A DNA stretch of 64,000 nucleotides from Thermoplasmatales archaeon (GTDB lineage Archaea > Thermoplasmatota > Thermoplasmata > Thermoplasmatales > Thermoplasmataceae), in assembly GCA_027310185.1 (NCBI GenBank), contig DAIDBH010000018.1, positions 64,001-128,000 of the forward strand, written 5' to 3'. Position numbers and translations under genes: made by a program. Under the pieces are notes generated by a model. That model had not been told where the DNA came from. It did not search any database and saw nothing but the letters and a program-made list of their open reading frames with translations. Shown here in pieces: positions 1 to 64,000 of this stretch; position 1 is the stretch's first letter; every line of letters begins with the position of its first letter.

Positions 1-121
1 ATAGCAGGATTATGAGCCTTGCAGTGGATTTCATAACGGGTTCCCTAAGATTCTCTCCCAGCCTCTCAAGGAGCTGTGATACCCTTTCATCACTCTCCCT
101 ATCACCACTCAAATCAATCAA
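1..121 (-). CDS. Probable winged-HTH transcriptional regulator, N-terminal part (runs off window start)
   Basis: Manual translation from TTG at 121 gives MIDLSGDRESDERVSQLLERLGENLREPVMKSTARLIILL; overlaps the stop of the upstream gene; RLIILL resembles helix 1 of ArsR-like wHTH proteins. Confidence 0.5.
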   Translation of the reverse strand, partial: MIDLSGDRESDERVSQLLERLGENLREPVMKSTARLIILL

Positions 122-794
122 CCCTTAAATGTTCAGATGTTTCTTCCATCATTTTAGTGTAATCCCTGAGAGAAATGTAGCCTGAAATGAACCAACACCC
201 TGAAGCTATAAGCCAGATGAAGCCGTATAATGTGTAACCATATCCAATGAAAGAAGATAATGTGCTTAATGCAGCGCTGAAAAGAAAGCTTCCCGAAGAG
301 AGGTACCCTTCAAAAGGGATTTCTCCCATGTCTTTCTTCATTCCCCTGAATATGCCAGTATAAATGAGCAAGAAGATAATAAATAGTCCAATGAGCCCAA
401 TAGGGTATCTCAGGATACCAGATGCAAGGAACAGGATCATGATGAAAAGCAGGACATTTATGAATATGGTGGCAATCCTGTTTCTTATGCCTTCCTCAAC
501 AAATCCCCTGCTCAATTTTCCCAGAGCTCTTGCTCTCTTAAAGAGAGATGTAGTAACATACATGGCCATGAAGAATATGGCTCCATAGATCACCAAATAT
601 AGAATTATCTGGATCGTCTGGTTTCTTATACCAGCAATTGGGATATAAACGGTGTCAAATAAAGCAATTGCAATTGCCCATACTATATAGTATAAACCCC
701 ATGTTTTCTTTAGGATCTTCCTATCCAGCCTGACAGCCTCCATGGTGACCTTTCTTATCTGGTCAATCGCCTGATCCAGCTCAGACTCCGTCAC
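114..794 (-). CDS. Multi-pass membrane protein
   Basis: 226 aa, ~6 hydrophobic segments; 4-nt overlap with the upstream permease. Confidence 0.75.
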   Translation of the reverse strand: MTESELDQAIDQIRKVTMEAVRLDRKILKKTWGLYYIVWAIAIALFDTVYIPIAGIRNQTIQIILYLVIYGAIFFMAMYVTTSLFKRARALGKLSRGFVEEGIRNRIATIFINVLLFIMILFLASGILRYPIGLIGLFIIFLLIYTGIFRGMKKDMGEIPFEGYLSSGSFLFSAALSTLSSFIGYGYTLYGFIWLIASGCWFISGYISLRDYTKMMEETSEHLRVD

Positions 795-1597
795 ACTCTT
801 CTGGCCTCCTCAATAGATCTGGCCTTTATCTTCTTCACCAGTATCATGTTCAGTACTAGCAATACAAGTATCCATATAAAAATAGACGTCAGTAGCAGAT
901 AGCCATTTACATCTCCACCAGAAACGGTTACAAGATCAAGCGGTAATTCCCTGCCATAGAATGCCTGAAGGAATAACCTCAATATTGCAGTAAAGGGTGA
1001 ACCATAGACTATATACAGTGGCAATCCTACATCAAGTGCACTCAATCCGAACAGATATGAGAGCAATTGTGGGAGCATCATTAAAAAAGATATATTTTTT
1101 AATCCAATATAATTGTTCGCTGCAATAACAAGGAACACGGCAAGAAGAAACATGAAAACTCCAGTGAGTACAAACAGTCCAACTGTTTCCGGTATCTCTA
1201 TTGGATAGATCATATATCCAGCCCGCATACTGAAAACGACTATTATGAGTGCCGTAAGAACACTTCCCACAATTAGATTCACCACTGCGCTGGATGCCAT
1301 GAGGTTGTAAATGTAGTTAAATGGTTTCAGGACTGTGTACTTGAATGAATATATGAGAGATGAATTTGCATAGTATACTGAATATGCCACAGAGGTGCTT
1401 AGAACAGAGCCTGCTATGAGCCCAATAAATGCAAACCATTCTGACGTGTATTCCAGGCTGCTGTTATGTGTGGAAAAACTGGAGGAACCATCAAGGAAAT
1501 AAGCTCCCATCACAATCCAGAAAAACATGAATCCTATGGACCATCCCAGAAGAGACTTGTTTGTAAGAAGGCTTTTTGTGTAATATCTGCCTATCAT
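791..1597 (-). CDS. ABC-2 type exporter permease
   Basis: ~6 TM segments, coupled to the ABC ATPase. Confidence 0.75.
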   Translation of the reverse strand: MIGRYYTKSLLTNKSLLGWSIGFMFFWIVMGAYFLDGSSSFSTHNSSLEYTSEWFAFIGLIAGSVLSTSVAYSVYYANSSLIYSFKYTVLKPFNYIYNLMASSAVVNLIVGSVLTALIIVVFSMRAGYMIYPIEIPETVGLFVLTGVFMFLLAVFLVIAANNYIGLKNISFLMMLPQLLSYLFGLSALDVGLPLYIVYGSPFTAILRLFLQAFYGRELPLDLVTVSGGDVNGYLLLTSIFIWILVLLVLNMILVKKIKARSIEEARRV

Positions 1598-2385
1598 AGT
1601 GCCACCTCATCAAATATGGAATTCAGGTTGCTGACAGAAGCTATATGGACATCTCCTTTGCCAAGAGTTATTGAGAATTTTCCAAGATCTGATTCAATGA
1701 GGCCCATGTTACCTGGCACATCCCCCTTTGATACATAGAGATCCTTAAGCATATTAGCGTTGAATTTACCATATACGTGGCCGTCCAGGATGAAATAAAG
1801 AGACCAGCCTTCCAGGTAATTGACCAGATTCAGTTCATGGGTGTTCAAAAATATATCTGCCTTGATGTCCTTCAGCATTCTTATAAGTCTTATCCTCCTA
1901 GACTGGTCAACATTATCAAATGGTTCATCAAGTAGTATAACTGAAGGAGAAAAACTCAAGGCAAGTATATTCCCTACCATCTTCTGCTCTCCTGAGCTCA
2001 GCTGGAATATTTTCTTCTTCAATATGCTTCTAAGCTGAAAATCATCCATCAGCCTGAAGGCATATGTCGGATCGCTCTTCTTCAGTTCCGCAAAAATTTG
2101 AATCAGGTCAGAAATTGTTCCCGAAGTCAATCTATATACTTCTGGAAGATTTGTTGCCAGTCCCAGATACCCCTGAATTTTGCTCACTTCAACATTATCA
2201 ATTGTTACCTCACCATGGGTTTTTTCAAGGATTCCGAGTAATAACTTTATAACGCTCGTTTTTCCGGATCCGTTTGGCCCGATCATAACCACTTTCTCTC
2301 CGCTCAGTGAAATGTTTACATTATTCAGGGCGGCTCTTCCATCACCACCTGAATAGCGGGCTGTAACGTTCTTCAATTCAATCAT
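1594..2385 (-). CDS. ABC transporter ATP-binding protein
   Basis: Walker A GPNGSGKT, signature LSSGE, Walker B ILLDE, H-loop NTHE. Confidence 0.93.
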   Translation of the reverse strand: MIELKNVTARYSGGDGRAALNNVNISLSGEKVVMIGPNGSGKTSVIKLLLGILEKTHGEVTIDNVEVSKIQGYLGLATNLPEVYRLTSGTISDLIQIFAELKKSDPTYAFRLMDDFQLRSILKKKIFQLSSGEQKMVGNILALSFSPSVILLDEPFDNVDQSRRIRLIRMLKDIKADIFLNTHELNLVNYLEGWSLYFILDGHVYGKFNANMLKDLYVSKGDVPGNMGLIESDLGKFSITLGKGDVHIASVSNLNSIFDEVAL

Positions 2386-2483
2386 AAAATGAAATGTTCA
2401 GAGACCTATTAAAAAGATACAGGAGTTCAAAATTTGAACTAAGTCAATTTCGAAAGGAAAAAAAGTGGTTTGAAAATATGGCT

Positions 2484-4505
2484 TTACCAGATGAATATCT
2501 TCTTTTCAAGTCCCTTCTTGATCTTGGAGAGCTCCATGAAGGAGGAATCAAACTTCTCGTGGTTCATAACCGGGATAGAACCCCTGAATACATTGGGAGA
2601 ATGCGGATCTATGGATATTCTTCTCCTTATCTCAGGTTCCCTGTTGTTTCCCCTCCATATCTGTGCCCACGATAGGAAGAACCTCTGTTCCGGTGTGAAG
2701 CCATCAATCTTCCTGTTGAGTTCAGGATTCTTCTTCAGCCTTCTCTGCAATGCCTCGAAAGCAATGCTCACTCCCCCAAGATCTGCAATATTCTCTCCCA
2801 GGGTTAGTTTTCCATTAACATGTAGTCCTGGCAGAACTTCCAGGGAATCATAAAGCTTTACAACCTCATCTGCCCTTTCCGTGAACTTCTTCGCGTCCTC
2901 CTCTGTCCACCAGTCCTTCAGGTTTCCATCCATGTCATATCGTCTTCCCTGATCATCAAATCCATGGGTGATCTCGTGTGAGATTACACCTCCAATTCCA
3001 CCATAATTAACCGCATCGTCCATGGTAGCGTCAAAGAATGGTGGCTGAAGTATGCCCGCAGGAAATACTATCTCATTTTCTGTCGGTGAAAAGTAGGCGT
3101 TTACCGTTGGTGGTGTCATAAGCCACAGTTCCCTGTCAACCTGTTCACCTATTCTTGAAGATTCCCTTTTGAACTCAAAGTTTTCAGACCTCATAACATT
3201 TCCAAGGAGATCATCCTTCTTTATCTGAATGGATGAGTAATCAATGAACTTTGTTGGGTATCCGATCTTGGCCCTGAACTTGCTGAATTTTTCAAGTGCC
3301 TTTTTCTTCGTTACCTCACTCATCCATGGTAAATTCTTCAGTTTCTCCTCGAAGACAGATCTAATGTCATTAACCATTGTTTCCATCCTTTCCCTTGCTT
3401 CTTTACCGAATTCCTGTTCCACATATAGTTCTCCAAGGGCCTCACCAATCGATCTGTCAACAATATTCACTGCCTTCTTCCATCTTTTCTCAGGCACTTC
3501 CTGTCCCAGAAGTTTCCTGTTGAAGAAATCAAAATGCTCCATCTCAGCAGCTTCATGAAGGTAGGGTGCAGCATAATTGATCGTGTTCCATTTCAGGTAT
3601 ACTTTCAGGTCTTCCAGTGAAAACTCTTCAAGCATTTTATTCACGGCTTCCAGCACTTCAGGCTGCCCAACAACTATGTATTCAGTTTTAGGCACTTCAG
3701 AAAGTTCAAGGTATTTCACAAGATTCAATTTCCCGAATTTTTCATTAAGTTCACTGTAAGATATCCTGTTGTAATTCTTCTCAGAATCTCTGAGATCTGC
3801 CTGCGGTCTGCTTGCCTTTGCAATGTAAGTTTCTATTTTCATGACCTTATCTGCAAAATCCTTTGACTCCCCATCAGAAGATCCGTACATGGTGAACATA
3901 TTCTGCATATGTTTCACAAAATATTCCCTTGTCTTCTGGAATGAATCCTGGATATAGTAATCCCTGTTTGGCAGTGAAAGCCCACCCTGATATATGTAGA
4001 ATGCATAGACTGAACTGTTCTTCTCATCTGGCATAGAGAAAACAGAAAAGAAATTTCCTATGCCATTTGAATGCAGGTACTGTGAAACTTCCACTATTTC
4101 TTCCTTGTTCCTGACATTGCTTATCTTTTCCATTATGGGCTTTACCGGCTCGAATTTTTTTTCCTCCAGCTTCTTCTGATCCATTATGGAAACATAGAAA
4201 TCTCCGACCATTTTTTCTATGTCTCTCTTATTGCCGCTCTCAAGAGCACATTTCTCGAGTATCTTTCCAAGGATGTATATGTTCCTGTCCCTGAGCTCCA
4301 TGAACCCTCCCCATGAGGATTTGTCGGGTGGAATTGGATGTGTGTCTATCCATTTTCCATTTGCAAACCTGTAAAAGTTTGCCATTGGGTCTTCATTCAC
4401 ATCCATGTTATGGATTGAAAATTTTGCTTCTTCAGGCCTTTCCTTCGGATCTATTTTTTCAATAAAACTGCTATCAGCCATGTCACCTGTATCCACTAAT
4501 TCCAT
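2484..4505 (-). CDS. M13 family zinc endopeptidase (PepO/neprilysin-like); start may be ATG 4481
   Basis: VNAYFSP, FPAGILQPPFF, HEITH and GENIADLGG motifs; no signal peptide. Confidence 0.95.
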   Translation of the reverse strand: MELVDTGDMADSSFIEKIDPKERPEEAKFSIHNMDVNEDPMANFYRFANGKWIDTHPIPPDKSSWGGFMELRDRNIYILGKILEKCALESGNKRDIEKMVGDFYVSIMDQKKLEEKKFEPVKPIMEKISNVRNKEEIVEVSQYLHSNGIGNFFSVFSMPDEKNSSVYAFYIYQGGLSLPNRDYYIQDSFQKTREYFVKHMQNMFTMYGSSDGESKDFADKVMKIETYIAKASRPQADLRDSEKNYNRISYSELNEKFGKLNLVKYLELSEVPKTEYIVVGQPEVLEAVNKMLEEFSLEDLKVYLKWNTINYAAPYLHEAAEMEHFDFFNRKLLGQEVPEKRWKKAVNIVDRSIGEALGELYVEQEFGKEARERMETMVNDIRSVFEEKLKNLPWMSEVTKKKALEKFSKFRAKIGYPTKFIDYSSIQIKKDDLLGNVMRSENFEFKRESSRIGEQVDRELWLMTPPTVNAYFSPTENEIVFPAGILQPPFFDATMDDAVNYGGIGGVISHEITHGFDDQGRRYDMDGNLKDWWTEEDAKKFTERADEVVKLYDSLEVLPGLHVNGKLTLGENIADLGGVSIAFEALQRRLKKNPELNRKIDGFTPEQRFFLSWAQIWRGNNREPEIRRRISIDPHSPNVFRGSIPVMNHEKFDSSFMELSKIKKGLEKKIFIW

Positions 4506-4663
4506 TATAACTCTTATCCGTTTTATTAAGGTACTTCCGGTAATTTTAAAATATTTACACTCAGTAAAGTTGTAGTGAAGTAATGTATTATCTAATAAAT
4601 ATATTAAAAGAATTTGCCTGTGCGATTATATAAAAAATATAAGACACATACTGATTACCAGAA

Positions 4664-5653
4664 ATGATTCTTTCAGTTGATGGTGGAGCAACCAAAACAT
4701 GTGCACTTCTTTTCGATGAGACATCAAAGAGACTATTATCAGTAGGACTTGCAGGTCCATCCAATTTTACTGCTGTACCGGAAAGCGTAGCCTCAGAAAA
4801 TATTAAAAGCACAGTCATGCAGGTGGAAGAAAAAAGTGGAATCAGCATCAATGACCAGACAAGGATTATCATAGGGCTGGCAGGAATCGGAGATTCGACA
4901 GGTGCAACGGAAAGAGGGAAAAATATGCTGGGGGACATTTTCCACAGGAGCGATCTCAGGATCGAGAATGATGGTTTCGTCGCATACAGGATGTCAAATA
5001 TGTTCAGTGATGGCGTGGTATTTGCACCGGGTACAGGAAGCGTTGGCATGTTCCAGAAGGATGGGAAAATAACCCGAATAGGAGGGTGGGGATGGTTTGC
5101 AGGAGATGAAGGGTCAGCGTCATGGATAGGAAGGGAAGCAATCAGGACAGCAGAAAGGCAGATGGACGGAATACTTGAAGGAAATGATTTTGTAAATCTG
5201 GTTTCAGGGCATTTTGGTGAAGATTTTCGCGAGGTAGTAGGATCACTGGAAAGAGATCACAACAAGAGAAAAGTTGCTTTACTAAGCCCAAAGGTAGTTG
5301 AAATGGCAAGGAGTGGTGAAAAATATGCCACGGAAATAATTAAAAGTGCAGCTAATTATGATGCGTTGATTGTGAATTCCATGCTTAAATCCTTTAAAGA
5401 TTGCCCTGAAGTCTCTGTTCTTGGAGGTACTATGATCGCTGGTTCAATAATCAGGGACAGGATTTCTTCCAGCGTCAGGTGCAAGATAAGATTCTTCAAT
5501 GGATATCACGTAGCGATAGGTGGAATAGTGCTTGCTTTGAGCGAACAGGGCAACACTGTTAATACAGCTTTAAGAGACAGCATAATTGAAGATCTGGATG
5601 AAAGAATCAGGAACTTTGATCACGAAATAAGGATTAATTCACTGGGCTATTAA
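4664..5653 (+). CDS. BadF/BadG/BcrA/BcrD-type ATPase, N-acetylglucosamine-kinase-like
   Basis: VDGGATKT, GTGS, GGWGWFAGDEGSASWIG. Confidence 0.88.
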   Translation: MILSVDGGATKTCALLFDETSKRLLSVGLAGPSNFTAVPESVASENIKSTVMQVEEKSGISINDQTRIIIGLAGIGDSTGATERGKNMLGDIFHRSDLRIENDGFVAYRMSNMFSDGVVFAPGTGSVGMFQKDGKITRIGGWGWFAGDEGSASWIGREAIRTAERQMDGILEGNDFVNLVSGHFGEDFREVVGSLERDHNKRKVALLSPKVVEMARSGEKYATEIIKSAANYDALIVNSMLKSFKDCPEVSVLGGTMIAGSIIRDRISSSVRCKIRFFNGYHVAIGGIVLALSEQGNTVNTALRDSIIEDLDERIRNFDHEIRINSLGY

Positions 5654-5769
5654 AAATAAATTACTTCATTATAATTAAACAGATTTTCAGGAACTTAGAT
5701 CCAGTATGGTATTTAAAATACACTAATCGGTATATCCAATAAGATTATTATATATAAGAAAGATTTCAA

Positions 5770-7350
5770 TTGTCTGGAATGAACACAATCAAAGATATTT
5801 CAAATTCGATTCTCTCAAAGATGAAGCCAAGGGTAATCATTATAATTTCCCTGGTATGCATCCTGATATTTCCGGCAGTACTCATAGAAAATAGTTCCAT
5901 TCCAACCAGCGACTCTAACCTGTATCTTCTCAGCTCTCCCTATGATCAGGGGCCAGTATTCCTGGGACCACCACCAAGCAGTAACAGTTCTCAAACATAT
6001 TATCTGCTAAATAACAAACTCAATCCTGGTTCTAACCTGTCTCTTAAACTAAATGTTTCTGCCCAGACCTATAACCTGTTTTTCAAAAATTATAGCTCCA
6101 TCAATATATACTTCCGGCAGAAGACTGGAAATCAGGGTAATTTTACACTCAACGATTCGGTTTTGACATCACTTTTGCCTGAAAAGTATGATAATAAGGA
6201 GTATACCATTCAAAGCTATTATCTTGAGAACTATACGGTTCTAAATTCCAGGGGTCATCAACTGGCAAACCAGAAGGATGAAAGATTTGGATTCAACTCT
6301 TATGAAATCATAAATGTGAAGAATAAAAATTTAATGGGGAATTTCTACATAGCTTACCTCCCTTCATATCTTTTAGGATACTACGGTCTTGCACCTGTTA
6401 TTATGTTTAATGGACCTCATGCTGGAAATTACAATTTATCATATCATCTGTATAATCCACAGAACAACAATTCAGTGGGATCAATGGTATACCTGGGTAA
6501 TTTCTCATTCAATAAACCTTACTCCTTTAATTCCAACGAGCAAACTGTCCTATCAATGAATGAGGCATATAATGTTACGTTCTTCGTGAATGGAACTGCA
6601 ATAGCAACCAATTATCAAAACAGTGTTTTCGCATCCTCTTCCTCGAGCATATCATTCCTGGGATTACTTGGCAACACCGGATCGGAGATAATGCTTCTTG
6701 TAACAGTGTTTATGGTGTTGATGCTGTTCGTGCCAATGTTCAATCCCTCTGTTTACAAATATTATCTATCCCTGCCAAGGAAGAGATGGTATACAGTCAT
6801 TAGTGAATTTGCATCGTCTATCATGACAATGTCCATATTTGAGGGATTCGCATTCGCTGCCACTTATATCATATCAGAATCACTTTTGCACTATTCACTA
6901 TCAAGCCTTGCATTTGTTTACATCTACCTGTTCAGTATTGCTGCTTTTACTGTATTTGCCTCACTTTACCTTTTGGTAGGTGTGTACTTCATAGGCAGGG
7001 CAACGCCAAAAACCTTCCTCACCATATTCCTGGTGCTGGGATACCCCATTATTGATTCCATTTCGCAGGCAATTTTTGAGTTAGGATCTTTATTGCCATT
7101 TTATTCTAGTAATTCCCTTTTCAAGCCAGTGCTAGAAAACATACGAACACTGAATGTCATCAGTGGCATATTGCCCGTACTTAATGTGGAAGAATTGAAC
7201 AGCTATTTCCTGAGAAGTCCGGTCAGTGGAGTGATAATGCTGAATCATCTCTCAATATTCGATCTGTCTCCCATAATATTCCTGTCATCCATAATTGGAA
7301 TTTCATTGGCTTTGTTTTACCTGTCAATAAAGAGGTATTACAGGTACTAA
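5770..7350 (+). CDS. Membrane protein with a large Asn-rich extracellular domain, ABC-2-permease-like C-terminus
   Basis: N-terminal TM, ~250-aa N/S/Y-rich loop, then ~5-6 TM with YYLSLPRKRW loop. Confidence 0.7.
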   Translation: MSGMNTIKDISNSILSKMKPRVIIIISLVCILIFPAVLIENSSIPTSDSNLYLLSSPYDQGPVFLGPPPSSNSSQTYYLLNNKLNPGSNLSLKLNVSAQTYNLFFKNYSSINIYFRQKTGNQGNFTLNDSVLTSLLPEKYDNKEYTIQSYYLENYTVLNSRGHQLANQKDERFGFNSYEIINVKNKNLMGNFYIAYLPSYLLGYYGLAPVIMFNGPHAGNYNLSYHLYNPQNNNSVGSMVYLGNFSFNKPYSFNSNEQTVLSMNEAYNVTFFVNGTAIATNYQNSVFASSSSSISFLGLLGNTGSEIMLLVTVFMVLMLFVPMFNPSVYKYYLSLPRKRWYTVISEFASSIMTMSIFEGFAFAATYIISESLLHYSLSSLAFVYIYLFSIAAFTVFASLYLLVGVYFIGRATPKTFLTIFLVLGYPIIDSISQAIFELGSLLPFYSSNSLFKPVLENIRTLNVISGILPVLNVEELNSYFLRSPVSGVIMLNHLSIFDLSPIIFLSSIIGISLALFYLSIKRYYRY

Positions 7351-7696
7351 ACTATAGAATTTGGGCAATGTATTGATCGCTTGAACCAAAATTATAGGAT
7401 TGAATTGCTCTAATCATTGAACAGGTTAAGAATTAACTACAGGATAAAAATAGTTGAAGGTGAGGTGTGAAATTGATAAAGTAGAATAGTAATTATTCTA
7501 ATTTCAACCATTTGCTACTATCTAACAGTGGGAGAATTTACTGAAAAAAATGAGCTCTATAACACAGTTAAAGATCATATATTCCTGAAATAAGAGAAAG
7601 TAATCATCCATGTCCTGAAAATTGATAAGATTATTTCAGGGAAAACTGATCAATGTATGAGGATAAATTTATTATGCTCCTAGAAGTAATAAGGCA

Positions 7697-7903
7697 ATGA
7701 AAAAAAGCATCTATGCGATCATTACTATTGGTATTATTTCCATAGTGATTTTAGCAATCAATGTTATGGCTTTTTTATATAATGACGTAACTGAGTATCT
7801 CTACGTTCTGGACATGGTATATGTCATCGGCAACAGTGCACATCTTGTGGCATTGTCCATATCTTCCAGTGGACTGGACATAAGTTCTCAGGGTAACAAA
7901 TAA
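7697..7903 (+). CDS. Small hydrophobic hypothetical protein
   Basis: 68 aa, MKK followed by a hydrophobic helix. Confidence 0.45.
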   Translation: MKKSIYAIITIGIISIVILAINVMAFLYNDVTEYLYVLDMVYVIGNSAHLVALSISSSGLDISSQGNK

Positions 7904-8387
7904 ACAAATTTTTAATAGTTCTGGAAAAGCCATAATCAATCAAGGCATCCAGTAGGTCAATGTTGAGGAAAATTGAATGAAGTTGATAATTATTGAAAAA
8001 TAAGTTTACTCACGCCCAATGATCCTTACTGTTTCATTTCCAACACTGAAGGCATAATAATTAATGACCCAGTCACTGATATTCCTGGCAACATCACATG
8101 GATCTAACTCAGGTATGTCAATCTGTTTAAGATTAATGTTGGAAAGGCGATAATGGTTGGTAGAAAATGTCTATATATTAACACAGGTTAATTGTTCATG
8201 TGAGTGAAGTCAACTTACTTGATGAAAACCATGGCCATTTCAAGTTTAATAGACTATCTGTAACAAAGTTCAATGAAAATAAACTAAAAAGTATTAAAAG
8301 TCATAAACCGAAACACTGGAAAGAGACAATATTTTGCTTTATGGCATTCAATAGAGCAAAAATAAAGATTTTAAAGGAGGGTAATGC

Positions 8388-8621
8388 ATGAAACCATTCT
8401 CCAATACGGTGAATATACCACTGTTAATAATAGCAATTGGAGTGCTTGCATATTTTCTAATAGATCTTGAAACAATTGTGCGAGGAATTGCAGTTATTAC
8501 CGGGCCGATATACCCACTTTACATTTCAATTGGTGTTTCAGTTCTTACAATTATGCTAATTATATCTTCTATCCTGGCAAGAATCAAGTGGGAGAGAGAT
8601 CACAAAGAGGAAGAAATTTGA
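8388..8621 (+). CDS. Small two-TM membrane protein
   Basis: 77 aa, SD-like GGAGGGT upstream, two hydrophobic helices, charged tail. Confidence 0.6.
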   Translation: MKPFSNTVNIPLLIIAIGVLAYFLIDLETIVRGIAVITGPIYPLYISIGVSVLTIMLIISSILARIKWERDHKEEEI

Positions 8622-8687
8622 AAGATGAATAATGAAATGCAAATATGGTGAGTTTTTAGAATCCACATCCCTAAAAAATATATTCAG

Positions 8688-9671
8688 TCACCAGTACTGA
8701 TGTACCAGTGGTTTTATCTCTTTCGTGTAGACCTGTTAGACCACTTTCATGGTGTCATCATTAAGATCAGGCATATCCGAAGCAGTTGCATTTTCTTTTA
8801 TTTGGGTCACCCTCTTTGCCCCTGTTATTACTGTAGAAACCTGCTTATGCATCAATATCCACTTCAATGCAAATTCTGTCATCGTAAAGCCAGTAGGTAG
8901 AAACTGCTTCAATTCATTTACAGTTCGGATACCAAGATTAAAATCAACTCCTGCAAACGTTTCTCCCCTATCGAAGGCCTCACCATTCCTGTTAAACCTC
9001 CTGTGATCATCTCCTTCAAATTCTTCCGTTCCTTTGAACTTTCCAGTGAGTAATCCTGAAGCCAGCGGAACTCTTGCTATTATACCAATATTCCTCTTCT
9101 CTGCCAGTTCAAAGAAATAATCTGATGGTCTCTGCCTGAACATGTTGAATATAATCTGCACAGTTGACACTCCAGGATATTCTGAAGCCTTTATGGCTTC
9201 TTCAACCTTTTCAACACTCACACCATAATTCAGGATCAGTCCCTCTTCCTTCAATTTATCCATGGAGTTAAAAAGTTCTGGGATATAGTACACCTCCCAT
9301 GGAGGACAGTGCAGTTGAAGCAATTCAATTTCTTTCAAGTTCAAATTCTTCAGGCTTTTCTCTACGAATCCTTTAATATTTTTGTAGTTGTATCCTGCAG
9401 CGATATGTGGATTTAATCTTCTTCCAGCCTTCGTGGCAACGTGAATCTGGTCTCCATATTCTTTCTTTAGTTCTCCAATAAGTCTCTCAGACCTGCCATC
9501 TCCATAAACATCTGCAGTATCAAAGAAATTTATACCACTTTCCACAGCAGCATGAAGTGTTTTCCTGGATTCATCATCGTTCACCTCTCCCCATGTTCCA
9601 CCTATTGCCCATGCCCCAAATCCTATTTCAGACACTTTAATTCCAGTTTTTCCAAGTGTTCTATATTTCAT
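8688..9671 (-). CDS. Aldo/keto reductase with premature TAA at 8736-8738, removing the C-terminal tail
   Basis: FDTADVYG, ATK, LQLH, VPLASGLLTGK; frame continues after TAA as QVYTKEIKPLVHQYW to TGA at 8688-8690. Confidence 0.88.
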
Positions 9672-9726
9672 ATTTCCAACCTTCTATTAATTATAAATTG
9701 AAAAGCTCAATTGATAATTTATTACC

Positions 9727-10200
9727 CTATTGAGTCATCCATTTAAGATCCTCTGGTATACCCCTGTTCTGAGCTATATACTTGAAAACCAATGCACTGG
9801 GTCGCATTTGAATCTTTTTGGTCTTTAGATCAACACCAAGTAATCCGAATTTCATTCCAAAACCAGATGACCACTTATAATTATCTAAAAGTGACCAATG
9901 AAGGTAACCCCTGACGTCTATTCCATCATTGATTGCTTTTTCAACCTGATGAATATGGGAAACAAGATATTTTGGTCTCAGTAAATCGAATGAGTCTGAG
10001 AGTCCATTTTCTGTTACAATCATAGGAAACTTATAATGCTCATGATACTGCTTCAGAACGTTATAAAGTCCTTCTGGGTATAATTCCCAGCCAAAATCGC
10101 TTACTTCAAGACCCGCTTTACTTTTCATTCCTGCTACAGCGTTGTGACCATAACCTCTAACAACTGTATAACTCCCTTCCTTTCTTGATATTACATTCCT
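9727..10200 (-). pseudogene. GH1 beta-glycosidase, C-terminal remnant
   Basis: SDFGWELYPEG, TENG nucleophile, VRGYLHWSLLDNYKW; the N-terminal part with the NEP acid/base motif is absent. Confidence 0.88.
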
Positions 10201-10201
10201 A

Positions 10202-10444
10202 TGTCCATGGATAGAAATCGGAAGGAAGGAAGATAACGCGGCTGAATTCTTAATAATGATCAATCACGGCCCAGAATCATCATCGATCGTTTCAACTAGA
10301 AACAGTGACTTCATGAAAATTGGAGGAAACGCTGAAGTTAAAAAAATGAACGGAAATAATATGGAGGTCCACTTCCCTCCTGGGGGTGTACTGGTGGTTA
10401 AGGGCAAGGGTGGAAAACAGAATAAAATTAGCTCAAAAAATTAA
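10202..10444 (+). pseudogene. C-terminal remnant of a divergent gene, possibly a GH42-type beta-galactosidase tail
   Basis: Open frame CPWIEIGRKEDNAAEFLIMINHG...PPGGVLVV begins at the GH1 breakpoint; family guess is inference. Confidence 0.4.
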
Positions 10445-11623
10445 TTACTTTCTGGAAGTCCTTAATGCAGGAATGTATCCCAGAACAGATATGGCAAAGA
10501 TGGGAAGAGTTGCCACTGCATCATAAAGCGAGAAGTAGTCTGCAACAAACAGTATACTGGCTAGGGAAAGAACACGACCTGCTACCAGGTAGTATTCCCT
10601 GTTGATCCAGAAGTGCCTAGTTTTCTTGAAACCATCCAGGAATTGCATGAATTCACTTACTCCCAGATTTGAAAGGGGTGTGATGAAGAACAGTATTATG
10701 GAAGATGCCAGGAATATTAACACAAGGGTGTATGAGAATCTCAGAATGTATGCAATGGATGAAAGTATCACCATAATTATGGCATAGGGTACGTAGTCCC
10801 TGACCTTTCTTTTCATATATGGAGCAATCACATTTGAAACGAATCCAACAGATGCCGTAACAGTTCCATATGCACCTGTGAGGACAAAGTTCCTGGTCAA
10901 ATAGAAAACATATACGGGAATCAGTGTACTCATTACCATTCCAAGAATTGAAGAGGCAAAGAACAGTATCCTGAATTTTCCATAGTCATTTTCCCTTATT
11001 ATTGTATTTTTTATGTGGAATTCTCCACCCTTTTCTCCACTTGATCTGACAAGAAGAGACACAAAGCCTGAAAGAAGGAGCAGCAGGGATGCAAGTAGAA
11101 AATCGTTAAGATACCTATCTATGCCGGTTGCAAGGGAATATGCAATGAGGACACCAGCAACAGAAGGCGCAACAAGTGAGGTCAGGCTTGATACGGCAGA
11201 ATTTATGGAAAGGAAGTTAAATCTCTTTATCGACCTGGATATTGCCAGCGTGAAAGTGGCATTGCCTGCCCAGAAAATTCCTGAGGAAATCCCATATAGA
11301 AGGCCAAAGTAGACGGCATTTCCAGAGAAAAACGGAGAAATAAACAGGCTTGAAATGACAGCTGCTTTCAGGAAGGTTCCAATGGAATAGAGGAATCTCG
11401 CACTAACATACGCAATGAGATATGTGCCCACAAGAAAGAATAATGTTTGAGAGATCTGAAGTGATATCTGGAAGTATATCACATCGCTGATGTTGTTTGA
11501 CGCAAAGAAGAGTACATTTATGAATATACCGAACAGCCCATTGGAAAATGAGAAAAATCCAAAAGAAACATAATACTTTAAAGGGTCAAGACCATACTTC
11601 TCTTCACTCCCCTCTGCGTTCAT
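10445..11623 (-). CDS. MFS transporter
   Basis: 392 aa, ~12 TM in two halves. Confidence 0.8.
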   Translation of the reverse strand: MNAEGSEEKYGLDPLKYYVSFGFFSFSNGLFGIFINVLFFASNNISDVIYFQISLQISQTLFFLVGTYLIAYVSARFLYSIGTFLKAAVISSLFISPFFSGNAVYFGLLYGISSGIFWAGNATFTLAISRSIKRFNFLSINSAVSSLTSLVAPSVAGVLIAYSLATGIDRYLNDFLLASLLLLLSGFVSLLVRSSGEKGGEFHIKNTIIRENDYGKFRILFFASSILGMVMSTLIPVYVFYLTRNFVLTGAYGTVTASVGFVSNVIAPYMKRKVRDYVPYAIIMVILSSIAYILRFSYTLVLIFLASSIILFFITPLSNLGVSEFMQFLDGFKKTRHFWINREYYLVAGRVLSLASILFVADYFSLYDAVATLPIFAISVLGYIPALRTSRK

Positions 11624-11742
11624 CTATTCATATCTCTTCCAATCCAATAACAAACCAGATTATATTCATTGCTCTATACTACTGTTCATAGTCGAAAAGT
11701 CACAAATTTTAAGGTAAAATACAAGAATGTCATTTGTTACTC

Positions 11743-12696
11743 ATGGAAATTTTATTACTTGGTGGAAATGGTTTTGGTTTTGTTCATGCAGAGAGTTACA
11801 GAAGGCTTGGATATGATTTCTCAGTGTTTTCAAGAAATGAGGAGGTGTTGAAGAGATACAGGGATGAATTCCATGTCAGGAAGACATATAACGATCTCAA
11901 TGAGGCAATGAACTCATCCCAGGATGTGGTTGATATGGTTATGCCACATTACATGCATAAAGACCTGGCAATCAGGGCCATGAAGAACCGAAAAAATGTA
12001 CTGATAGAAAAGCCAATTGCAGGTACCCTCGACGAAGCAAGTGAGATGATACTGGCGTCCAGGGAAAACAATGTGAAATTCATGGTAGCAGAACAGTATC
12101 ATTTTGATTCATCACTCAAGTATGCAATGGAATGTTCAAAGAATGGAGTTATTGGAAAGATCCATACGATAATTGTCAGGAGTCAGAACCAGTTCAATAA
12201 CCAGGGATGGAGAACAAGTGAAAAGATGATGGGCGGAGGTGCACTGATCGATGGTGGCATACATTTCATTGAAGCGCTTCTGGATCTTGGTGGAGAATAT
12301 GAGGATATAGATTCAAGGGTCTATAAGGGTAAATCTTCCATTGAGGGTGAGGACAACACCGCATCGCTGATCAAATTCAGGACTGGAGTCACAGGCATTT
12401 TCTACTATTCGTGGAACTATATCTCACCTCCAGAGGTTCCTTCATATGAGGTCATAGGTACCGATGGGAGTGTCTATGAATACAGGGGTAACAGGAAAGC
12501 AAATCAACCAAGAACTGCCTTTGGTCTTCCAGTGCTCAATGGAAAGTTGCAGGAAATTAAGGAAGTTGATGTATTTGATGCTGAAATATCTGGATTCCTT
12601 GAGGCAGTTGATAAAAATGAGGATGTTCCATATTCACCAGAACTGGCTAAGAGGAACCTCGGGACTGTGCTTGAAATGTATAAAAATTACAGGTAA
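11743..12696 (+). CDS. Gfo/Idh/MocA family oxidoreductase
   Basis: GGNGFG, IEKP, GGGALIDGGIH. Confidence 0.92.
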   Translation: MEILLLGGNGFGFVHAESYRRLGYDFSVFSRNEEVLKRYRDEFHVRKTYNDLNEAMNSSQDVVDMVMPHYMHKDLAIRAMKNRKNVLIEKPIAGTLDEASEMILASRENNVKFMVAEQYHFDSSLKYAMECSKNGVIGKIHTIIVRSQNQFNNQGWRTSEKMMGGGALIDGGIHFIEALLDLGGEYEDIDSRVYKGKSSIEGEDNTASLIKFRTGVTGIFYYSWNYISPPEVPSYEVIGTDGSVYEYRGNRKANQPRTAFGLPVLNGKLQEIKEVDVFDAEISGFLEAVDKNEDVPYSPELAKRNLGTVLEMYKNYR

Positions 12697-12744
12697 TGTC
12701 CATTCTATCATGGAGAACGGATTATCCTTCTAATTTTTCAGGTA

Positions 12745-13983
12745 TTAAACATTGAATCTTGAAGGGGAGAACAATTTAAATTCATCAGGAATTGTCTTCC
12801 CATCCATAAGAACAGATATCAGTCTTCCCATTTCACCAGAATGCATCACTCCCTGCCTGCAGTTACCGGTAGCCCAGTAAAGATTTACAAATCTTGAAGA
12901 TCTTCCAAGAATGGCCAGGCTGTCAGGCGTGCACGGTCTCATTCCTGAACTTTTACTTGCAGGTTCTATCCCTTCAAGGAATCTGAATTTTTCGCTCATG
13001 ACCTTCTTCAGGTATTCAAAGCGTTCCACTGGTGGCTTGAATGCCTGTCCCCTGAATTCGAAGAAGCTTGTTGCCTTGAGACTGTTGCCCATTGGTATTG
13101 CATATACACCATCCTCGCTAAATTCAACAGGCATGTGAGGCTTTTCCTTTACATCATCATATGTAATACTGTGACCCCACCCAGGGGCCAGTGGTAGTTT
13201 CAATCCAAACATGGATGCAATTACAGTACTCCCCATCCCGGAGGAGACAAGAAATTCATCCCCCTTCACAGTTTCTCCATAAGAAACAATATGTTTTATT
13301 GAATCACTATTCATTTCTACTTTTTCAATATCCTTCTCTATTACCTCAACACCAGATTCCCTGTTGATTCTCCTCATCTCGCTGAGCAGTTTTCTCGGAT
13401 TGAGTGAGGATTCCTCCGGGTAGTAGATGCCAGATAGTGTGTTCGTTCCAAGGGCAGGCTCTTTTTCAATACATTGTTCAGGTGAAAGAACTTCATATTT
13501 GACAGTTCCATCTTTCTTCAACTCTTGCGAAATCTTTGTCATTTCTTCAATGTTCCTGAAGGTTTGCAACAATCCAGTATGTATAATGTCAACATTCATA
13601 TGGTGATTCTCCACAAACTCATTGAGGATTTCCATTGTCCCAGTTGTCAGCATATACTGGCTCTTCTTTCCACTTTCAGACAATATTTTCTGTCTGCTTC
13701 TTGAATATGCGGAAAACCATGACAAATTAGCCAGCATGAATCCCATTCCGAGCCTAACAGGGGATTCTCTCCTGAATAGCCATTTCATGTTGCCTTTCAA
13801 TCCCTCATATTCCGGAAGAGGAAAACTTAAACCTGGCCCAACAAGTCCAGCACTTGACCATGCAGCTGAATTACTGATATCCCTGCCTGCAAACCACTTT
13901 ACATTGTTACCATTCTTCCTGAGAAAATATGAGGAAAAGGCTCCAACAGGTCCGCCCCCAACAACAACTATATCTTTATTCAA
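12745..13983 (-). CDS. FAD-dependent D-amino acid dehydrogenase-like oxidoreductase
   Basis: VVGGGPVG, GMRPCTPDSLAILG, C-terminal FSPSRF. Confidence 0.88.
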   Translation of the reverse strand: MNKDIVVVGGGPVGAFSSYFLRKNGNNVKWFAGRDISNSAAWSSAGLVGPGLSFPLPEYEGLKGNMKWLFRRESPVRLGMGFMLANLSWFSAYSRSRQKILSESGKKSQYMLTTGTMEILNEFVENHHMNVDIIHTGLLQTFRNIEEMTKISQELKKDGTVKYEVLSPEQCIEKEPALGTNTLSGIYYPEESSLNPRKLLSEMRRINRESGVEVIEKDIEKVEMNSDSIKHIVSYGETVKGDEFLVSSGMGSTVIASMFGLKLPLAPGWGHSITYDDVKEKPHMPVEFSEDGVYAIPMGNSLKATSFFEFRGQAFKPPVERFEYLKKVMSEKFRFLEGIEPASKSSGMRPCTPDSLAILGRSSRFVNLYWATGNCRQGVMHSGEMGRLISVLMDGKTIPDEFKLFSPSRFNV

Positions 13984-14196
13984 TTTGAAAACGAGATCAA
14001 TTGCCTAATTAAGCTTTTTGAAAAGAGAAGAACATCATGGGTCAACCACTTCATGGGCATAAAGTAGGTTATTAATTCGTATCTGCTATATATTACCATT
14101 ACTATTAATTAGGTTCTGTATCTCTATATATTTTATATATACTATTAAGAAAATCTATAAGGAAAATCATGCAATCTACATTTATTGGGAAGTGAG

Positions 14197-15708
14197 ATGG
14201 AAAACAATATTTTGGGTGGCCTTGATAATTCCGGATTGAGAAAAGGGCATGTAAAGACAATGTTTGTGGCTGGTATGGGTTTTTTCACAGATGCCTACCT
14301 GCTTTTCGTTCTTACAGTAGCAAGTCCAATACTCGCATCTACCTACGGCTTCAACCTTATTGCAATAAAGGGCACGACAAATCTTCTCGGCTTTCAGGTT
14401 CTCAACATCCAGATCATAGAAGGGTTGATATCATCAGCAGTACTTTTTGGAGCATTCTTTGGTGCCCTTATTTTCGGGCATATTTCAGATATGTATGGCA
14501 GGAAGAAGATATATGGCCTGGAACTTAGCATCATGATCATTTTCACCATTCTCTCCGCTGTTTCACTTAATTATCTAATGCTCATAATAACAAGATTCAT
14601 TGTAGGTATAGGTGTGGGAGGAGACTACCCGATCAGTTCAACAATAATGAGCGAGTATTCAAGCAGTAAGCACAGGGGAAAACTGGTCAGCATGGTTTTT
14701 GCCATGCAGGGATTTGGGCTTGTATCAGGAGCTCTGGTAGGTCTTGGATCAATTTACATACTCCCAATAGCCGATTCATGGAGATTAATGCTAGCTTTCG
14801 GTGCAATACCGGCAATATATGTTGTATACCTTAGAAGAAAATTGATGGAAACTCCAAGGTTCTCACTTCAGATAGAGGGAAACAAGGGTGCTGCTGAAAG
14901 GGCAATATCTACAATAACCGGTGTTGGCAATGAGGACGAGGCGGAAAAGTCACCTCAAAGAATTAAGAAGATGACAAACAAGGACTACATGCATTCACTC
15001 AGGAAGTATTTACTTTTCCTAGTTGGAACCACCATTTCATGGTTCATTTTCGATATGGCATTTTACGGAACAACACTGAATAATGGATTCATACTCCAGC
15101 AGATTGGATATGGGTCATCCACTTCACTCAGGACTACAATATTCAACACTGCCATAGGAGATACAATACTTGCCGGTGCTTTCGCACTTCCGGGCTACTG
15201 GATCGCTGTTGGCCTTATAGACAGGGCGGGAAGAAGACTCCTTCAGTGGATAGGATTTGCGGTGATGGCTGTTGCCTACATTATACTTGGTCTTGAATAC
15301 TCATTTCTCAAGTCTGATATAGATCTGTTCATCATGATTTTTGGTGTTTCATACCTGTTCGGAAACATAGGTCCAAACACCACAACATTCATTCTCCCAA
15401 CAGAACTCTTCCCCACATCTATCAGATCTACAGCACATGGAATAGCAGCATCAATTGCAAAACTTGGAGCTGGAATATTCACATTCCTTTTCCTTATACT
15501 GGGAACAGCACTTGGAAATGGTGGTGAATTCGAGTTACTTGGAGCCATGGCAGCAATTGGAGCAGTTGTAACATTGCTGACGATCCGTGAAACAAAGGGA
15601 TTGAGTCTGGAGGTTGCTTCAGAGGTACCATCAGAAGGTGTCTGGAACTTCAAGCCAAATGAGAAAACGACGGTCGAAAAGGCAAGAAAAACAACTAAAA
15701 TCAATTAA
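14197..15708 (+). CDS. MFS transporter, phosphate:H+ symporter (Pho84-like) family
   Basis: GMGFFTDAY, GVGGDYPISSTIMSE, GPNTTTFILPTELFPT. Confidence 0.88.
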   Translation: MENNILGGLDNSGLRKGHVKTMFVAGMGFFTDAYLLFVLTVASPILASTYGFNLIAIKGTTNLLGFQVLNIQIIEGLISSAVLFGAFFGALIFGHISDMYGRKKIYGLELSIMIIFTILSAVSLNYLMLIITRFIVGIGVGGDYPISSTIMSEYSSSKHRGKLVSMVFAMQGFGLVSGALVGLGSIYILPIADSWRLMLAFGAIPAIYVVYLRRKLMETPRFSLQIEGNKGAAERAISTITGVGNEDEAEKSPQRIKKMTNKDYMHSLRKYLLFLVGTTISWFIFDMAFYGTTLNNGFILQQIGYGSSTSLRTTIFNTAIGDTILAGAFALPGYWIAVGLIDRAGRRLLQWIGFAVMAVAYIILGLEYSFLKSDIDLFIMIFGVSYLFGNIGPNTTTFILPTELFPTSIRSTAHGIAASIAKLGAGIFTFLFLILGTALGNGGEFELLGAMAAIGAVVTLLTIRETKGLSLEVASEVPSEGVWNFKPNEKTTVEKARKTTKIN

Positions 15709-15900
15709 AATTTTCTATATAAAACTCTACTGCACGTATTGAGAGATATAAGAAATTCTATATATTCATCATAATTTTTTTCATAATATTTCAGGACTTA
15801 TAATATCCTAAGAATTCTTCATTTACAGGCTTAAAATCCACTGTTCGGTCTATATTCCACAACAGGAAATTTCTATATATTGTAACCATATGTGCATTTA

Positions 15901-16335
15901 ATGAAACCCTTCAAGCTTGACCAGCTCGATTTGGATATTATCGAGATACTGGAGGAGGACTGTTCACTGACCTATAATGAGATTGCAGAAAGAACAGGCA
16001 AAAATCTCTGGACAGTAAGGGATAGGATGGCATTATTAAAACAGAGGGGTATATTAAAGGGATGCAGGGGAGATATAGATTACACAAAGCTTGGCATGGG
16101 TTGTAAGGCATACATATCGTTCAATATCCAGGCTGAAAAAATAGATGAATTTGTATCCTTTGTAAGGAGAGAAAAGAGAATAAAGAAACTCATAATCACA
16201 ACAGGATCAAGGAGGTTCAGTATACAGATTGTTGGAGAAGAGTGTGGTGAAATAAGGAATTACGCAAGAAGCATCCTTCCAACATATGGTGTATATGATG
16301 TGGACTTTGAAGTCATACTGGATGAAGTACCCTAA
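15901..16335 (+). CDS. Lrp/AsnC family transcriptional regulator
   Basis: LDQLDLDII...TYNEIAERTG HTH, IDYTKLG linker, RAM-like C-domain. Confidence 0.9.
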   Translation: MKPFKLDQLDLDIIEILEEDCSLTYNEIAERTGKNLWTVRDRMALLKQRGILKGCRGDIDYTKLGMGCKAYISFNIQAEKIDEFVSFVRREKRIKKLIITTGSRRFSIQIVGEECGEIRNYARSILPTYGVYDVDFEVILDEVP

Positions 16336-16457
16336 GCATACGAAGGTAGCTAAGGATTTAAACGTTTTCTAGACCGGCACAATTTTTGTTGAAAATCGAT
16401 CCAATATGAAATTTTTTTGCCAGACATTACTTAATATAATCGACACATCCTTTCATC

Positions 16458-17180
16458 ATGACAGATGAAATGGAAGAAATAGAAAGATTTGCAAAGTCCA
16501 CTCTAGGAGGGATGCCAGAAGTGATAAAGCTTCTCGGTCATCACAACGTAGAACTGGCCAAGGAGCAGTTCAGGGAGAACACTGAAATGTATCTTGGGAG
16601 AAAGAGCATTCCGAAAAAGACACTGGCTCTTATGGCAATGTCCGTGTCACTATCAAATGGACAGGAAAACTCTGCCATGGTACATTTCAAGCTTGCACGG
16701 AACTTTGGGGCAGAAATGTTGGAGATACTTGACTCCATAAAAATTGCAAAAATGGTTGTAATGGCATCAACAATGTCAGTAATGAATGCAATATTGCCAG
16801 TGGTGCAGAATAAGAACGGAAAGGCAGCAGAGGATATTGAAATAAAGAAGATACTGGGAAAGATCCAATCAGAATCACATATGGATTCTCTTCCAGATGA
16901 CCTTGTTTCCCTCTCTTCAGTTTCATTTGGGCTACTTGAAGAGCATCTGAAGGAAAAGGCGGAGTTACTTTCACCATTTGTTATGAGCCAGAAGGATGTC
17001 TTCCTCGTAGCATTTGCCGATGCTGTTTCCATAAGGTACCCGGAATGTGCAAAGGTGTATCTAACGCAGTTCTTCATGAAAGGAGGAACAGAGAAAGAGA
17101 TGGAAGATGCACTGTTTCTTACGAGATTCATAACAGGGAACAGAACCCTGACTTCAGCTGTGGGGATACTTAAATGGTAA
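16458..17180 (+). CDS. Tandem CMD/AhpD-like domain protein
   Basis: Two repeats (IPKKTLALMAMSVS...H..ARNFGAEMLEI; MSQKDVFLVAFADAV...GGTEKEM); no CxxC. Confidence 0.7.
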   Translation: MTDEMEEIERFAKSTLGGMPEVIKLLGHHNVELAKEQFRENTEMYLGRKSIPKKTLALMAMSVSLSNGQENSAMVHFKLARNFGAEMLEILDSIKIAKMVVMASTMSVMNAILPVVQNKNGKAAEDIEIKKILGKIQSESHMDSLPDDLVSLSSVSFGLLEEHLKEKAELLSPFVMSQKDVFLVAFADAVSIRYPECAKVYLTQFFMKGGTEKEMEDALFLTRFITGNRTLTSAVGILKW

Positions 17181-17208
17181 ACTACAATCTTGTTCATATA
17201 AGGGAGGA

Positions 17209-18279
17209 ATGAAGATGAGAAAAAGTACACTAAACCTGTTCGGTTCAGAATGGTTCGGAATGGCCATATCAACACTTGCACTGGCCCAGATATATATTCT
17301 TGCCTTTGGAGAAACAGGAGATATCTGGTATAATTATCTTGCCGAGGGGCTTTCCATTTTAGGGATAATTATATTTCTGGTAATTCTCACCATATGGATC
17401 ATAAGAGGGCTGGCCATAAGAGACAAGGTATTTACACACTGGAATAATCTTACACGGCTGAGTTTTGTGGCCCTCATTCCAATCACAGGATTTGTGGCTA
17501 ATTATCAGCTAATATATTTCTTCGGTCTCACAGGATTGACTGCAGATCTATCTGCCCTGAACTTCTATGGAGAATATTTCTTCGCACTCATTCTTGGGGT
17601 CCTCCTTGGCTACAGATTATACACAAAGGAAATCAACCCAAGGGAAATGAACTATGCAATTGTGATCCCACCACTGGCAATAGGAACAAGCGTCTTTCTC
17701 GCTACTCCTCTCATGAAGTACTTTGGAGGTTTTGAAGCACAAACCATGTATTTTCTTGTCCTGATGGGACTTGGTATATTCTTCTTCCTGTACATATTCA
17801 TAGGTTCACTTGCATTATCCGGGCATGTAGCCACAAAGGTTCATGACTCTCTTCCAACAACAATGCTTCCGGTGGGAATCTCAAGCCTGATAATCATAAA
17901 CCTTTTCACAATTTCAGGTTTCAGTGTGATCGGCAATATCTCTCTCTCAGCAACAACAGTTGAACTCGTTTCCATACTGCTATGGGGATTTGAAGTCTGG
18001 AACTTCCTGGTAGTCCTAATATTGATATTCACCAAGCCCTCAAGAGGGACACTGGGTGTATGGGCCTATGGGTTTCCTCTTGGCCTCTTTGCAACATCCA
18101 CAATAAAGATATTTGGTTTCACGAGTTACTCTGCACTGCTCTGGGCCTTCGTAGGGATATCAGCTGCACTGAATATACTGTGGGTTTATGCATGGATCAA
18201 TACCGCCTTATTCATGAGATCGAAGTTGAGGGAAGAAGTAAGGGAAAAAAGAGCAACTGTGTCAGGAAGAATGGAATGA
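17209..18279 (+). CDS. TDT/SLAC1 family anion channel (tellurite/dicarboxylate/sulfite efflux type)
   Basis: WFGMAIST N-motif, WAYGFPLG motif, ~10 TM. Confidence 0.85.
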   Translation: MKMRKSTLNLFGSEWFGMAISTLALAQIYILAFGETGDIWYNYLAEGLSILGIIIFLVILTIWIIRGLAIRDKVFTHWNNLTRLSFVALIPITGFVANYQLIYFFGLTGLTADLSALNFYGEYFFALILGVLLGYRLYTKEINPREMNYAIVIPPLAIGTSVFLATPLMKYFGGFEAQTMYFLVLMGLGIFFFLYIFIGSLALSGHVATKVHDSLPTTMLPVGISSLIIINLFTISGFSVIGNISLSATTVELVSILLWGFEVWNFLVVLILIFTKPSRGTLGVWAYGFPLGLFATSTIKIFGFTSYSALLWAFVGISAALNILWVYAWINTALFMRSKLREEVREKRATVSGRME

Positions 18280-18390
18280 AGTCCATCTTTCTATACTATT
18301 TATGCATCTAATGCCAATATTGATTTGAAAAATTTTAAAATTAAGGGTTACTGGAAAATTGTAAATTTGCAGGTTTAAAAATTTTTATTC

Positions 18391-19839
18391 TTATTTCATT
18401 CCAGTTTTTGCACTCATCGCATTATCCGCAAGAAGAGAATTCTCACCTGATATCTGATCCAGATCAAGTCTCTTGGGTTCAGGCAGGAGAGTAACTGTTA
18501 ATATCAAACCCAGCACTGAGAGAAATGCCAGTATAAGGAATAGACCCGACTCACCGATGGATGAGGAAATTATTATGACATTCAGGAAAGTTCCTATAAA
18601 CGCCCCAGTTTTTCCACCAGCTGCCGATGCCCCTGATCCAAATCCCCGCACTTTTGTTGGGAATACTTCCGGTGGGTAGATGAATGTAGTTACATTTGGG
18701 CCGAATTCTATGAAGAAGTAACTTATTCCATATACTGCAAGGAACTCAGCCACGTAAGAAGCTGAAAGTAACTGGTGGAATATTCCGAGTATTGCAAAAC
18801 TGATTGCCATCGCTGTAAATCCAATGATCTGGATAGGCTTCCTTCCGATCCTGTCTATTGTAAACGTGGCCAGCCAGTATCCAGGAAGGGCTGCTAAACC
18901 GAAAATCAATGCACTGTATTCTGTGGTAGTTATGAGATGATGCAATCCAGTTACTGATGCTGGAACTAAAACTGAAAGCATTGTGTTTGACATTATGGAG
19001 TTTCCATACAGAGCCCAGTCCATGAGAAACCAGGATCCCGCAGTTCCAAGGAGTGTAAGAAGGAATTTTCTCTGCTTTAATATTTCTGTCCATGATTCTC
19101 TAACAGTTTCTGTGGTTGCGTCTGCTGTTGCAGATATGCCTGTATATTTCTTCCAGTTCTTAGTTGCACCCTGTGCATCTCCCTTAACCCTGAGAAGGTA
19201 TCTTGGTGTTTCTGGCATCCTTCTCCTGTAGTATATCACTGACATAGCAGGAATTGCACCGAATGCCAGAAGAAGCTTCCAGACAAGTCCGAGATTCATT
19301 CCAGAGTATATCAGTCCCAGTGAAATAAGAGGGCCAGCAAGAAGTCCCAGTGACTGCATGGAGAAAACCATTCCAACAAGTTTGCCTCTGCTCTTTGTGT
19401 TTGAATACTCTGCCATGATGGTGGAACTTGTTGCGTAATCTCCTCCTATTCCTATTCCAAGGATAAATCTCCATATGATCAGTATATACACTCCATTTAT
19501 TGGAGTCAGGAATGCACTTCCAAGAGCACCAACAACCAGGATTACAAGCTCCAGGCCATAAATGGCTTTTCTCCCGAGCTTATCCAGAAGCCTTCCAAAT
19601 ATAAGTGCTCCGATAACTGCAGATAACAGTGCCGTGGAATCAAGGAGTGATGACTCCAGGGTGGAGAACTGAGTCCATCCAGAAAGGACCAGAATACTTG
19701 TTACCACACCTATAATAAAAAGATCATAAGCATCGGTAAAAAAACCAAGACCAGATATCAACCACGTTTTGTAGTGAAAGCTGGTAGTCTTTGTATCATT
19801 TATAGACTCTATCAAGTCTTTTTTTGTTTCGGTATCCAT
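18391..19839 (-). CDS. MFS transporter, phosphate:H+ symporter (Pho84-like) family
   Basis: GLGFFTDAYDLF, GIGGDY, GPNVTTFIYPPEVFPT; likely start ATG 19839. Confidence 0.9.
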   Translation of the reverse strand: MDTETKKDLIESINDTKTTSFHYKTWLISGLGFFTDAYDLFIIGVVTSILVLSGWTQFSTLESSLLDSTALLSAVIGALIFGRLLDKLGRKAIYGLELVILVVGALGSAFLTPINGVYILIIWRFILGIGIGGDYATSSTIMAEYSNTKSRGKLVGMVFSMQSLGLLAGPLISLGLIYSGMNLGLVWKLLLAFGAIPAMSVIYYRRRMPETPRYLLRVKGDAQGATKNWKKYTGISATADATTETVRESWTEILKQRKFLLTLLGTAGSWFLMDWALYGNSIMSNTMLSVLVPASVTGLHHLITTTEYSALIFGLAALPGYWLATFTIDRIGRKPIQIIGFTAMAISFAILGIFHQLLSASYVAEFLAVYGISYFFIEFGPNVTTFIYPPEVFPTKVRGFGSGASAAGGKTGAFIGTFLNVIIISSSIGESGLFLILAFLSVLGLILTVTLLPEPKRLDLDQISGENSLLADNAMSAKTGMK

Positions 19840-20179
19840 ACCATATGGATCAGTGAGAGGATAAGCATAATGATTTTCTGCATAAAATATAATCTTCAAT
19901 ATAGGTGTATATATTATAAATAAGCCGTGCCACAATTCAAAAGAGGTTTTATGAATCTTACTTGAAAGTGATTACCTCCTATCCCACGTTATTAATACCT
20001 GTATCCTGTTATTGTAAAATATCAAGTTACCTGATTTCTGCTATTAATACTTATAAACAATCGATTACCGGGATTCACTATACAGAGTTTAGGTCAATAG
20101 TATTTACTTTATTGATCTTATTGAAATATTTTGAACCACCTACAAAGCTTGACATTACGTTTTTAGAGTTTAAATGGAA

Positions 20180-20251
<72 letters not shown>

Positions 20252-20448
20252 TCGTGTCTGAATGTGATTATAGATAATTAGTTTTTTTATCAATGTCATC
20301 TATTTTATGTATTGAGTTAGGTTGGGATTTTCATTAATATAATTCACATCTACATGATCTTTCTTAACACATAAAATATTAAACAATCGTAGGATAATTT
20401 GTATATATCATTCATCTACAATTTTATATTGAATTGATATGCACATCA

Positions 20449-21294
20449 ATGAGCGGTATCATTATTGTTCATGGCGGAGTAGGATCAAAGGGAAGATCAC
20501 CGGAAGATATGAACGGTGTTGCATCAAAAAGCATGGATGAAGATGTACTCAAAACAGTCGTGAATGCAGTTGTAAGTATGGAAGATGACCCAAGATTCAA
20601 CGCCGGGACAGGGTCAGTCATAAGGATAGATGGCTCCATACAGATGGATGCCGCGGTAGCAGTCCCAGGTTCTTTCGGTTCAGTGATCAATATAGAAAGA
20701 GTCAGGAATCCTGTACTTGTCGCCCTCGATGTTATGCAGAAAACGCCACATATAGCAATAGCCGGATCAGGAGCTGTACAGTTTGCAAGAAGGTCTGGTT
20801 ATCCAGATTATGATCCAGTTACAGAAAAAGCCAGAGTAGCATATAAAAAGATGGTAAACGCCATCAATGACAAAGCAAATGAGGAAGAAAGGTACGCAAC
20901 AATAAAGAGGTTGATAGAGGAGGGGCTCGTGGAAGAGCCACATGACACCGTTGGTGCAGTAGCGTACATAAATGGTAAATTCGCGGCTGCGGTTTCAACA
21001 GGAGGTGCTTCCCCAATGATGCCAGGAAGAGTAGGTGATGTGCCACTTATAGGTGCAGGAATTTACTGCGGTCTCAACGGTGCAGTGGTTGCGACCGGAC
21101 TGGGTGAGGAAATTGCAAAAAAGCTTCTATGTTACAGAATTTACTCAAGAATAGGAGAGGAACCACTGAACAAGATACTTATGGAAGAAATAGATAACAT
21201 GGAAGGCAAGCTTGCAGGTGTCATTGCCGTTTCCAGAAAGGAATACGGCTTCTTTTCAAATGGAGCGATGCCAGTAGACTCATTTGAATTCTAA
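20449..21294 (+). CDS. Isoaspartyl peptidase/L-asparaginase (Ntn hydrolase)
   Basis: VHGGVG, FNAGTGS, D-TVGAVA autocleavage site, STGG, GRVGD. Confidence 0.92.
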   Translation: MSGIIIVHGGVGSKGRSPEDMNGVASKSMDEDVLKTVVNAVVSMEDDPRFNAGTGSVIRIDGSIQMDAAVAVPGSFGSVINIERVRNPVLVALDVMQKTPHIAIAGSGAVQFARRSGYPDYDPVTEKARVAYKKMVNAINDKANEEERYATIKRLIEEGLVEEPHDTVGAVAYINGKFAAAVSTGGASPMMPGRVGDVPLIGAGIYCGLNGAVVATGLGEEIAKKLLCYRIYSRIGEEPLNKILMEEIDNMEGKLAGVIAVSRKEYGFFSNGAMPVDSFEF

Positions 21295-21394
21295 TTTTTA
21301 ACCATACCGGTTATCTTATTTAAAAATATGTGCTTAACCTCCTTTTTTTATGAAAATTTATATTGAAAGAATACATGAATAGCGGTCTGGGAAT

Positions 21395-22453
21395 ATGGAG
21401 TTTGATAAATTTAAATTTATGCAATTCCCACGTGATATCTACGTGGGTCACGGCGTTTTACAGAGAATCAGCGAAGTAACTGAAAAAAATCTTAGAAATG
21501 GAAAGGTCTGTATTGTCACCGGTGAAAATACAATAAAGGTTGCAGGCAAGGAAATTTCAGATATGCTATCAGACAGTTCCATAGATAATCAGATAATCAT
21601 AGCTGGAAGCGCAGACGAAATAAATTTAACTAAGGTAACTGAACTTGCAAAGGAATATGGTGCAGGAATGATCATCGGCGTGGGAGGTGGAAGCAAGATT
21701 GATCTTGCAAAGAAAACTGCTTATTACCTGGGAGTACCTCTCATAAGTGTACCGACAACCCCAAGTCATGATGGAATAGCATCGCCAAGAGCCTCAATAA
21801 AGAGGAATGGGTGGTCTGTGTCAGAGGAAGGGGTCATGCCCGTATCAATTATAGCTGATACCGCGGTCATGATAAAGGTTCCATTCAGGTACCTTTCCGC
21901 AGGTGCAGCAGATGTAATTTCAAACGAAACAGCAATAATGGACTGGAAATTAGCGAACAGGATAAAGGGGGAAGATTACAGCAGCAGTGCAGCTGCCATA
22001 GCAGAGTACGCTGCAAGGGAGCTCATAGAGAAATCTCATTTAATAATGCCTGGCGTGGAGGAATCTGTATGGCTGGTTACCAAGCAGATCCTTGCTTCAG
22101 GTACTTCAATGGCAATAGCAGCCTCATCAAGGCCAGCCAGCGGAGGCGAGCATCTGATCGCTCACGCACTGGACATGATGGCGCCAGGAAAAGCCATACA
22201 TGGAGAACAGGTCGCTCTTGGTTCTATTATAACAATGTTTCTGCATGGAGGGGACTGGAAGGCCCTCGCCGAAATATACAGGAACATCGGTATCAAGACC
22301 AGGGCAAGTGATTACGGCATAAGTGATACCATAATGGTGCAGGCCGTAAGAACGGCTCACAGGATAAGACCTGAGAGATTTACGATCCTTGGAGACATGG
22401 ATCTGAGTTACAGCGCTGCTGAGAACGCCCTCAAAATAACCAATATAATTTAA
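21395..22453 (+). CDS. egsA: Glycerol-1-phosphate dehydrogenase
   Basis: GVGGG, SHDGIASP, SRPASGGEH, HGEQV, RPERFTIL. Confidence 0.95.
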   Translation: MEFDKFKFMQFPRDIYVGHGVLQRISEVTEKNLRNGKVCIVTGENTIKVAGKEISDMLSDSSIDNQIIIAGSADEINLTKVTELAKEYGAGMIIGVGGGSKIDLAKKTAYYLGVPLISVPTTPSHDGIASPRASIKRNGWSVSEEGVMPVSIIADTAVMIKVPFRYLSAGAADVISNETAIMDWKLANRIKGEDYSSSAAAIAEYAARELIEKSHLIMPGVEESVWLVTKQILASGTSMAIAASSRPASGGEHLIAHALDMMAPGKAIHGEQVALGSIITMFLHGGDWKALAEIYRNIGIKTRASDYGISDTIMVQAVRTAHRIRPERFTILGDMDLSYSAAENALKITNII

Positions 22454-22472
22454 TTATAAGGAGGGAAAATAA

Positions 22473-22925
22473 ATGGCAGCAAAGATATCCTTAATAGGAT
22501 TGGATCAGGCAGAAGTGGGTCATGTATTCAGGTTCGTGCAACCCTTACAGACCTGTTCTGAATGCAAGATAAAGAATGTATGTTTTAATCTGGAACATGG
22601 TAAAAGATACAGGATAAAGGAAGTGAGGAAACAACAGCATCCATGCATGGTCTATAACCATGACAAGGTAGCAACTGTTGAGGTTGAAGAGATGGATGAG
22701 GATCTCGTCGTTGAATACGGAAACAAGATCCAGGAAGGCTCGACACTGTCCCTGAAGAGCAGGAAATGCGATCACATAACCTGCGAGTTCATAGAAAAGT
22801 GTAACCTGACATATTATGGTGATGAGGTGAAATTCAACATCAGGAAGATAATGCATAAGGTAGACTGCCCGAAGGGTTACAATATGAAGATGATCGAGGC
22901 AAAGCTGGTTAACGGAAAGAACTAG
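22473..22925 (+). CDS. UPF0179 family protein
   Basis: Cys pattern CSECKIKNVC...HPC...CP; typical egsA neighbour. Confidence 0.85.
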   Translation: MAAKISLIGLDQAEVGHVFRFVQPLQTCSECKIKNVCFNLEHGKRYRIKEVRKQQHPCMVYNHDKVATVEVEEMDEDLVVEYGNKIQEGSTLSLKSRKCDHITCEFIEKCNLTYYGDEVKFNIRKIMHKVDCPKGYNMKMIEAKLVNGKN

Positions 22926-22932
22926 GAAAATC

Positions 22933-24090
22933 ATGTCATCAATTAAAATCGGCATAGCGGGAAAGCCAAATGCAGGTAAATCCACACTTTTTTCTGCCAT
23001 CACCGGAACAATGGTCGCCATTGGGAATTATGCATTCACAACAACCCAGCCAAACGATGGGATAGGCTTCATGGACACAGTATGCCCGCATCTCGAACTG
23101 GGTAAGCCTTGCAATCCCAGAAGGGGAAGATGTGAAAACGGTACAAGATTCATACCTGTAGAAATGGTAGACGTACCGGGGTTGATAGAGGGATCAAGCG
23201 AAGGCAAGGGCATGGGCAACATGTTCATGGATGCCCTGAGGGATACAACGGCCATAATCAATCTACTTGATCCTGTAAGCGAAGAAAAGCGGATTTTGAG
23301 TCCGGAGGAGCTGATCCATGATGCCGAATCAACCGAAAATGAAATAATAAGATGGTTCACATCAAGATTTTCAAGTGACTGGGAAAAATTCTCAAGAAAA
23401 CTATCACAGTCACACATCACACTGGAAGAAGCACTTCTTCAGAAGGCAGCATTCTTTAACCTGAAGCAGAGAGATATCAGGGAAATACTGCAGAGACATC
23501 ATTTCACAGAAGATATTACTAAATGGGGTGAAGATGAAAAAAGGGAATTTTCCTCCATAGTCATGAGTGAGATCAGGCCCATAATAAGGGTGTTGAACAA
23601 AGGAGATCTTATTGAAAACAGGAATCAATACGTGGACAGAGGATTTGTAATAATATCCTCAGATTATGAACTTTCCATTGAAAGGGCATTTAACGCAGGC
23701 CTGATAGAAGGCATAAAAGACATCCGGCCAAAGGAAAAGGCAAACCAGAAACAGAAGGAAGCAATCCAGAAGATGGATACAGATTATAAGTCAGGATCAC
23801 TATCAAGAATTTTTGATGTGTTGACAGATATAATCAGGAAGAACCTGAGAAAGATAGTTGTATATCCAGTTTATGATGAAACAAAATGGTGTGACAAGGA
23901 TGGTAACGTTCTTCCAGATGCCATAATAATGAGCCAGGGGCAGACAGCAGAGGATCTTGCATATGAGGTTCATACAGATATAGGGGAAGGATTCATAAGG
24001 GCAATCAATGGAATAACAAAGATGATCCTCGGACGGAATTATGAGTTGAAGGATTCAGATGTGATCAGGATAATTGCAAGGACAAAGTGA
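22933..24090 (+). CDS. YchF/Obg-family GTPase with TGS domain
   Basis: GKPNAGKST, DVPGL, GKGMGN, VHTDIG. Confidence 0.92.
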   Translation: MSSIKIGIAGKPNAGKSTLFSAITGTMVAIGNYAFTTTQPNDGIGFMDTVCPHLELGKPCNPRRGRCENGTRFIPVEMVDVPGLIEGSSEGKGMGNMFMDALRDTTAIINLLDPVSEEKRILSPEELIHDAESTENEIIRWFTSRFSSDWEKFSRKLSQSHITLEEALLQKAAFFNLKQRDIREILQRHHFTEDITKWGEDEKREFSSIVMSEIRPIIRVLNKGDLIENRNQYVDRGFVIISSDYELSIERAFNAGLIEGIKDIRPKEKANQKQKEAIQKMDTDYKSGSLSRIFDVLTDIIRKNLRKIVVYPVYDETKWCDKDGNVLPDAIIMSQGQTAEDLAYEVHTDIGEGFIRAINGITKMILGRNYELKDSDVIRIIARTK

Positions 24091-24157
24091 ATTTTCCTAT
24101 CCTATCTCTATCAATAAAACTTAATATAATATGGAATAATTTTTTTGGAGTGATATT

Positions 24158-25000
24158 ATAAGGAAGAGAAAGTGCAGCCAGTGTGGTTCTTCAATTCCAG
24201 ATGGTTCTGATTACTGTCCTTCCTGCGGAACCATCTATGACTCTGGCATGAAATATGGTAGTAAATATCATTTAAGATCAGGCAAGAAGACAGTTGATCT
24301 TGGAAATATACTGCCCGGGGAAAGAATACTTGGAGAATACTCTCCATCAAGCAAGACCTACAGAAAGGTTGCAATATCAAGAATTGTCTCAACCTTTATA
24401 TCATTTTTATCTCCTGTTCTCCTGGCATTGATTGAGTTGTTGGGTTCCGGTTCAGATCCACTTCTTAACATTGGCGAAATTCTCACAACACTCGGAATAA
24501 CCATCATCCTAGCTTCTATCATACTTGGGCTTGAACTGGCCAAGTACAGGAAAGAATTCACTGCAAGATATGTAATTACCAGTACAAGGGTTGTAAAAAT
24601 TATAAAAAACCGGATAAAAATGGATCTCGCAATTGATAATATTGAGAACGCGGTGATAACATTTGGAGCAATTTTCCGTTCAAAGGATTATGCCGTGTTC
24701 TTTCCACAAAAGGGTTACATGGATCTAAAGGGGGTTAACCTCAATATTCCCATGGTAACCAGCAGGGTTGCAGAACTGGGGCATATGGAAGAAGAAAGCT
24801 ATGCTAAAGTAATAAAGAACAAGAATGGCAGCGTAACCATTGGTAATGCGAGGATCGCAAGAACTCACCTGAAGAACCTGAGGAAGATAAGAAAGGATAT
24901 GATGCATAGATCATTTCTATTTCTAACAGAGGAAATGGCAAGGGAAGCAGCAAGAACATACTGGGATTTTGTGAAGAATATTAAAGGAAGCCCCCAGTAG
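24158..25000 (+). CDS. Zinc-ribbon plus two-TM membrane protein (first ATG 24248; proposed start ATA 24158)
   Basis: In-frame CSQC-x9-CPSC lies upstream of the ATG; two TMs, then a YVITSTRV PH-like segment. Confidence 0.65.
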   Translation: MRKRKCSQCGSSIPDGSDYCPSCGTIYDSGMKYGSKYHLRSGKKTVDLGNILPGERILGEYSPSSKTYRKVAISRIVSTFISFLSPVLLALIELLGSGSDPLLNIGEILTTLGITIILASIILGLELAKYRKEFTARYVITSTRVVKIIKNRIKMDLAIDNIENAVITFGAIFRSKDYAVFFPQKGYMDLKGVNLNIPMVTSRVAELGHMEEESYAKVIKNKNGSVTIGNARIARTHLKNLRKIRKDMMHRSFLFLTEEMAREAARTYWDFVKNIKGSPQ

Positions 25001-25017
25001 GGATTAAGTGAGTTAAA

Positions 25018-25557
25018 TCATCTGTAATTTTTGTTCATCAGTTCATAGTAAAATTCATCGACATAGCCATCTCCTGGAACGAAATGATGTTCTTTCATTG
25101 TTCCACATTTAATAAAGCCATTTTTTTCCATGACTTTCTGAGAGGCAACATTAGGTTTGTAAACGTTTGAGTAAAGCTTGCGAAGGTTCATGGTTTTGAA
25201 TGCAAATTCAACAATCAACCCCAGTGACTCAGTCATATAACCCCTTCCCCATTTTTCCTTCGATAGAAAATATCCAACATGACCATTCCTGTCTGTATCT
25301 ATGGGTCCAATACCAATTATTCCAGCTACTTCCTTTGTCTCATTCTCAATGATCGCAAAGTTTACACTCTTCTCATACACATTTGCTGAATTATCTATCC
25401 ATTCGTATTCATCAACCAGTGAATAAATTCTGGATGGCGATGACAGGAATCTGTGTACCTCGGGATCATTGATTATCCTGTAAAGTGTGGGGGCATCCTC
25501 ACGAACAAGTACTGCCAGAGAGACATGCTCCCCCCTGCAGATGACTACTCTTTCCAT
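25018..25557 (-). CDS. GNAT acetyltransferase, RimJ/RimL type
   Basis: GYFL...WGRGYMTE, NVASQKVMEKNGF. Confidence 0.9.
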   Translation of the reverse strand: MERVVICRGEHVSLAVLVREDAPTLYRIINDPEVHRFLSSPSRIYSLVDEYEWIDNSANVYEKSVNFAIIENETKEVAGIIGIGPIDTDRNGHVGYFLSKEKWGRGYMTESLGLIVEFAFKTMNLRKLYSNVYKPNVASQKVMEKNGFIKCGTMKEHHFVPGDGYVDEFYYELMNKNYR

Positions 25558-25660
25558 TGAACCTGTTATTCCTGCATACTAGTTAAATCATAATATTTCT
25601 TTATTTTTATAATGTGATCATCATGATCATAAAATATGGGAAGTTTATATCATATCATAA

Positions 25661-26248
25661 ATGGACTTTGTAGTTTCTCACCACCTGCTGCCATCTAATA
25701 TACTTGGGTACTCCTCGTTCACGGTAAATCTGATTCTACTGTTAATCGGGATAGGGCTGAGCTTCAGGGGGGAAAAGTCATGGAAACTCATAATGCTGGC
25801 TCTTGGAGCATATGGAGGCTTTGTAATAACTGCATATATACTGGTAAGATTCCATTTCACCGGATTACCAACCATACTCATATTTGCCATAGGGATAGTA
25901 ATAGGAGCGGTTGCTTTCAAGTTCCTGGCTGAAATTGCCATTTGTGCATCCATAGCATTCACTGTATTTATAGGGTTAAATTATGTATCTGGAGCTGGAG
26001 TCGTGATTGCAGGCATAGCAGCCCTGATCGCTTTTGTTGTGACGTATTACAGATTCGACAAGGTCGTCATTTATGTTGCTGCGTTTGCAGGGGCACTTGC
26101 AATCTGGATTGCTCTATACGGAATGGGTTTGCCAGATGTCAGTGCCCAGGTTTTTGCAGCTGCAGCAATGATAATGGGAATTGTACTGCAGAAATATGAG
26201 GCAAGCCAGGATAAAATTGATAGAAACAGGATCAGGTCAGATTACTGA
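25661..26248 (+). CDS. Multi-pass membrane protein (DUF4203-like)
   Basis: ~7 Gly/Ala-rich TM helices. Confidence 0.7.
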   Translation: MDFVVSHHLLPSNILGYSSFTVNLILLLIGIGLSFRGEKSWKLIMLALGAYGGFVITAYILVRFHFTGLPTILIFAIGIVIGAVAFKFLAEIAICASIAFTVFIGLNYVSGAGVVIAGIAALIAFVVTYYRFDKVVIYVAAFAGALAIWIALYGMGLPDVSAQVFAAAAMIMGIVLQKYEASQDKIDRNRIRSDY

Positions 26249-27956
26249 CGAAGCTGTCCAGGCGATCAATAAATTTCTGGGCATCTTCAACACATCCATA
26301 ATCTGCATACCTGAATATGGGTGCATTGGGATCATTGTTAACTGCCAGAATATTTTTGGCGTATCTCAATCCAACAATGTGATAATCCATTCCTGCCACA
26401 CCCAGAGCAATATAAAGATCAGGCGCTATGGATAATCCGGTAAGACCGATCTGCTGCTGCCTTGGCATCATTCTCATATCAACCACCGGTCTTGTTCCGC
26501 CAACTGCAATTCCAAGCTTTTCTCCAAGATCAACAACATGATCTATGGCTTGTTTTCCTTTCACTCCCCTTCCAATGCCAATAACAATGTTTGAAGATTG
26601 CAGTGGAATATATTTCGATTCAATTATCCTGTTATCAATTATGCTGTATCTTCCAGAGTTTTTTAAATCTATTTCCTGAACGGATATTTTCTGGTCTGTC
26701 ACTTTTTCAATGAATATCCCCGGTCTTACGGTTGCAATTTCCGGTTTTGTTTTAGATGTTATCCTTGCTACAATACCTCCACCAAAGGCTGGCTTGTACT
26801 GAATAAGGTTTCCACCCTCAATCTTTAGGTCAACGCAATCTGCGGTCAATCCAAGGGATAGTTCCGCAGATATCATACCAGCTACATCCTTTCCCAGGGA
26901 GTTGGAAGGGATAATCACAAAATTCGGTCTTTCTTTCTCTATGTAACTTGTCAGGAAAGTGGAAATTGAGTAAATATCCTCAGAGTTGAAGTGGATGTAT
27001 TTGCTGGCGGTCATTCCACTGAGCAATCCAGGATCAACATTTCCTATCATAACAGGTTCTGCACTGATCTGGAAAGAAAGATCATTGAGTTTTGTTGCAA
27101 TCTGCATTGCAGAGTCCCTGTCTTCCAGTGCAACTCCAAGTATCCTGCCACCTGAAAAATCCTTATTTAGAGACGTTTCTTGAGGCTTCTTTTTGCTACC
27201 GCCTTCCTTAAGTTTTGTAGATATAAACTCAAACACTTCATCCATGGAGATCATTTTCACGGTTCTTTCATTGTGTAGTGCCTCAGTTCCTGAAACAACT
27301 GTAAGGGAAGCTTCATTGCCATTGATATCCAGCTTCATGCTCTCGGAGTTCACAATCTGGACCCTGTCTTTCATTGAAGGAGTACCATCTGGAACCTTCC
27401 TGGCCCTGTTAATTTTCTCGCTAACGGAGATAAGAAGAGGGAGAGAAGTGGTGATCACTCTTGTTCCCTTCTCATAGTCCTGTTCCACTTTAACATCTTT
27501 CCCGTTTTCCATTATATCAAGCTTGCTCACGCCTGATACAAAATTCATTCCTGCCATGTATGAGGTCTGTGGTGGTACCTGACTCGTCTCTCCATCAAGG
27601 GAATACCTGCCAGCAAGTACAAGATCTGGAGACTTCATCTTTATGAAATGAGAGAGAATTCTCGATGTTGCCCATGTGTCAGCCCCTCCAAATTTCCTGT
27701 CTGTTATGAGGAAAGCTTCGTCAGCTCCCATCTGCAGGCATTCATCCAGTATATCCACTGCCTGCGGCGGTCCCATGGAGGCAACCATAACCTTTGCACC
27801 ATTCTTTTCCTTTATCCTTATGGCCTCCTCAACCGCTCTTCTGTCAAAGGAATTGATGTTAAGAGGTACGCCTTCTCTAACGATCCGTCCTGTTTCAGGA
27901 TTGAAAGTTATCTTGCTTACATCAGGTACCTGTTTTGCAAGAACAAGAATGTTCAT
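26232..27956 (-). CDS. Fused electron transfer flavoprotein beta-alpha
   Basis: N-half KQVPD, GADTWATS, DGETSQVP; C-half GLTADC, PAFGG, QQIGLTG, APIFRYAD. Confidence 0.92.
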   Translation of the reverse strand: MNILVLAKQVPDVSKITFNPETGRIVREGVPLNINSFDRRAVEEAIRIKEKNGAKVMVASMGPPQAVDILDECLQMGADEAFLITDRKFGGADTWATSRILSHFIKMKSPDLVLAGRYSLDGETSQVPPQTSYMAGMNFVSGVSKLDIMENGKDVKVEQDYEKGTRVITTSLPLLISVSEKINRARKVPDGTPSMKDRVQIVNSESMKLDINGNEASLTVVSGTEALHNERTVKMISMDEVFEFISTKLKEGGSKKKPQETSLNKDFSGGRILGVALEDRDSAMQIATKLNDLSFQISAEPVMIGNVDPGLLSGMTASKYIHFNSEDIYSISTFLTSYIEKERPNFVIIPSNSLGKDVAGMISAELSLGLTADCVDLKIEGGNLIQYKPAFGGGIVARITSKTKPEIATVRPGIFIEKVTDQKISVQEIDLKNSGRYSIIDNRIIESKYIPLQSSNIVIGIGRGVKGKQAIDHVVDLGEKLGIAVGGTRPVVDMRMMPRQQQIGLTGLSIAPDLYIALGVAGMDYHIVGLRYAKNILAVNNDPNAPIFRYADYGCVEDAQKFIDRLDSFVSNLT

Positions 27957-28273
27957 TGCAGCTCTACCATTATATCTCCATTCTCTACTTTCGTTTTATA
28001 AGACTTAAGAGGAGAGATGCTCCCTGAACCCTCAGGTGGGCTTATAACCTCCCCATTTTTAGGGTTGAACGTTGCAAAATGGTTTGGGCAGATGAGTTCA
28101 TGATTATCCATGAAGCCCTCTGAAAGGTCATATTCCTCATGTGTACAGAGATATGAAGTTGCATAATAGTTTCCCCCATCCTTTATTACAAGAACCTCTA
28201 TACCGTCGACTTTTACCTTTGCCAGATCGCCATCCTTCATATTTCCGTCTTTAGCAACTTTATACCATGTCAT
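27953..28273 (-). CDS. Rieske-type ferredoxin (sulredoxin-like)
   Basis: CTH...CPNH ligand boxes, 106 aa, no membrane anchor. Confidence 0.92.
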   Translation of the reverse strand: MTWYKVAKDGNMKDGDLAKVKVDGIEVLVIKDGGNYYATSYLCTHEEYDLSEGFMDNHELICPNHFATFNPKNGEVISPPEGSGSISPLKSYKTKVENGDIMVELQ

Positions 28274-28367
28274 GGGGTTCCATTAATTTAAACTATAAAT
28301 TTCTATTGTGTTTTAAGTCCTGAAGTTCCATTCAATCGTTTTATTACATCAATAAATCTCGCTGGAT

Positions 28368-28435
28368 GAGTCAGATTTCCATCTGTTTGTCATGGGATGA
28401 TCTGGCAGTCAGGTGCAATCCGGCTTGATCATTTC
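28368..28435 (-). ncRNA. Candidate C/D-box sRNA
   Basis: ATGATCA-13nt-CTGA-15nt-ATGACAA-12nt-CTGA with TTTAAA ~25 nt upstream. Confidence 0.4.
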
Positions 28436-28499
28436 ATTAGCCATATTATAACCTTGAAATTTAAATCAGAATTAAAATAGTCAATCAAAATCCACAATT

Positions 28500-29384
28500 A
28501 TGTTTGAAAGGATGAGAGCTGGATGGAGGCTTGCAAAAAGTGTGAGAAAGTCTGTATCGAGTCATAAAGGACTCATCTCTTATCCTATTCTTGCTGGAAT
28601 CGTGGCCCTTATCATCTTTATGGCCACGTTTATCTCACTCTTCATAACAATCCCATTAAATTTATCTGGAAATAACAATATATTTCTTATTTACCTTGCT
28701 GGATTCATACTGGTATATATCCTGATAGGCTTCTTCTCAACAGTTATTCTGCTTTCAATGCTCACTGCCTACAGATCTGTCCTAAGTGGCGAGAACATGG
28801 GATTCAGGAGATCACTTGGAATTGGATTCACATACAGGAAACAGGCCTTTGAGTGGGCTGTATTCTATTCAATCCTGGTGATGATACTGAGGATGATCGA
28901 ATCCAGGTTCCGCGGTGTAGGCCGGATTATAATTGGGGCTGTGGGCTCATTCATGATCTCTGTTGCGATTTTCTTTGCCGTGCCTGCAATTCTTGATTAC
29001 AAATGTGGTCCGATCAGGGCGGTAGAGCACAGTGTTGATACCATACGAAGGAATTTTGGGCAGACTTTTGGAGGAATAGCATACATAGATCTTTATACAC
29101 TGGCAATAGTTCTCCTGGGGTTTATCATCCTTATGGCAGGCCTGCTCATAGGCATCGCAACATTGACTGCAGTGGGCTTGGCAGCTATGCTGATCCTCGG
29201 GCTGATCATCATGGCAATTGGGGCAATACTCAATTTCATGTATTCAAACGTTTTCAAGCTTGTCCTGTTTGACTATGCCAACGGAAGGGGTTTACCACCA
29301 GGATTTAACGAATCAGACATAAAGATAGCAACAAGGCAGAGAAGCTCAAGATTTGGAGGATTCACGGGGAACAGCAATCTTTAA
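28500..29384 (+). CDS. Membrane protein (DUF6159-like)
   Basis: MFERMRAGWRLAK start, ~6 TM. Confidence 0.7.
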   Translation: MFERMRAGWRLAKSVRKSVSSHKGLISYPILAGIVALIIFMATFISLFITIPLNLSGNNNIFLIYLAGFILVYILIGFFSTVILLSMLTAYRSVLSGENMGFRRSLGIGFTYRKQAFEWAVFYSILVMILRMIESRFRGVGRIIIGAVGSFMISVAIFFAVPAILDYKCGPIRAVEHSVDTIRRNFGQTFGGIAYIDLYTLAIVLLGFIILMAGLLIGIATLTAVGLAAMLILGLIIMAIGAILNFMYSNVFKLVLFDYANGRGLPPGFNESDIKIATRQRSSRFGGFTGNSNL

Positions 29385-29438
29385 AAATAACTGCACAAGT
29401 TATGAAAATGATTAATAAAGATAATAAAATATTGACCT

Positions 29439-30074
29439 GTGAGTGTATCAGCAAGGGGAAAACCATCAAGGGTAAGGGTCCTTGAAACAGTAAAGAAGCT
29501 GGATTCTCCAACACTTTCACAACTCAGTAACGAAATGAAGATGTCGAAGACCGCCATTCTGAAGCAGGTCAATCTGCTGGAAAGAGATGGAGTAATTTCA
29601 AGAACTTATGTTCAGACAGGAAAAGGAAGACCTGTCTGCAAGGTCAACGTAACAAATAACGCATATGAACAGCTCCAGGACATGTACAGAAGCATTGCAG
29701 AAGATGCCCTATCCTACGTGGAGAAAAAGTTTGGCTGCAGCATGATAAAAGAGATAATGGCCCTGAGAAACGAGAAGCTAATTGAAGAATACAGAATGGA
29801 ACTGATGGACAGGGACTGGGAATCAATGCTGGCAAAGTTCGAGGAAATGAGGAACAGGGAGGGATATCTAGCTGAAGTTACGGAAAGGCAGGATGGCTCA
29901 ATAGAAATATCAGAATTCAACTGTCCACTCATTAAAATAGCTGAGAAGTACAGGGAAGCCTGTTCATTTGAGAGGGATTTCCTGAGCTATATATTCGGAA
30001 TGGATATAATCCAGATGAGCACTGTCCTTGAAAACTCAAGGTCCTGTAAATTTATATTAAGGGAAAAGTCGTAG
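29439..30074 (+). CDS. wHTH regulator with Cys-containing C-domain (SufR-like)
   Basis: HTH with GRP wing; EFNCP, C-x12-C-x27-C. Confidence 0.82.
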   Translation: MSVSARGKPSRVRVLETVKKLDSPTLSQLSNEMKMSKTAILKQVNLLERDGVISRTYVQTGKGRPVCKVNVTNNAYEQLQDMYRSIAEDALSYVEKKFGCSMIKEIMALRNEKLIEEYRMELMDRDWESMLAKFEEMRNREGYLAEVTERQDGSIEISEFNCPLIKIAEKYREACSFERDFLSYIFGMDIIQMSTVLENSRSCKFILREKS

Positions 30075-30109
30075 GCAATCCTATAAATTCTTTGATAAAA
30101 TACCAATCC

Positions 30110-30982
30110 ATGGATGCAGAAGAAAAATTAAAGATTCTTGAGGCAGGGAAACTGGGTAAGAAGGCCCTTGAAGTTGCCTCATCATTAATAGAACCAGGCG
30201 TATTATTCCTTGATGTGGCTGAAAAGACTGAGAATTTTATACGGGAAAACGGTGGCAAGCCCTCCTTTCCACTTAACTTATCCATAAATAACGAGGCAGC
30301 CCACTATACACCAGCTCCCAATGATAAGAAGACATTCAAGACGGGTGATCTGGTGAAGGTGGATATTGGAGCACAGATAGATGGTTACATATCAGATAAT
30401 GCAACAACAGTTGAAGTGGGTGGCAAAGGGGAGTACAGCAACCTCATAGACAGCACAAGGGAAGCACTCAATGCTGCTCTGAAGGTACTGAGGCCAAACA
30501 TTGAGATCTATAAAATAGGGCAGGCCATAGGGGAAAAAATAGAATCATTCGGGTTCAAGCCTGTGAAAAATCTTGGAGGACATGGAATCAAGAGAAACGA
30601 TCTTCACTCCACAATATTCATCCCGAACTATGACGACGGTAACGGTAGAAGAATAGAGAATGGGCAGCTGATTGCCATTGAACCTTTTGCCTCCACTGGA
30701 ATTGGATTGATACACAATGGAATGGGGGGCAATATATACATATTCAGTGGAACAAAGCCTGATCCAAGGGATCCCGTTATCCAGAACTTCAGCACACTAC
30801 CCTTTGCTGAGAGGTGGCTGGCAAAGGTGAAGCCGGACTACAAGGATTACCTTAAGAAAAATCTATTCATGAAGCAGATAAGCCATTTTGCAGTGCTTAA
30901 GGAACATAAGGGAGCAATGATATCACAGGCAGAACATACAATACTCTTCGATGGGGACCAGATCATAGTGACAACCCAGTAA
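30110..30982 (+). CDS. map: Methionine aminopeptidase type II
   Basis: AAHYTP, DIGAQIDGYISD, NLGGH, IEPFA, QAEHT. Confidence 0.96.
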   Translation: MDAEEKLKILEAGKLGKKALEVASSLIEPGVLFLDVAEKTENFIRENGGKPSFPLNLSINNEAAHYTPAPNDKKTFKTGDLVKVDIGAQIDGYISDNATTVEVGGKGEYSNLIDSTREALNAALKVLRPNIEIYKIGQAIGEKIESFGFKPVKNLGGHGIKRNDLHSTIFIPNYDDGNGRRIENGQLIAIEPFASTGIGLIHNGMGGNIYIFSGTKPDPRDPVIQNFSTLPFAERWLAKVKPDYKDYLKKNLFMKQISHFAVLKEHKGAMISQAEHTILFDGDQIIVTTQ

Positions 30983-31019
30983 TTTCCAAATGTTCCAGTC
31001 AATCCAGAAGTGTGACTTT

Positions 31020-31643
31020 TTACTGGATATGGAAAGCCAGAAGGATTTCTTTCAGTGCCTCATTCAGCATTTCTTCCTTGCTGCCATTTCCTCCGATTAG
31101 CCTTCCAGGATTGGAGAATATACCTCTTCTTATTGCCTCAATATATATGTTGTATACATCCTTGAGGTATTCATTCTCCTCAAATATTTCCAGTTCCCTT
31201 TTCTCCCCATCTCCCTGCCTGAATGACTTCCCGTCGAAATCTATGAATATTGTAAGATCGGGGTCAATGTGACTAATGGATAGAACATTCTCAATCCATC
31301 TGAAAAACTGGTCCTGGTCCCTGAAATGTTCTTTAAGGAAAACGCCCTGGTATGCAAGGGAAGAAAGGGAATATCTGTCACATATCACAAAGTCATTTTC
31401 ATTCATACTTTTCAGAATCAACCTGTTATGTTCAATCCTATCTCTTATGAACATAGCAAGGAGAATCAGGTAATCCTCTCTTTTTAGTTTTGAGAGAATG
31501 TCGAGACCAGAATCAAAGTAGGATGTTGGTTCATGTGTTAGAAGCACACTTTTACCCCTGTTCTTGAGATCTATGGCAATGTTCTTTGCAAGTGTACTCT
31601 TACCTGATCTGTCTATACCCTCAATCACAATAAACTTTCCCAT
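31020..31643 (-). CDS. tmk: Thymidylate kinase
   Basis: EGIDRSGKST, CDRYSLSSLAYQG. Confidence 0.93.
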   Translation of the reverse strand: MGKFIVIEGIDRSGKSTLAKNIAIDLKNRGKSVLLTHEPTSYFDSGLDILSKLKREDYLILLAMFIRDRIEHNRLILKSMNENDFVICDRYSLSSLAYQGVFLKEHFRDQDQFFRWIENVLSISHIDPDLTIFIDFDGKSFRQGDGEKRELEIFEENEYLKDVYNIYIEAIRRGIFSNPGRLIGGNGSKEEMLNEALKEILLAFHIQ

Positions 31644-31757
31644 GAATCTATCTTCTCCATTAGGATTTGTTCATACTTATTTGTTCCTATGTGAAATATT
31701 TCTGTATGCTTATTAAGCTCAGGAAAGGTTATCTAGATTTCTTTCCATGCGAGGATC

Positions 31758-32930
31758 ATGAGCAAGAGGGGATTTAATACCAGAGCTGTAGGTTCTGGAG
31801 AATTGAAGGATAAGAGGTATGGGAATGTCGTCACGCCAATATTTCAGAACGCAACATTCCTTTATCCAAACTACAGTGACGGGTCCACGAAGGATCCTAA
31901 TACAAACGACTCCTACATCTACTCAAGATGGGGAAATCCAACAGTAACTGCACTGGAGGAAAAATATGCATCACTGGAAGGTGCAGGTCATGCATTATCT
32001 TTTTCCACAGGGATGGCAGGAATAACATCACTTATGATGTCTTTGGTTGGAAAAAAGAAAAGAGTCCTCTCAATAATGGACCTCTATGGCCAGACACTGA
32101 GCTTTTTCAAGAACAAGTTGCCAAAATATGGGCTTGATGTGGATATTATTTCCATAGACAAACTGAACTCAATAGAGTTTGACGTTACCCGATATGATGT
32201 AATCTATACAGAAAGCATAACAAATCCATCAATGAAAGTTCTTGATCTGAAAACCATAGGGGAGCTTTGCAACAAGAATGGGATCACACTCATTGTAGAT
32301 GCAACATTCTGTTCCCCATACAACCAGAATCCCCTTGAGTTGGGAGCTGATTATGTGGTTCACAGTGGAACTAAATACCTGAACGGTCATTCTGATACAA
32401 TGTCAGGGTTTGTCAGTTCCAACAGGGAGCTTTCAGACGTATTTGATATGAGGAAAAATCTTGGGGCAACACTGGATGCATTCCAGGCATATCTTATCCA
32501 GAGGGGAATGAAGACACTTGGGCTAAGAATGAAGCAGCATAATTCAAATGCAATGGAGGTTGCTGAATTCCTGAGGGAGAATCCACGTGTCATCTCAGTG
32601 AATTATCCAGGATTGAAAGATGATAGATATCATTCTGTTGCAGAGAAAAATATGAGGGGGTTCGGGGGAATGCTCTCTTTCAGAGTGAAAGGAGGATTGG
32701 AAGGGGCACGTAAATTCATGAAGGGACTTGATAGTATATCAGCTGCGCCAAGCCTTGGTGGTGTTGAGTCCCTTGCCACTCTGCCAATAGACACATCCCA
32801 TGGCTCTGTAAGCCAGGAGGACAGGAAGGTCATGGAAGTTACAGAGGATATGGTAAGACTTTCTGTTGGAATAGAAGATCCGGAAGATATAAAGGATGAA
32901 CTGGGAAAGGCACTCAGCCAAATCAGCTGA
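31758..32930 (+). CDS. Cys/Met metabolism PLP enzyme (cystathionine gamma-synthase/lyase)
   Basis: YSRWGNPT, HSGTKYLNGHSD, SLGGVESL, RLSVGIED. Confidence 0.93.
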   Translation: MSKRGFNTRAVGSGELKDKRYGNVVTPIFQNATFLYPNYSDGSTKDPNTNDSYIYSRWGNPTVTALEEKYASLEGAGHALSFSTGMAGITSLMMSLVGKKKRVLSIMDLYGQTLSFFKNKLPKYGLDVDIISIDKLNSIEFDVTRYDVIYTESITNPSMKVLDLKTIGELCNKNGITLIVDATFCSPYNQNPLELGADYVVHSGTKYLNGHSDTMSGFVSSNRELSDVFDMRKNLGATLDAFQAYLIQRGMKTLGLRMKQHNSNAMEVAEFLRENPRVISVNYPGLKDDRYHSVAEKNMRGFGGMLSFRVKGGLEGARKFMKGLDSISAAPSLGGVESLATLPIDTSHGSVSQEDRKVMEVTEDMVRLSVGIEDPEDIKDELGKALSQIS

Positions 32931-34221
32931 GTAAATTCTGATTCATCTCAGAACCAGATTTTTTCTTTTTCCCAAACACTTTTTCTTTTTCTGCAAAATA
33001 AAGCATGAATCCCACAAGTATGGTTATTGTTCCTATGTAGAATGCCCTCTCTCCAAGGGCAAACATTATGACTGCAGAGAGTGCAATCGAAAGAATCTGG
33101 ACGAATGGGTATAGAGGAGACCTGAACTTTCCCCTCACGTTTCTCCTCCTGAGTATTACAACAGCGAGGCCTGTAAGGGCATAAGAAAATATGACGCCAA
33201 AATTAGAAGCAAGGGCTATAACCTGAACATTACCAATAAAGAGGGAAACAATGGCAAGACCAGCAATCAGGAGTGTCGCCCTTCTTGGTGAATCTTTCTC
33301 CCTGCCCTGTATCCACCTGGGAAGAAGCCTGTCCTGGCTCATCTGTAGCAGTGTCCGTGATCCTGCAACAATCAGGGACACAGTTACAGTGAATGTGGCA
33401 ATTATGGCAACTATATTTATAGCATATTCCACAGCAACAGGAGCTTTAGCGAAAACGAGTGCATCAAAGAGAGGATTGCCTGTAATTCCGTAATCTCTAT
33501 AGGGCATAAGCGCAAGCATCCCGAAGATTATAATTATATATAGTATGGTACTCACTGCAAGGGCAACCAGTATTGCAAAAGGGATACTCTTTTCAGGATT
33601 CTCAGTTTCCGGGCCAAGGGTTGCAATTGTGTTGAAACCGGAATATGCAAAGAAGGCAAGTGAAGCTGCTTCAATAATTTCCATTGGTTTCGAGGGAACA
33701 AAAGGCGTAAATCTGGGAATTGTCCAGTGACCGTAGAATACGGAAATCAGGATGAAGAGAATGAGGCCTCCAATGGTTATGAATACCAGTATATGCTCAA
33801 CTTTAGCCACTGTGTTTATCCCGTGATAATCAATCAAAGCAGCCACGGCAATTACAATGGCAGCAAGCAGCAATATGTATATATAGGGCAAATTGACAAA
33901 GGAAAGCAGGTATGATCCAAAGCCTATTGCTACTGCGGAGGCGGCAATAGCATATGATATGGCTCGCAACCATCCAACCACAAATCCCGCAGATTCTCCC
34001 ATGGTTACCTTAGTAAAGGAATAGAGACCTCCATGGGACACAATACTGGAAGAAAGTTCAGCACTGTTAAGTGCAATGGTAAGGGCAAGTATTGCTGTTA
34101 ATACAAAAGCAATAATTGCCCCAGGTCCAGCATCACTGATTGCAGTTCCAGCAAGAACAAATATACCTGCACCGATTATATTTCCCAGTCCAATGAAGGT
34201 AGCCTGCCATCTGCTAATCAT
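32923..34221 (-). CDS. APC family amino acid permease
   Basis: IIGAGIF, FFAYSGF, ~12 TM. Confidence 0.92.
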   Translation of the reverse strand: MISRWQATFIGLGNIIGAGIFVLAGTAISDAGPGAIIAFVLTAILALTIALNSAELSSSIVSHGGLYSFTKVTMGESAGFVVGWLRAISYAIAASAVAIGFGSYLLSFVNLPYIYILLLAAIVIAVAALIDYHGINTVAKVEHILVFITIGGLILFILISVFYGHWTIPRFTPFVPSKPMEIIEAASLAFFAYSGFNTIATLGPETENPEKSIPFAILVALAVSTILYIIIIFGMLALMPYRDYGITGNPLFDALVFAKAPVAVEYAINIVAIIATFTVTVSLIVAGSRTLLQMSQDRLLPRWIQGREKDSPRRATLLIAGLAIVSLFIGNVQVIALASNFGVIFSYALTGLAVVILRRRNVRGKFRSPLYPFVQILSIALSAVIMFALGERAFYIGTITILVGFMLYFAEKEKVFGKKKKSGSEMNQNLLS

Positions 34222-34317
34222 CCTATGTAATTTATCACTGCCTCAAATATGCTTCCAAATCTTTGTTTATAAAATTAAATTACAAAAATATTATAATCTT
34301 TTGTCGGATATCGAAAA

Positions 34318-35148
34318 ATGGAAAGAGAAAGCATGGTTTGGGACCTGAAATCAACATTCATATTAATGAAGTATCAGATGCTTTTCTACCTCAAGACCAG
34401 AAGATTTCTCACAATGTTGATCCTTGTAATTTTAATAGTAGGGTTGACGGTGGGTATAGATCTCCACGTAGGTGTGAGCAATATACGGACAGAATATGTT
34501 ACTTCAGCAGGATTCCTATCTTCAGGACTATCGTTTGTAGCCATAAGTATTGCAATACTTGCAGGATTCTATGGCGGGGATGCTACAAGTATAGAAACAG
34601 GAACCAATTCAGGGTATTTCATAATGGTACAGCCTGTCAGGAAATCTTCAATCTTAATGGGAAGATATCTAGGAGCATTTATTCTTGCAGCAGGAACACT
34701 ACTGATAGAGTTTGTTGCGGTTGGCGGGATGAGCCAGTACATTTTTGGAGGTATCAACAATAATTTCTGGCTCGCCATAGGAGAATCACTCTTCATACTG
34801 ATGGCATTCCTGGCACTGGCATTCTTATTCAGTTCAATATTCAAGAATCCACTCATAGGAATCCTGTTTTCAATACTTGCATTTGTTCTTATCATGCCAA
34901 TAATAGATGAAGTTATTTCCATTGAGAACATAGAACCATGGTTCAATCTTTACTATGCAACAAGCATCATCCCAGCAGTGTTTGGCCCAATAACTCATGT
35001 AGCAACTCTGGGGGGGCGTGGACCATTCAAAATAGAGACATTCACGCCATATGTCTGGGAAGCTAATTATATAACACTTATTTACCTTGTTCTGTCCCTT
35101 GGCCTTAGTTATGCCATATTCAGGAAAAAAGAGGTGAAACCACAGTGA
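34318..35148 (+). CDS. ABC-2 exporter permease
   Basis: ~6 TM, QPVRKSSILMGRY loop. Confidence 0.85.
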   Translation: MERESMVWDLKSTFILMKYQMLFYLKTRRFLTMLILVILIVGLTVGIDLHVGVSNIRTEYVTSAGFLSSGLSFVAISIAILAGFYGGDATSIETGTNSGYFIMVQPVRKSSILMGRYLGAFILAAGTLLIEFVAVGGMSQYIFGGINNNFWLAIGESLFILMAFLALAFLFSSIFKNPLIGILFSILAFVLIMPIIDEVISIENIEPWFNLYYATSIIPAVFGPITHVATLGGRGPFKIETFTPYVWEANYITLIYLVLSLGLSYAIFRKKEVKPQ

Positions 35149-36083
35149 TGAACACGAAGTCCGTGAAGGTGATAAATCTCACAAAGAAGTATGGTAATTT
35201 CAAGGCGGTAGATAATATAAGTTTTGATCTTGAAGGTGATGGAGCTATCGCGTACCTTGGCCAGAACGGTGCTGGTAAAACAACCACATTCAAGATGATG
35301 ACAGGTCTTATCAATCCAACTGAGGGAAAGGTACTCATAGAGGGAATAGACGTTACAAAATACAGGACAAAGGCCCTAATGAAGATAGGTGCCTTGATAG
35401 AAACACCGGAACCTTATGCTTCCTTGAGTGTAGAAGAAGCAGTGAGACTGGCAGGTGAGCTTAAGGGTATAAAGAAGAGGGAGGTACTGAATCATCTCGA
35501 AACATTCGGGAACCGTGTAAAGATACCTGATCTGGACAGGAAGGTAGGTACACTGTCCCGTGGCCAGCGGGCCAGGGTGGTTTTTGTTGCAGCTTTTCTT
35601 GGTAACCCGGATATCATATTCCTTGATGAACCCACAAACGGGATGGATCCTGCTGAAAGGAAAATAATAAGGGATGTAATCCTTGAATGGAAGAAGGAGC
35701 ATATGATCCTCATGAGTTCTCACCTGCTCCAGGAAGTTACCGACACATGTGAGAACGTTCTTTTCATCAACAATGGAAAGTTGCTGCTTCAGGATTCCAC
35801 AAGAAATATTGAATCAAGATTCAATTCAAAGAGCCTGAAGGTAGATTTCCTGAAATCTGTGAACATGAATGATCTAAAAGAAGCGCTGGATGGTTTTGCA
35901 GGCAGTGTGGAACCACAAACCGAAAAATCAGCCATAATTTATTTTGATGGTGAACTAGAAAAGAGGGTCAAAATACTAAAAGCTGTCCAGTCCGTGGGAG
36001 ACGTAATTACATTTGCAGAATATGGCTCTTCTCTGGAAGAGGCATTTGTAAACCTGATAGATGATAAGAATCAGGCAAAATAA
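35145..36083 (+). CDS. ABC exporter ATP-binding protein
   Basis: GQNGAGKT, LSRGQ, LDEPTNGMD, SSH. Confidence 0.94.
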   Translation: MMNTKSVKVINLTKKYGNFKAVDNISFDLEGDGAIAYLGQNGAGKTTTFKMMTGLINPTEGKVLIEGIDVTKYRTKALMKIGALIETPEPYASLSVEEAVRLAGELKGIKKREVLNHLETFGNRVKIPDLDRKVGTLSRGQRARVVFVAAFLGNPDIIFLDEPTNGMDPAERKIIRDVILEWKKEHMILMSSHLLQEVTDTCENVLFINNGKLLLQDSTRNIESRFNSKSLKVDFLKSVNMNDLKEALDGFAGSVEPQTEKSAIIYFDGELEKRVKILKAVQSVGDVITFAEYGSSLEEAFVNLIDDKNQAK

Positions 36084-36143
36084 AACCATTTAAAATATTT
36101 TTTTATCTGGAAAAAATTAAAATTTTATACATATTTTAAAAAA

Positions 36144-38111
36144 TTACTGGAACTTGTATTCTGGTTTCCTTTTCTGGACGAATGCTGATATTCCCTCCAT
36201 GAAATCCTTGGAATTATATAAATTTCCCATGGCTATGGATTCCATTTCTAGGCCGACGTCCGATGGTACCTCTGATCCTTTGTATATCAACTTCTTTGAG
36301 AGGGCTGCTGCTATGGGTGATATCTTTTCGCTCAGTTCAGTCGCAAATTCCATGGTCTTCTGCTTAAGTTCCTCTTTCGGATACAGCCTTGACACTATCC
36401 CATAGTCGCGGGCAACTTCACCTGTAAATCTCTCTCCCGTTAGGATGAGATATGAAGCCCTTGACATGCCGATAAGTTTTGCAAGTTTCTGGCTTCCACT
36501 CCAACCAGGCAGCAGGCCAATTGTCGTTTCAGGAAATCCTATCACGCATTCTCTGTGTGAAACCCGTATATCACAGTTGAGGGACAGTTCAAATCCCCCA
36601 CCAAGAACATATCCTCTCATTTCTGCAATAACAATCTTTGGAATTTCAGATAGTTTCCTGAATATTCTCTGACCCTTTCTAGAATGTTCCATGAATTCCA
36701 TGAAATCAGGTATGAACTGTGTAAGCTCCGCTCCAGCAGAAAATACATTTTCATTTCCAGCAATGACAATAACAAAAACCTCCCTGTCGTTCCATAGCCT
36801 GTCAATAACTTCATTCAATTCGTCCAGGACATTTGTGTTAAGGAGATTGTTCTTTCCATTATTCAGCTCGATCCTTGCAACCTTCCCGGTTCTTATGACA
36901 TTGAGAAGTTTTCCCTCTTCCTTTATTGAATTCCTGGAAGCTGAAGCACTCTTCAGTTTTCCATCCATTGCCTCCTTCATTCTGCCATCTTCAATGGACC
37001 TGGCAGGCTTGAATACATCTGCCCCAAAATTCTCATATAACTGGGTCAATTTATCCTTCACTTCCTTGTTAGAAAGGCCCTTTGCCACGGAAACTGGCCC
37101 AAATGGCCTGTTCATCCCGAGGCAGAACCCCTTCTCAATATCGTCCGGGCTTGCCACCCCTTCTTCTATAAGCTTCACTGCCTCATTGATTTCCAGGCAG
37201 AAAACATCAAGTAACTCAACCTTCGAGGATGGATTAGCCTTAGGTATCTGTGCCTTTCCGTCTTTCCATTTGTAAAATCCCTCTCCTGTCTTAATTCCCA
37301 GCCTGTTCTCTTTGACCATCTTTAATGGTATGGTTGTCTTTCCGTATGCACTCGATAGTGTTTTGCTGTAGTAATCCAGGGAATGCAATACTGTATCAAT
37401 TCCAACGTAGTCCATAAGTTCGTAGGGTCCCATGGGTAAGGCCTGGCTTTTCGCAAATGCATCAATTGCTTCAGGAGAATCTATATTTTTCTCAAGTAGA
37501 AGAATGAAATAAAGTGACTCCGGTGCACTGATCCTGTTTACGACAAATCCTGCAGTATCCCTGAATACTTTAATTGGCTCTTTGCCAATCTTCTTTGAAA
37601 AGTTAAACACTTCCTGAAAGTTTTCTTCGGATGATTTTTCTCCCTTAATAACCTCAACAAGCTTCATCATGACTGGCGGATTGAAGAAATGCATACCAAC
37701 AAGCCTCTCCGGTCTTTTAAGCATACCCGCTATCTCTGTTATCCTTATGTTTGAGGTATTGGTCGCCAGGATCGCATCATGTTCTGCAAACTTTTCCACA
37801 GAATTGAAAACCTCTTCCTTCAGTTCCGGAATTTCAGGGACTGCCTCTATCACAAGCTGTGATCCCTTCAGCGAAGCCTCCATTTCCCTGTGGAATGTGA
37901 TTCTTTCCATCACATGGTTCTGCTCTTCTCCCTTCAGCTTTCCTGCCTTTACAAGTCTTGCTAGACTCTTTTCTATACCTGCTTTTCCCTTCTCGAGTGC
38001 ATCAGGAAAACTGTCAAACAGGTTCACCCTGAAGCCTGCCGTGGCAATAACCTGTGCTATTCCACTTCCCATCAACCCTGAGCCTATGACTGTTACCTGC
38101 TTAATTTCCAT
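36144..38111 (-). CDS. 3-hydroxyacyl-CoA dehydrogenase/enoyl-CoA hydratase fusion
   Basis: GSGLMGSGIA, HFFNP, GFVVNR; crotonase GGGFE...PE. Confidence 0.94.
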   Translation of the reverse strand: MEIKQVTVIGSGLMGSGIAQVIATAGFRVNLFDSFPDALEKGKAGIEKSLARLVKAGKLKGEEQNHVMERITFHREMEASLKGSQLVIEAVPEIPELKEEVFNSVEKFAEHDAILATNTSNIRITEIAGMLKRPERLVGMHFFNPPVMMKLVEVIKGEKSSEENFQEVFNFSKKIGKEPIKVFRDTAGFVVNRISAPESLYFILLLEKNIDSPEAIDAFAKSQALPMGPYELMDYVGIDTVLHSLDYYSKTLSSAYGKTTIPLKMVKENRLGIKTGEGFYKWKDGKAQIPKANPSSKVELLDVFCLEINEAVKLIEEGVASPDDIEKGFCLGMNRPFGPVSVAKGLSNKEVKDKLTQLYENFGADVFKPARSIEDGRMKEAMDGKLKSASASRNSIKEEGKLLNVIRTGKVARIELNNGKNNLLNTNVLDELNEVIDRLWNDREVFVIVIAGNENVFSAGAELTQFIPDFMEFMEHSRKGQRIFRKLSEIPKIVIAEMRGYVLGGGFELSLNCDIRVSHRECVIGFPETTIGLLPGWSGSQKLAKLIGMSRASYLILTGERFTGEVARDYGIVSRLYPKEELKQKTMEFATELSEKISPIAAALSKKLIYKGSEVPSDVGLEMESIAMGNLYNSKDFMEGISAFVQKRKPEYKFQ

Positions 38112-38115
38112 AAAA

Positions 38116-38451
38116 TCACTTCCTGAGTTTCTTGACGAGGCCAGTCATCTTCGTTGCGCTCATGAGATCTCCTGATATCTTGATTTTTCCTGTCATGTAT
38201 GACATGACTGGATCAATTGTGCCATTGAAAAGACTCAGAAGTGTTTCCTCCTTCCCACTGATTGTTGCCGTGGGTGCCTGATCCGTTCCCTTATTGAACG
38301 TAACCTCCCCTTTGGTAACTTTCACATAATAAGCCTCACCATCTGTGGGGGCAAACTGGAAGGTTTTTTCCATGGTGGCTATCTCCTTCTTAACATCCTC
38401 ATCATTTCCATATTTATCCAACATCTGTTTTAAAACATCGCCTGAAGACAT
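38116..38451 (-). CDS. SCP2 sterol/lipid-binding domain protein
   Basis: DPVMSYMTGKIKISGDLM. Confidence 0.88.
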   Translation of the reverse strand: MSSGDVLKQMLDKYGNDEDVKKEIATMEKTFQFAPTDGEAYYVKVTKGEVTFNKGTDQAPTATISGKEETLLSLFNGTIDPVMSYMTGKIKISGDLMSATKMTGLVKKLRK

Positions 38452-38523
38452 GGATTATAATGATAAGGCGTATTATATGTTTATTGGTATTATTTATATT
38501 GTTTGGGTATATAAAAAAAGGGA

Positions 38524-39183
38524 TTATTGGGCTTGTGCAGCAGAAAATAGAACCTGATCGAGAAAGATCTCCTCAGGCTGTGCTCCTATTATTGGTTCAT
38601 CCAAATTGCTTATGGTTGTGTGTGGCACACTTGAAACTGCAGCAGCTTCTGCTTCTTCCTCAAATTCATACGATTCAACCATATCTCCTGTAATATTCGG
38701 ATTCACCAGGGCAAAATTATGTGCCATTCTAACTGCTGAAGGACAGTATGGACACGTTGGTGTTATGAACACTCTTATGCTTACAGGTTTCTCAATCGTT
38801 TTTAATTTCTCGATTGTGCTCTCCCTGAGTTCTATCTTTCCATTGGAGAATGTTTCTATATCCTCAATTATTGATCTGAACTCGTAACCTGATGGAATGC
38901 CGAAATACCTTACATTACCATTTTGGAACCTGTTTGAAAACAGTATGACCACCGGTGCTTTTTCTATCTTGTATTTCTTCGAATCCTCATCTCCCAGTTC
39001 ATGAATTTCTACCTTAACCTTATCTGTTATCTCTGCAATCTCCCTCATTAGCTGTTCTGTATCATTGCAGTACTGGCAGGATTTATTGTCATCCTTGAAG
39101 ACCTTGATTATAACTTCATCTTCCATGGTAGTCGAAAACTGTTCCTTTAACTTTGTTCTGTACTCATCATTTATTAATTGCAT
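38524..39183 (-). CDS. Protein disulfide oxidoreductase (PDO, tandem thioredoxin folds)
   Basis: CQYC and CPYC, GIPSGYEF; likely start ATG 39183. Confidence 0.92.
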   Translation of the reverse strand: MQLINDEYRTKLKEQFSTTMEDEVIIKVFKDDNKSCQYCNDTEQLMREIAEITDKVKVEIHELGDEDSKKYKIEKAPVVILFSNRFQNGNVRYFGIPSGYEFRSIIEDIETFSNGKIELRESTIEKLKTIEKPVSIRVFITPTCPYCPSAVRMAHNFALVNPNITGDMVESYEFEEEAEAAAVSSVPHTTISNLDEPIIGAQPEEIFLDQVLFSAAQAQ

Positions 39184-39371
39184 GTTTAATGCATCGTGAT
39201 AAGTTATTAAAACATGTTTGTAAAAATAAGAATGTAAATTGGAAATAACCATATTTTATGTATTTTAAATTACATGCTATTCCATATTAATGGCTGAAAT
39301 AAGACAAGAAATACGAACTCATGAAAAATATTCCTATGATTTCTATACTGGCAAGTGTCAGACGGATTGGT

Positions 39372-39404
39372 TTTTTGTTTAAACACAGTCAATTTAAACA
39401 AAAA
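39372..39404. promoter_or_regulatory. 12-bp perfect inverted repeat between divergent genes
   Basis: TTTTTGTTTAAA-9nt-TTTAAACAAAAA. Confidence 0.45.
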
Positions 39405-39434
39405 TAATTTAATCGAGGTGTATATCTCAACGCA

Positions 39435-40082
39435 TTGAAACTCTTGAAGATCAGGAAGATTACAGTCGGCCCACTGATGACTGACTGTTATATACTTTCA
39501 AACTCCGGTGAATGTGTTATAGTTGATGCAGGAGGAAATCCTGAAAAAATACTGGAAGAACTGGAAAAGTTCAATCTGAAGCCGAAATTTATAATTGCTA
39601 CGCACGGTCATTTCGATCACTTCATGTCAGCAAGGGAAATACAGAGAAAGTACGACATTCCTTTCTATATTAACGAAAAGGATACTGAAATGCTGCTGTC
39701 AAAAGAATATTCTGCAGATCATTTCATAAAGGGATTAAGGACAGAAATTCCGGACAACATTAAAACATTCAGTGATGGGTTCACATTTAAAGTTGGAGAT
39801 CATCAGTTGAAGATAATGGAGACTCCCGGGCACACACCTGGAAGTTCCTGTATAATGGGAGACGGTTTTATTCTCACCGGAGACACGTTATTCAGGATGT
39901 CCATCGGCCGGATGGATTTCGGAGGAAACGAGGAAGATATGGTTAGAAGCCTGAAAAACCTTACCCAGATAAAGGAGTCCACAAAAATATATCCGGGTCA
40001 CGGAGATCCAAGCGATATACGTTATGAATTACTGAATAATTTTTATTTCCAGAATGTTGCAAACAGGAACAGTCTATATTGA
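39435..40082 (+). CDS. MBL-fold metallo-hydrolase (glyoxalase II-like)
   Basis: THGHFDH, PGHTPG, TGDTLF, PGHG. Confidence 0.92.
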   Translation: MKLLKIRKITVGPLMTDCYILSNSGECVIVDAGGNPEKILEELEKFNLKPKFIIATHGHFDHFMSAREIQRKYDIPFYINEKDTEMLLSKEYSADHFIKGLRTEIPDNIKTFSDGFTFKVGDHQLKIMETPGHTPGSSCIMGDGFILTGDTLFRMSIGRMDFGGNEEDMVRSLKNLTQIKESTKIYPGHGDPSDIRYELLNNFYFQNVANRNSLY

Positions 40083-40134
40083 GTTAAAATTTTATAAACC
40101 TGGGAGTTTGATAAAAGAAGTGGCAAATGCCAGT

Positions 40135-41292
40135 TCACTGTCTCTTATCAATTGGTATATATTCAACATCCAGCTTGCCAACATAGTTGTCCAGCGGCCT
40201 GAAAAGCCTGTTGTTTTCCCAGTATTCAAAGAGATGTGCGGTCCATCCAGCCATTCTTGATGCTGCAAATATTGGGGTGAATAGATCGGGTGGGATGTCC
40301 ATCGCAGTGTAAAGTGGACCGGAAAAGAAGTCTATATTTGGCCATATTCCCTTGGTCTTGCTCAGTTTTTCTTCCATCAGCTTCTCAGCTCTTATTGCAA
40401 TTTCAAGCAATTTTTCTATCTGTGGGTCAGTCGTGGTCTTCATGAAAGACTGAAGATATTTATAGACAACTTTTGCCCTTGGGTCATATGCCTTGTATAC
40501 CCTGTGCCCAAAACCCATAATCCTCTGTTTTCCAGCTAGTGCATCCTCTATGTATTTTTCTGTGTTATCGGGTTCTCCTATGGCCTTCATCATGTTCAGT
40601 GCTGCCTCATCTGCACCTCCGTGGAGAGGTCCTCTGAGTGTTGCTATTCCCGCTACAACTGCTGCATAAGTATCTGCCAGTGTTGATCCGGTAACGAGTG
40701 TGGAAAAGGTGGATGCATTACTGCCGTGTTCTGCATGGAGTATGAACATCAGATCAATCAGTTTTGCGGATTCTTTGTCAGGTCTTTTTCCTGTTAGCAT
40801 ATAGAGAAAATTGGATGAATGAGATAATGACCTGTCAGGGTCAATGAAACCCTTTCCTCTCATGGTCCTTCCAATCATCGCAATGATTGTTGGCAGCTTG
40901 GCAATGAGCTTCACTGCTCTTTCAAGATTAGCCTCCCTGCTCCTGTCGCTCATATCGTCATCGTATGTTGACAGGGCTGAAACACATGTTCTCAGGACAT
41001 CATTTGGATGAGCCTTACCGGAATACATCTTTATGATCTCCTTGATTTCACTGGAAACCTCTCTTTCATCTTTCAGTCTAGCATCAAAAACATCCATTTC
41101 ATGCCTGTTTGGAAGGTGCCCGTAGAGAAGGAGAAAAGCAACCTCCTCATAATTTGACTTATCTGCCAGAACCTCTATTGGATACCCTCTGTACCACAAT
41201 TTCCCATTTGTTCCATCAATCTTGCACAGTGTTGTATCAGCAATAAAAATACCTTCGAGTCCCTTGCTGATTGTAACTTTTTCGTCTGTCAT
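40135..41292 (-). CDS. Citrate synthase (or 2-methylcitrate synthase)
   Basis: HAEH, GPLHGGA, MGFGHRVY, DPRA, NIDF. Confidence 0.94.
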   Translation of the reverse strand: MTDEKVTISKGLEGIFIADTTLCKIDGTNGKLWYRGYPIEVLADKSNYEEVAFLLLYGHLPNRHEMDVFDARLKDEREVSSEIKEIIKMYSGKAHPNDVLRTCVSALSTYDDDMSDRSREANLERAVKLIAKLPTIIAMIGRTMRGKGFIDPDRSLSHSSNFLYMLTGKRPDKESAKLIDLMFILHAEHGSNASTFSTLVTGSTLADTYAAVVAGIATLRGPLHGGADEAALNMMKAIGEPDNTEKYIEDALAGKQRIMGFGHRVYKAYDPRAKVVYKYLQSFMKTTTDPQIEKLLEIAIRAEKLMEEKLSKTKGIWPNIDFFSGPLYTAMDIPPDLFTPIFAASRMAGWTAHLFEYWENNRLFRPLDNYVGKLDVEYIPIDKRQ

Positions 41293-41393
41293 ATCCCTAT
41301 ATATCAAAAATATACTTATTTGTTTGTCAGGGTTTAATACTCAACATAGGTCAGGTTATAAAAAATTAGGGTTGAATGTATATCACTCTATCT

Positions 41394-41972
41394 TCATCTC
41401 CAGAGATTCAAAAGTTCATCCTTTGCAATTACATTGAACATCAGTTCCATATTTTGCAGTGATCTTTCATGAGCTTCCTTGTTTCCGGAAGAAACTGCAT
41501 CCTTGACAACTACATTGTAGAAACCCCTGTTTGAACCATCCCTCACGCTTGATTCCACACCGATCTCCGTCGCTATACCAGTGAAAATAAGGGTTTCTAT
41601 TCCTGCATTCCTCATCATCATCTCAAAATTTGTTCCTATGAATATGCTTGCAGTATTCTTGTTAAGTACAGTATCAGATTCTCCAGGAGCAATACTAAGT
41701 TCAAACATGCTTTTGTCCATGTCCCTTGGAAACCTCCTTCCAGCTAGTCTTGGGGCAGACTCAAATTTCTCTGGAAGTGGGGTTATCTTTGTGAAGATTA
41801 CCGGTATAGCCAGTTCGTGTGCCCTTTTTATTAGTTCGTTGTTATTTTTCATGAATTCATCTTTGTTGAATATTCTTCCAACAAGCATATTCTGCACATC
41901 CCATATTATAAGGGCTGAATGCTCAGGTTTCACTATATCTTTGATTTCTGTATATATTCCCGTTTTACTCAT
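41394..41972 (-). CDS. Isochorismatase-family hydrolase
   Basis: WDVQN, K..ASIF, TGIATEIGV (Gly at the usual Cys position). Confidence 0.87.
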   Translation of the reverse strand: MSKTGIYTEIKDIVKPEHSALIIWDVQNMLVGRIFNKDEFMKNNNELIKRAHELAIPVIFTKITPLPEKFESAPRLAGRRFPRDMDKSMFELSIAPGESDTVLNKNTASIFIGTNFEMMMRNAGIETLIFTGIATEIGVESSVRDGSNRGFYNVVVKDAVSSGNKEAHERSLQNMELMFNVIAKDELLNLWR

Positions 41973-42122
41973 ACTTTCGTATGCATAAATTATATTTACT
42001 TTTTACCTGTTTTCTTAACTCCAGAGCAAATTATAGACACAAATCACAATCAACTGCAATGAACTGTTCCGGGAATTGCACAGTTCAGTAAAGATTAATT
42101 GCTCTCCTATACTACAGTGATT

Positions 42123-44231
42123 ATGGGTATTGTTTCAGAAGGGAAGCCTTATCCCCTCGGATCAATTCTTACAAATGATGGAGCAAATTTTGCAATTTAT
42201 TCTGAAGAGGCCGATTCAATCGAACTGGCACTTTTTAAGCCTTCTGACCTGAAGTCTCCCAATGAAACCATACAGATGAAGGAAGTTGATGCGCATGTCT
42301 GGCACTGTGAAGTTTCCGGTATCAAGGAAGGACAGCTGTATGGTTACTACGTTGATGGTCCGTTCGATCCCACTCAGGGTCTCAGATTCAACAAGAACAA
42401 GCTGCTGATAGATCCTTATTCCAAGTCGCTGAACTCCAGAATAAACTGGGATGATAGCATATTCCCATATGACATCATGTATGGATCAACTGTTAACAAT
42501 GAGGATGACACGGAATTCATGCCAAAGTCAAGGGTTGTCAATGATTTGTACGACTGGCAGGATGTAAGAAAGCCGGAGAGGAGATGGAATGACACAATAA
42601 TTTATGAAACACATGTAAAAAGTATCACGCAGATGAGGGAAGATTTGGATAAGAATATCAGGGGTACATATTCAGCACTTGGTTCCTCGAAGGTGGTCAA
42701 CTATCTTAAAGACCTTGGAATAACTGCAGTTGAACTTATGCCGGTACATCAGCATGTGGATGACAAGATCCTGGTGGATAGGGGGCTGACAAACTACTGG
42801 GGTTACAATACCATAGCATACTTTGCTCCTGACCTGAGATATTCCGCGACCCAGGACAATCAGATAAAGGAATTCAAGGACATGGTCTTCAATCTCCACT
42901 CAAATGGCATAGAAGTAATACTCGATGTAGTTTACAATCACACAGCTGAGGGAAACCATATGGGTCCGCTGCTTTCATTCAGGGGAATTGATAACAGGAC
43001 ATACTATTTTCTTGATCCATCGAACCCATCTAACTACGTTGATTTTACCGGAACCGGAAATAGCCTGAACGTAAGCAATCCCCAGGTTCTGCAGATGATC
43101 ATGGATAGTTTGAGATACTGGGCAATAGAGATGCAGATCGATGGGTTCAGGTTTGATCTTGCCTCAACGCTTGCAAGGAACCTTTACAGCATAAACATGC
43201 TTTCCCCGTTCATGAACGTTATCCATCAGGACCCGGTTCTTTCAAGGCTGAAGCTAATCGCTGAGCCGTGGGATATAGGACCGGGTGGATATCAGGTGGG
43301 AAATTTTCCTCCAAAGTGGAGTGAATGGAATGGGAAATACAGGGATTCCTTAAGAAAGTACTGGAGGGGAGATGATGGAATGACAGGGGAATTTGCTACA
43401 AGAATTTCAGGCTCCCCTGACCTTTATGATGATGGAGGAAAGAGGCCACATTCCAGCATAAATTTTGTAACCTGCCACGATGGTTTCACTCTCATGGACC
43501 TGGTTTCATACAAAACCAAGCATAATGAGGCCAACACAGAAGGATTTGAAGGTGGAGTCGATGAAAATTACAGCTTCAATAACGGTGTAGAGGGAAAAAC
43601 TGATGATAAGAAAATTCTGGGACTGAGGTACAGGAGCATCAAGAATCTCCTGCTCTCGCTTTTTGTGTCACAGGGTACTCCAATGATCCTTGGTGGAGAT
43701 GAAATAGGAAGAACACAGCAGGGAAACAATAACGCATATTGTCAGGATAATGAAATCAGCTGGTACGACTGGAATCTTGATGAGGACAAGCAGAATCTTT
43801 ACAAGTTCGTTAAGAAGGCAATAGCTTTAAGGCGTTCTAACCCGGTTCTTGCCAGGAAGAACTTTTTCAGGGGTGATCTCGTAGCTGGAACAGAAATGAA
43901 GGATGTTGTGTGGCTGGATAAAAATCTCGAGGAACTTAAAATGGAAGACTGGACAAATCCATCCATGAAGCATCTTATGGCATGGATAAACGGTGGGTAT
44001 ACAAGTGAGGTCGAATATTCATACAGGAAGATCACAGGTGGTGATCTTTTGCTACTGTTCAATTCATCTGATATTGATATCATGTTCAAGCTTCCAAACG
44101 ACACCAAGAAATGGGAACTCTACCTGGATACGAATGTTCTAAACATGGATACACTTCCAATCAGGCTGGATTCACCCCAATATCTTCTCAAGGCTAGGGG
44201 TTCAGCCATTTTACGGGAGATAATCAAGTAA
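42123..44231 (+). CDS. treX: Glycogen debranching enzyme (GH13, TreX/GlgX)
   Basis: NYWGY, DVVYNH, GFRFDL, AEPWD, HDGF, GNNNAYCQD. Confidence 0.94.
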   Translation: MGIVSEGKPYPLGSILTNDGANFAIYSEEADSIELALFKPSDLKSPNETIQMKEVDAHVWHCEVSGIKEGQLYGYYVDGPFDPTQGLRFNKNKLLIDPYSKSLNSRINWDDSIFPYDIMYGSTVNNEDDTEFMPKSRVVNDLYDWQDVRKPERRWNDTIIYETHVKSITQMREDLDKNIRGTYSALGSSKVVNYLKDLGITAVELMPVHQHVDDKILVDRGLTNYWGYNTIAYFAPDLRYSATQDNQIKEFKDMVFNLHSNGIEVILDVVYNHTAEGNHMGPLLSFRGIDNRTYYFLDPSNPSNYVDFTGTGNSLNVSNPQVLQMIMDSLRYWAIEMQIDGFRFDLASTLARNLYSINMLSPFMNVIHQDPVLSRLKLIAEPWDIGPGGYQVGNFPPKWSEWNGKYRDSLRKYWRGDDGMTGEFATRISGSPDLYDDGGKRPHSSINFVTCHDGFTLMDLVSYKTKHNEANTEGFEGGVDENYSFNNGVEGKTDDKKILGLRYRSIKNLLLSLFVSQGTPMILGGDEIGRTQQGNNNAYCQDNEISWYDWNLDEDKQNLYKFVKKAIALRRSNPVLARKNFFRGDLVAGTEMKDVVWLDKNLEELKMEDWTNPSMKHLMAWINGGYTSEVEYSYRKITGGDLLLLFNSSDIDIMFKLPNDTKKWELYLDTNVLNMDTLPIRLDSPQYLLKARGSAILREIIK

Positions 44232-44238
44232 AACAGGG

Positions 44239-44634
44239 TCAGTTCATGACTCCATTATTCAGTCTATTAAGCAACGAGAAGAATGACTGGACTTTACCGT
44301 TATGTCTCTTCCTAGAGATAACTGAATAAAATTTATCACCTATTCCTGATATATGCAGCAGGAACATCATAGGTTCAAGAGGAAATAGAATCTTAACGGT
44401 CTTTGTAAGAGTAAAAATTGCGTCAAATCCTATCTCTGTCTTCCCGTTTCCTATTTTCATGACCAATCCATCTGAGCCGTCAAAGGGAGTGCCATTCAAT
44501 GGTATCTTCCTGAAATTATTTCCTCTAATCAGGGTTGAAGAGAATTTACAAAGCTCGCATCTATCATCATAAAAAATGTTTACTGTATCAGCTTCTGGCA
44601 ATACTGAGTTCTGTCCTTTTTCATATACTTTCAT
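44239..44634 (-). CDS. DCC1-like thiol-disulfide oxidoreductase
   Basis: YDDRCELC (DxxCxxC). Confidence 0.8.
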   Translation of the reverse strand: MKVYEKGQNSVLPEADTVNIFYDDRCELCKFSSTLIRGNNFRKIPLNGTPFDGSDGLVMKIGNGKTEIGFDAIFTLTKTVKILFPLEPMMFLLHISGIGDKFYSVISRKRHNGKVQSFFSLLNRLNNGVMN

Positions 44635-44640
44635 TCACAT

Positions 44641-44811
44641 CTACTTCATTTCCCTTGGCTTGGGAATGGTATAATCACCCTTATCGCCACTGTAATAGTT
44701 GAAATTTGCACCACATCTGGGACAGTTATACCTTGTTACCATGTATGAGTTGAAAGTCCATTGCTTATTTTCCCTTATTCCCTCTGTATTTCCACATACC
44801 GGGCATTTCAT
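44641..44811 (-). CDS. Small zinc-ribbon protein (56 aa, absent from ORF track)
   Basis: MKCPVCGNTEGIRENKQWTFNSYMVTRYNCPRCGANFNYYSGDKGDYTIPKPREMK. Confidence 0.8.
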   Translation of the reverse strand: MKCPVCGNTEGIRENKQWTFNSYMVTRYNCPRCGANFNYYSGDKGDYTIPKPREMK

Positions 44812-44974
44812 GAATTAACATGTAATACTTCCTTAAAGTTTTTGCCAGAATTTGGAGAAAACAGAATTTTAGAAATTGCATAAAATTCCATGACAATATA
44901 CTTTTAGGATAGATCTATCCACCGGGCGGTAAAATTTAAAATTGCAGTCTTCCATTACACATCTGGTAAGCGTA

Positions 44975-45400
44975 TTGGAAAACTGTGTATTTTGCAGCAA
45001 TGTTGTAACAGGGAAGGATGCCCACATATTTTACAGGACCGATACAGTCATAGGATTCATGGATAAATTCCCTGTGGAGGAAGGACATGTACTCATCATA
45101 CCTAGCAAACATTATGAAAACATATTCGACATCGAAAATGAGGTATATCTGGAAATCCAGAAAGCTGCTAAACAGGTAGCTTCAGCACTGAGGGATGTAT
45201 TCAATGCAGACGGAATAAACATTGGGCAGAACAATGGGGAGTGTGCTAGACAGATGGTGATGCACTACCATCTTCACATAATTCCTAGGCACTGTGGAAG
45301 GGAAATTGGATGGAACAGATTGAAACAGTCAGAGGAAGAGCTGGAATATGATTGCAGAAGAATAGAAAAGAGATTAAATGAGATTAATAATATAGATTAA
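44975..45400 (+). CDS. HIT family nucleotide hydrolase
   Basis: [20 protein letters not shown]. Confidence 0.93.
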
Positions 45401-45425
45401 CATAATAGGATGGGAGGAAATTAAA

Positions 45426-46022
45426 ATGTACAGCTTGGATGAATTATACAACAAGGCGCTCCAATTAAAGAATAAAGGAATGTCAGATAAAGAGATTTCC
45501 ACGGAATTACATCTCTCAGTGAATACTGTCACATGGCTGCTTGCCAGAGACTTCACAAAGCAGAAGAATGTTCAGGATGTGAAGATTGGATGGAGAAGTG
45601 TTGGTGTCTATGGGAACAGGATTGCCAATCTCTCACAGATTATGCTGGATATAATCGAGGAGGAATCCAGTGATGGAGATTACGAGCCTGATTCCATACT
45701 GGGCATAACAGTCAACGGAATACCCTATGCAACCATGATTTCCTATTTCATGGACAGGGAACTGATCATATACAAACCACACCCTTCCAGAAAGGACGGC
45801 TATTTCAGCAGTAACTTTGCATCCGTCAAGGGTAAGAAAATAGTTGTAATTGATGATGTGTGCAGTACTGGGGAAACACTCAGGAGAACAATAAAGGACA
45901 TTAGAGAGGAAGGCGGAGAAGTGAAACTTGCCATAGTCATCGCATCTAAAATGCAGGAAGATGAAATTGATGGCGTAAGACTGAGGTCATTATTCAGGGC
46001 ATCCCTGATCGGAAAAGAATGA
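45426..46022 (+). CDS. HTH plus PRT-domain protein (PyrE-like/GfcR-type regulator)
   Basis: N-terminal HTH ([14 protein letters not shown]), [12 protein letters not shown]. Confidence 0.85.
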
Positions 46023-46027
46023 TTTAA

Positions 46028-47530
46028 ATGTACTGGGGACAATCATTAATACACGAATTGAAAGGAAAGCAGAAAGTTTCTACCGGGATATCTCCATCCG
46101 GTCCAATTCATCTGGGAAATCTCAGGGAAATCCTGACAGGGGACATAATATACAAGAGCCTGCTGATGGATGGAAAGGAATCTGAATTCATATATCTTGC
46201 GGATGATATCGATCCTCTGAGAAAAGTATACCCGTTCCTGCCCGAATCATACAGGGAACATGTTGGAAAACCCCTTAGGGATATACCTGCTCCAAGCGGA
46301 GAGGGTACTTATTCAGAATATTACCTCAACCCATTCCTGAAAGCTCTGAAGTCTCTGGATGTCAGGCCTCAGGTCATAAAAACAGGAGAACTTTACAGGG
46401 ATGGGAAATTTGGAGAAACCATAGAAAGGGTAATAGAGAAGAAGGATGAGATAAGGAAAATACTGGAGACTGTATCTGGAAGGGAGCTCGAAGAGGGGTG
46501 GTTCCCGTACAATCCAAAGTGTTCAGCTTGCGGAAGGATCAATTCAACTACTGTGACAGGCTACAGCAACGGTAAAGTCTCATATAGCTGCAAATGTGGA
46601 AACAATGGTGAAAGTGATATATATCGCGACGATGGCAAGCTTCCATGGAGGATTGAATGGCCAGCCAAGTGGAAAATTCTCAATGTGACCATAGAACCCT
46701 TCGGTAAGGATCATGGAACAGTGGGCGGATCCTATGATACAGGAAAGGAAATCGTTGAAAAGATTTTTGACTACCCTGCGCCACTGCCGCTCATTTATGA
46801 AAGAATACTTCTCAAGGGAAAGGGAGCAATGCATTCATCCACAGGAGTTAATATACCTGCCCAGGAAATACTAAGTTTTGCACCACCAGAGATAGTGAGG
46901 TATATAATGGCAAGAGTTCCGGCAACCAGGCATATAGAGTTTGATCCATCACTCGGATTCCTTTCAACAATGGATGAATTCGAGCGCCTTATGAAAATGG
47001 AGCAGGAGAAAAAGACAACTGAGGAACAGCACTGGATCGCAACACTATCAAAGGCAGGGCGATCCTATGAAACGGTTCCTGATTACAGGCACCTGACAAC
47101 ACTGGTGCAGATATACAGCTCAGAGGAGAGAATAAGGGAGATAATGATATCGGAGGGAAAGGAACAGGATCCTGCTATACTGAAGGAAACAATAGACATG
47201 GCAAGAATCTGGGTCCATAATTATGCTCCTGAATCATCAAAATTCTCCCTGAAGAACACAGAAGACCCGGTAAACATCACCGAAGATGAAAGAAGAATGC
47301 TCTGCGTATTCAACACTAAGCTTCGTTCTATGGATTCATGGGAGCCAGAAAAGATCCACGAATGTGCTAGAGAATCCATCGGAGAATCAGGCATGCAGCC
47401 AGCAGATGGCTTCAAGGTTATTTACAGGGTGCTTATAGGCAATGAACGGGGACCGAGACTTGGGTTCTTTCTATCGGTGATACCGAGAGAAACAGTACTC
47501 GCAAGGTTCAAATCAATTTGTGGTGAATGA
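46028..47530 (+). CDS. lysS: Lysyl-tRNA synthetase, class I
   Basis: GISPSGPIHLGN, GKLPWRIEW, EPFGKDH, GPRLG. Confidence 0.96.
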   Translation: MYWGQSLIHELKGKQKVSTGISPSGPIHLGNLREILTGDIIYKSLLMDGKESEFIYLADDIDPLRKVYPFLPESYREHVGKPLRDIPAPSGEGTYSEYYLNPFLKALKSLDVRPQVIKTGELYRDGKFGETIERVIEKKDEIRKILETVSGRELEEGWFPYNPKCSACGRINSTTVTGYSNGKVSYSCKCGNNGESDIYRDDGKLPWRIEWPAKWKILNVTIEPFGKDHGTVGGSYDTGKEIVEKIFDYPAPLPLIYERILLKGKGAMHSSTGVNIPAQEILSFAPPEIVRYIMARVPATRHIEFDPSLGFLSTMDEFERLMKMEQEKKTTEEQHWIATLSKAGRSYETVPDYRHLTTLVQIYSSEERIREIMISEGKEQDPAILKETIDMARIWVHNYAPESSKFSLKNTEDPVNITEDERRMLCVFNTKLRSMDSWEPEKIHECARESIGESGMQPADGFKVIYRVLIGNERGPRLGFFLSVIPRETVLARFKSICGE

Positions 47531-47531
47531 T

Positions 47532-49643
47532 ATGACAGGAAAAATTGTGATCAACTGCGCCTTACCATATGCTAACAGTTCCATTCACATAGGCCATCTT
47601 GCAGGGGCATACCTGCCGGGAGATATATTTCACAGATTCATCAAGATATCTGGAAAGGACAGCATCTTCATCTGCGGTACTGATGAATATGGAACTCCCA
47701 TAGCACTCAAGGCGGAGAAAGAGAAAAAGACCCCAGAAGAGATAGTCAACAAATATTACAGCGAGTTCAAGGAAACATTCAGTAATGTAGATATAAAATT
47801 CGATTATTTCGGAAGGACAACGAGCAAGACTCATGAAACGTTCGTACAGGACTTCTTCGAAGACCTGGAAAAGAAAGGATATCTGGAAAGGAGGATGATG
47901 GAATCTGCATACTGTCCAAGGGAGAAGAGGTTCCTCCCAGACAGGTATGTCAACGGAAAATGCCCAAGGTGCGGTTATGAGTTTGCCAGAGGTGATCAAT
48001 GTGATGAATGCGGCAGGACAAATGATCCCAAGGATCTCATAAATCCTACATGCGCCATTTGTGGTGGGCCAGCTGAATTCAGGGAAACAGCACACATATT
48101 CTTCAAGATATCAGAGTTTTCAGATTTTCTCAGGGAATGGCTGGAATCCAAGAAGGAGTGGAGGTCAAATGTAACATCGTTCCCACTAAATATCATTGAA
48201 AGCGGCCTCAGGGACAGAGCCATAACCAGGGATATGGAATGGGGTGTAAAGCTCAAGGAAAAAGATATGGAAGGAAAGAGGATTTATGTCTGGTTTGAGG
48301 CGTTGCTGGGATATATTTCCAATGCCATGGAATATTCCGAACTTACTGGAAATAATGAATTATGGAGGGAATATTACGATGATGGAGAAACATATTACTT
48401 CCTCGGAAAGGATAATATATTCTTCCATACCATATTCCTTCCAGCAATGCACAGGGCTTCGGGAAAATATCCGCTCCCATACAGGGTTACAGGTAACGAA
48501 TACCTGAGGTTCAAGGGACAGAAATTTTCAAAATCACGAGGCATTGGATTTACGGTAAATGATGTCCTGCAGATAGTGGACAAGGATTCTTTGAGATATT
48601 ACATATCATCTATCCTCCCGGAAACATCTGACTCTGACTTCTCACTTGAGGAAATGAAGGAAAAGGTAAATTCAGAACTGAGTGGTAAGTATGGAAACCT
48701 CGTAAACAGGGTGGTAACATTCGCCAGGAACAAAAATGTTCTTCCAATTAAGGGAGAGTCAGATCATTCAGATATTGAGCTAATAGTACAGATGGATAAA
48801 TTCAGGGAAGATTACAGTGAACTGATGGGAAAGATTGAATTCAGGAAGGCACTAAGTCTGTGGCTGGAAAACGTGAAGGTCGTGAACACATATTTCAATG
48901 ATTCAAAACCATGGGATCTGGTAAAAACAGATAAGAAGCTAACTGAATCAAAACTATGGCATACACTAAAAGCAGTTGAATATCTCACTCTTGCCATATA
49001 CCCCTTTGTCCCATCAGGAGCAGACAGGGCATGGTCTTCAATACACGGGACATCTATTGAAAACGTATCTCTGTCGCATCTCGCGGAGACATGTGAGTTC
49101 AAACCTTCTGAAAGCGCAATCATATTCAAGAAACTTGAGATTGAAGAAGAACCTGAAAACCAGCTCAATCTTGTTGTTGGCAGGATTGTATTTGCAGAAT
49201 TTCATCCAAATGCAGATTCACTGTTACATCTGAGGGTAAGCCTTGGAGATCACGAAATAGATCTTGTTGCAGGAATAAGAAATTATTATACACTTGAAGA
49301 ACTGAAAGATAAGAAGATAATAGTAGTGGAAAACCTGAAGCATGCTAAAATAAGGGGAATAGAATCACAGGGAATGCTACTGGCAGCTCAGGATTCAAAG
49401 GGTGCACATCTATTGACAACAGATGAACCTGAAGGAACATCAGTCAGGATTGGTGACATTGAATGTACCTCCGAAAAGAAAATTGATCTTGACATCCTGA
49501 AAACATATGAACTGAGGATGGACGATGTCAATGGGAAAATGGTCCCAACAGCCATGATCGGGCGAAACAGGCTGCATTTGATGGCTAACGGCAAGGATAT
49601 TCAGGTCGATGGAAAAGTGGAACAAAAATCCATTATTCGATAA
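47532..49643 (+). CDS. metG: Methionyl-tRNA synthetase
   Basis: HIGH, Zn knuckles, KFSKS, C-terminal tRNA-binding domain (GIESQGMLLAA). Confidence 0.97.
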   Translation: MTGKIVINCALPYANSSIHIGHLAGAYLPGDIFHRFIKISGKDSIFICGTDEYGTPIALKAEKEKKTPEEIVNKYYSEFKETFSNVDIKFDYFGRTTSKTHETFVQDFFEDLEKKGYLERRMMESAYCPREKRFLPDRYVNGKCPRCGYEFARGDQCDECGRTNDPKDLINPTCAICGGPAEFRETAHIFFKISEFSDFLREWLESKKEWRSNVTSFPLNIIESGLRDRAITRDMEWGVKLKEKDMEGKRIYVWFEALLGYISNAMEYSELTGNNELWREYYDDGETYYFLGKDNIFFHTIFLPAMHRASGKYPLPYRVTGNEYLRFKGQKFSKSRGIGFTVNDVLQIVDKDSLRYYISSILPETSDSDFSLEEMKEKVNSELSGKYGNLVNRVVTFARNKNVLPIKGESDHSDIELIVQMDKFREDYSELMGKIEFRKALSLWLENVKVVNTYFNDSKPWDLVKTDKKLTESKLWHTLKAVEYLTLAIYPFVPSGADRAWSSIHGTSIENVSLSHLAETCEFKPSESAIIFKKLEIEEEPENQLNLVVGRIVFAEFHPNADSLLHLRVSLGDHEIDLVAGIRNYYTLEELKDKKIIVVENLKHAKIRGIESQGMLLAAQDSKGAHLLTTDEPEGTSVRIGDIECTSEKKIDLDILKTYELRMDDVNGKMVPTAMIGRNRLHLMANGKDIQVDGKVEQKSIIR

Positions 49644-49648
49644 AAATA

Positions 49649-49813
49649 TTATTTTATTGTTATTGGTATAACATTGTTGTCATATTCCAGTATGGCTATG
49701 TCAACGGGATCAATCATGACCTTTGGGACGTCAATAATAACCGGGGCCCCCATTGATATCTGCAGGGATCTGGCACCTATAATTCTTGCTTTCTCAAATT
49801 TTGTGTGCTTCAT
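49649..49813 (-). CDS. rpoK: RNA polymerase subunit Rpo6/K (54 aa, absent from ORF track)
   Basis: MKHTKFEKARIIGARSLQISMGAP...IPITIK. Confidence 0.95.
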   Translation of the reverse strand: MKHTKFEKARIIGARSLQISMGAPVIIDVPKVMIDPVDIAILEYDNNVIPITIK

Positions 49814-49951
49814 ATAAACCAGTGTGCCATCAGGTAATTTAAATCCATATAATAGCTTTTGTCTTAAATAGATATTGTTTCAAGATTTCTGCCTTAGATG
49901 GTCAACTCATTCAAATAATAAAAACTATTAAGAAATTTCTCATTCAATTTC

Positions 49952-50647
49952 ATGGAACTGATCCGTCCAGCAAATACTTCCGACAGGGAGAGAATTAAGG
50001 ATATTGCCTCAAAAGCAGGCTATATAGACTACATAAGTGATAACATCGATAAAATGCTTAACGAAGGAGGACTCTATGTATACGAGGATGGAAATGTAAA
50101 AGGTTTCCTGCAGGCTGGGTTCAGGAATATCTGCTGGATAAGTGCCATAAGGGTCGATCCGGAATACAGGCGACACGGTGTTGCAGAGAAGCTGGTCAGG
50201 AAAATAGAAGAAATGGGAAGGGAAAGAAATTGCAGGAGTTATGGAGCACTGGTTGCAGAAGATAATATACCTTCCAGAACAATGTTCAGGAAACTCGGTT
50301 ATGAGGAGATGAATTACTATACGACTTTTATGTGTGAACCCTTAAATATGGTACAGATCGGGAATTATAACCTGAAAGAGGGCAATTATTTTCTTGATTG
50401 GGAAATATTTGATAGAAATGAACTGGTAAAGGGTTTTCCAGATCTCAGGTTCATGAAAGATTCCAAAGGGAATGAATATATCGAAAACTCAGGTACTTAC
50501 CAGATGATAAAGTTGGTATCGAATCCAGATTATTCTGATGGCGGTAGTTTTTTGTCTATAGATAAGAAATTGTTGAATGATGACATTCTTAATGATATGA
50601 GGGATACCAGTTCATGGACTTTTATATATTACGTGAAAAATGTCTGA
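49952..50647 (+). CDS. GNAT acetyltransferase
   Basis: RVDPEYRRHGVA, NIPSRTMFRKLGY. Confidence 0.87.
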   Translation: MELIRPANTSDRERIKDIASKAGYIDYISDNIDKMLNEGGLYVYEDGNVKGFLQAGFRNICWISAIRVDPEYRRHGVAEKLVRKIEEMGRERNCRSYGALVAEDNIPSRTMFRKLGYEEMNYYTTFMCEPLNMVQIGNYNLKEGNYFLDWEIFDRNELVKGFPDLRFMKDSKGNEYIENSGTYQMIKLVSNPDYSDGGSFLSIDKKLLNDDILNDMRDTSSWTFIYYVKNV

Positions 50648-50876
50648 TTTTTCTTTAATACTGTTACTTCAAATAATAGTACGAATGAAATATTCACTCA
50701 GAAGCAATAAAAGATAGAAAAAATATAAAACTTATTTATAAACGAAGTTTGAGCGTATTTTGCAATGATTTATGCATCAGGTCGTGGTATTATATATATG
50801 TATCTCAGTTTAATTTCGACTTCTTGAATTGATAAGTAAGCATAAAACTTATAACCATGTTATAGCATGCCATTTA

Positions 50877-52823
50877 ATGGAAAACAATGAAGATGTAAAT
50901 CCAACTGTTGCTGGAGAAGACAAGAAACTTAAAAAAGAATTGAGTTTTGTCCAGCTACTCTTCCTTTCCATAGGAGGAATAATCGGTTCGGGATGGCTTT
51001 TTGGAGTAAACGCTGGAGCAGCCACAGCTGGTCCAGCTGTAACTCTTTCGTGGCTCATTGGAGGTGTGATGGTTATTTTTATCGCACTTACATACTCAGA
51101 GCTTGCTGCGATGATACCAAGGAGTGGGGCTATAGTAAGATATCCACACATGACTCATGGTAGTTATACGGGCTACATACTTGGATGGGCATACCTGCTT
51201 TCAGCAGTTACTGTTCCATCCATAGAGGCTGTAGCTGCAGTCACATATATATCAGGGCTTAAAGGCCTGGGATTCATGTCCTACTCGGGTACAACAGTAC
51301 TGGGTTCATTCACATCCCTTACAGTATATGGTGTTATGATAGCTGTTTTGCTTATGATAGGTTTCTTCTTCCTTAACTACTTCGGAATAAAATTCCTCGG
51401 AAGATGGAACGAATACTTTGTTTACTGGAAACTGATTATTCCAACAATAACGTTCATCCTGCTGTTCTTTATGTTTCGTGCAAGCAACTTCACTGCCCTT
51501 CCAGGGGGATTCAATGCAATCGGTACACCATTCATATTCACTGCCATACCCGGAGCAGGTATAGTCTTCTCATATCTGGGATTCAGGCAGGCTCTGGATT
51601 ATGGTGGTGAAGCCAAGAATCCTCAGAGAGATATACCCAGGGCATTGATACTGTCAGTAGTCATAGGAATAATAGTATACGAAATCCTTCAGTTAGTCTA
51701 TATAGGAGCAATCAGGGTATCTGTCGCCGATCTAACAACCTTCTCATGGTCAGGCCTAACCGTTTCATCCTACGCTTCCTCACCTTTCTATCACGTATTC
51801 GAGACAGCTGGCATTGCGGGATTTGGTGCGTGGGGCTCAGTATTGCTCGCAGATGCAGTTATATCGCCATCAGGAACTGGATGGATATACCTTGGAACGT
51901 CAACAAGAACCATCTACGGGTTAGCCACGGACAAGTACTTCCCTCCAAGTGTCATGAAAGTAAGAAAGAAGAGTGGAGTTCCCATGATACCATTGATACT
52001 CTCCACAATCATTGGAATAATATTCATAGCTCCTTTCCCCTCATGGTACATTCTGGTAGGGTTCATATCAAGTGCAACTGTCTTCACATATATAATGGGT
52101 GGAGTCAGCCTTAGAGTCCTTAGGAACACAGCTAAAAACGTGGAAAGACCATACAAGCTTCCTTACAGCAGGGTTCTTTCAATCATTGCATTCATAAGTG
52201 CAACGCTGATAGTATACTGGTCAGGATACATCACACTGTCCATATTGATGATGCTGATCCTTGGAGGGATTCCAGTGTACCTGATATACTATGGAACCTA
52301 TAAGCTTGGGATTTCATTGGGGAAGACCATAACAAGTGGACTCATCTTCTGGATAATAATTGGAATTTCGTTCTATCTGCTATATTATGATATAATAATA
52401 CCGGCAGTAGCAAACATAACTGCATCGACACCACTCGCTGCCCCGGATTCAGTCTTCTATTACTTTATAGCTGTATACATAATGATAGTGGTATCAACAA
52501 TTGTTCTGACATTTCTCATCCATCACTGGGCTAAGGATGAAAATAAGAAGGAGATCAAATCAGGCTGGTGGCTCATCTACTTTGTACTGTTCATCTTCGG
52601 TTTCTCATATCTGGGTGCATTCGGTCCATATGTCTCACCAATTGCAGTAGCAGGCCAGTCATTCCCATACGTTCCACTGCTTTTATTCCCCTACGACACA
52701 TTCATCGTAATAGTAGTAGCAATAGCCTTCTTCTTCTTCGCAGTGAGATCAGGTTACTCTGAAGATGATGTACAGTCAATACTTGCAGACCAGGGGGTTC
52801 CTCTCAGCACACTGGAAGACTGA
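50877..52823 (+). CDS. APC family amino acid permease with extra C-terminal TMs
   Basis: IIGSGWLF, FSYLGFRQA, GGEAKNPQR. Confidence 0.92.
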   Translation: MENNEDVNPTVAGEDKKLKKELSFVQLLFLSIGGIIGSGWLFGVNAGAATAGPAVTLSWLIGGVMVIFIALTYSELAAMIPRSGAIVRYPHMTHGSYTGYILGWAYLLSAVTVPSIEAVAAVTYISGLKGLGFMSYSGTTVLGSFTSLTVYGVMIAVLLMIGFFFLNYFGIKFLGRWNEYFVYWKLIIPTITFILLFFMFRASNFTALPGGFNAIGTPFIFTAIPGAGIVFSYLGFRQALDYGGEAKNPQRDIPRALILSVVIGIIVYEILQLVYIGAIRVSVADLTTFSWSGLTVSSYASSPFYHVFETAGIAGFGAWGSVLLADAVISPSGTGWIYLGTSTRTIYGLATDKYFPPSVMKVRKKSGVPMIPLILSTIIGIIFIAPFPSWYILVGFISSATVFTYIMGGVSLRVLRNTAKNVERPYKLPYSRVLSIIAFISATLIVYWSGYITLSILMMLILGGIPVYLIYYGTYKLGISLGKTITSGLIFWIIIGISFYLLYYDIIIPAVANITASTPLAAPDSVFYYFIAVYIMIVVSTIVLTFLIHHWAKDENKKEIKSGWWLIYFVLFIFGFSYLGAFGPYVSPIAVAGQSFPYVPLLLFPYDTFIVIVVAIAFFFFAVRSGYSEDDVQSILADQGVPLSTLED

Positions 52824-53035
52824 AAGGAACAATTTTTTTTACCAATAAATAACCATTTTTTTACATTTTTCAAAATCGTTATATACTTCGTTACTATACA
52901 CAGAATTACGCACAAGCCTGAAAATAAAACCAATATAGGCGTATATGGTGAAAGAGAAAAATCTCAATATGATCCATTGATTCATAATTGGTTAAAGATG
53001 AAGTTGTGAATTGCTATCACAACCGAGATGAGATA

Positions 53036-54601
<1,566 letters not shown>

Positions 54602-54672
54602 TTCAGGTTTTTGCGTTTTTTATCAACAAACTTTTTTAATAAGTATTCGTTAACTAAACAATAGGGTAATTT

Positions 54673-54885
54673 ATGTCAGTTGAAGAAGATCTCGTGGAAG
54701 TACAGAAGAAAATCGAGAGACGATTTTCTGGGATAGGGAAAGGGAAGTATGCCAGAATTATAAAGATGGCAAAGAAACCGGGATCCCAGGAATATGTCAA
54801 GGTGCTGGCGATTACCGGTGCAGGTATTATTTTTTTAGGGGCTCTTGGGTTTTTAATTTACTATCTGATGACAATAGCTTTTTGA
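54673..54885 (+). CDS. secE: Protein translocase subunit SecE/Sec61-gamma
   Basis: YARIIKMAKKP..EY, single TM, directly upstream of spt5. Confidence 0.92.
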   Translation: MSVEEDLVEVQKKIERRFSGIGKGKYARIIKMAKKPGSQEYVKVLAITGAGIIFLGALGFLIYYLMTIAF

Positions 54886-54894
54886 GGGTTTATA

Positions 54895-55776
54895 ATGAGC
54901 ATACAGGAATATGAATGGATTGAGTGTGAGAGTAAGGAAATTAATTCTTATTGTGGACAGAAGGTAAATATACCTGTAACAATAAGAAATATTGAGAAAG
55001 AAAAGAGGACTTTTAAAATAGAATTATCAATGGAATTCATGCAGTCTGATCCCTCTATCATCTGGGAAATGGATTTTACAAACAATGATAGGGGAATACT
55101 TCAGTTCAGTCCGGATGGAGATAAAAAGTTTGACAAGAAGCTTGAACTTGAAGGTCACGCTGTCAGGGAAATGATGTTCACCATCGATTCACCCAAGGGA
55201 GGAAGTATAGGTGACAGTGTTACAGTCCGTATTAGAATAGCATCTGAGGATGGAATTCACTCTGCAAACTTCACGGACAGGATCATACTGAAACCAGTTA
55301 TCATTGCCGTGAAAACAAATGTTGGGAAGGAACTTGAGGTTGCGACAAATCTTCTGAATTCAGACGATAAGGATCTGGAGGAACGATCTGTCCTGAACCC
55401 TTCAGCAAAGAGAGAAATAATGGCAATAATGTCGCCTTATGAGTTAAGGGGATATTTTTATCTGGAAACCATGCACCCTGACAGGATACCATACCTGGGA
55501 AGGTCCATGAGAAATTTCAAGGGTGTCGTTGAAGGTGCAATAAACATAGAAGAGATACAGGAGCAACTCACACCGAAACCAGCAGTCGCAGGTCTTGAAC
55601 TCGGGTCTTTCATTGAACTTGTAAAGGGCCCATTTAAGGGAGAAAAGGCAAGAATAATGAACATCGATCACGAAAAGGAGGAAGTGACAGTTCAATTTAT
55701 AGAGTCTGCAATGCTCATTCCTGTAAAGGTCAAGGCAGAGGATATAAGGGTAATTGAAAGCGGAAAGAAACAATGA
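54895..55776 (+). CDS. spt5: Transcription elongation factor Spt5 with N-terminal extra domain
   Basis: NGN (AVKTNVGKE, LRGYFYLE) and KOW (VKGPFKGEKARI) preceded by ~135 aa. Confidence 0.92.
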   Translation: MSIQEYEWIECESKEINSYCGQKVNIPVTIRNIEKEKRTFKIELSMEFMQSDPSIIWEMDFTNNDRGILQFSPDGDKKFDKKLELEGHAVREMMFTIDSPKGGSIGDSVTVRIRIASEDGIHSANFTDRIILKPVIIAVKTNVGKELEVATNLLNSDDKDLEERSVLNPSAKREIMAIMSPYELRGYFYLETMHPDRIPYLGRSMRNFKGVVEGAINIEEIQEQLTPKPAVAGLELGSFIELVKGPFKGEKARIMNIDHEKEEVTVQFIESAMLIPVKVKAEDIRVIESGKKQ

Positions 55777-57182
55777 GCTATAAACGGGAATCAAGGGAAA
55801 GAAACGAGGCAAGAATAAGAAATATTGAGGAAACTCTGAAGCACCCAAAAACCTTAGTCCCGGACTGTCTTGATAAGGTCATGTTCTGTCCTTTCACTGC
55901 ATATGAGAAAAAACTCACTGGCGAGGTTGATCTTTTAAAATTTGCAAAGTCCCATGATGAGTTTCTGCGGGGACTGGCTGAAACCAAGCGAGCGATTGAT
56001 GATGACGAATTATCATTCTCTGGACTGCTGAAGACACCACACGGAACTGCAACATTTTTCAAGAAGGGAGACACTGACCAGTATGTACTGGCCGGCATCC
56101 AGAATGAAAAACATGATGTGTTCAGGATGCTGAGTTTTTCACGTATTGTCTCATCAGGCAAAGCTGTAATATATTCCGCAGGTTCATATTACAGGGCAAC
56201 CTGCAGGAGTACACCCCCGGAGTCAAAGTTCATAGAGAACATTCTGAACGAGGAAAGTATTTCATATACGCGGGACGAAAGTACAGGTCTACCAGTAGTT
56301 GGAACAGGAGATGATAATACTGAATTATACATTTTTGGTTCGCCACTTTTGCTGTGTGGGTCAATGTCCAAGGTAAACACACCTGCAAAGATATTTAAGT
56401 ATATTCTCTGCAAGGATCCATTGCAGTTAATTTCATTCAACATCTCAAAACTCTCGCGATTTTCAGACAAGTCAGAAAGCACCATATTTGCAAACTACAT
56501 ATCTGGAGGAATGTCTGATTCAGATTTCTTCCAGCAGATTGTATCAAGAAGGAGAAATCTCGCAAAATCATCCGGCTTATTCCTGATTGGAACTGAAACC
56601 TTCCCGGACATCAAAGCATTTCTATCAAAAATAAGCATATCAGAAAGTGAAAGGAATGTCATTTCCGGTCTATGGCCAAAAGGGGAAGGCATCTATATTG
56701 ATGATCCAAGCCCTAGAAAACTATACGAAACTGTATGGCCAGAAATTGGGGAGCAAATAGTTGAAAAGCTTTACCCTGGAGCAACAGAAAAACACAGGGA
56801 TGTAATGAAAGGAAATCCAGTTGAAATTCTTGACCGTCTTAACAGGACTGTAAAGCTGGAGGATACAAAGGAAAGGATGAAATTAAGATCATGGTCGTTA
56901 CCATCATCACAACTTGCGGATCTTATAGCAATAGGAATAACAGAGGAACCGGAATCCCTTACAGAGTACATATCAAAAATGTCCATGAAGGAAAATGACA
57001 GCCAGGCCGTTGCTTATTGCATACAGGAAATTTACAAGCTGAACAGAAGTCAGTCATGGAAGATCTCAAGCGATGCGGTTGTCAAGGGCAGGATGATCAT
57101 GGAATATGTATCAAGAATTATAAAAGATCCATGGAACAACCCGGATGCAATATTCCAGGAGATATCAAAAATAATAAGGTGA
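55773..57182 (+). CDS. Hypothetical soluble protein, coupled to spt5
   Basis: 469-aa ORF with ATGA overlap; no motif recognised. Confidence 0.8.
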   Translation: MSYKRESRERNEARIRNIEETLKHPKTLVPDCLDKVMFCPFTAYEKKLTGEVDLLKFAKSHDEFLRGLAETKRAIDDDELSFSGLLKTPHGTATFFKKGDTDQYVLAGIQNEKHDVFRMLSFSRIVSSGKAVIYSAGSYYRATCRSTPPESKFIENILNEESISYTRDESTGLPVVGTGDDNTELYIFGSPLLLCGSMSKVNTPAKIFKYILCKDPLQLISFNISKLSRFSDKSESTIFANYISGGMSDSDFFQQIVSRRRNLAKSSGLFLIGTETFPDIKAFLSKISISESERNVISGLWPKGEGIYIDDPSPRKLYETVWPEIGEQIVEKLYPGATEKHRDVMKGNPVEILDRLNRTVKLEDTKERMKLRSWSLPSSQLADLIAIGITEEPESLTEYISKMSMKENDSQAVAYCIQEIYKLNRSQSWKISSDAVVKGRMIMEYVSRIIKDPWNNPDAIFQEISKIIR

Positions 57183-57185
57183 ATC

Positions 57186-57647
57186 ATGGCACGCCACGTT
57201 CTATCAAAGAAAGATCTTAAGATTTTTTTTGAAAAATTGAAAGAAAATAATCTGTGGGCAGATTTCTTCTCAAATTCAAACATAGAAGTTGAGGAACATA
57301 AGGGAAAGAAATGCTATTCAATTGGTGGAAGGTTCATTGCCTATGAAGAGGATCGATTTCTTCCATCCATAGACCTTCTCAACGCAATAAAGCCAGAAAT
57401 TTCATCTGTGACCGTAGATAACGGGGCAGTACCTCATATCCTCAATGGAGCCAAACTGTTTGGGAAAGGAATAACCCAGATAGGTGAAAGCATTAAACCG
57501 GGAAGCCTTGTTTATGTAAAAGACCCATCAGGCAGGTTCATTGCAGTGGGTATTGCAACAAAATCAACAGAAGAACTTAAGATATCCAAGGATGGGCCAG
57601 CTGCAGATATAATAATGTCTCCAGCCAGAAACCCATGCACACAGTGA
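57186..57647 (+). CDS. PUA-domain RNA-binding protein (MCT-1/Tma20-like)
   Basis: VTVDNGAVPHILNGAKLFGKGI. Confidence 0.88.
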   Translation: MARHVLSKKDLKIFFEKLKENNLWADFFSNSNIEVEEHKGKKCYSIGGRFIAYEEDRFLPSIDLLNAIKPEISSVTVDNGAVPHILNGAKLFGKGITQIGESIKPGSLVYVKDPSGRFIAVGIATKSTEELKISKDGPAADIIMSPARNPCTQ

Positions 57648-57690
57648 AGGGGGCTAGAAAGGTATTTATTCAAACATTCCTTACTATGGT

Positions 57691-58149
57691 ATGGCAGAAC
57701 TATTGAAAACCGGTTCAAAAATTCCGGAGTTTGAAACAGTGGATCAGCAAGGAAATAGCATTGGATCGAAGGCAATTAAGGGAAAGCCGGCAGTTATATA
57801 CTTCTACCCGAAAGATGACACGCCTGGATGCACGGTGGAAGCGTGTGAATTTAGGGATAATATATCACAGTTCAGGGAAAAAGGCGTCAATGTATTTGGT
57901 GTATCCGTGGATGATCAAAAGTCACACAAGAAATTTGAGGAAAAATTCAACCTGAATTTTCCATTGCTCGTTGACAAAGATAAGAAGATAAGTGAGCAGT
58001 TCGGAGTCCTGGGTGAAAGGTCGGCAAAAAGAGTAACATTCATAGTGGACAGCAAGGGCATGGTGGTTCACGTTTTTCCCAAGGTTTCACCAAAGGGACA
58101 CACTGAAGAAGTAATGAATAAATTGAAGGAATTAAAATTGGTAAATTAG
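57691..58149 (+). CDS. bcp: Peroxiredoxin, BCP/PrxQ type
   Basis: YFYPKDDTPGCTVEAC. Confidence 0.93.
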   Translation: MAELLKTGSKIPEFETVDQQGNSIGSKAIKGKPAVIYFYPKDDTPGCTVEACEFRDNISQFREKGVNVFGVSVDDQKSHKKFEEKFNLNFPLLVDKDKKISEQFGVLGERSAKRVTFIVDSKGMVVHVFPKVSPKGHTEEVMNKLKELKLVN

Positions 58150-58153
58150 GGAA

Positions 58154-58555
58154 TCAGGCAAGTACAAATTTATAGCCGTAATAGATTATCCCACTTTTTC
58201 CATCTTCAGCTATTTTCCTGAATACTTTTTTCACCCTTTTTCCCTCTTTTACTTCTGCGTTACCGACATCAACAAGCTGACCTGTGATCATTGGTCCCTC
58301 ATCCAGCTTGATCAGTGCCAGTACATATGGTTTCTGTCGTGAGAATGCAGGTGGTGCTTCATGAACTATGGTAAACGAAAAGATTTCCCCATCGCCTGAA
58401 AGTTCATGATCCATCATCTTCCCTATGGAATCCCTGTGACATACAGGGCAGATGTCCCTTGATGGAAAATATATCCTGCCACAATTTCCACACTTCTTTC
58501 CAAGCAATCTGTACCTGTTTGGACTTTCTCTCCACATTCTTGATAATTCTCCCAT
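58154..58555 (-). CDS. DUF35 Zn-ribbon/OB-fold scaffold protein
   Basis: CGNCG..YFP.R..CPVC; third gene of the HMGCS-thiolase operon. Confidence 0.92.
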   Translation of the reverse strand: MGELSRMWRESPNRYRLLGKKCGNCGRIYFPSRDICPVCHRDSIGKMMDHELSGDGEIFSFTIVHEAPPAFSRQKPYVLALIKLDEGPMITGQLVDVGNAEVKEGKRVKKVFRKIAEDGKSGIIYYGYKFVLA

Positions 58556-59722
58556 TTATTCCACCCCCAGTATATGAACAACAGATGCAACACCTGAGCC
58601 TGCCATGTTATGTATCATTGCGGTCTTTGCGTCTTTTATCTGCCTCTTGTTCGCTCTTCCCTTCAACTGCAAATATGCTTCTACTGCCTGTCCAACGCCA
58701 GTTGCACCATAGGGGAATCCCTTGGCTTTCAGACCACCGGATGGATTTACCGGCAATCTGTCATTAAGAGATATACCCTCTTCAATCAGTTCCTTCGCCT
58801 TTCCCTTATCAGCAAATCCAAGATCCTCCAGAGCTATCAAACCATAAATATTATAAGAATCATGGACTTCAACGAAAGATACATCTGAGTTCTTCATGTT
58901 TGCATCCTTTAGCGCCTTTCTTGCTGCCAGTTTTGTAGGTTCTACTGTATACAGGCATTCCCTGCTATGAAGCGCAAATGGGCCCTGTGACATTGCAGAT
59001 GACAGTATCTTTACACCCTCTATGGAATTCTTCTTCACATATTCCTCAGAAGCAAGTATGACACTTGAAGCACCATCACTGAGGGGTGCACAGTCCATTA
59101 GGTTGAGGGGTTCAGCAATCAACGTAGCATTAAGAGCCTGCTGTACCGTTATTTTATTCCTGAAGTGTGCACTCTCATTGAGACTTGCATTCAGATGATC
59201 ATTTACTGATAGTTTTGCGAGGGCTTCCTTAGGTACATTGAAATCCTTCAGATACTTCCTGGCAGAAAGGGCAGCGAGAGCAGCAGGAGTTCCACCTTCG
59301 AACGCTTCCCACTCCCTGTCAAGTATGGAAGAGGTTATGTCAATGTTCTCATTTCCGTAAAGTTCCGTCATTTTCTCAGCTCCTCCCACCATTACAATAT
59401 CGTATTCTCCTGACTTAATTGCAAGATACCCTTCCCTGATGGCTGCGCCTCCAGATGCAGTTGATGCTTCAATTCTCATTGATGGGATGTACTCAGAAGA
59501 TATTCCTGCATGATCTGACATCAATGCACTCAGATGTTCCTGCCTGCTTATATCTCCACCAAGACTGTTGCTCATATAAATGGCCCCAAGATCCCTTGTC
59601 CTGATTCCTGCATCCTCCACAGCCTTTAAACCAGCTTCCACTGCAATGTCTCTCAGTGATCTGTCCCACAATTCTCCGTACTTTGCCTCTCCTGCCCCTA
59701 TTATATAAACACTCTTACTCAA
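58556..59722 (-). CDS. Archaeal thiolase-fold protein with degenerate active site
   Basis: GGAEKM, SDGA, EVHD, NPSGGL present; EASTASGG and KGFPYGATG replace EAACASG and KGHPxGATG. Confidence 0.9.
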
Positions 59723-60776
59723 CGTCTTCACCCAGTATTAATTTCTTCTTGAATTTGGCATACATGCCGTAGTCAAGGAATATGGTATCCTCCAGCATTT
59801 CTCTTACTGTTACTGCACCTCTTTTATGCAAATTCTCTATTTCTGAATTGACTTCAATGTGAAATGCATCAGAACCTGCCCCCGAGCCAAATGACACTGC
59901 AAGTATCCTATCCCCATCCTTCGCAACATCCAGTATGGCTGAAAGTCCAACCATCATTGCACCGGAATAGGTATTTCCTATGAGCGGAGTTAGCAATCCC
60001 TCCTTGTACTGTTTTTCTTCAAATCCCAGTAACTTTGCAGCCCTGGTAGGGAATTTACCATTTGGCTGATGAAATACTGCATAATCATAGTCTTCAGGCT
60101 TGGTTTTCATTCTCTCCATCATTTCCTTTCCAGCAGACACAACATGCTTGAAATAGGCGGGCTCGCCAGTAAATCTCTCCCCGTGTGTAGGATATGGCTG
60201 GCCTTCTCTTCTCCAGAAATCTGGAGTATCTGATGTCACAGATAAAGTTGACTTGATCTCTGCCGCAACATTTTCACTTCCTATGATCATGGCTGTTCCA
60301 CCTGCAGATGCTGAATATTCCAGTACATCACCTGGTGCACCCTGCGAAGTATCAGAACCAATTGCCATTCCTGTCTTGATCATTCCTGACTGGACCATTG
60401 CAAGTACATTCTGCATTCCTGCTGTACCTGCCTTGCACGCAAACTCGTAATCGGCAGCGAACATGTCGAACTTTGCTCCTATTGCTGAAGACACAATTGT
60501 GGCTGTTGGTTTTACTGCATAGGGATGGCTTTCTGAGCCTATATACATTGCCTCTATCTGTTCACCCTTTATACCTCCTCGCTTTAACGCTGTCCTTGCA
60601 GCCTCAACAGAGATTGTTGCTACATCCTCATCAGGAGAAGGAACAGATTTACTCAGAATGTAGATACCATTCTTTATGTTCTCCGGATCCTCTCCCCAGA
60701 TCCTGGCTATTTCGTCTGGTTTGATCCTGTATTTTGGGATATAACTCCCGTAACTTACTATTCCACTTTTTCCCAT
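59715..60776 (-). CDS. Hydroxymethylglutaryl-CoA synthase
   Basis: [40 protein letters not shown]. Confidence 0.95.
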
Positions 60777-60968
60777 ATCTGGGGTTAAAATTTCAAACAT
60801 ATTTAAAAATTGTTAAATATGGCTTCGACAAATGACTAATCAAAAGTTCATAAATTCAAAAAATAAGGAGAAAATCTGCAAACATGACATGAACTGTAAG
60901 CAAAAACAATTAAAGAATAATATCAATAAAAAATAAATAGATATAATATCTATCTCACTGGGAATAAA

Positions 60969-61184
60969 ATGGATGAATTATCAGTAAACGCAAAAAAGGT
61001 TTACGATGCACTGAAAAAAATAAATGCAGTATCAGAGGATAAACTGAAAACTGCAGATGACATAATGAAAGCCTCAAATCTAGGGAAAGCACTTGTTAAT
61101 GCTGCTCTCCAGGAATTATTGAACAAATCCTATGTAAAGAGGATTGCGAGGCAAAAAAGTGCGGGTTATTACGTAACCAAGTAA
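60969..61184 (+). CDS. Small basic winged-helix protein
   Basis: 71 aa, three helices plus wing (YVKR...YYV), Lys-rich. Confidence 0.75.
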   Translation: MDELSVNAKKVYDALKKINAVSEDKLKTADDIMKASNLGKALVNAALQELLNKSYVKRIARQKSAGYYVTK

Positions 61185-61236
61185 ATTATCTTACACATAA
61201 ATTTAAGTATATTCTTATACATGCAGATAAGGGGCA

Positions 61237-62367
61237 ATGACCACTCTAATTCTGAATATAGACAGGGATAATGATTACGGAGAGAAGTCCGGTGTTAAAG
61301 GACCGGTTGTAGGATACTCCCAGTGCTATAATGCCGCAGTAAAGCTTATAACTGCCGATCCAGAAGATTCAGATGCAAATGCTCTTTTTGGGGCGCTTAA
61401 ACATTATGAAGACCTGCAGTCAAGAGGAGATGATGTTGAAATAGCCCTTGTTACAGGTGATGATGATGTGGGCGAAAAATCAGACGAGATCATTTCAAGT
61501 CAGCTTGACAGTGTATTTTCTGATGGGAAATATTCAGATTGCATCCTGATTTCAGATGGCGCAGAAGATGATTATGTAATCCCACTAATTCTTTCCAGAA
61601 CAAAAATTAGATATGTAAAGCACATAATTGTAAGGCATAATCAGAATATAGAATCGCTTTATTATTATATTGTAAAGGCAATGAAAGACAAGAAACTCCT
61701 CAAGAAAATCTTTATTCCAGTGGGACTGATCCTTCTTGTATATGGTGTTGCAGTTCTTTCTTTCGTAGCATTCTTCGACCTGACTGGAAGATTGACAACA
61801 AGTCCTTCCCTGTATGCATACACACTCGTCATTGTAGTTCTAGGGGGGTATTTCACAGAGCGTGGTTTTGATATCAGAACAAAGATTGACAGGGTTCTAA
61901 ATGAGGTTAAAGCCTATTCAGAAGAAGCCAGGGTAATGTTCATATCAACAATAGTGTCCATTGGGATATTCCTTGTAGGAATAGCATCTACTTATCCCAT
62001 TCTCTATGACCTGAAGATGCTTCCACTAGACAGGATCCTTTACTTTCTGCAGATCTTTGGATTATGGGTATATGTTTCCATAGTCACAAGAGCATTATTC
62101 AAGATAGCAGATATCTATATCGGCGGGTCTCCAAGATCAGATACCCTGTTCTATGCTGTTTCATTTTCACTTTCTGCAGAATTTCTGATCCTCGGGATAC
62201 TTGGATACCTGAGATATTCACTTAAATACGTTGGGTTTAATCAGGCTCTCGAATCAGTAATCATAATCACAGTTGGTATAGCCATTGCACTGGTCACAGC
62301 TGCTGTACACAGAAAAAGAATGGCCTTTCTCGGATCAGGAAGTTATACAAGTAAAGATCAAACATGA
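61237..62367 (+). CDS. DUF373 family membrane protein
   Basis: IDRDND, DPEDSDAN, SDGAED, C-terminal TMs. Confidence 0.9.
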   Translation: MTTLILNIDRDNDYGEKSGVKGPVVGYSQCYNAAVKLITADPEDSDANALFGALKHYEDLQSRGDDVEIALVTGDDDVGEKSDEIISSQLDSVFSDGKYSDCILISDGAEDDYVIPLILSRTKIRYVKHIIVRHNQNIESLYYYIVKAMKDKKLLKKIFIPVGLILLVYGVAVLSFVAFFDLTGRLTTSPSLYAYTLVIVVLGGYFTERGFDIRTKIDRVLNEVKAYSEEARVMFISTIVSIGIFLVGIASTYPILYDLKMLPLDRILYFLQIFGLWVYVSIVTRALFKIADIYIGGSPRSDTLFYAVSFSLSAEFLILGILGYLRYSLKYVGFNQALESVIIITVGIAIALVTAAVHRKRMAFLGSGSYTSKDQT

Positions 62368-63017
62368 TTCTTTGGGATGATCTATATGAAAGAGTCTGCA
62401 AGGAGCTTGAAATAGACTGTAGATCTGATATTGCTGCTACAGAAATCCTGAGTGCAATGGCAGTTCACCAGATAGCGTTTATTGAAAGAATCAACAAGTT
62501 CAGGAAAGGTGATTTTATCATCTATGGACCGGCAGGACAAGCTGTGGATAGAAAGGAAACTGGCATGGTTACTATCATTGCTGATTCCGCAATAGAAAGG
62601 TTCAAAGACTTAATACCTGATGTAATCGTAACAGATCTTGACGGAAATCTCGACAGGATCATGAGTTGCTGGAGGAATGGTTCAATACTGTGTATACATG
62701 CCCACGGAGACAACATAAAGAAAATTCTTGAATTTGTCCCATTACTGAAGGGAGATTTCCTCGGTACATGCCAGTCTCAGAGCACAGAAAACCTGTTAAA
62801 TTTACACGGCTTTACTGATGGGGACAGGGCCGTAAAACTGGCTCAGTTTCTTGAAGCGAACTCCATCAGGCTGGATGGCTTTGATTTCAGGAAACCTGTG
62901 AGTAAATACGGAAGCAGGGATAAGGAAAAAAAACTGAGATTCGCAGAGATGATAATACTTGATTCGGTGAGGGAAAGAACTGGGAAAGAATTTACCTTTA
63001 TTCCTGAGGTTTTCTGA
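62364..63017 (+). CDS. 6-hydroxymethyl-7,8-dihydropterin pyrophosphokinase MptE-like
   Basis: VTDLDG, HAHGDN, GFTDGDRA, GFDF. Confidence 0.88.
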   Translation: MILWDDLYERVCKELEIDCRSDIAATEILSAMAVHQIAFIERINKFRKGDFIIYGPAGQAVDRKETGMVTIIADSAIERFKDLIPDVIVTDLDGNLDRIMSCWRNGSILCIHAHGDNIKKILEFVPLLKGDFLGTCQSQSTENLLNLHGFTDGDRAVKLAQFLEANSIRLDGFDFRKPVSKYGSRDKEKKLRFAEMIILDSVRERTGKEFTFIPEVF

Positions 63018-63657
63018 CGATCTCTCCATTCTGAAAAATAACCGGGAAGGGAACAAGGTCCCTTTGAAGGCATAGTTCCACATCCTTCTTCCCACCTATC
63101 ATACTGAGTCTTTTCGTACCCTGGCCCTTCCTGGTCTGTTCGATATAATAATCAAACTGGTCCTTTCCTGTTTCCAGGTATGTCTTGACAAACATTCCAA
63201 AGTAATAATCCTCATCTGCATAGCCATCTGGCCTCCCGGAAAGAACTGCATCAATAGCATTGAAATTCTTAAGTAAGGGAAGGGTTGCAAACACATTGGC
63301 ATAGGAGCAGATAAATATCACTTCAGAATGCTTTATTTTATTCAGGACCTTGGTTCCATTTGTAGACGTGAAAATGATGGTTTTACCTTCCAGTTGAGTA
63401 TTCATAACCTCATATGGGGAATTGCTCATCTGGAATCCGGGAACTTTGAACCCATATCTCTCCCCGGCGATTATGTAATCAGGATGTTCACCCTTCATCT
63501 CCTTTGCAACTGAAACAGAGCTTACGGGGAGTATCCTGGTAGCACCCCTTTTCAACATAAGCGGCATAGTAGTGGTTGATCTGTATATATCTATGAGAAT
63601 CTTTGGGTTTTTAGAAAATAAATTTTCCTTTCTACCATTTACAATATTTACTTCCAC
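62998..63657 (-). CDS. 2-phosphosulfolactate phosphatase (ComB) family
   Basis: IDIYRSTTT, GER, SNSP, TSTNGT, ED; likely GTG start 63657. Confidence 0.88.
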   Translation of the reverse strand: MEVNIVNGRKENLFSKNPKILIDIYRSTTTMPLMLKRGATRILPVSSVSVAKEMKGEHPDYIIAGERYGFKVPGFQMSNSPYEVMNTQLEGKTIIFTSTNGTKVLNKIKHSEVIFICSYANVFATLPLLKNFNAIDAVLSGRPDGYADEDYYFGMFVKTYLETGKDQFDYYIEQTRKGQGTKRLSMIGGKKDVELCLQRDLVPFPVIFQNGEIVRKPQE

Positions 63658-63711
63658 ACATGGTAAAAGTAAAAAAGTATTAAAATGAAACACATATACC
63701 CTTTGATTATC

Positions 63712-64000
63712 ATGGCACAAGAAGTAAGAACAATGGTTGAAGGAGGCAAGGCGTCCACAGGACCACCTCTCGGTCCAGCCCTGGGACCTCTGGGACTTAA
63801 CCTGGGGCAGGTCGTCAAGGAAATTAATGAGAAAACCAAGGATTTCGCAGGAATGCAGGTTCCAATAATCCTGACTGTTACAGATGCAGCAAAGAAAACA
63901 TACGAGATCAAGGTAGGAGTCCCTCCAACATCAGCACTGCTGAAGAAGGAGCTTGGAATTCAGACAGCTTCTGGAAAGAGAAAGGAAGTAACCGCTGGAG
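63712..64000 (+). CDS. rpl11: 50S ribosomal protein L11, partial (runs off window end; absent from ORF track)
   Basis: [42 protein letters not shown]...[10 protein letters not shown]. Confidence 0.97.

Follow-up and report, generated by a model that had tools for sequence, protein, structure and literature searches.

A conserved predicted pseudo-thiolase in the HMG-CoA synthase operon of a Thermoplasmatales archaeon and its relatives across the phylum

Here, we show using profile searches, alignment to solved structures, fold prediction and a comparison of genomes across the phylum that the thiolase-like gene in the HMG-CoA synthase (HMGCS) operon of a Thermoplasmatales archaeon has lost the catalytic residues of a thiolase while the gene, its operon and its predicted fold are conserved; judged from its sequence, the product is a real, conserved pseudo-thiolase within a known type of complex. 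The complex of thiolase, HMGCS and a DUF35 protein has been presented as the archaeal solution to the unfavourable thiolase reaction with which membrane-lipid synthesis starts. We propose that the protein is probably a retained pseudoenzyme that serves HMGCS as a scaffold or CoA-site subunit, the acetoacetyl-CoA coming from a classical thiolase. What this work adds is a survey at the level of the phylum and the complementarity between the operon copy and the classical thiolase.

The operon and its thiolase-like gene

The gene lies in the window, by which we mean the whole stretch of 64,000 nucleotides that was analysed, within a tightly packed minus-strand cluster in the order HMGCS, thiolase-like, DUF35 (Table 1). 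Its frame opens at a GTG at 59731, which overlaps the 3′ end of HMGCS by 17 nt, or at an alternative in-frame TTG at 59722 (codon 4, the boundary given in the original prediction), which overlaps it by 8 nt; the ATG of the DUF35 gene follows directly after its TAA stop. HMGCS scores 562 bits on the equivalog profile NF003274 (cut-off 244) and 550 bits on TIGR00748. The residues E90, C122, H244 and N276 are invariant across 51 orthologues, and so are C22, C25, C36 and C39 of the DUF35 zinc ribbon; from its residues, the HMGCS of the operon is predicted to be catalytically intact. Two metatranscriptome libraries of one sample in one study contain the stretch, and one contig spans 57600-60764 with zero differences, yet contigs of RNA libraries may derive from DNA and are not evidence of expression.

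Among solved structures, the best match of the thiolase-like protein is the thiolase of M. thermolithotrophicus (6ESQ_A; E 1.8e-86 over residues 7-388), whose nucleophile motif EAACASG is EASTASG here (Cys to Thr91), whose HDCF is HDSY (Cys to Ser292, with His290 and Asp291 retained) and whose GHALGATG is GFPYGATG (His to Phe339). The Thr (ACT) and Phe (TTC) codons each lie two bases away from Cys and His codons and are thus not single-base errors. The protein lacks all three residues expected of an active SCP2-type thiolase, namely the nucleophilic Cys, the GHP His and the HDCF Cys. Thiolase_N and Thiolase_C_1 domains are present, and the protein passes NF004720, the profile for archaeal-type, SCP2-like thiolase-domain proteins (475.5 bits, cut-off 420), and falls short of NF053570, the acetyl-CoA acetyltransferase equivalog of the archaeal complex (410.1 bits, cut-off 600). 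Its place between HMGCS and DUF35 is that of a subunit of the thiolase/HMGCS/DUF35 complex. Named close relatives are found in Cuniculiplasma and Thermoplasmatales MAGs, and the protein of Oxyplasma meridianum is 67% identical. Each of the 17 orthologues from the family sampled first carries Thr, HDS[YF] (one has HNSY) and F, Y, D or N at the His position, which makes this a fixed state and not the outcome of chance or assembly error.

The original prediction had read EASTASGG, KGFPYGATG and HDSY in a full-length ORF beside an HMGCS with its catalytic Cys and His. By alignment to 6ESQ_A and codon reading, the replacements are correct in every detail; the 391-aa frame spans the 6ESQ_A alignment with zero internal stops, and the HMGCS residues are C122 and H244 of the invariant set. 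It had also called for an orthologue alignment with dN/dS, and in that comparison the catalytic loss is fixed in the family and dN/dS is 0.03-0.05 in the usable genus pairs.

Is a gene with such replacements decaying? The dN/dS of the thiolase-like gene, HMGCS and DUF35 is 0.031, 0.024 and 0.019 for the pair L001-L005 and 0.048, 0.037 and 0.039 for the pair L014-L016, these being the only two of 55 genus pairs with a usable estimate, with dS saturated in the other 53. The gene is under strong purifying selection, like HMGCS, and is not decaying; this selection and the loss of the catalytic residues together mark a pseudoenzyme. The ratio of thiolase-like to HMGCS amino-acid divergence is 1.1-1.4 in Cys-less groups versus 0.97 in one Cys-keeping family, and the constraint is thus slightly relaxed, not lost. 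The AlphaFold model, built from an alignment of 52 sequences, has a pLDDT of 91.9 and a pTM of 0.92, and its top Foldseek match is again 6ESQ_A (TM 0.93, rmsd 1.6 Å, 41% identity). Across the 52 diverse orthologues, 41 columns are invariant, including the loops GGLKxxGxPxGxxG and PxxDG, the latter of which we take to be the counterpart of the pantetheine-binding loop of thiolases. A complex prediction with HMGCS, DUF35 and the thiolase-like protein entered as alignments scored 0.90, against 0.81 for a control in which HMGCS was replaced, and counts neither for nor against binding.

Table 1. Features of the locus in the window, and thiolase-fold genes elsewhere in the same genome (G000; contig and positions given)
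Feature	Position	Strand	Basis or remark
HMG-CoA synthase (HMGCS), archaeal type	59715..60800	-	NF003274 and TIGR00748 profile scores; tetrad E90, C122, H244, N276
Thiolase-fold protein without catalytic residues (predicted pseudo-thiolase), 391 aa	58556..59731	-	Profiles and alignment to 6ESQ_A
Codon ACT, Thr91, position of the nucleophilic Cys	59459..59461	-	6ESQ_A alignment and codon reading
Codon TCT, Ser292, Cys position of the HDCF motif (reads HDSY)	58856..58858	-	6ESQ_A alignment and codon reading
Codon TTC, Phe339, His position of the GHP motif (reads GFPYGATG)	58715..58717	-	6ESQ_A alignment and codon reading
DUF35 protein (zinc ribbon and OB fold), 133 aa	58154..58555	-	PF01796 73.8 bits, PF12172 41.5 bits
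ORF converging on the DUF35 gene, 152 aa	57691..58149	+	Thiol-peroxidase-like motif PKDDTPGCT (by eye)
Classical thiolase	C4:81049-82215		Adjoins 3-hydroxyacyl-CoA dehydrogenase and enoyl-CoA hydratase
Classical thiolase	C1:254889-256154		Adjoins acyl-CoA dehydrogenases and ETF
Classical thiolase	C1:195070-196245		Standing alone
Second Cys-less thiolase-like gene, 420 aa	C12:126810-128072		Outside the window
Second Cys-less thiolase-like gene with its DUF35 gene	C12:126322-128072		DUF35 gene (163 aa) directly downstream

Cysteine loss and the classical thiolase across the phylum

The order HMGCS, thiolase-like, DUF35 is retained in 28 of 28 loci of relatives, in 59 of 60 sampled loci of the class, where the single miss is a contig end, and in 38 of 40 sampled loci of the phylum. 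The other two phylum matches are a canonical paralogue with Cys, HDCF and GHP, with no HMGCS or DUF35 in the fetched stretch, and were dropped from the tree. For the class and phylum samples, which are not random, between one and a few genomes were taken from each family code among the listed matches. The frame is intact, with no internal stops, in the operon copies of all 28 relatives and in every orthologue extracted.

The nucleophilic Cys is missing from 84 of the 108 rows of the tree set. At the nucleophile position these rows hold Gly (35), Cys (24, of which 3 are outgroup), Asp (18), Ser (14), Thr (12), Glu (4) and Asn (1), and at the GHP His position His (49), Asn (18), Gln (16), Asp (12), Tyr (7), Phe (3) and Arg (3); named operon loci of Methanomethylophilaceae and Methanomassiliicoccaceae read EAGGASGG. 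A 70-row tree (LG+C20, quick search, SH-aLRT only) has two changes of the Cys state, one at the base of this family and two sister families (Ser/Thr type) and one at the base of the other orders of the class (mainly Gly). A 108-row tree (LG+G4, quick) requires a minimum of six changes, of which only two are forced by supported branches. The loss of the Cys is not local but extends through the phylum.

Classical thiolases, scored by TIGR01930, were found above the cut-off in 291 of 301 genomes of the class. The ten class genomes without a match fall into families f6 (7/7), f8 (1/1) and f11 (2/48); three unpublished genomes (G112, G211 and G270) count only in the two class tallies. At E <= 1e-40, the phylum sample has matches in 104 of 121 genomes, 103 of them above the cut-off. 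For the 101 tree rows in which both traits are known, the classical thiolase is present in 80 Cys-less rows and not found in 0, and is present in 7 rows that keep the Cys and not found in 14, a tally in which relatives are not independent, the independent Cys-loss events numbering only 2-6. When Cys loss and the classical thiolase were compared by independent pairs, only two pairs lay on supported branches and the test had no power. The operon copy keeps its Cys and His where a classical thiolase is lacking, in f6 and f8 and in the less complete genomes G019, G021 and G024 (80-88% completeness). The same holds in the phylum sample, whose motifs were read only after the class-level pattern had been seen, for six of six sampled genomes that lack a classical thiolase. 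A classical thiolase looks necessary for loss of the Cys and not sufficient for it, as far as this phyletic pattern goes; the seven Cys-keeping rows that have one mean that its presence does not force the loss.

Individual genomes give a similar picture. In four Methanomassiliicoccales genomes the thiolase-fold genes number exactly two, a classical one and the Cys-less copy of the operon. The classical thiolase is intact in the two-thiolase Methanomassiliicoccales genome in which one copy was read, and the neighbours of a classical thiolase in a genome of this order, a TiaS-like protein and an M20 peptidase, are uninformative. In two of three genomes of one genus, about 180-250 bp separate the classical gene from the operon, and the two are on opposite strands. 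These classical thiolases beside the HMGCS operon are G022:C20:4314-5456 and G029:C13:21836-22978, and the operon thiolase of the genus has Ser at the nucleophile with the His kept.

Two draft genomes of family f11 that are outside the tree and belong to one genus of Methanomassiliicoccales type, G304 and G317 (each 96% complete and in 30 contigs), have a Gly-type operon copy, and a classical thiolase was not found in them by TIGR01930. Two complete congeners do carry one. On contig C4 of G304, the site syntenic with the classical thiolase of the congeners holds other genes, in a region that is rearranged. The classical thiolase is likely missing from G304 and G317 because of assembly gaps; two misses among 48 f11 genomes (95-99% completeness) are about the number that gaps would give.

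The genome studied here, 99.5% complete, has three classical thiolases (Table 1), each with intact Cys, NEAF, GHP and CxG motifs. At 42-43% identity, the C4 copy is the most similar of the three to the one classical thiolase that the Methanomassiliicoccales genomes have, and from its sequence and position it is most likely the supplier of acetoacetyl-CoA. The genome also contains a second Cys-less thiolase-like gene with a DUF35 gene of its own (Table 1). That protein has Gly at the nucleophile (RVEGGGATGG) and HDAY and retains GHP, and the gene is conserved across the genus (matches at E about 1e-40).

A retained subunit and its alternatives

Why would a subunit without catalytic residues be kept? 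We propose that the thiolase-like protein descends from the thiolase subunit of the thiolase/HMGCS/DUF35 complex of archaea and is catalytically dead, a protein which would no longer form the acetyl-enzyme and acetoacetyl-CoA because the nucleophilic Cys, the His and the HDCF Cys have all been replaced, and which would be retained because HMGCS still needs it. Together with the DUF35 protein it would make up the assembly and, where HMGCS and thiolase meet, the shared CoA-binding chamber, while a free-standing, bacterial-type (classical) thiolase would make acetoacetyl-CoA that HMGCS takes up from solution. Passages of PMC12960953, citing Vogeli 2018, report that archaeal HMGS lacks activity, and ACAT is insoluble, if either is expressed by itself, and describe a fused CoA site where HMGS and ACAT meet, both of which offer a reason to keep a dead subunit. 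If HMGCS needs its partner for activity and CoA binding, a lineage with a redundant classical thiolase could lose the chemistry of the partner, but not the partner.

The original prediction had proposed such a subunit, acting as a scaffold or binding CoA while another thiolase supplies acetoacetyl-CoA, and every comparative test that was run fits that part of it. The loss of catalytic residues that it saw is real in this genome, but is not the feature of one genome that it was taken for, given its spread through the phylum. The option it left for Ser/Thr chemistry finds no support, as related lineages have Gly, Asp, Glu or Asn at the position and the His partner is gone here too.

A repurposed enzyme is the strongest of the alternatives, and we consider it improbable. 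The remodelled pocket (Thr91, Ser292, Tyr293, Phe339 and the retained His290-Asp291) would catalyse a different CoA-thioester reaction, as happened when the Ltp2/Sal aldolases and the Phl/Muc acyltransferases arose from this fold, likewise with DUF35 as partner. Systems of a thiolase fold with DUF35 have been repurposed repeatedly (extracts of PMC12329534 and PMC12960953), and PDB 6OK1, 9MYR, 5MG5 and 9VBO are among the fold matches; moreover, His290 and Asp291 are nearly invariant, and the Thr/Ser of this family, like the Asp of other classes, is conserved and not random. However, lineages that share this operon context have very different residues in place of the Cys (see the residue counts above), and the His position also varies (N, Q, D, Y, F, R), a pattern more in keeping with lost function than with one new catalytic design. 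The protein, reading HDSY, does not have the aldolase signature Y-D-[H/C]-[F/Y], and with an intact HMGCS adjacent the product of the operon should still be HMG-CoA. The Thr/Ser conserved in this family, and the Asp with a retained His in other classes, could nevertheless hint at a residual or new function.

More improbable still is that the complex makes acetoacetyl-CoA by another route, for instance with the HMGCS Cys doing both condensations or through decarboxylative condensation of malonyl-CoA in the Cys-less pocket. G304 and G317, without a detectable classical thiolase, would fit such a route, and so would a Cys-less homologue, TbSLP, that is described in an extract of PMC12329534 as decarboxylating malonyl-CoA very slowly. 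But these two exceptions are incomplete drafts, whereas all 80 Cys-less tree rows of known status have a classical thiolase and the Cys is kept in all 14 genomes that lack one, a dependence that is unexpected if the complex is self-sufficient. A functionless remnant that decays while its position inside an essential operon carries it along, suggested by the loss of all catalytic residues, is scarcely credible in view of a dN/dS of 0.03-0.05, the intact frames, the 41 invariant columns and the confidently predicted fold.

Known systems and the entry to isoprenoid lipids

The closest known system to the proposed scaffold or CoA-site subunit is the M. thermolithotrophicus complex (6ESQ), which has the same three-gene set and is the best match in both sequence and fold. 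Its thiolase has the Cys, the GHP His and the HDCF Cys, in contrast to Thr, Phe and Ser here, and with these replacements the present protein would be unable to perform the thiolase half-reaction that defines the 6ESQ complex. The bacterial PhlABC and MucABC and the P. fluorescens ACAT/HMGS-DUF35 complex are similarly tripartite, with one thiolase-superfamily subunit dead but retained (passages of PMC12960953). They are a mirror image of the arrangement proposed here, since in them HMGS has lost the E-C-H-N tetrad and ACAT keeps its Cys, whereas here HMGCS appears intact and the ACAT-type subunit dead.

Other relatives share single features. Sulfolobus tokodaii ST0096 (PDB 4YZO; E 1.6e-63, TM 0.85/0.96) has an archaeal-type thiolase fold that also lacks the nucleophilic Cys, but it keeps the GHP His, unlike the protein studied here. 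The Pyrococcus furiosus thiolase PFC_04095 (PDB 7YVY) has HDAF for HDCF, like the Cys-keeping families of this order; it retains the nucleophilic Cys and the His, which are both gone here, and loss of the HDCF Cys alone is thus compatible with the name 'thiolase' given to that entry. The steroid side-chain aldolases Ltp2/Sal (PDB 6OK1 and 9MYR; extract of PMC12329534) also combine a Cys-less thiolase fold with a DUF35 domain. They are only 20-22% identical, and the steroid or hydratase context is absent here; an Ltp2/Sal-type aldolase identity was considered and rejected, as their YD[H/C][F/Y] motif (same extract) is replaced by HDSY.

In a full-text literature search, no account of an operon thiolase without the Cys was found for these archaea, and the name ST0096 returned one passing mention. 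In an extract from Hoshino and Gaucher (2018; PMC6107057), many 'other AACT homologs' are without the Cys-His motif, and the main text, as far as the extract goes, treats the archaeal AACT as universal. The same extract notes that some archaea have a bacterial-type thiolase II and that the archaeal thiolase II homologues cluster among bacterial ones.

If the thiolase is dead in most of the phylum, the operon gene would be unreliable as the acetoacetyl-CoA-forming step in annotation and metabolic models. In that case, channelling would be dispensable in these lineages or achieved otherwise, and the first step of archaeal lipid synthesis would there depend on a bacterial-type thiolase. The dead ACAT here and the dead HMGS in bacteria would then form a natural mirror-image pair for studying why pseudoenzyme subunits are retained.

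A bolder account goes further and, taken as a whole, is rather unlikely, although we rate it above the alternatives discussed above. Most of the phylum, including Thermoplasmatales and the methanogenic Methanomassiliicoccales, would have given up the channelling machine of thiolase and HMGCS that is regarded as nearly universal in archaea, and the thiolase subunit would have died at least two times independently after a bacterial-type thiolase became available. The dead subunit would have become an obligatory part of HMGCS that captures acetoacetyl-CoA or CoA or activates the enzyme, not a passive brace, and maybe a catalyst of new chemistry where Asp and His are conserved. Isoprenoid lipid synthesis would then be entered through a chimaera, part bacterial enzyme and part half-dead archaeal complex.

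Two further motif variants were observed in operon loci. In many families of other classes of the phylum, a conserved Asp occupies the nucleophile position (EAADASGG) and the GHP His is retained (L192, L193, L199, L201, L202, L206-L209, L217-L219 and others), and this conserved pair, on the residues as read, may be more than simple loss. Several families have GGGACG or AAGACG (L143, L149, L151, L154, L156 and L165), with Gly at the nucleophile and a Cys two residues downstream, where canonical thiolases have Ser.
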